The translations under genes were made by a program, and so were the position numbers. The notes beneath the pieces were generated by a model that was not told the DNA's origin, searched no databases, and saw only the letters and a list, made by a program, of their open reading frames with translations. From Octopus bimaculoides (lineage: Eukaryota), in NCBI RefSeq assembly GCF_001194135.2, contig NC_068985.1, forward strand, positions 74,418,279 to 74,455,199: a DNA stretch of 36,921 nt. Direction: 5' to 3'. Of the stretch, positions 1 through 36,921 are shown piece by piece. Each line of letters begins with the position of its first letter. Within the stretch, counting starts at the first letter, position 1.

Positions 1-560
1 ATATATATATATATATATATATATATAGGTAGGTAAATGGATATGTACAAAACAGATAGATACACATATGTATGTAGAGAGATGGGTACATGGGTAATAT
101 GGACACACAAGAACACACACATGCACATACACATATACACACACATCACACACACGTATACACACAAAGATAGATATGGAGACACACCTCTATACGTAAC
201 AGACGCACGTGCATAGTCATACAAACTCATACACATAAACACTCAAACACGCAAGGAAACAAGTCCACACACAAATACACCCCCCCACACTTGTATATAT
301 ATGCATACACAAACACACAAGCAGACACACACACAGACACAGACATAAATATGCAGAATATATACATGCATACATACGTACACACATGCATAAATTCATA
401 CGTATGCATACACATATTTGTGCGTACATAAGCTCAGATGCATACACAAACATATATTTGCACATACACAAGCACAGATGCACGATGTCGTACACACATG
501 CGCACAAACAGACAAAAGGAACGCAGCTCCGACAGCGGACACTCAGCATGCATTCACAAG
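1..560. repeat. (TA)n followed by degenerate (CA)/(TA)-rich low-complexity DNA
   Basis: Direct inspection; the ORFs here are C/V/Y/M-rich or H/T-rich translations of dinucleotide repeats. Confidence 0.85.
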
Positions 561-648
561 GCTGCAAAAGCAACGAAAATTTGGGAAAGGAAAAGACATT
601 ATTAATAAATGAGTGTTAATTGAACCGGTCGGCACATTATATATATAT

Positions 649-655
<7 letters not shown>

Positions 656-746
<91 letters not shown>

Positions 747-780
747 TGTGTATGTGTGTGTGTGGGTGTGTGTGTGTGTA
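656..780. repeat. (TG)n microsatellite
   Basis: Near-perfect TG run of ~40 units, then interrupted units. Confidence 0.97.
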
Positions 781-1371
781 TACATAAACATTTATATACA
801 ATAGTGTGTCTCTATGCGTATGCCCATGTGTGTACATTTGTTTATGGTATGTGTACTTCTTGCATACACCTTCCCTCCACAGGTAATGGTCATCACAGAA
901 AAAAAATGAAAAAAAAAAACATTCCCATTGGAAACATTCCTGGTTCACAATCAAAAGCATGTATTCTAACCCAAATTGACAGAGGGAAAAATTTCAAGAA
1001 ATAACATTTCAGCTAAAAGAAAAACTTATTAAAATGCAGAAACCATCTTGAAGTGCATTACATATTAATGCTATAAGCCATTATCAAAAAATCCTCGTTA
1101 AATAGAAAGAAAAGTGCGTTACACTAAACGATATATCAACACACATATCTTACAAACTATAAAGATTGTAACCAGCAAAAACAATTGAAAATGAGTACGC
1201 TCTAAACACCAATGTTATATTAGGAATTCTTAATTGTGAGTTGTGAAGCTATACAATGGAGACATACTTCTGTCGACTCGTCATTTATTTCCAATGAGTA
1301 GTAATTGCAATATATGACGCCAAACAACACAAATTATAATTAGATTAGAAAGCATTAAGTGCAAAAATAAT

Positions 1372-2214
1372 CAGCATGCGATGGGTAAATTGTCGCCATT
1401 TATACTTTTAATTTCGCGTATGGTTTTTGATTTTGTTAACTACACAATATAGTAGTGTCAGTTGGGTACCGTGCGTGAGAAAAACAACTCAATGACGCAA
1501 TTCACTCTGCCAGAAATTTGGAAACGACATGCTGTTCTGCTTGGCATTCGTGCCGGAATCTCCAATACGAACACTTCATAATGTTTGGGTGTCAATCTGA
1601 AGACAGTGCAATCAGAGGACATGTACCGAGAGTGATGAAGATCAAACATCCAGTTAACATCTTGGTGTTTGGAGTGATCACTAGTGATGGCGACGTTATG
1701 CCGCCATTCATTTTCCCCCACTGCTTTACACTCAACATGGAGGCCTATATCAAGTGCCTGGATGAAGTAGTGCTGCCTTGGGTCAAGAGGGTGGCTGCTG
1801 GAATACCATATATCAGGCAACTGGACTCTGCAACATGCCACACAGGCAGGAGAACCCAGTCATGACTGGCTGACAATTTCTGCGACCACATCACTCATAA
1901 CATCTGACCACCTTACTCCCCAGAGTGGAACCACCTTGATTGTTACGTGTGAAGTGCAGTTGAGCGAGAGACCAAACAATCTCCTTGTAGCACCAAAGAT
2001 GAACTGAAGCAAGGATTAAAGAAGGAGACCACCAAGAAGAGTTGGCAGAGATTCTGAGGTCGTCTAGAAGCTGTTGTGATTTTATTGAATAAATTTATTC
2101 CTTGGGGTTTTTTGATATTTTTATGTAATTTTGATGAGTATATCTGTTAAAATAATATCTCGGTGTTATTTTCAGTTTTGCATAATTTAGTTGTCAATAT
2201 ATCACCGCACCCTG
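1372..2214 (+). mobile_element. Internally deleted, degenerate Tc1/mariner DNA transposon, DD37D (maT-like) family
   Basis: Frame 1518-1990 reads VFGVITSDGDVMPPFIF...QLDSATCHTGRRTQS*LADNFCDHITHNI*PPYSPEWNHLDCYV*; 37 residues separate the second and third catalytic Asp. An N-terminal fragment starts at ATG 1492 (MTQFTLPEIWKRHAVLLG). Imperfect TIRs: CAGCATGCGATGGGTAAATTG at 1372 and reverse complement CAGGGTGCGGTGATATATTG ending at 2214. Confidence 0.8.
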
Positions 2215-3609
2215 TTTATAGTGTAAAAAAAAAAACTCTGTAAAATCTCTACATATTATATATTGAAGCAAAACTGATAGGTGTTAAAAGAAATGTTAGG
2301 ATACCACATACTAGGCCTAAATGAATATGAATACCTGGCTGGTAGTTTACAAATTCAAGGCTTGATATTAAAATTGTCCTGAGCAGTACACGTAGACGAG
2401 AGCATAGAGAGCATTACAATAATGCCTTCAGATTGCAGATGGTTGTTTTAGAATCTTGAGTATTCCAGCAAATTGAACTCAAGAAGTAAAGCAAGGAAAA
2501 TATACCGAATAAGGATTTCGAAAAACTTAAGTGAACATTGCATCTGTGTATGCTACAGAGGATCTTATAAGGATGACTATGAATCGTAAGCTTGACTCTT
2601 TCAGTGCACTAATGAGCATTATCATAATGAAAGACAAACCCGAGCTCACCAGAACGCAAATCTAGGAAGAAAGAAATCGAAAAAGCAATCGTTCGAAATT
2701 TCTGACGATTTTCCAATCGGGTGTTTTATACATTTATGATCACACCTCTTCTATACATCGAACGTCAGTAGCAGACACTTTTCGTTTATTAGAACTCTCT
2801 CTATATATATATAATAAGAAATTAACATTAGATATTGTCTCAAACGATTTGATTAAAAATTACGCGCTAACGTTGATTTATATGCAAGATGTAAGTGTCT
2901 ATCTCCTCAATATATCTCCGTCTCTTTTTGTGTATATATATTGGTGCTAAATTTGCGGATATTTTGTGTCTCTATTTTCATGAAGATCATGATATATTGC
3001 TAGACAGCAGATGGTATTGAAGAACTTTCCGTAGAGAAGAGTACCAGCGTTTCTAAGTCGATGGAAAAAATTGTTCCAACCAGATCTCGTCAAAGATTAA
3101 TGAAAATGAAATTCATTGCTATTATTTACTGTTATCTAGAACTGATGTATCTTAGCTCTCGAGCAATGCAGGAAGATGCTCGTTGCAATAGAAACGCCAA
3201 GAATGTAGCGAGGCGATGAGTAGGAGTCATGAGGCCGCTCTTTAAGATTCTAAATAGTTAAAAGGTGAAATACTTAAGTGAAGGACTTCTCAGAAGACCT
3301 TCTGTTATTCGGAGGTCTCTGAAATGTATTTTTAATATATATACGTCTGTGTGTGTGTGTGTGTTTAATTGTCTGGGCGTACATACATAACTATATGTAT
3401 GTATGCATATGTACATAGACACATTCATGCATATGTGTACGTGTGAAGGAACGTAGCCTAGTTGTAAGACGGGCGAAATGCCTCCAAGCACTTTGTGTGG
3501 TGTGCTTACTGTTCTGACAGCTCGCCGCGTTATATAGACTGTTAATTGGAAATTATTTTATGAATATAACATTCAATATTTAAAAATAATGCTATTCTTA
3601 GGGAACTAT

Positions 3610-3863
3610 TGTAGCGAGAGTACAACTCCCTCTGACGAGAATAGACGGGTCCACTACATATAAATAGTAGCAGTCTGACGTAGTCGGCGGTCCGTAGTTT
3701 GACCTTCGAAGTCCAGGTACAGTTTACAGTTCGAGATTGTTGGTTCGTAAATGATTATTGGTTCGTAACGTGTTTTAATACTGCTGGTGTTTCTCTTTTG
3801 TATTGTTATAACACTATTACAGTGTATTCTTTATCTATCGTCGACAATATGAACCGTACTACG
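3610..3863 (+). mobile_element. Possible solo LTR
   Basis: CpG-rich 254-bp island starting TGTAG and ending CTACG (one change from CTACA); internal TATAAATAG at 3659; flanks CTAT/GTAT could be a decayed 4-bp TSD. Confidence 0.3.
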
Positions 3864-3989
3864 GTATTGGAGGCGGAAGGATATAAAAGAAACATACTAA
3901 AATTGTTATTCAAATTAAGGCATCGACCTGCTAAAACGTGTAAGTTAGGAGGAGAACATAGCCGTGTATATTCTGCCTATTTACGCGTA

Positions 3990-4119
3990 CGTCCATGCAA
4001 ATTTCAACTGTCTCTTTCTGATTCGATAGAATAAAATAGTAGTCCAGTACTGGGTTCGATATAATTGATCCCCCCCCCCCGGCAGACTGCCTGCCTTGTA
4101 CCAAAATTAGAAAGTATTA
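3990..4119 (+). mobile_element. 3' part of a degenerate Octopus OR2-like SINE
   Basis: CAGTACTGGGTTCGATATAATTGAT-C-run-...CCTTGTACCAAAATTAGAAAGTATT matches the tail of the SINE copies at 12154-12397 and 33979-34150. Confidence 0.5.
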
Positions 4120-4499
4120 AAATTAGTTTCTCTTAATATATTCGTATGGGTTCCGCGATATTCGGAAAACCTTATAAAAATTTGGCGGCAAAACATATAC
4201 GGCAACCAATAAATTCACTCATTTGTTATTTCCTGTTTGAGACATAATTTCTAATGTTAATTTCTTAATCTTGCAAGCCAATGATGAAAAGTATTTTGGC
4301 CAGGAAATTTATCACACACGTTTGTTTATTTGTTTGTTTGTTTCTTTCTTTAATTTGAACGCCATAAGAAAATTTGTGCTTTCATTTCTTTTTTGAAACT
4401 ACGAGGTGTAATCTTAGGTTCTATTTGACTGTTATTTTTAGCAGTTGCAGCAATCATATAGCGGTTCTTTTGTTGGTTTGTGGTTTTAAACGTTTGATA

Positions 4500-4755
4500 A
4501 AGTGCTCAGATTGATTCTTGGATTGATCAGTGAATTTTTCTCTTGAGCAAAACACTACATTTCACCTTGTTTCAGTCTACTCAGCTGTAAATAGATAACC
4601 CAGTACGGACTAACCTTTCGATCCAGGAGCATTTTGGCCTTCCTGGGTCGGCAGTAAGGTGGAATCGTTCGAAAGTTGAAACGATGCAAAGCATTTTGTA
4701 AACCAGCGATGTAAAAGAATATCTGTAGTGTTGGCGAACATTTGATCACGTCATG
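4500..4755 (+). mobile_element. Degenerate SINE fragment (core domain plus tail)
   Basis: CTTGAGCAAAACACTACATTTCACCTTG...CAGTCTACTCAGCTGTAAAT resembles conserved central domains of metazoan tRNA-SINEs; recognised from memory only. Confidence 0.35.
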
Positions 4756-5045
4756 TGTACATATCTTTTCTGTCGGCGGGCAGATATACTCCCATTTCTA
4801 ACAAAGCTGCACACTGTTGTTAAGTATATTGGTATAAACATTCGCATAACACACAATGTGCAACTTTGAGTCTTTTCCACCAAAGTCAAATTAATTTATC
4901 ATATTACATGATTACACTCACTCACAGAGACAAACGCAAGCACACACAGGCACGTGCATATAAGCACATCAACCTACCCACACAAACACGCCTATATCTG
5001 TATACATACAGTCACAAGCGCGCGCGCACGCACACACATACCTAC

Positions 5046-5089
5046 ATATAGATAGATAGATTGATAGGTATAGATAGATAGATAGACAT

Positions 5090-5144
<55 letters not shown>

Positions 5145-5145
5145 T
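5046..5145. repeat. (GATA)n tetranucleotide microsatellite
   Basis: About 24 GATA units. Confidence 0.97.
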
Positions 5146-5717
5146 TAAGTATGCAACATAAAATTCAATTTCTAAACAAGATCACGCAAATAGGCAATGC
5201 TATTTACATTGACATATATGGCATGGAATATGGATATACTCACAGGCAGGAGTGTTAGTTTTCTTCGCAGACCTTCGCAATCAATTGGTCTGAAGCTTAT
5301 ATTCAATTCACTTGACGTAAGCAAATTGGAGTTATTTGAGATAAGAAGTTTGTCTATGTATTATAAATTTCCACTCTGGCTGGAAATGAATCCCTCAACT
5401 CTTGTATATGTCCAAATTTACATTCAAGAAGAGAATTGTATTACATGTCAGACTCTTGTCATAACACAGTTGGTTAGAATATTACAAATTAAATTTCGCA
5501 GAGTTAAATGGTTATTATAATTGAATATGATTTTATGTCTGTTCCAAAAGAGGAATTTCAGTAAGAAACTCATGTAAAGCGCACGCGCATTCAATTAAAG
5601 AGCTAATCAGCAATTAGATAAATATTTCTGGAGCCATGCAACTACAACAGACATTTACATTATTATCAGAATATATTTCACATTATTATCAGAATAGTGT
5701 ACATTTATGTACACTAT

Positions 5718-6000
5718 TATCTTATTACTTGTTACAGTTATTAGACCATGGCCATGCTGGGGCACCCACTTCAAGAATTTTTAGTCTAATGAATCCACCC
5801 CAGCTGTTTTTTTAAATCTTTTTAAGCCGGTACTTATTCTATCACTCTCTTTTGCTGATGTGCTAAGTTACGGGGACGTAAACACACCTGTGGTGATGGA
5901 TGGAAACACCCTTCCCCCACATATACATATATATATACAACGGTCTTCTTTCAGTTTCTGTCAACCAGATCCATATATAGTAAAAGACACTTGCACCTAA
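5718..6000 (-). mobile_element. Octopus OR1-like tRNA-derived SINE, degenerate, head eroded
   Basis: Plus strand shows CTTGTTACAG...CCATGCTGGGGCAC...GGTACTTATTCTATC...GCTAAGTTACGGGGACGTAAACACACC, a TA spacer and ACGG-CTTCTTTCAGTTTCTGTC; the same blocks occur at 17227-17389 and 28821-29000. Confidence 0.7.
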
Positions 6001-6438
6001 TATAATAGTGTGTGTGTGTGTAGTCACTGATTCTAGTGGGAGTCTCACAGAATTCTACAATATCCTAATATATAAATTTGAATGAGTTATGAAATCAGAA
6101 TTTGAATCCTGTCACTACGTTGAAATTGCCCATAAATTTTAATATATTAACTCTTTTAATGTTTTATGTTGAGTTACATTATGTTTCAAATTCTGTGATC
6201 ATTGTCAACTGACATATGTTAACTTCGAAATGCTGAGGTGTTCGGAAAAATTTATTGCCTACCTAATACATACATTAATGCATACAATCCCTAAACAGGA
6301 AGGAAATTATTTTTTTTCTTTTGCAAATTCGTCATGTGATAGTGTCTTTTTTTATCTTCATTTCAATTTCTTTATTAGGATTCAGATTTCTTTCTTACAG
6401 TAAGAATTGAAATAATTAATGACAGAAGACATTAATTG

Positions 6439-7548
6439 CGAGCTCTGTTCAATAAATATCCGGACTAGTGCTATAAAAACAAAACTACAGCACGTACCAA
6501 TTGGTCATTTAATCTCCTTCAAAGTAGTCTGCACACTTAATCCACCACTCTTTCCATTGATGGAAGCATTCCTGAAACTTGTTTTCTGGCATAATCAGCA
6601 GCTACCTCGTCGCATTCTGTTTGATTTCCTCGTCGTCTTGAAATCTTTATCTTTCCAAGTGGGATTTGATTTTTGGAAAGAGGAAATTGTCGCTAGGGTG
6701 ACAACTGGGGAATATGGTGGCTGTCAAAACTGGAGAATGCTGTGCCTAGCCAAAAACTTTTTCTGAAGCTGCGCTGAATGGGCAGGTGCGTTGTCATGAT
6801 GCAATTTCCACTCATCGGACACATGCAATTGAGGACTTTTCCCACAAATAGCATCCCACAAACGCTGCAAAACGTCGCGGTAGTATTCCTTGCCTACTGT
6901 TCGACCAGGTGGAGCATACTCATGATGAACATTCCCCTTGTAGTCGAACCAAACAGTCAACAGTGTCTTCACATTGTTTCCACTGAGCCTTTATTTCGGT
7001 GTCATAGCCATAGACTCACGATTCATCACCCGGTGTGACCGTTTTCAAAAAAGTCTTCCTCTTTCTCGACACAATCAAGGAGATCTTGTACAACTGAAGC
7101 ACGAATATCATTTTCGTTATCTGAAAGCAGTTTGGCACAAATTTGACAAACATGCTTCTATTACCCAAATTTTCAGTGATAATGGACTGAACGGAACCGT
7201 AACCGTAGCTAATTCTACACATCCTCTGATAACTCACGGATGTGTGGCTCATACACTCCTCTTCATACATTTTCTGGACATTTGCGTAGTCTTTGAGCGG
7301 GTATCGCCAAGCGTTTGGCCAAATTTGGTGTAGATTCTCTTTTCAAATTTCTGTCATAGTCAATGCGATGATCACATGCTACAAATGTTCCTTCCAATTA
7401 CTGCTGTAAACAGAAGGGAGCTAGAACACTAAAACTTAGTGCACATGCTCAAAAGATTTCAAGGTCGATCTTTGCCAAGCAGCTCTACTCTGCGTGGTTT
7501 AGCTTCGTTAATGCGACGACAGACCGGATACTTATTGATCAGACTACG
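6439..7548 (-). mobile_element. Degenerate mariner DNA transposon (DD34D), near full span with frameshifts and deletions
   Basis: Minus-strand peptides FLKTVTPGDES, TVWFDYKGNVHHEY...WKLHHDNAPAH and QPPYSP..PSDNFLFPKIK, with 34-aa D-D spacing after one 1-nt frameshift. TIRs TGCGAGCTCTGTTCAATAAATATCCGGACT (6437) and reverse complement TACGTAGTCTGATCAATAAGTATCCGGTCT (ending 7550); TA at 7549-7550. Confidence 0.88.
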
Positions 7549-7630
7549 TATTTCAAATATATGAATGTGCATATAGATATACATTAATACATATATGTGG
7601 ACATATATATCTACCTGGCTTTCTATCTCT

Positions 7631-7661
<31 letters not shown>

Positions 7662-7871
7662 NNNNNNNNNNNNNNNNNNNNNNNNNNNNNNNNNNNNNNN
7701 NNNNNNNNNNNNNNNNNNNNNNNNNNNNNNNNNNNNNNNNNNNNNNNNNNNNNNNNNNNNNNNNNNNNNNNNNNNNNNNNNNNNNNNNNNNNNNNNNNNN
7801 NNNNNNNNNNNNNNNNNNNNNNNNNNNNNNNNNNNNNNNNNNNNNNNNNNNNNNNNNNNNNNNNNNNNNNN

Positions 7872-7912
<41 letters not shown>

Positions 7913-8760
7913 GTATGTGTACCTATGTATGTAAATGTCTAAAAGATTAAACATTTTGTCGTACAAATGACAAATTGTATATAAGCATTATAATCCGATA
8001 GAGTTACATGAAACCAGGTTACTGATGATGTCGAGACGTGGAAAAGAAAAAAAAACTTCAATAGTGTGCCAGACAAAATCCAATGCTATATTCCAAAAAT
8101 ATCAATACCAAAAGTGTGAGAAAGGATAGAAAGAAACAAAGTGATTAAGTTTAAATATCAGTAATAAAACATGAAAACGGTGAGAAAATTTTAAGTTTTA
8201 ATTGCCTCAGACTAATATGGCAGTTCACTTGATTCACAAAAAGTAGTGTTTGAAATGGGCGGAAGAAGGTAACAAGAAAAAGAAAAGACGAACGCAAGAT
8301 GCAAACAAAAATAAAGTAAAAGAAAAGAAAATGAATGGCTAAAATACAAAGACAGACTGAAGAAAATGAAAGTGGAAAGACATGACTAAAATAAAAATGA
8401 AATTCGCAATCAATGAAAACTGAACGACAGTAAAGAAATGAAAGAAAGTGATGGAAGAGGAATAAGAGAATTAAAATATTTGTATAGAAAGAGAAGGACA
8501 AGTCAAAGGAAGTAAAACAAAATAAATAATTAAAAGAGTGAGGAATGATTTTAAAAAAATAGAAAAATATATTTAAAAAAATGCTGTTATGTGACTTCTG
8601 GCTAAAACGTTTTGTTTTCGGAAAACGAGTACAATGTAAAATAGATATTGTATTCGAAAACTTATTATCTAGCAAAGACAGTTATATTTTTGTAGTTAAA
8701 TAATGACAATTGAAATTATTTCAATAAGCCGACAGAGTATTCGAAATAGACCAGGATATA

Positions 8761-8899
8761 TATTCCTCTCTGCTGTAAGTGTAAATCCTAAAATTTTCGG
8801 GGGTGCGGATAGTCGATTTCATCGACACCAGTGCTCAACCGGTACTTGTTTTATAGACGCCGAAGTAATAAAATGCAAAGTTCACCTTGGTGTAATTTG
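8761..8899 (-). mobile_element. OR2-like SINE, 3' half (split by the TIR element)
   Basis: Reverse complement CAAATTACACCAAGGTGAACTTTGC...ATAAAACAAGTACCGGTTGAGCACTGGTGTCGATGAAATCGACT matches intact copies at 33979-34150 and 12154-12397. Confidence 0.75.
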
Positions 8900-10060
8900 G
8901 GATCTTTACCCTTTGAACGGCACATCGAGAAATTATTTTTTTGTAACTAAACACATTCAAACTTCGGACACTTGTAGAATGTGTCATATAAAACATCTTT
9001 TACTCTTAGTGCTGTTGAGAAAAGTTCGTATTTTAAAAGTTATTTCGTGTTAAAGTTGTCGTATTTCGGTAATTTCAACCAATCAATGACGTCTATTGAG
9101 GTGAAAACAATCAGTGCTGTTGTTTGTCAACAACAACTTCTAGCGGTGTATATTTCGTTTGTCACTGTTATTTATGACATATTTCATCTCAGTTACGATT
9201 GTATTAATAAACGAGTGTATCTGAAGCATGTTTACTTCATGGCACCACCACAATCGTTCGTGCATTTCTACTGCTCTTAGTTTTTTTCCTGTTTTTCAGC
9301 TATTATTTTTGGAAAGACATTTCCCCCACTCCAATTTCTTCATGTTTCACATTTTTCCGTAACTTTAATCCTAAAATCCCAACCCTAACCGTAACCCTAA
9401 CCGTAACCCTAAAACCTTAACCCCAACCCTAACCCTAAAACCCTAACCCTAAAACCCTAACCCTTAAACCCTAACCCTAACCCTAAAACCCTAACCCTAA
9501 CCTTAACCCTAAAACCCTAACCTACAACCAAAACCCTAGCCTAGTCCTAAAACCCTAAAACCGCAACCCTAACTCTAAAACCCTATCCCTAACCCTAACA
9601 CCCTAACTCTGACCTTAAAACCCTAACTCTAACCCTAACTCTAACTCTAAAACCCGAACCCTAACCCTAAAACCCTAATCCTAACTCTAAAACCTTATTC
9701 CTAACCCTAAAACCCTAACCCTAAACCTAACTCTAAAACCCGAAACCTAACCCAAAATCCCTAAAGCTATAACCAGTACAAACGCACGAACGATGTCATA
9801 AATAACAGTGACGAACGAAATATACACCGCCGATAGTTGTTTTTGACAAACAACGGCAGTAATTTTATTCAGCCGGTTGGTTGAAATTACCGAAATACTA
9901 CAACTTTAACACGAAATGACTTTGGAAATATAAACTTTTCTCAACAGCACTAAGAGTAAAAGATGTTTTATATGACACATTCTACCAGTGTCCGAAGTTT
10001 GAAAGTGTTTAGTTACAAAAAATTAATTTCTCGATGTGCCGTTCAAAAGGAAAAAGATCC
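8900..10060. mobile_element. Non-autonomous long-TIR (foldback/MITE-like) DNA transposon with 8-bp TSD and internal telomeric-repeat array; Merlin- or MULE-like
   Basis: 8900-9180 is the reverse complement of ~9790-10060 (about 90% identical by eye over the outer 180 bp); ends GGATCT...AGATCC; GTAATTTG is duplicated at 8892-8899 and 10061-10068; no ORF of note. Confidence 0.9.
9366..9765 (+). repeat. Interstitial degenerate telomeric array (CCCTAA)n / (CCCTAAAA)n
   Basis: ~55-60 units of CCCTAA and variants (CCCTAAAA, CCGTAA, CTCTAA, CCTTAA); G-rich TTAGGG strand on minus. Confidence 0.95.
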
Positions 10061-10145
10061 GTAATTTGATCTGCGAACTTAAAGACAGACGCAATGCAGC
10101 CAAACAGTGTACCCGGCATGTTAACGATTCTGCTAGCTTGCCGCC
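10061..10145 (-). mobile_element. OR2-like SINE, 5' tRNA-derived head (split by the TIR element)
   Basis: Reverse complement GGCGGCAAGCTAGCAGAATCGTTAACATGCCGGG...GTCTTTAAGTTCGCAGATCAAATTAC; A-box TAGCAGAATCG. Confidence 0.78.
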
Positions 10146-10739
10146 TCGGAACAGACCAAAAAATATTCAAAGCACTATCACTGGTTTTAATTCTATTCTA
10201 TCCAAAAAAGCCTTTCGAGTACATTCTATACATGATTTAATTGTAAGATATTATATCATAATTTTGTTTAGAATAATCATTCGTTTCTATTTTGGCAGTA
10301 AAAATTATATGTGTGCGAGTAAAATGATTCCAGAAAAAAATAAAACTCTTAATATCTGGTCGGATATTCAACTTAATGAATTGGTTATGGCACAGGATTT
10401 TTTTATCTCTATAAAAAAGTCAAAGATTTGGATTTGCACACTATTCCGCCTAATAATCTACTGAGGTTAATTGTTTTATGAGATCTTTGTAAAAGCGACT
10501 CCGTACTTAAAGCTTATCTATGCTTGTTAATAATTGGATTTCAATTTCAATAATGCATAGTTAAAATTATTTACATAACACTGGACTGCATTGTTTTTAA
10601 CCAACGTATTTTTAATAATTGCTTCTATCCTTTAAGTCTTTCGGGATCTCAACAAAGACTGATGAGACCGGTACTGGTGCCATGTGAACGAGAACTAGCC
10701 GTTATATGGTTGAGTGGTCGGTGACAAACTGTCGCCCAG

Positions 10740-10810
10740 CACACACACACACACACACGCACACAGACACACACACACACACACACACTCACACACACAC
10801 ACACATACAC
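10740..10810. repeat. (CA)n microsatellite
   Basis: Direct inspection. Confidence 0.95.
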
Positions 10811-11962
10811 AATTTAGTAGCTAGAAATTTTTGTGAGCAGAGTGACGAGACACCTAGTAGGAGCGAAAACAAGACTTGTCAATGAATGGACGAACGCCTT
10901 TCAGGTCAACGGACATACATGTAAGGAAGTCAGTGGCAAAATACCCCACGATTTCTTGGTGGACATTCTAAGGTAGTTTGTTAGTACGAAGTAACGGTAG
11001 ATGCTTTCATTGGATGGGAGAACACGTGCTGGATGGAGAAATACGCTAGTGCGCAAAAATCAATGAGCTGAAGCGTACAATACATAATGACGACGATATA
11101 GTGATCGTTCGTATGTGTATCCTAAATGTAAAATATTTAACACGTTAAATTTCACCCACCATTATAGGATTTCGTTTGTGTAACAAATATATAAAAAAAA
11201 GCGTTGCTCTCATTGAAAACGCACGTGGACACATCTAGCCAATTCCATCTTTACTATCATTTGTGTAAAAAATATTTCTATACCAAAAATGTTAATACCT
11301 GAGTGCATCACGATTGAATCTGTGTTAGCTAAATGAGAATTTTCCAGTATTACTTTTAATAATATCTATTTCGTAACCAAACTAATGTTGAGAAGCTATT
11401 ACTGGAAAGAGGAATATGTTAAGCTTTTCTATATCTAACAATCATGTAGTCAATGGTCAAACTGAGAACATACACATCTATTCAGTCGGGTTTCATTGAT
11501 ATGTATTCATATATTCAGATATACTAGAAAAAATATCTAAATGGTGCTAAATAAGTTAATCAAGGTTGGGTTCTAGGAATTCCAATCTTATCTAGTTCTT
11601 ATCTAATTAGTGATAGTAATATATTTCACTTGTACAATAAATACGTGATAGCTGGTGTTGTGCATTATTTATAGATGCTAGCGATTCTCTTGGATAAATA
11701 AACCGTTTTATCTAAGCTGCAAAGATTTTCAGTCCCATCGTATGAAGTATATACACAACCTGATTAGAGTAGCTATTCAGGATTTTGAAGTCCGATTTAT
11801 GATTTGCGCAATTTAACTTTGCTAAAGCACTTAAGTGGATACTTTCTGATTAAGTTAAGTTTTACTTTTTAGATGTTTACTTCTCTGTCTACAATTTTTC
11901 TTTCTATCGCTACTAATACCAAGTCTTTTAGTACTAGTAGTCATATTAGCATTGTCCAAGAT

Positions 11963-12136
11963 GGTGAGCTGGCAGAATCGTTAGCACATCGGACAAGATG
12001 CTTTGCGGCATTTCTTCGAATTCAAATTCTACTGTGGTTGACTTTTTTTTCTTTCACCATTCCAAAGTTGATAAAACAATCGACTTACTCCCTTTCCTGA
12101 AATTACTGTCATTTCGACCAAATTTGAAACCGATAT
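11963..12136 (+). mobile_element. OR2-like SINE, copy 1 of a tandem trimer
   Basis: GGTGAGCTGGCAGAATCGTTAGCAC head, TTCAAATTC B-box-like motif, tail AATTTGAAACCGATAT. Confidence 0.75.
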
Positions 12137-12153
12137 CATGTTATATTTAGAAT

Positions 12154-12397
12154 GGTGAGGTGGCAGAATCATTAACATACCGGGCAAAATGTTTCGCAGC
12201 CTTGCGCCAGTCTGTTCCTTTTTAGTTCAAATTGCACCGAGGTTGTTTTGCCTTTCATCCTGTTGAGGGTGTTACAATAAGGACCAGCTGATCAATGGGG
12301 TCTTATGTAATCGACTTACATGCACCCCCAAAATTGCTGTCCTTGTGCAAAATTGACACAAAATTGTGTCCTTCTCCATTGGTTTGAAACCAATGTT
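12154..12397 (+). mobile_element. OR2-like SINE, copy 2 of a tandem trimer
   Basis: GGTGAGGTGGCAGAATCATTAAC head, AGTTCAAATTGC, TTTGCCTTTCATCC, GTAATCGACTTAC, tail TTTGAAACCAATGTT. Confidence 0.78.
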
Positions 12398-12409
12398 ATA
12401 TTTATAGCT

Positions 12410-12613
12410 GGCGAGTTTACAGAGACCTTAGCACGCCGGACAAAATGCTGCTGAGCATTTTATCCGTCTTTACGTACTGAATTCAGATTTTTAAAGCCGA
12501 AATCTACTTTGTCTTTTATATTTCCATTGTATCAGTTAAAGTTGGGGTCAATTTGATCGAGTTATTCGTCCATTAAACAATCAGACCTTGAGTCAAAATA
12601 AGAAAACATTATT
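12410..12613 (+). mobile_element. OR2-like SINE, copy 3 of a tandem trimer (more decayed)
   Basis: GGCGAG...TTAGCACGCCGGACAAAATGCT head, TCCGTCTTTACG, GGGGTCAATTTGATCGA, tail CCTTGAGTCAAAATAAGAAAACATT. Confidence 0.65.
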
Positions 12614-13693
12614 ATATCACATTTATTAAAGCCGATCTAATATTGAAAATTATAGTTACCGACTTTCGAACAACGCTTGAAGAATGAAAAATACGTATGT
12701 TTTTTTTTTTCTGTTTACATTAAAATAATTATTTATTCACTTTTCCGAAATATCGAGAGATATTAAGTAAATAGTCGGGCAACCTTGGCCATTTTTTCCC
12801 CTTTATACAAGGCTTTTGTTTTTAACTAAAAACTCAACATACTACAATTTACAACCACATCAACTTCGAGTCCTACCGTTAAAAGAACATTCATTTATAT
12901 TTATTTATTTATTTATTTATTGTATTATTTATTATAACTCACGTCTACGTTTCTGTTTCTTTTTCTCTTATTACTTCTTTTTCCCGCCTTCGTTTGTTCT
13001 CTGATTTAATCTCTGTCTTTCCATTTATTATATTCATTATTTTCACAGGTTTATTCCTTTCTCTACGCAGATTTTGTTATTTTCGATCACTTCATTTTTG
13101 TTTGTATTGCATTCATTCCAGCTTATAGAATTTGATGGATCAATAAAATTGCAATAATATTTAGTGAAGGTTAAAACTCAAATCTGTTTCAACATAATCT
13201 TCCTCTTTTATACATTCACGCTTAAACTTGTTTTCACTTTCGGTCTTTCATAATTAAATTTTTTCATGATATATTTCAAATGGTTGGCGTTATTTCGAGT
13301 ACTTTTAGACTCATACTCACATTACCAATGCAGAATTATATCATATTATAGTATTAGGCATGTATTTCACATGTAAACAAAATACCCTTCTTATTTCATT
13401 AATTTTTCTGTTAAACCTCTTTACTAATTGCTTTTCTACCTCAGCAATTCCCATTTATGCCGGAAAACCAGAGATCACTGACCAACAACGAGGAGTTGCG
13501 ATATATGTAGGTACGGTAAGAATGTAACGATGTCTGTGTGTATGTCTTTGTGCACATATATTCCTATATATTTATGCGTATGTTCGCAGGTATGTGAGCC
13601 CTCGCAGGTGTGTGAGTGTGAGTACATATGTATATTCACGATATATATAAATGTCTGCGCGCGTGTGTGTGTATGTACGTACATTTGTTTGTG

Positions 13694-13724
<31 letters not shown>

Positions 13725-13745
13725 TTATATCTATGTATACATACG

Positions 13746-13803
<58 letters not shown>

Positions 13804-14939
13804 NNNNNNNNNNNNNNNNNNNNNNNNNNNNNNNNNNNNNNNNNNNNNNNNNNNNNNNNNNNNNNNNNNNNNNNNNNNNNNNNNNNNNNNNNNNNNNNNN
13901 NNNNNNNNNNNNNNNNNNNNNNNNNNNNNNNNNNNNNNNNNNNNNNNNNNNNNNNNNNNNNNNNNNNNNNNNNNNNNNNNNNNNNNNNNNNNNNNNNNNN
14001 NNNNNNNNNNNNNNNNNNNNNNNNNNNNNNNNNNNNNNNNNNNNNNNNNNNNNNNNNNNNNNNNNNNNNNNNNNNNNNNNNNNNNNNNNNNNNNNNNNNN
14101 NNNNATATTCTATCGTACATGTGAGCCCCATCAAGACTGCAACCACAGGTCCCTTGCCTTGACCTTCCGCTAAGGACCTTCCATCAGTGGCCGTGAGCCC
14201 GGTAAAAAGAGTTTGACCAAAGCTCACATCAAGGCACCCACATACACATACGCACACACCCATATAAGGCAGTCGCACACACACCCCTATAAGACGGACA
14301 TGCACACAACCTTATAAGGTGAACAGCCTACAAAATACACTGACCCCTCAATACATCCCCCTTCACACAAATTGTAACCCCAACTATACACAGACCCCCC
14401 CCACACACATTACACACCACACGTGAATATGACACCTCCCACACGAATTTATCCTTTACAGAAAGAAAACAGACCAATGAACACAGTTATGCACACCTAA
14501 ACGCCCGCAAAAAATTATATATATGGTACCACTACACATACGACACACACCATTCCTCTGGAGTACTACATTAATAATACCCATTTTCTCTATTTCAAGA
14601 TTACTCTTGCTGGCTTCACAGCAAAGCCAAACCGAGAGACATAACTCCTAAACTAATTACCTGGCCCCTTTCGTTCCACCAGCTTTTTCACAGTAGCTGC
14701 TGAACGGTTGTGTTAATTCATCTCAGACGATAGAAAACAGCCGTCATATTCCCTACCATACGCCATGAGCGTAAAGTTATATAATCGGTTTGATATCTAA
14801 TACTCCATCATATTCTTTACAAGAAATATCCAACCGCGATGGATATTTAATAATATACATTTCGGATAATATATGCAATCTACTGACATATATTCAGAGC
14901 ATTTTTCCCAGACTTATGATCTCGTAGACAATTCGCGTA

Positions 14940-14967
14940 TATATACATACACGCACGCACACACACG

Positions 14968-15022
<55 letters not shown>

Positions 15023-15032
15023 TTATATACGA

Positions 15033-15072
<40 letters not shown>

Positions 15073-15083
15073 TTATATACGAA

Positions 15084-15117
<34 letters not shown>

Positions 15118-15143
15118 CATAGAAAGTGAGGGAGAGGAGGGAA

Positions 15144-15191
<48 letters not shown>

Positions 15192-15243
15192 AGAGAGAAG
15201 AGAGAGAGAGAGAGGGATAGAGAAGAGAGAGAGAGAGAGAAAA
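14940..15243. repeat. Compound (CA)n-(TA)n-(GA)n microsatellite
   Basis: Direct inspection; includes a 50-bp-period duplication of ACTTATATACGAATGTGT. Confidence 0.92.
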
Positions 15244-15911
15244 GATAGAATTAGACGTAACAGATGAAAAGAGATAAAACATGAACATCAGTGAAGCATT
15301 ACTGTTCATCAGCTGTTTTTTCCCGAGATTTTCTCTGTATTTGTCGACCAATTAACGGACAAAAACTAAATGTGCTCGTTTAGCGTAATAAAATGTAACA
15401 GAATTCTACTAGCCAAAGGAGAAACAAAATCTTTTACCAACTGAGAAAAGGATAAGAGGCAGTAGAAAGAGGGGGAGATGCAATAGACATGAAAATAAGT
15501 GAGGGGTAACAACAGAGGTTTAAAAAGAAAATAATTAATGACAATACAAGTAAAAGACACAAAGTAAGGATACAGCAATTTCTAAAATACAGTGATATGC
15601 AAGAATATGGGAAATATATGTAAAGGAAGGAATTAGTTACAAAACCGAGAAAGGATAGCATGCAGAAAAAAAATTGTAAGCAGTAGTTGCTTCTCTTACA
15701 ATACTCTCGGTTACAATGCATTGACCACTAATTATGTATATATTCGGATTTAAAATCAAACCATTTTGAAGAATACACGGAACTCCGAAGAAATGTGTTG
15801 CATACCCTTTCTTTCCTTTGTCCGATCATTCATATATACATGCATCCAAACATACATACACACATACATACATACATACATACATACATGCATATATATA
15901 TATACACACAC

Positions 15912-15958
<47 letters not shown>

Positions 15959-16191
15959 AACAAAGTGAAATGAAATAGATAGATATACAGATAGATATTT
16001 AGATAGATAGTTGTAGCTGTTCAAGTGAATCTAAGCGACTGGAACGCAAAAGAAACCGTGACAGAAAAATACATCGTTAATACAGAGGGACTGAAACCGG
16101 AAGAGAAGATAGATTTTCCAATGATAATATAGCAAAGTAAATAAATGCAAGACGTTTGCCGAAACAAGTATTATTGTGAGAGGAAAATCAA

Positions 16192-16421
16192 ATATCCTTT
16201 CTACTATTGGCAAAAAGACTGGAATTTATTCTTCTTTTTATGGGGGTGGAGGTAGTCAATTACATTAACTCTAATGTTTGACTGGTACTTATTTCAACCA
16301 TCGCGAAAAATAAAATGAAAATCAAAGTCAACCTAGGTGGCATTGGAAATCAGAGCGTAAGGATGAGCGAAATTCCGCAAGTATTTTTGTCTGGTGAACC
16401 AACTATTTAGCCACCTCGCAG
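16192..16421 (-). mobile_element. OR2-like SINE, degenerate
   Basis: ATCCTTTCTACTATTGGC...ACTGGTACTTATTTC...AAAGTCAACCT...GCCACCTCGC is the reverse complement of the family pattern seen elsewhere in the window. Confidence 0.65.
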
Positions 16422-16744
16422 CATTTGTAAAAAAAAAAGACAAAAGACAAATAAACGGTTAGGTGCTCCGCGTAATGCTTGCGAAAATCGCGTAAAAAGA
16501 AACGTTGTTTCGTTTGATATGTGTCTATGTTTATTAAATAGCACATTATAAACATCTATCAAATAGTCAATTATAAGTAAAATTGTCCTTCAGTAATTTT
16601 ATTCCAGGATTTATTAAAGCAAATTTTAGAAGCTACTTGAATACTTGTTACGACACGAGTGAATTAAACGGTATTTGAATATATTTTAAAATGCAATAAC
16701 TTAGCAATTTCTTCCATTTGATGCTTTTTCCTTTTCATTACGAG

Positions 16745-16945
16745 ATTACCTTGTACTGATACATGGAGAGGCGAATGGCATTGTGATTCTTGTAGCGAGT
16801 GATGCGCTATGTTCTTGAGCAAAGCATTTTACTTCCAAACAACTGCCAAGGGATGAGTAATCGGACGGAGCAGTGTGTCTTCCAGGTGAGGAAATATATG
16901 TTACAGAATCCGGACACTTGGAATTTTCAGCATATGGCTCGGAAA
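16745..16945 (+). mobile_element. Heavily decayed SINE related to the copy at 25928
   Basis: TCTTGAGCAAAGCATTTTAC core and TCCAGGTGAGGAAATATATGTTACAGAATCCGG tail resemble 26150-26200. Confidence 0.35.
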
Positions 16946-17226
16946 TGACCTTTGTATTGAATCATGCATTTGACGGAGGAAGTGCAATAATTGGGTCTGT
17001 AACAAATATAACATTTCATGTTATATCGCCACGTTTGTTGAAAGAATGATATAAATATTCACTCTAGTCTATACCTCGATTTTTAAGTCATCCTCCATCT
17101 TTTATTTCTTTTAATAATGGACTTGCGACCATGGTGTTGCACGGCCTTGAAGTTTTTTTTAAATGGTTGTGGAGAACAGAAGCATACATGCACATCATAT
17201 ACATATATATATATATATATATATAC

Positions 17227-17389
17227 ACGACGGGCTTTTTTCATTTTCCTTCTACTATATCCACTCACAAGGCTTCAATCATCATGGGGTTATACTGTAA
17301 AAAAGTTCCTAAAGTGTCATGCTTTGGGACCGAACCCGGAGTCATGTCGTTGGAAATTAAACTTCATAACACTCAGCTTCGCATGCGCC
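17227..17389 (-). mobile_element. OR1-like SINE 5' part with tRNA-like head
   Basis: Reverse complement GGCGCATGCGAAGCTGAGTGTTATGAAG...CCGGGTTCGGTCCC (B-box GGTTCGGTCCC)...AAGCCTTGTGAGTGGAT...AAAGCCCGTCGT, followed by a (TA)n spacer. Confidence 0.7.
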
Positions 17390-18266
17390 TATGTTAGTAT
17401 ATATATAGAGAGATTTAACCTGAAGAGTCTAAAAGTGCTTCGTTACAAATGAGTCCTGGTTAAATATTGTGTGTCGGTGAAACGACGATCAAACGCTATT
17501 ATGAATGCTACTTATACTTTCTGTTGTTTACTTATATCTTTACATTATTGCTTACTTAATAATAATGATTGCAAATCTTGGCACAGGGACATACTTATAA
17601 CAATACTATATTATCTCATAAATAATGTATTGTATCTTATATTATTGCGTCTAATAACATTTATGTATGATAATAATATTTTGTTGTATAGAGAGGTAAG
17701 ATATTAAATAATCAATATACCTATGCTACTTTGCATTGCTGTCATTGTATCAATTAACTTTTATTTTATTTCACTTACCTGTTTATTCGTATTTCTGGTA
17801 CATAACTGTGTATATATGTTTTTTTTTCTTTTTTTATGTTAAATGTTTAATGTGTAATGCCTTTTCAGTTTTATTTCAATTATGATGTCGATTGTGCAGC
17901 GTGTGTGCGCTACGCTGTGTAACCTCTCTATAAACATGGGTAACTATATATATATATATATATATATNNNNNNNNNNNNNNNNNNNNNNNNNNNNNNNNN
18001 NNNNNNNNNNNNNNNNNNNNNNNNNNNNNNNNNNNNNNNNNNNNNNNNNNNNNNNNNNNNNNNNNNNNNNNNNNNNNNNNNNNNNNNNNNNNNNNNNNNN
18101 NNNNNNNNNNNNNNNNNNNNNNNNNNNNNNNNNNNNNNNNNNNNNNNNNNNNNNNNNNNNNNNNNNNNNNNNNNNNNNNNNNNNNNNNNNNNNNNNNNNN
18201 NNNNNNNNNNNNNNNNNNNNNNNNNNNNNNNNNNNNNNNNNNNNNNNNNNNATATATATATATATA

Positions 18267-21200
18267 GGATGGATCCCTTACCCCTATGAACAAGCAGGCT
18301 GATAAGGATAGGGAAGCTGAAGAAGCAACAACCAAAAGTCTCTCTGTGCCAACGGTCCTACAAAGGAATGGAGTCCTCAACCTATTGGAAACCAGAGGAA
18401 CGCAAGTGCTACCACCAGAAAAGGAAGGAAAGAACACGAGAACAACCATAAAGAATGAAGGGCAGAAAAGGAAAAGATGAAATACCAAATACCGAAATCC
18501 CAAACCACCAAACAAACAACAGAAAACTCAAATATGGAGATTCCAATGGAATCCGAAACCCTAGAGGAGAGAAGTAATTTGGAGTGAAGCCAGGGATATG
18601 CAAATGTTACCTGCAAGGCAAATGTTGGCATGGTTAAGTCGGAGCAAACTGCCTGTTTGTTTACCCGAGACACCGCCAAAACTACAGGGGCCTTAAGAAG
18701 AAAGGCTTCCCTGGGGAAGGGTACCAATTGTCTCCAAATAAAAAAGTATACAAATGCAGTGCTCTCTTCAGATGTCATGCCCAAGGCGGCAGCTTGCATG
18801 AGTATTGTGCATGACGCGAAAAGAATGTGCAGCAGCTGCCCTGACTACATCAAACGCAAACAAGGAACCTTACCCACCACTGTGCAAGACCACCACAATC
18901 AATAGACACAGGATGGCCTGCCCTAATGCCTGCACAGTCGTCACGCCAATATCTTTACTAAATACTGGGCGCCCTCTTGGATTACAACAACAAAAGCAAC
19001 ATTTCTTTTTCCTGAGATATCTTACTACATGCAATCAATCACTATGCATAGCACTTGTAGAAACTTATCTGAGCCCTGATATTGAGGATGCAGAAATACA
19101 CGTAACAAGAAAAATATATACCACACTGCAAACAGACAGAAGAGAAAGAAGCCATGGTGGAGTTGCGGTATACATACGTGAAAACCTTACACCCCAGGTG
19201 TTACTGTAATACTCAAATTCAGTTTGTGACACTCTAACTGTATACATAAGACAACAAAATATAATCATTTGCAATACATATCGCCCACTGGATGTTGCAA
19301 ACCACATAAGCAAGTTTGAATATTGCCTCACAAGAATTAAAGAAATACTCATGAAACTGGAACAACATGTGAGCGTATTTCTTTTGGGTGATTTCAACTT
19401 CCCCAATGTTAAATGGCCCGAAGACCTCATGCTCTCAGGAATGACTCATTGCAAACAAGCACAGGTGGAGTCCCAGCTCAAACTCAACTGTGCCCTATTC
19501 ATGAGGTTGTGCTCAACCAAATATGGCGAATTACATTTAGGTTCCCTGCCTTACAAACAATATGGACATCGTTTGTGATGTGAAATTGACGCCGTCATTA
19601 GTTTCGGATCACAACGTAAAAGAGCTGTCTATGTATGCACCAAAAGTAGCCAGAGTCATACGGCCTAAATCTCTCCAATCTGAACTTCCACAAAGCAAAC
19701 CGGAAATCGATTCAAAAAGAGATCCGCAGACAGGACTGGCCTAAATGTCTCCCCACACCAAACATTGGCATGAAACTGGAATATTTTTTCATGTTTGCTA
19801 TACAAACCATATGCCAGACATATGTCCCAGAGCATAAGTCCAACACAAAAAGGAACAAGGTTCCAAGGAGGGTAAGTTCCTCATGAGACGACGGAGGAAG
19901 ATTGCAATTCGCTTCAACCAACATTCCAACAGTGATGGAGATTGAATAAAAGCCTGCAACAATACTATATGAGGGAGAGAGTAGACAAAGAAGCTCTGTT
20001 TATAAAAGTCAAACCCAGTGGCCTTCTTTCATTATGCCAAAGAAACATCCTCAGTACGCTGCACAATAGGACCCCTCTTCCAAAAGATTGGCTTCCTCAC
20101 AGGTAACCCAAGCAGGATCAGTGAGGTGCTGAATAACCAGTTCAAAAGTGTCTTTACAAGCCTTTTGGAAGGCAGACAAAGGAACGAGCCAGTGAATTTC
20201 TTTGCCACCTCACCTATAACCATTGAGGCAGTTACGATGGATTACATCAACATTAGTGAAGAATAAATACTACTAGCCATCGATGAGGTGGACGCAAACG
20301 CAACTGCTGATCCTGATGGTTTCCCAGCGATCCGCCTCCAACTGCATAAGGAAAACCCCTATAGATTCTCTTCAAGGGTTTTCTTGTAAATGGCAGGCTG
20401 CCAAGGAATCTGAAGGAGAGAATAATATGCCCAAACTATAAAGGAGGAACCAGAGAAGATGAGAAAGACTATAGGCCTATCTCTCTGACTTTTCACGTCA
20501 GCAAGGTAATGGAATGGATAGGCAGAGGGAAACTAATCGCATTCCTTGAAGAAAACGACTTGCTGAGTTATACCCAGCATGGCTTTCGACCAGGTAGGAG
20601 CTGTCAGACCTAGCTCTTACAAAACTATGACTGGGTGTTGAGGCCGTAACTCAACAACTCAAATTTGGACGTAATATAACTTGACTTTGCAAAACCTTTT
20701 GATAAACTGGATCATGGTATGATATGTCACAAACTGCGTGATCTCGGCATAGCTGGAAAACTTGGAGAGTGGTTACATGACTTTCTAAAAGACAGAAGTC
20801 TAGCTTGTAGTGGCAAATGGAGCGACCTCAAAGAAAACAGAAATAGTGAGTTGTGTTCCACAGGGCACACTCTTGGGACTACTGCTTTTCATAGTGGCAC
20901 TCTTAGATATGCCCTCAGCTACCCGGATAGTCACCTATGCTAGCTACGGAGACGATAAGAAAGTCTCGCACAAAATACAGATCCCCCAGCGATGTTGCAC
21001 ACCTTCAGCAGGGATTGGACTCAATTTACAGATGGGCGGAGGACAATAATGTGCAATTTAATGCTGAAAAATTCCAAGCCCTGCACTACCAGCGTCGAAA
21101 ACTGAATATAAAACTTATAGGGGATTACAATCCCAGAACCTATATCAGTGTGAGACCTGGGTATCGACATGAGTTATGATGCCTCTTTCCAAGTGCACAT

Positions 21201-21895
21201 TACCAGAATCGCGACAAAGAGCAGACGACTGACTGGCTGGATGGATTCTAAGAACGTTCAGAAACAGAGAGCAGGAAACTATCATGATGGTCCTCGGGAG
21301 GACATTCGTCCTTAGCCGCCTGTATTATTTCTTCCATCTAAGGTCACGCAACAGTGTAAAATTAACAGCAGACCTTGAAGCAATCCAGCGAAGCTTCACA
21401 AATGAGATCGTCTCATTGCAACAGCCATTCATAGTGCTGTAAGATCTGGGTTAGGCAGCGCCTACCTGGTCGAAAGTCATGCTGGGTATCACTCAGCAAG
21501 TCGTTTTCTTCAAGGAATGCGATTAGTTTCCCTCTGACGATCTATTCCATGACTTCGCTGATGTGAGAAGTCGGGAATGGTATGCAGTAATATATATCTG
21601 GAAGATCCTGGAAGTTAATGCAACAGCTTGGGTTTCCGAAGCCCACAGCTTCTTCATATTCTCCCAAAGAGACACAGTGGATTTAGGTGGTTTCAAATCG
21701 AAACTGGAATTCTTCCTCTCGAGAGCCACAGATGAACCTCCCTCGCGGCATGAGATGCAAATGAGGTTAGCGACTTAAAAAAAAAAATTATTCATCAAAT
21801 GCCACATATTAGGAAGCTCTCAATAATAGCAGTGTAGCAAAACGGCGTTGCTCCAGCATGACCACATCTTTGAGCTGAAACTGAAAAAGTAAAAA
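18267..21895 (+). mobile_element. Long degenerate CR1-superfamily LINE (ORF1 remnant, APE endonuclease, reverse transcriptase, 3' tail)
   Basis: APE motifs VETYL (19060), GGVAVYIRE (19156), YRP, LGDFNFP (19387), SDHN (19604). RT motifs YRPISLT (20470), QHGFRPGRSC, LDFAKPFDKLDHG, VPQGTLLGLLLF (20858), YGDD (20945), WAEDNNVQFNAEKFQ, SVRDLGI. C-terminal YIWKILE and FKSKLEFFL. Many stops and frameshifts. Confidence 0.92.
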
Positions 21896-21946
21896 ATATA
21901 TATATAATATATGCACTTATATCTATCCCTGTATCTCTCTCAAACT

Positions 21947-22006
21947 CTATGTATGTATGTATGTATGTATGTATGTATGTATGTATGTATGTATGTATGT
22001 ATATAT
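21947..22006. repeat. (ATGT)n microsatellite abutting a gap
   Basis: Direct inspection. Confidence 0.95.
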
Positions 22007-22039
22007 NNNNNNNNNNNNNNNNNNNNNNNNNNNNNNNNN

Positions 22040-22074
<35 letters not shown>

Positions 22075-24222
22075 ATATGGGTGTAGATGACTGGAGTAAG
22101 TAATTATATTTGTGCCTACGCACGGGTTGATTGCTGATGTCTATTTGCGTAAGTTAAATGTTTATTATTATGCATTTCTGTATATATTGTGTACATATTT
22201 GTTTATATTTCTAATGTACAAAACTGTGCAAATGTATATTTCTTTTCTTTTATTAGTGCAAATGGACACATATTTAGTCTCTGTTTATGTGTGTATGTGG
22301 ATTTAGCTGATTATAAACGATGTTAGACGTTGTTATATGAAAGAATATGATTGCGTATTCATGTCTGAGCATGTGCGTATTCAGTTCATATCTAGTTACT
22401 CTATATATGTTTATTTGGCATTGTAAATCTATATTTGGACGTCATTTAGTGTGTGTTAACGTTGGGAATTACTACAGTGCTGAAGCCTCATGTCTACCAT
22501 AGATGTTGCATTTTGCTATGACAGAAATCAATTTGATTTTATCCCTTATGAACATTTTACGTCTTAATGGATTTCATATAGTTGTAATTTGATCACTCGA
22601 AACTGGATGTATCATGTCATATCAACAAGACGTAATTTTCATGCGTCAGACTTCATCTTGCAGATTATTGCTTACATTTCACTTAACTTCTGTCTTTTAT
22701 AATTCTTCATAAATTCTTTTAATCCTATTTATGTTAGCTGCATACGTTAATTTGGCTACATGATTCTGAAAGACAACCTTTAACCTTTCTTTTATTTTAT
22801 TCCCATTCTTAGTTTTAGCATTTGTTTACATATGATTCCGAGATATAGAAGGACAATATTTTTTGAGATGTTATCATATTTCGATAACTGTATCTGATGA
22901 AATCATTTTGTATATAAACATAGTTTCGTAAATATTATGTTATATAATATATATGGAGAGATTCAGTTCTTTCAGTTATTTCAAAGTTATACACACACAC
23001 AAGCGGACACCCCACCTCAACACACACTGACGTATATTTATATGCATATCATTTTATTTTATACATACATGTATATGAATATATATAAATTTATGTATAT
23101 ATAAATATATATATAAACGTACAAATATATGTGTGTATGTGTATGCATATATGCCTATATATTTATATATGCAAGTATTCAAATAAAAACATACAAATAT
23201 GTATAATATAATATGGATCTTTATCATTACATTTTATATAAATCTATATATATATATGTGTGTGGGGGGGCGGGGTGCGTGTGTGTGTGAGTTTGTATAT
23301 GTATATATACATGAAATCCTGTTGCAATAATTGGCTCTACAAAATTACGCGAGTTTTCTACGTTAAGCAAAACGCAAGATGTTCTAAGAGAAAGAAGTTG
23401 TCAGCTTCCTTGACTAACCTTCCATGATGATGTGAATATTACACCCGCAAATGTATCAAACTTTCACGGAACGCGTATTGAAGATTTTCATATAGCTATG
23501 GTTATCGTGGAAATGCTTATCTATAAGCCTTCTCTATATTAACCCTAGTTTCAATTAGAACGGTGTAGCAGATCACATAATGTTCATCAATTTTATGTTT
23601 TGTTCGAGTCTAAGTGTGAAGTAGGTGTTCTTATAGAGAAGTGTATAGTAAGTGCATTTATAGTAGATGAATAGCTGGTGTGATTTTCAAAGAATATTAC
23701 GACTAAAGACTGAGCGGAGGTTTTACATAAAATTATCTAGTATGTGACCATCCCAACCGTCTCAGGAAATGGATTATTAGAATAGCTAGAATCAATATCC
23801 CTACTAGATTACTCCTGTTAACAGAGTCATTATAAAACGGTCAATATGTGAAACCTGATAACATAAGAAGGTCTTATACGCATGGATATATACATATATA
23901 TACATATGCATATACATATATAATATATATATATATGTATATATAATTAATAAGTCTAAGAGTAGCAAAAAGTTAAGAAATTTAATTTACTACCAGTGGT
24001 GTAGCGAGAAAAAAATTAGTCAACAGACTATATATTATTCATGTAAAATACAGTGTACATTTAATACACGTTAGAGATACCCATAAAAGGACATCTGACC
24101 CGCTAGAAAGAGCAGCCAAAGCTCTACACCACAAAATAGGGATAATTTCGAAAAGGAATGACAAATAAAAACATTTACCATCTATATATATGGATATAAT
24201 AATCGATTCCTTTACTATTTCT

Positions 24223-24271
24223 GTCTCCGATGAAGGGAAGTACTGGATCTTCCCAGAAACAGCTGTAAGAC
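24223..24271 (+). ncRNA. Candidate minimal type-I hammerhead ribozyme motif, Penelope-like-element tail type, variant core
   Basis: GTCT|CCGATGA|A-GGGAAG-TACTGGAT-CTTCCC-A|GAAA|C-AGCT-G|TA|AGAC: stem I GTCT/AGAC, 6-bp stem II, palindromic stem III ACAGCTGT, NUH = GUA. Deviations from consensus: U4C and an A-A pair closing stem II. Confidence 0.5.
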
Positions 24272-24404
24272 TTTATCCATAAAAAAAAATTTCCAACCTT
24301 ACCATTGCTCTCTTTANNNNNNNNNNAGTCATTCTCTTTTAGTGCCTTATAATTTAACATGTTCACCGGTAAAATTTCCACTCATTTACTTATTTATTTT
24401 TCTA

Positions 24405-24479
24405 AAATTTACGTTGTGTCTTGCAACCTTTTCAATAGTCAACAACTATCGAACAGGTTGCAAGACACAACGAAAATTT
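24405..24479. repeat. Near-perfect inverted repeat: 35-bp arms (32/35 paired), 5-nt loop
   Basis: AAATTTACGTTGTGTCTTGCAACCTTTTCAATAGT-CAACA-ACTATCGAACAGGTTGCAAGACACAACGAAAATTT. Confidence 0.9.
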
Positions 24480-24487
24480 GACAGAGA

Positions 24488-24870
24488 ATAGGAAAACAAA
24501 AATAGTGTTAATTGAGAAAGATCATAGATATAGCAGGCCCAGCTGACAACAAGGTATGCGATAAGTGAGTAAGAAAAGTCGATAGATATGAGGGGTTAGC
24601 TTGGGCGGTTAAACAGTTGTGGTCACTGAAAAAGGTGGTAGTAATACCAATAACTGTCGGAGCGCTGGGAACCGTGAATAAAAATCTCGAGAAGTACATG
24701 GAACAGATAGGGGCAGTAATAAGTGTGGGGCACTTGCAGGAAACTGCACTGCTTGGGACCGTCCGAATACTCCGGATGATGTTCGAAAAATAAGGGGCTA
24801 TACGTTAGGTCACTGGTAAAGAACAGCTGGCACTGTAGTACATCTCCAGCCTTAGAAGTTGTGCAAAGAC
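24488..24870 (+). mobile_element. 5'-truncated R4/Dong-type non-LTR retrotransposon (restriction-like endonuclease C-terminus and 3' UTR)
   Basis: 24521-24793 reads IIDIAGPADNKVCDK*VRKVDRYEGLAWAVKQLWSLKKVVVIPITVGALG...LQETALLGTVRILRMMFEK*, the typical RLE-domain pattern (IIDI-P-D, K--KY--L, VIPI-VGALG, LQK-ALLGT-RILR). Followed by (CAA)n(TAA)n. Confidence 0.82.
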
Positions 24871-24892
24871 AACAACAACAACAACAACAACA

Positions 24893-24958
<66 letters not shown>
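24869..24958. repeat. (CAA)~8 + (AAT)~22 microsatellite
   Basis: Direct inspection. Confidence 0.97.
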
Positions 24959-24960
<2 letters not shown>

Positions 24961-25352
24961 ATTTCCTGATGCAGTACCAGGTGGTGACTCTTATGTCTTC
25001 TGACCTTAACTGACTGGAAGTGTTATCATGTACATTGTTTTGTCATGGTATAAAAGATGGGCTACAGCAAATATTGTGCTCAATACCACAGTTTTGCTTG
25101 TCAGTCGTTTGACCTTATACAGTTGAGCCTGTCTCGTAGTGGCTGGCGATATATGCATCACTGATCACGAGCAGGAAGTAGTGGGGTTTGGATAATTCAC
25201 CTTTGGGAATATGGCTTCTTCGTTCAACAACGTTAAGTACCCCTTATTCAGGAACATTTTGAGTAGGATATATCCTTACCAGACGGGTAGTGATATTGTG
25301 TATACTCGACTTCGTGTATTTTACTCCAGTATCACTTTGATGGCATGCATTG
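24959..25352. mobile_element. Unclassified ~390-bp interspersed repeat flanked on both sides by (AAT)n
   Basis: Higher-GC island between (AAT)22 and GATAATAATGATAATAATGATAATAATAA; recalled as an abundant octopus repeat, family not assigned. Confidence 0.4.
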
Positions 25353-25927
25353 ATAATAATGATAATAATGATAATAATAAAACTGATATATTTCATTTCA
25401 TGTACACCTCTTAAAAGATAAGCGTGACCATGAAATGTAAGGTACTAAACAGAACGTGGCAAATGATAGAGATTTTATTCCTCACACTGTAGCATCTCTG
25501 GTCTTACATCTCTTGTATCTAAATACACAAGGTTCGTTTTTTTATATATACATTTGCCACTGAGTATGTAACTAAATAAGTTTCAAACCTGAGGCTATAT
25601 TCACCTAAACGTTGTATTGCTAAATACAAATCTATATAGAAATTCTCACTTCGATCTATGTTTTCAAAGCAGTCTTAATTTCTCTGTGTTTCAATATAGT
25701 TGTAAATGTGTGTCCCGGTGTGAACACTTGGGCCTTTACTTTCTTATAGTAATGGTAAGAGAGCATATTACGAAGTGTGTAGAGACAACACGAGCTTTCA
25801 AAACTCTCTCCTAAAATACAAAACACATAACTCCTATACTGGTAAACAAAATGGTTATAACTAAGCAGAATGTTTACAAACACCATTTATTTCATACAGT
25901 ATTTTATATTCCTGTGCGTAGTTCTGT

Positions 25928-26228
25928 GAAGGCACTTAGCCTAGTGGCTAGATGAGTGGGCTTGCGGTCAAGGAATCACAGGTTCGAATCTCAGACCGGG
26001 CGATGTGTGTGTTTATGAGCGAAATACCTAAGCTCCACGCGGCTCCGGCATAAGGTAATGGCGAAATTCCGCTGACTCTTTCGCCACAACTTTTTCTCAT
26101 TCTTTCCTTTTGAACCTAGCAGCTCACCTGTAATGGACCGGCGTCCAATCCAGGTGGTGAACATATGCGCCATTGAAATCGGGAAACCGGACCTTGTGGG
26201 CCAGGCATGGCTCAAGAAGGAACAAACA
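25928..26228 (+). mobile_element. Full-length tRNA-derived SINE (Octopus OK-like) with intact Pol III boxes
   Basis: A-box TAGCCTAGTGG (25937), B-box GGTTCGAATCT (25981), body GACCGGGCG...TAAGCTCCACGCGGCTCCGGCA, tail GGCATGGCTCAAGAAGGAACAAAC. Confidence 0.8.
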
Positions 26229-26531
26229 TTTTTCATTCTATGACTTGTAGGTGTAGATTTAGTGTGAAATTACATTCTCTCTCCCTTAGTCACACACACA
26301 CACACACACACACACACATTATATATATATATATATATGGGGGATGTATGTGCGGATGGGTAGTTGATTAGGCTTGTGTATATATGCATGCCTAAATGGT
26401 CATTGTTCCATCTCAGATGATTACTTTTTCCTTCTGCTCTTTCAATGATTTGGGCCAAAGGTGACAGATGAATGCGGTAACTTACTGTATGCTTCCACCT
26501 TGGCCTTTTTCTATCGCCATAATACTTTCAG

Positions 26532-26620
26532 GAGATGGCATGACAAATGAAGTTACCATAAAGAGAAACTTGGATGTCATTGGATTATATAGCGATAAAA
26601 GCTTGTGCAACTCGCATAAC
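26532..26620 (+). CDS. Candidate 89-bp internal coding exon, product unknown (GDGMTNEVTIKRNLDVIGLYSDKSLCNSHN)
   Basis: Acceptor ATACTTTCAG|G and donor AAC|GTGAGT; only one frame is open (phase 1 to 0). No homology recognised. Confidence 0.25.
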
Positions 26621-26974
26621 GTGAGTGTGGATCTCCAAGAAGAATGGTGTGACAAGAGCTAGAGGACACTTAATCCCAGTGGTTTTCGTGTGTGCCTTGA
26701 TGCCACGCAAAGCTATATCTGCACCCCTTCAATTAGATGGAATATCATGTGTATGATTTTAAATTGCATCCAGTAGTGAGGTTATGGTTCGGGAGTTCTA
26801 GGATTTTGAGGAAACAACTATTCGTAGTTATTATTCCCAGGTTGACTCTGACACGCAGTAGTAACACCTGTTAATGTCCCACCTATGGGATGACTACTAT
26901 ACCGGATATGCTTGCCTGCACCTTTACAAACAGACAGACACACACACAAACACACACACACACANNNNNNNNNN

Positions 26975-27026
<52 letters not shown>

Positions 27027-27599
27027 CACATATATAAACATGGTAAAGTTAAAATGACATAATTATTCGTAATATATATTTATGTGAACTACAGACACAG
27101 CTATCCGATATTTATACTGTGTTTTTCAATTAACAATTACTCAAGGCGTTGAAGATGTATATTTGTAATTCTTCATGTCTGCTTTTAAGCATAACTATGA
27201 CTAAACTAACAAATTGCTTTCATACCACTACATTCAGAAGAATCTTCACGTATGTACGCACACAAATTTGGCAAACAAATCATGATTTAATTCAAATTTT
27301 GCCCTTCTGACTTGTCATTCTTATGTGTTATTTACTTCAAGCTACCAATTTGTCTGCATTCCTAGAACGCTTCTTGATGAACAATTATTTAGCATCCCAA
27401 CGCACCTAACTCAACAAGTCTTTCTCAATAGTTTTTTTTTTACTGTTTCTTACATCTCATTTTTTAAATTGAATGTCTGCTAAAATTTTAATTCACAGAC
27501 AATTTTGCTAATTGAATACTGATATTCATTATTCACATTCAGCTTTTATCAGATTACACTTAATTCATTTTAAAATAGGTCTGTCTCCTTCTTCTAGAT

Positions 27600-27660
27600 A
27601 CACACGCACACACATACACACAAATACACACACACGCACACACACACGCACACACACACA

Positions 27661-27722
<62 letters not shown>
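27600..27722. repeat. (CA)n microsatellite
   Basis: Direct inspection. Confidence 0.95.
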
Positions 27723-27724
<2 letters not shown>

Positions 27725-28820
27725 TATAGTGAGAATTTACAAAAAAGACGTAAACGGATGTGTAAACAACAAACAGATGTATTACTTCAACGCTCGGGGA
27801 GAAAGTCGTTTACGTTTCGAGCCTACGCTCTTCGACAGAAAGAACACAGAAATAAACAGAGAGAGAAAATAGAAAAGGTTTAGTGGATAGCGATCTATCA
27901 TGATATGTATATATATATAGATAGATAGATAGATATACAGATATATAAATTACACTCCAAGAGAGATGTACAAACAAACTCGCATACATACACACGTGTA
28001 TATATATGTATATAAATATATATATGTATGTATGTATTATTATAAAGTTATATATATATATATATATATATGNNNNNNNNNNNNNNNNNNNNNNNNNNNN
28101 NNNNNNNNNNNNNNNNNNNNNNNNNNNNNNNNNNNNNNNNNNNNNNNNNNNNNNNNNNNNNNNNNNNNNNNNNNNNNNNNNNNNNNNNNNNNNNNNNNNN
28201 NNNNNNNNNNNNNNNNNNNNNNNNNNNNNNNNNNNNNNNNNNNNNNNNNNNNNNNNNNNNNNNNNNNNNNNNNNNNNNNNNNNNNNNNNNNNNNNNNNNN
28301 NNNNNNNNNNNNNNNNNNNNNNNNNNNNNNNNNNNNNNNNNNNNNNNNNNNNNNNNNNNNNNNNNNNNNNNNNNNNNNNNNNNNNNNNNNNNNNNNNNNN
28401 NNNNNNNNNNNNNNNNNNNNNNNNNNNNNNNNNNNNNNNNNNNNNNNNNNNNNNNNNNNNNNNNNNNNNNNNNNNNNNNNNNNNNNNNNNNNNNNNNNNN
28501 NNNNNNNNNNNNNNNNNNNNNNNNNNNNNNNNNNNNNNNNNNNNNNNNNNNNNNNNNNNNNNNNNNNNNNNNNNNNNNNNNNNNNNNNNNNNNNNNNNNN
28601 NNNNNNNNNNNNNNNNNNNNNNNNNNNNNNNNNNNNNNNNNNNNNNNNNNNNNNNNNNNNNNNNNNNNNNNNNNNNNNNNNNNNNNNNNNNNNATATATA
28701 TACATGCATGTATTTGTTTATATATATATATATATATATATATATTCCCATGTATATGTAACCAGCATAATGTATTTAAACTACTTTTTAGATATGGAAC
28801 CACAGTCAAGTTTTATTAAT

Positions 28821-29000
28821 TTACTTGCTTCAGTTATTAGACTTAGTCGATGGTGGAGCAGCACCGAGCAGGATCTTTGTTCAACGAATCAACCCCAGCC
28901 TGGTATTTACTGTATTGTCTTTTTTTTTTTTTACTACGACAAAAACACGCTAGTGTGTGTGTATATCAGGCGGTGGTGTGGTACCGACAATCATACCTCA
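28821..29000 (-). mobile_element. OR1-like SINE 3' tail, degenerate
   Basis: TTACTTGCTTCAGTTATTAGAC...ATGGTGGAGCAGCACC...GAATCAACCCCAG parallels 5725-5805. Confidence 0.55.
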
Positions 29001-29699
29001 CAAAGACCAATAAATAGACATAGATATGCACAAATACAGATATATATAAATGCACCCACACACATACACTTACTGACAACCTCACTCACACACAGGCATA
29101 TGCATTACTATATACATACAACAGGTGAGATCAAAAGAGGCTCAGTTAAGACAACACGAGGTAGTACTCAAGTGATTTGAACATAATCTCCGAAGTTGTT
29201 ATCTAGGAGTAAGTCCGAGGGTTAAACAATTACTATAAGAAGATTACATGTGTGCTTATATTGAGCAAATAAACACCCTTCGGTTTTATATATAACATAT
29301 ACATTGTACATATAAACATGTAAATATATATGGGTATAAATAGAGTGAAAGAAAGACTTGCAATATTCAGCAGATGATCTCTCGTATATAAGCATATGGC
29401 TATTTATATATTTACAGAACAAATTTCCACGGAATGTAAAAAATGCAAAAAAACTAATGGGAGAGGGCATTGTATTTCAGATAGGAGAGTTTTTCTTGGG
29501 GCTCGGAATTACGTAATAATTGTATAGTTTGCAAATGTTGTTTATAGGCTACAAAATGTCAGATATGCGACCATTAACGGTGACATATAAAGGTCATTGT
29601 AAATGTGACCGCCATGTCCAGGGTGGAATGCGCTGCAACCTGCGGTGTAGATCATAATTCGAGTTAAAAGTATAATGGGTGATCAAGGCTAATAGCAGT

Positions 29700-30298
29700 A
29701 GGTGAAGGAGGATATAGGTGGTTCAGCGGGGGTGGGAATGTTGAGTCAAAGGATCGGCAAGAAGAGAGAGGAGAGGCAGGGCCAGGAGATGAAGGGACGA
29801 TAACTAGAAGATTTTTAAAGAGTAGAAGATTGACGTGGTTGTTGAGGGTGTTGATAACAGATGTTATTAATCACAAATGATGGAAATTATTCAACGAAGC
29901 GATGAATGAACTAGAAAATGGGGTTGGGATAGCGGGGCCAGAGGGGCTACTCAAAAATGGAAGTACGATGAAATGAAAGGAAGAGATACACTTATAGATG
30001 CCCCAGCAAGAGAAAGGGTTAGAAACCTGAAGGTTGGATTGCGGCAGAGGAAAACTACTGAAGTAGGAATAACTGTACAGAGAGATAGCCGGAGAGGGAG
30101 AAATGGAGGGGTATGTTCGTAGCTATACCAAGGGTTAACTTGTACTAAATGGTTCTGGTGATGATGAAGTATGGGGAGATGGGGAAAAATTGTGTGACGG
30201 TATTGTAGTGGCATAGGAGCCTGTGTTATGTAAGAAGGAATATGCGAAGGAAATCGACGGAGAAAGAAATACATATAGCAAAGGAGGGATAAGCTCAC
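29700..30298 (-). pseudogene. Highly decayed Penelope-like element reverse transcriptase fragment
   Basis: C-rich minus strand with ordered motifs PSYI, SLCTVIP (cf. SLYTxIP), SSYFHF (cf. N-F-F) and a frameshifted GP-YPN-F (cf. GPSYANLF). Confidence 0.5.
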
Positions 30299-32098
30299 CA
30301 GATAGATAGTTTCTACGAAAAGATCTTAAGTGCTATCTTAAGCTTAAACTCGTACTTTTCTTTCTTAATACGGAAGTAATATTTTCATCAAAGTTCCTTA
30401 TAAACAGGGCAGTGTGTTTTGCCCTACACTTAAAAGAATAATCCCTTTTGCGTAACAGAAACGAAACACGAGTCGTATGAATTGCACATTGCTTACTAGA
30501 CCGACCCTTGAGAAATCAGTGCTTGTAGCGACACCTTCCCTAGCTAGAAAACAAGCTGCCACTTCATATTCTTCGCGATTAATTTCAACAGCACGCTGAG
30601 ATCCACTTCAACTATCACTCTAAACTAGATTCATTGTTCTATTTCCAGGGATACCAAGCCATCCAGCTGTAATTGCAAGTCGTTTAGAAATTCATGGAGA
30701 AACTCAACCTCGAAATATTCTTCCCCGCTCCCTCTCCATACAGAATTCTGTTCGGCCTGCAACCTTGCTTGCAAAAACCGTTTACATTTTTATTATTCTA
30801 AGAAAATGCATTACGTTTCATCTTATAGGTATAATTTCAAACATCGAACCCAGCGTATCAAACTATCAGTAGTTTTCTTGCACCAGAGGCATCCAAACCG
30901 ACACGTCCACCTGTGACCCATTTTGATCATTTCAGATATCTTAATTATCCTTGATTCGGGATCTCAGGCAGCTCAGCCACATTTTGGTCACTTATTCTCA
31001 CTTGAATATACAGCACACCTTCCAAAATCTGAGCTATAAAAGAGTTTGATACTGCAGGCCCCGTTTTGGATATAGGAAGTCTAATCATTTGTTCGCCTTT
31101 TGTAATAATACCAAGCAATCCTGAAATTTTGAGACTAATAAATTAATACGCCTAGTCAGTCGCTCTCCTTCCTATATCTGTTAGCATTTTCACTTCATTC
31201 TTTACAAATTCAAAATACGTTCTCTCTGGAAAATGGGCTGTAAATGGTTTTGTATACGCTTGAGTGTGTCGAAACGTCTAGGCAGAATAGAGGCAGCTGA
31301 CGAAGGATTAATTCCAGGTGGCTATCTGTTTCCTATGTGTTCGTTCTGTTGTCAGTAGTTTATTGTTCTAACGTTCTGTACCCTGATATGCATCTATATA
31401 CACATGTAGATGTAAGTATGTACATATATGTGTGTATACATGCATATATATTCTTTGTATTATATATATATATATATATATNNNNNNNNNNNNNNNNNNN
31501 NNNNNNNNNNNNNNNNNNNNNNNNNNNNNNNNNNNNNNNNNNNNNNNNNNNNNNNNNNNNNNNNNNNNNNNNNNNNNNNNNNNNNNNNNNNNNNNNNNNN
31601 NNNNNNNNNNNNNNNNNNNNNNNNNNNNNNNNNNNNNNNNNNNNNNNNNNNNNNNNNNNNNNNNNNNNNNNNNNNNNNNNNNNNNATATGCCCTAAATTC
31701 CCTTTATTATAAATGAATTCAGGCGTTGTCGGCACACCTCTCAGAAAATAAAAATATTGATAATCATCTGTGTGAATTCCAATGTTTCAACGTGCTTCAG
31801 AATGATTTTTCTATCATCTAAACTATCAAGTGTCTTAAATTGGCATCACTAAACAATATATGTCCACAAAAGAAATGTATGTTGAATTAACGTTCAATGT
31901 CTCTTTCCAGCACTTATAACGCATTGTTATAGTTATTCAGCATCTGTAATTACATATGGTTATTACGCATTGTAACTTTTGAACACTTACACTTTGAAAG
32001 TAAAATTTTTATGAATCCTGTCTGACAAGGCTATGAACAGAAACTGAACATGAAATTAATATGTATTTTCTGAAATTTTAGTTTTGTTATCACAGCTT

Positions 32099-33835
32099 AT
32101 GGCTTCATCTCCACACCTCTAAAAATAAGAATGTCAAAAGAAAATTTCAACACAAGTGGACAAATAACGTCTTTGAAGTAAAAAAAACCAAAAAACAGAA
32201 AGAAACAGACCATCGTGTTTACTATGCAATGGATACCATTTCGCTTTCAGAATATTTAATTTTAAAAAACATTACGATTCAAAACATTAGGAATATGCAC
32301 ATTTATCAGAGATATTGCAAAGCAAATATATTGAAGCCCTCGAGAAACACATAGATTGCCTAAACAAGCTCTCTTCTAAAGAGCAGACAATACTCGAATG
32401 AATAGTACATGCATGCTGTCTTGTTAGTGAAAACACATTAGAAATATTTTTGCTAGCGGTGAATTTGTTACAGAATATGTTTTGACTGTGGCTAAAATTT
32501 TATGCCCGGACAAGTAAAATATGTTTGACGTAATCAGTTTTGAAGGATGTAGCAAGACATGTTTAAGGAATTGGAGCAAATATCTAGCGGGGAAATGTCA
32601 GAAAAAATAAATGATTGTTTTTTCCTCACAGGCTAACAGCGAATGATAGGATTTATCCTAGGCAGCTAAACTAGCAATTTCCATACGTGGTATTGATAAA
32701 TCATTTCATACCACAGAAGAATTATTTGCTGTTCAAAGTATGAAAGAAGTTCCCGTTATGGAATATAACATCTATGCAAAATTGAAGAAAACAGCAACGA
32801 ATTTGAATCTCCCGCTTGAAAGGCATGTCAATATAAAAGAGTACACGGAGACTCAGCAATGTCTGGGCCTATTTGTGTAAGCTTTCTATATAGATTAAAA
32901 TACGAATTTCTTTCTTTGACTTTAAGAAACTGTGACTTTGCAAGTAGTCATTGCATCAAGAAAACCTGTAAAATCTGAATATATTATGCGAGTAGTTTTA
33001 TAAATAGTCGCTAGTGTAAATACTCATGAAAATTGAATCCAAGATTGGAGATCTAGTTTACTACAGAGCAGTTTGCTAATTAAAAGTGAAAATGTTTCAG
33101 CGATTATATACTCACAGTGAATAGGTATGCGCGTTTTTTAGAAATGAATGGCAAATTCCTCTGCGAGCTAACAGATGATAACTAAATACATGACATTGTA
33201 TTTCGCTTTGATATCGCTATCCAAGTAAAGGATCTTAACTTAAGATTACAAAAGTAAAATCTGCTGATAAATGCGATGTATTGGCATGCCAAAAGTTTTG
33301 GAAACGGATCTCATGCTTAGAAGAATCAACTCAGGTGTGGTGACACTTTCTATTTCCCCACACTAGCTAACCATAGCGAGAGTGGATTCAATGGTTTGTG
33401 CTCTGGAGTTTAATGAGCAGAAAAAAAGAGCTGAACAACAGATATAAATGGGTTCAAAGCTAGAGAAGATCATTTTCTATATTTTTGGAAATCTATATAC
33501 CGTTGATGCTGAAAAATAATATGGCAGGAACTACTATTTGAAATAACTGAGCTTCACCAAATATTTTTTGCAGTTTTATGGATCTCTTCCTGAAAAAGCG
33601 ATACCAAAATATAATGTAATTCGTTAAAAGCTATGCTACATTATTTGGTAATACATATAAATAAAATAAAAAAACTTTTTTGAAATGACAAAAATACAGT
33701 CGAGGTCAAAATTTATAGATACCCATCAAAATTGAAATCTATGAGCGCCAAAATGAGAAATATTTGTAAATATTGACAAAGATATTCTTTTTAAAGTTAC
33801 AACACTCTCTCAGGAAGATTTGCAAGTAAGTTATT
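32099..33835 (+). pseudogene. Decayed hAT-superfamily transposase (SPIN/Charlie group, GTF2IRD2/EPM2AIP1-like)
   Basis: Ordered fragments RKFQHKWT, (P)CLLCN...KKHYDSKH, GEFVTEYVLTVAKILCPDK, AKLAISIRGIDKSFHTTEEL, HGDSAMSG (cf. TDGAPAMxG), DLNLRLQK..LINAMY, LFGNTY. Many frameshifts; TIRs not confidently found. Confidence 0.78.
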
Positions 33836-33978
33836 TCTATTTACGTCAACAACAAACGGATGTACAACGCTGCTTGTTTGTATATTATTGGACAATACTT
33901 TATTTTTGTATATGGTCTTGTTGGATTATTTTCTTAGCTTTGCTTAGCTCTTGCACAATATTTCGTTCGTTATAAGAC

Positions 33979-34150
33979 GGCGAGTTGGCACAAGCGTTAC
34001 ACGCCGGGCGAATTGCTGAGCGTTATTTCGTCTGTCTTTATTTTCGTAGTTCAAATTCTGACGAGGTCGACTTTGCCTTTCGGGATCGATAAATTAAGTA
34101 CCAGTTGCGTACTGGAGTTGATCTAATCGACTGGCCTCCAAACAATGAAA
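33979..34150 (+). mobile_element. OR2-like tRNA-derived SINE
   Basis: GGCGAGTTGGCACAAGCGTT head, AGTTCAAATTCTGACGAGGTCGACTTTGCCTTTC, GATAAATTAAGTACCAGTTGCGTACTGG, CTAATCGACT. Confidence 0.8.
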
Positions 34151-34583
34151 TTAATTAACAGTTAAATTAAAAACGCTTAGTAAAATATTGACATACGCAT
34201 TATGAAAATATTCAATGTTTTCCTCAGTGCTGGGATGAAACGATATTCATATTTCATAGTTAGTTGATTTGCAGGTACGTATTTTCCTTTAATAATACCG
34301 TAATGTATCACTGCAATAGAGTGTGATAATAGCGCTATCATCAGTGATAATGAAAACATGATTGATCCAAAAGGAAACTTTACCCATTTCTGAAGCACTC
34401 ACCTATGCGTATGGACTTATCTGGTGAAAATGGCTACAGTTCATTAAACGGTAAATTATTTTAATTTTCTTTCTAGTCATGTGGCTAACTTTCTGTCCAG
34501 AAATGTCTCATTCAGACCTATACTCGAAAAGTTTGCCAATTTCTCGAACACACTTTATTCGATAGATTTCTACTCTTTTTCAG

Positions 34584-34803
34584 TTCAAAACAGTTCACTC
34601 ACCAGCCTCGGCTGGAGCAGCGAGATTTAACCGGTACTCTGCCTAACAACTTATTCCATAATGCGACTCCTGAGCTACATAATTCTCTTGATTTTCTCCG
34701 ATCTCTGACAACAACACATTCTGTACCTCCCAAGTTCATTTTTTTTACCTCATCCGCGGTTTCGGCACCTTGGTGTCCTGACCCAATGTTCTCATACTCC
34801 TAA
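34584..34803. other. Exon-like higher-GC island open on both strands; strand unresolved
   Basis: Minus: acceptor TTTTCCTTTAG at 34800, 65 open codons, donor TG|GTGAGT at 34603 or stop plus AATAAA at ~34555. Plus: acceptor CTCTTTTTCAG at 34583, open to TAA 34801-34803, AATAAA at 34844. Confidence 0.25.
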
Positions 34804-36539
34804 AGGAAAACCAATACAACGCCTTAGATTTTCATGTGTCCTCAATAAAATGTTTGTCAAGTATGACAGTCGAAGAGTAATGGAATATCTCAGTGACATG
34901 CTTTACATTTTAATCACACGGTTCTGGAGTTAGAGGTATTTAGCTACAATACAAATGTGTAAAAGCTCTATATTCGTATATACATACATACATAAATATA
35001 TACATACCTAAGCACACGTACAAACACACACGCACACGTACACACACGCACGTAAAATCGTTGACTTTTAGTGGGGAACATAACACAAACTCTAAGACAC
35101 AAACACAAGCATACAGAAATATATAGACACATACGTATGTTTGTGCGTGTGTGTGTGATATGTATGCACACACACACACGCACACCCTTTCTCTCTCCCT
35201 CTCTCTCCCTATATATATATATATATATATATATNNNNNNNNNNNNNNNNNNNNNNNNNNNNNNNNNNNNNNNNNNNNNNNNNNNNNNNNNNNNNNNNNN
35301 NNNNNNNNNNNNNNNNNNNNNNNNNNNNNNNNNNNNNNNNNNNNNNNNNNNNNNNNNNNNNNNNNNNNNNNNNNNNNNNNNNNNNNNNNNNNNNNNNNNN
35401 NNNNNNNNNNNNNNNNNNNNNNNNNNNNNNNNNNNNNNNNNNNNNNNNNNNNNNNNNNNNNNNNNNNNNNNNNNNNNNNNNNNNNNNNNNNNNNNNNNNN
35501 NNNNNNNNNNNNNNNNNNNNNNNNNNNNNNNNNNNNNNNNNNNNNNNNNNNNNNNNNNNNNNNNNNNNNNNNNNNNNNNNNNNNNNNNNNNNNNNNNNNN
35601 NNNNNNNNNNNNNNNNNNATGTAAAATAAAAATAAAAAATTTAAATACACATTAAGTACAGGACATCACCAACGAGAGAAGAATACGTAGACACACAACG
35701 GGAGACAATCACGGGAGAAATTACAAAAAGAAGACTAACTCCTCCTCAGTTGTCGACTGTTTTTTACTACGTGTTTCGTGCTTTTAACGACAACAGGAAA
35801 ACTTCATAAGACAGCAGAATCCAGAAATTAAAAAAAAAAAAAACTTGCGAAGAGTTAGGGCTTCGAACAAACAGACGACGTGAGAGTGGATGGACGGAAA
35901 CGATTGCAGAAGATAGACGTTTAGGGCCGTTAGCCCAAGACGAATTTTAATGGGTAACACTTGGAAGAAATTTTGAAAGGATATAGAATAAATAGAAGAT
36001 ATCGTGAGACTATACTATTATGTTAATTAATAATGTGTTAAATGTGTAAATTAGCGTTCTCCTTGATGATTTGTTTCTTTACCTCAAGGACTCCAGTGAC
36101 GTTTATTAAATGTTCGTTATAGAGCTATATGCATGAAAAAGTATAGAACTATATTATCGACCTCAGATTTGAGAACGAAACACTCATAACTTTTTTTTCT
36201 TTTAAGACTTTATTGAATGAGATTGATTTCATGAAATTCCTCGAATTGAGCTCTATCATTTATACTTAATTGAAATATAGTTTGTTTGTTTCTTTTAAAC
36301 AGTTAGTTATACTTAAATCCAATTTTTGTCTCATATTTTTTCATGATATATTACCTCACAACTTTTTTTGATGCTTTTTTTATACTTTTATGTTGCATGG
36401 GAACAACACTATGAAACATGTTTTTTTCTATCATTGAAGCTAAGATAAATATATCTTGCTTTTAAAATAAAAACGTTATTTAGATCTAAACTTGATTGGT
36501 GGCGTTAATTACTCGCCTATAACGTGCTAAAATATAATA

Positions 36540-36670
36540 TATGGATATATATAATATATATATGTATATGTGTTTGTTGTGTGTGAGTGTGTGTGTGTAT
36601 GTGTGAATGTGTGTGTCTATAGGTGTGTGTAGGCGTGTGCGTGTGTGTATATATGTGCGGGTATGTGGGT
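36540..36670. repeat. Degenerate (TA)/(TG)n low-complexity tract
   Basis: Direct inspection. Confidence 0.85.
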
Positions 36671-36921
36671 ATCTCTGGTTATGGACTCTAGTATGTAATG
36701 CTATTTCTAATCATAGTTAGGACTGATTAATTCATCGACGGATGGCACCATGAAAGAAAGTATTGAATGTAGATGAAATATTCAGTGTTCAATATAAAGG
36801 ATCAAATATATAAATATATAAATATAAATATATAAAGGCGACTCGAGTTTCAGGGCTATTTCCCTTCGTCATGGCCGGTATGACAGACTTTAACAGACTA
36901 CCGGCAATGATGAAGCGAAAT

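What the first reader, a model, noticed from the sequence alone, without database searches (positions are those of the whole stretch)
8892..10068. Foldback DNA transposon that carries a telomeric-repeat array as cargo
Seen: a 1161-bp element with ~280-bp TIRs ending GGATC/GATCC, an exact 8-bp TSD (GTAATTTG, 8892-8899 and 10061-10068), no coding capacity, and a ~400-bp (CCCTAA)n-type array inside. Established: TTAGGG is the usual molluscan telomere repeat; GG...CC termini with 8-9-bp TSDs and long TIRs fit the Merlin (IS1016-like) and MULE superfamilies. Inference: this interstitial telomeric sequence arrived by cut-and-paste mobilisation, not by chromosome fusion or telomerase healing. A MITE family could therefore be spreading telomere-protein binding sites and G-quadruplex seeds through the genome.
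Basis: partly seen in the sequence, partly recalled or inferred. Interest (0 to 1): 0.82.

Follow-up and report, generated by a model that had tools for sequence, protein, structure and literature searches.

The report
Hairpin transposon carrying telomere-like repeats
A 1.16-kb non-coding "jumping gene" with long inverted ends really did insert here, inside an older short repeat, and its middle holds a decayed telomere-like repeat tract; whether this is a family that spreads such tracts could not be tested.

Summary
Window 8900-10060 is a 1,161-bp element with GGATC…GATCC termini, long inverted arms, an exact 8-bp direct repeat (GTAATTTG) on each side, and no coding capacity.

New evidence: the element splits a copy of a roughly 190-bp dispersed SINE-like repeat. 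Five other copies of that repeat in the same window run straight through the insertion point and carry the 8-mer once. These are paralogous empty sites, so insertion with target-site duplication is shown directly.

The "telomeric array" (about 9357-9766) is only telomere-like. Of 63 units, 17 are exact CCCTAA and 18 are octamers of the CCCTAAAA type that recur every 2-4 units. The longest perfect run is three hexamers.

GG termini, an 8-bp duplication and arm length fit the Merlin superfamily, which is reported as unusually abundant in Octopus bimaculoides. No transposase link could be tested.

Copy number, family-wide presence of the array and the "spreading telomere-protein sites" idea therefore remain untested.

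Tandem-repeat-bearing MITEs are known in molluscs, and carriage of telomeric repeats by transposable elements is an old proposal. Verdict: a real, ordinary-mechanism transposon insertion with unusual cargo, of moderate interest.

The parts
8792..8899 (+). 5' part of the host SINE-like dispersed repeat that the element split
   Evidence: The joined flanks align colinearly across the junction to five other copies in the window.
8892..8899 (.). Left copy of the 8-bp target-site duplication, GTAATTTG
   Evidence: Identical to 10061-10068. Paralogous copies of the host repeat carry this 8-mer once.
8900..9284 (+). Left inverted arm, starting GGATC. 9179-9252 is a 74-bp segment absent from the right arm.
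   Evidence: (I1, I2, I3). No tandem sub-repeats inside the arm.
9285..9356 (+). Unique spacer between the left arm and the array. Its 3' end grades into degenerate repeat units.
   Evidence: No partner in the right arm; unit parse.
9357..9766 (-). Telomere-like minisatellite, G-rich (TTAGGG-type) strand on minus. A purer zone spans 9383-9520 and a degenerate zone spans 9521-9766 next to the right arm.
   Evidence: Tandem Repeats Finder. Unit parse: 33 hexamers, 18 octamers, 12 units of other lengths. Substitutions 4.3% versus 15.3% in the two zones. Five non-overlapping G-quadruplex motifs.
9763..10060 (-). Right inverted arm, ending GATCC
   Evidence: Single-stranded DNA folds into one long hairpin with the array in the loop, minimum free energy -261 kcal/mol.
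10061..10068 (.). Right copy of the target-site duplication, GTAATTTG
10069..10149 (+). 3' part of the split host SINE-like repeat

Best explanation
Window 8900-10060 is a non-autonomous DNA transposon with terminal inverted repeats. It has a foldback shape: two arms of 385 and 298 bp make up 59% of its length. It inserted into a pre-existing copy of a SINE-like repeat.

Shown: a precisely bounded inverted-repeat element, an 8-bp duplication of the target, and uninterrupted paralogous target sites.

Inferred mechanism: a transposase supplied in trans by an autonomous relative bound the GG-ending arms and cut the element out of a donor site. It then joined the element to a target cut with an 8-bp stagger, and gap repair produced the GTAATTTG duplication. 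The most likely source is a Merlin (IS1016-like DDE) element. A MULE or an unclassified superfamily is possible.

The hairpin loop holds a roughly 410-bp telomere-like minisatellite that the element carries passively. At least its degenerate right half was probably already present when the element landed, because it is about three times more substituted than the arms' divergence allows. The purer left part may have grown later by slippage.

The element has since decayed: 8.7% mismatch between the arms and indels of 15 and 74 bp. It is probably immobile now.
For: - Inverted arms: E = 9e-94; 91% identity over 298 aligned columns.
- Exact 8-bp duplication with unique boundaries, chance about 3e-5.
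- Joined flanks align across the junction to five other copies of the host repeat, nhmmer E = 1e-19 to 3e-4, each with a single 8-mer.
- No ORF with any homologue.
- Hairpin fold with the array in the loop.
- Merlin is defined by terminal 5'-GG, 8-9-bp duplications and inverted repeats of 24-462 bp (PMC8101967). Merlin is unusually abundant in O. bimaculoides, with 191 sequences. Merlin, Mutator, hAT and many unclassified inverted-repeat families are annotated in O. vulgaris (PMC13282606).
- Cargo inference: substitutions in the 9521-9772 zone are 15.3%, against 4.6% per lineage estimated from the arms. For the array as a whole, a binomial test against the per-lineage rate gives p = 3e-7.
Against: - Only one copy was seen. 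No other copy, no autonomous partner and no orthologous empty site could be examined.
- GG termini and an 8-bp duplication do not identify a superfamily on their own.
- The age argument for cargo assumes the arms were identical at insertion and have not been homogenised since. It also assumes array variants arose independently, yet CTCTAA and CCGTAA variants are clustered, so some were copied by slippage.
- At 1,161 bp the element is larger than a typical MITE.
Confidence: 0.7

Rival explanations
1. The transposon insertion is the same, but the telomere-like tract is not cargo. It arose inside this copy after insertion. One route is birth and slippage expansion of a CCCTAA-like microsatellite in the loop. 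The other is a break at the fragile centre of the long palindrome, extended by telomerase from the right arm's inner end and then rejoined.
For: - The G-strand runs 5'->3' away from the right arm's inner end, with degenerate repeats proximal and purer repeats distal. This is the polarity of a telomere seeded on that end.
- The array directly abuts the right arm, whereas 72 bp of unique spacer separate it from the left arm.
- The purer zone is 4.3% substituted, matching the post-insertion divergence estimated from the arms.
- The 14/20-bp compound periodicity and clustered variants show growth by slippage.
- Reviews list telomerase-mediated break repair and microsatellite birth as origins of interstitial telomeric sequences.
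Against: - The right-hand zone is 15% substituted with many length variants. That is more than post-insertion decay predicts from a perfect start.
- Telomerase products would be uniform hexamers, not a regular mix of hexamers and octamers.
Confidence: 0.25
2. The element is a retroelement product, for example two inverted terminal fragments of a Penelope-like element. Those elements can have inverted terminal repeats and telomeric-repeat tails, and they are very abundant in octopus.
For: - Penelope-like elements account for about 1.8 million annotated insertions in O. vulgaris.
- From general knowledge, some clades carry short telomeric repeats and inverted terminal repeats.
Against: - The arms end precisely at GG…CC with a fixed 8-bp duplication.
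- The array has one orientation, not tail-to-tail.
- No reverse transcriptase or GIY-YIG remnant or homologue appears in any frame.
Confidence: 0.03
3. The structure is not mobile DNA. It is a local inverted duplication around an interstitial telomeric tract, or a short-read assembly artefact, with a chance direct repeat at its edges.
For: The window is a gapped draft assembly with nine N runs.
Against: - Five paralogous host-repeat copies show that exactly the arms plus the loop are the extra DNA, bounded by the duplicated 8-mer.
- The arms differ by 8.7% plus indels, unlike an assembly-made palindrome.
- There is no N run inside the element.
Confidence: 0.02

Closest known systems
Merlin superfamily non-autonomous elements (eukaryotic relatives of IS1016/IS1595)
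   Same: Terminal 5'-GG, an 8-bp target-site duplication, and arm length within the reported 24-462 bp. The superfamily is abundant in Octopus bimaculoides.
   Different: No DDE_Tnp_IS1595 transposase is present, and no demonstrated similarity to the ends of an autonomous Merlin. The shared features are low-specificity.
Tandem-repeat-containing MITE-like elements of molluscs and insects (pearl/CvA, DTC84, DINE-1/mini-me; now largely regarded as Helentron derivatives)
   Same: Non-coding mobile elements whose centre is a short tandem array plus microsatellite between flanks bearing inverted repeats. They disperse satellite-like repeats (PMC3879986; PMC7492417).
   Different: Those elements have roughly 160-bp core repeats, a tetranucleotide microsatellite, 10-20-bp inverted repeats and an AA "duplication". 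This one has 300-385-bp arms, an 8-bp duplication and a 6/8-bp telomere-like unit.
Foldback elements (Drosophila FB and similar)
   Same: Long inverted arms make up most of the element, and it folds into a hairpin.
   Different: FB arms are built of tandem sub-repeats and make 9-bp duplications (general knowledge). Here the arms have no sub-repeats and the duplication is 8 bp.
Transposon-associated internal telomeric repeats in ciliates (Tetrahymena Tel-1, Oxytricha TBE1), and the general proposal that mobile elements carry interstitial telomeric sequences
   Same: Telomere-type repeats sit at internal chromosomal sites because they are part of a transposon. Reviews list this as a proposed origin of interstitial telomeric sequences. 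The ciliate cases are from general knowledge.
   Different: In the ciliate elements the telomeric repeats are short blocks at the element termini. Here they form a long degenerate array in the loop, in a metazoan.
Short interstitial telomeric sequences inserted by telomerase during double-strand-break repair (primates, rodents, horse)
   Same: An internal TTAGGG-type tract in a single orientation (PMC7215372 listed).
   Different: Those tracts are near-perfect hexamers inserted alone. Here the inserted unit is the whole inverted-repeat element with a target duplication.

Membership tests
Merlin superfamily | Termini begin 5'-GG | tested here: met
   GGATC at 8900 and GATCC at 10060. Criterion from PMC8101967.
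Merlin superfamily | 8- or 9-bp target-site duplication | tested here: met
   Exact 8-bp GTAATTTG, confirmed against paralogous empty sites.
Merlin superfamily | Terminal inverted repeats of 24-462 bp | tested here: met
   Arms of 385 and 298 bp.
Merlin superfamily | DDE_Tnp_IS1595 transposase, or ends matching an autonomous element that encodes one | not testable with these tools
   This copy encodes nothing recognisable.
MITE (generic) | Terminal inverted repeats, a target-site duplication, and no coding capacity | tested here: met
MITE (generic) | Small size (usually up to about 600-800 bp) | tested here: not met
   The element is 1,161 bp. Size criterion as in PMC3879986.
MITE (generic) | High copy number of homogeneous copies | not testable with these tools
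   One copy in the window. No external collection holds the source genome.
Foldback (Drosophila FB type) | Long arms that form a hairpin | tested here: met
   the arms make up 59% of the length.
Foldback (Drosophila FB type) | Arms composed of tandem sub-repeats | tested here: not met
   No direct repeat families within 8900-9362.
hAT superfamily | 8-bp duplication together with YARNG termini | tested here: not met
   The duplication length fits, but the termini are GGATC. The terminus criterion is from general knowledge.
Tandem-repeat MITEs of the pearl/DTC84 type | Roughly 160-bp core repeats plus a tetranucleotide microsatellite, short inverted repeats, AA duplication | tested here: not met
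   6/8-bp units, 300-bp arms and an 8-bp duplication against the criteria.
Fusion-type interstitial telomeric sequence | Head-to-head (TTAGGG)n(CCCTAA)n | tested here: not met
   29 CCCTAA and no TTAGGG hexamers inside the array on the + strand.
Canonical telomeric array | Long runs of perfect host telomere hexamers | tested here: not met
   17 of 63 units are exact and the longest run is three hexamers. TTAGGG is the only experimentally determined cephalopod motif. Host identity was not verified.

The most novel reading that the evidence does not exclude
The arms belong to a multi-copy Merlin-type non-autonomous family in octopods whose members regularly carry this telomere-like minisatellite. 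A cut-and-paste transposon would then be a major source of interstitial telomere-like tracts, and of G-quadruplex-prone, possibly shelterin-binding sites, in a cephalopod genome.
Probability: 0.2. Interest if true: 0.6.

Novelty: new member of a known kind. Interest (0 to 1): 0.4.

Why it matters
Interstitial telomeric sequences are usually read as scars of chromosome fusion or of telomerase-mediated break repair. Carriage by transposons is often proposed but rarely shown at sequence level. This locus is a clean single example: the telomere-like tract is demonstrably part of an inserted inverted-repeat element, nested in a SINE-like repeat with paralogous empty sites.

If it proved to be a family trait in cephalopods, it would bear on how such tracts should be interpreted in karyotype evolution. 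It would also add a class of dispersed G-rich sites. As a single decayed copy it is mainly a useful annotation and a lead.

Tried and rejected
1. Exact scans for arm 18-26-mers.
- Genome contigs gave 0 hits twice.
- Metagenome contigs gave 0 hits for a 26-mer.
- An 18-mer gave more than 120 metagenome hits and 1 viral hit. All were chance. One class is a GC-rich conserved bacterial gene. Another is an unrelated repeat family in a few JGI metagenomes in which the 18-mer lies internally. None shows further similarity to the arm.

2. Using ORFs as handles for other copies.
- Exact look-up of two ORFs overlapping the element found nothing.
- A six-frame translation of 8900-9362 against 5.8 billion proteins found nothing.

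3. Sampling the source genome through the window's LINE.
- The best relatives are only 64-71% identical at protein level and sit on 2-3-kb Logan/ENA contigs.
- The genome is therefore not in the collection in usable form, and the organism could not be confirmed.

4. Other searches.
- Rfam and ARAGORN found nothing relevant.
- Pfam on eight window ORFs gave no hits.
- The held literature contains no report of an octopus MITE or foldback element with telomeric repeats.

5. Explanations considered and rejected: chromosome-fusion interstitial telomeric sequence, Penelope-like inverted dimer, assembly artefact (see the rival explanations).

Full report
**1. What is there**

- The element starts GGATC at 8900 and ends GATCC at 10060.
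- GTAATTTG lies immediately outside both ends (8892-8899 and 10061-10068).
- The match is exact, and moving either boundary by one base breaks it. At this base composition an 8/8 match has probability about 3e-5.
- The left arm 8900-9180 pairs with 10060-9793 at BLAST E = 9e-94. The outer 178 nt are 94% complementary.

A global alignment adds detail.
- The arms continue inward past a 74-bp segment present only on the left (9179-9252). Positions 9253-9284 pair with 9794-9763.
- The arms are therefore 385 and 298 bp, with 272 matches and 26 mismatches (91.3%) and a further 15-bp indel.
- As single-stranded DNA the element folds into one long hairpin of -261 kcal/mol, with the repeat tract in the loop.
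- The arms contain no tandem sub-repeats.
- The longest ORF is 99 aa.
- A concatenated six-frame translation of 8900-9362 has no homologue among 5.8 billion proteins.

**2. The array**

Tandem Repeats Finder finds an AACCCT-type array at about 9360-9764. Period 6 gives only 69% matches and 16% indels, and periods 20 and 112 score higher.

Parsing the array into units gives 63 units.
- 33 are hexamers, 18 are octamers of the xxxTAAAA type, and 12 have other lengths.
- Only 17 are exact CCCTAA and 8 are exact CCCTAAAA.
- Octamers recur every 2-4 units, which produces the 14/20-bp periodicity.
- Variants are clustered: CCGTAA on the left and CTCTAA on the right.
- The longest perfect (CCCTAA) run is three units. 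There are five non-overlapping G-quadruplex motifs on the minus strand.

The tract is therefore a telomere-like compound minisatellite that evolved by local duplication. It is not a fresh telomerase product.

It has two zones.
- Zone 9383-9520 is 4.3% substituted, with 15 of 21 units exact.
- Zone 9521-9772 is 15.3% substituted, with 10 of 38 units exact.
- The degenerate zone abuts the right arm.
- The G-strand runs away from that arm, which is the polarity of a telomere seeded on the arm's inner end.

**3. Proof of insertion**

Joining the two flanks, with one copy of the 8-mer, gives a sequence that aligns colinearly across the junction to other places in the same window.
- 34139-33951 (-), nhmmer E = 1e-19
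- 12335-12154 (-), E = 6e-17
- 16228-16427 (+), E = 4e-11
- 12079-11947 (-) and 12519-12406 (-), weaker

In the multiple alignment each copy reads …ACCTCGGT-G[C/A]AATTTGAACT… with a single 8-mer and no gap.

The element therefore landed inside a copy of a roughly 190-bp dispersed SINE-like repeat (8792-8899 plus 10069-10149). The other copies act as paralogous empty sites. This rules out a chance direct repeat, a local inverted duplication and a fusion scar, and it shows that the arms and loop arrived as one unit. The arms differ by 8.7% while the host-repeat copies differ by about 30%, so the insertion is younger than the host repeat.

**4. Mechanism**

Shown: a sharply bounded inverted-repeat element, a fixed-length target duplication, and no coding capacity.

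Inferred: cut-and-paste mobilisation by a transposase supplied in trans.

Superfamily:
- Merlin is defined by terminal 5'-GG, 8-9-bp duplications and inverted repeats of 24-462 bp (PMC8101967). All three are met.
- The same survey found Merlin unusually abundant in Octopus bimaculoides, with 191 sequences.
- A 2026 O. vulgaris annotation lists Merlin, Mutator, hAT and 871 unclassified inverted-repeat families (PMC13282606).
- These features are weak discriminators. hAT is disfavoured by the termini. A MULE or an unclassified family remains possible.

**5. Cargo or later arrival?**

If the arms were identical at insertion, each has since accumulated about 4.6% change.
- The array as a whole is 11.4% substituted (binomial p = 3e-7 against 4.6%), and its right zone 15.3%.
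- This suggests that at least that part predates the insertion and was carried in.
- The purer left zone, at 4.3%, could have expanded around or after insertion.

Caveats:
- Exchange between the arms would make the element look younger than it is.
- Copied variants inflate the substitution count.

The rival is in-situ microsatellite growth, or telomerase extension at a break in the palindrome centre. It fits the polarity and the gradient, and I give it about 0.25.

**6. What could not be done**

No collection available here holds the source genome.
- Arm k-mers gave no true hits in the genome, metagenome or viral collections.
- ORF look-ups failed.
- The window's decayed LINE (18805-21614) finds only relatives 64-71% identical at protein level, on short Logan/ENA contigs.

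Copy number, presence of the array in other copies, an autonomous partner, orthologous empty sites and the identity of the host all remain untested.

**7. Comparison with what is known**

- TTAGGG is the only experimentally determined cephalopod telomere motif (Amphioctopus; cited in PMC13218726).
- Non-coding mobile elements with central tandem arrays are well known in molluscs and insects: pearl, DTC84, DINE-1 (PMC3879986; PMC7492417). They have a different architecture.
- Reviews repeatedly list transposition as a possible origin of interstitial telomeric sequences (PMC6410037; PMC9693754).
- Searches of the held literature found no described octopus or mollusc inverted-repeat element with an internal telomere-like array.

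I therefore file this as a new member of a known kind, a non-autonomous inverted-repeat transposon with an internal tandem array. The cargo is unusual and the nested-insertion proof is neat. Interest is moderate, and would be higher if the family-level reading holds.

Noticed in passing
window 8792-8899+10069-10149; 34139-33951(-); 16228-16427(+); 12519-12406(-), 12335-12154(-), 12079-11947(-); weak 3463-3531(+): A roughly 190-bp SINE-like dispersed repeat occurs at least six times in 37 kb, about 70% identical between copies. Three copies lie head-to-tail within 600 bp at 11.9-12.5 kb. ARAGORN and Rfam detect no tRNA-like head.
   Followed up: partly
window 18805-21614 (+): A decayed non-LTR retrotransposon with endonuclease and reverse-transcriptase motifs spread over three frames and many stops. 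It is 69% identical in DNA to an intact 1,033-aa ORF on Logan contig SRR20902413_414309 (Pfam RVT_1 and Exo_endo_phos_2).
   Followed up: partly
window 21416-21571 vs 20487-20640: A 154-156-bp piece of the LINE's RT region is present again in inverted orientation. It interrupts the LINE's 3' part: the intact relative aligns to 18805-21423 and resumes at 21569. This is an internal inverted duplication.
   Followed up: partly
window N runs 7662-7871, 13804-14104, 17968-18251, 22007-22039, 24317-24326, 26965-26974, 28073-28693, 31482-31685, 35235-35618: All nine assembly gaps abut microsatellites (TA, TATG, ACAC and similar), typical of a short-read draft. None lies inside the element.
   Followed up: no
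window 1518-1865 (+): A 115-aa ORF looks by eye like the C-terminal part of a mariner-type transposase. Pfam gave no hit at E <= 0.01, so this is unconfirmed.
   Followed up: partly
loci L005, L008, L010, L014, L020 and others (33 contigs) from JGI metagenomes Ga0056123/Ga0056131/Ga0056132/Ga0209788/Ga0209681: An abundant interspersed repeat family, presumably from a eukaryotic host in those samples, shares a 20-nt string (TGAACGGCACATCGAGAAAT) with the arm. It has no other similarity and the string lies inside the family, so I judge it a chance match.
   Followed up: yes
window 9383-9772: The array has a purity gradient: 4.3% substitutions on the left versus 15.3% on the right. Its polarity mimics a telomere seeded on the inner end of the right arm. 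Whether this reflects history or only uneven slippage is unexplained.
   Followed up: partly
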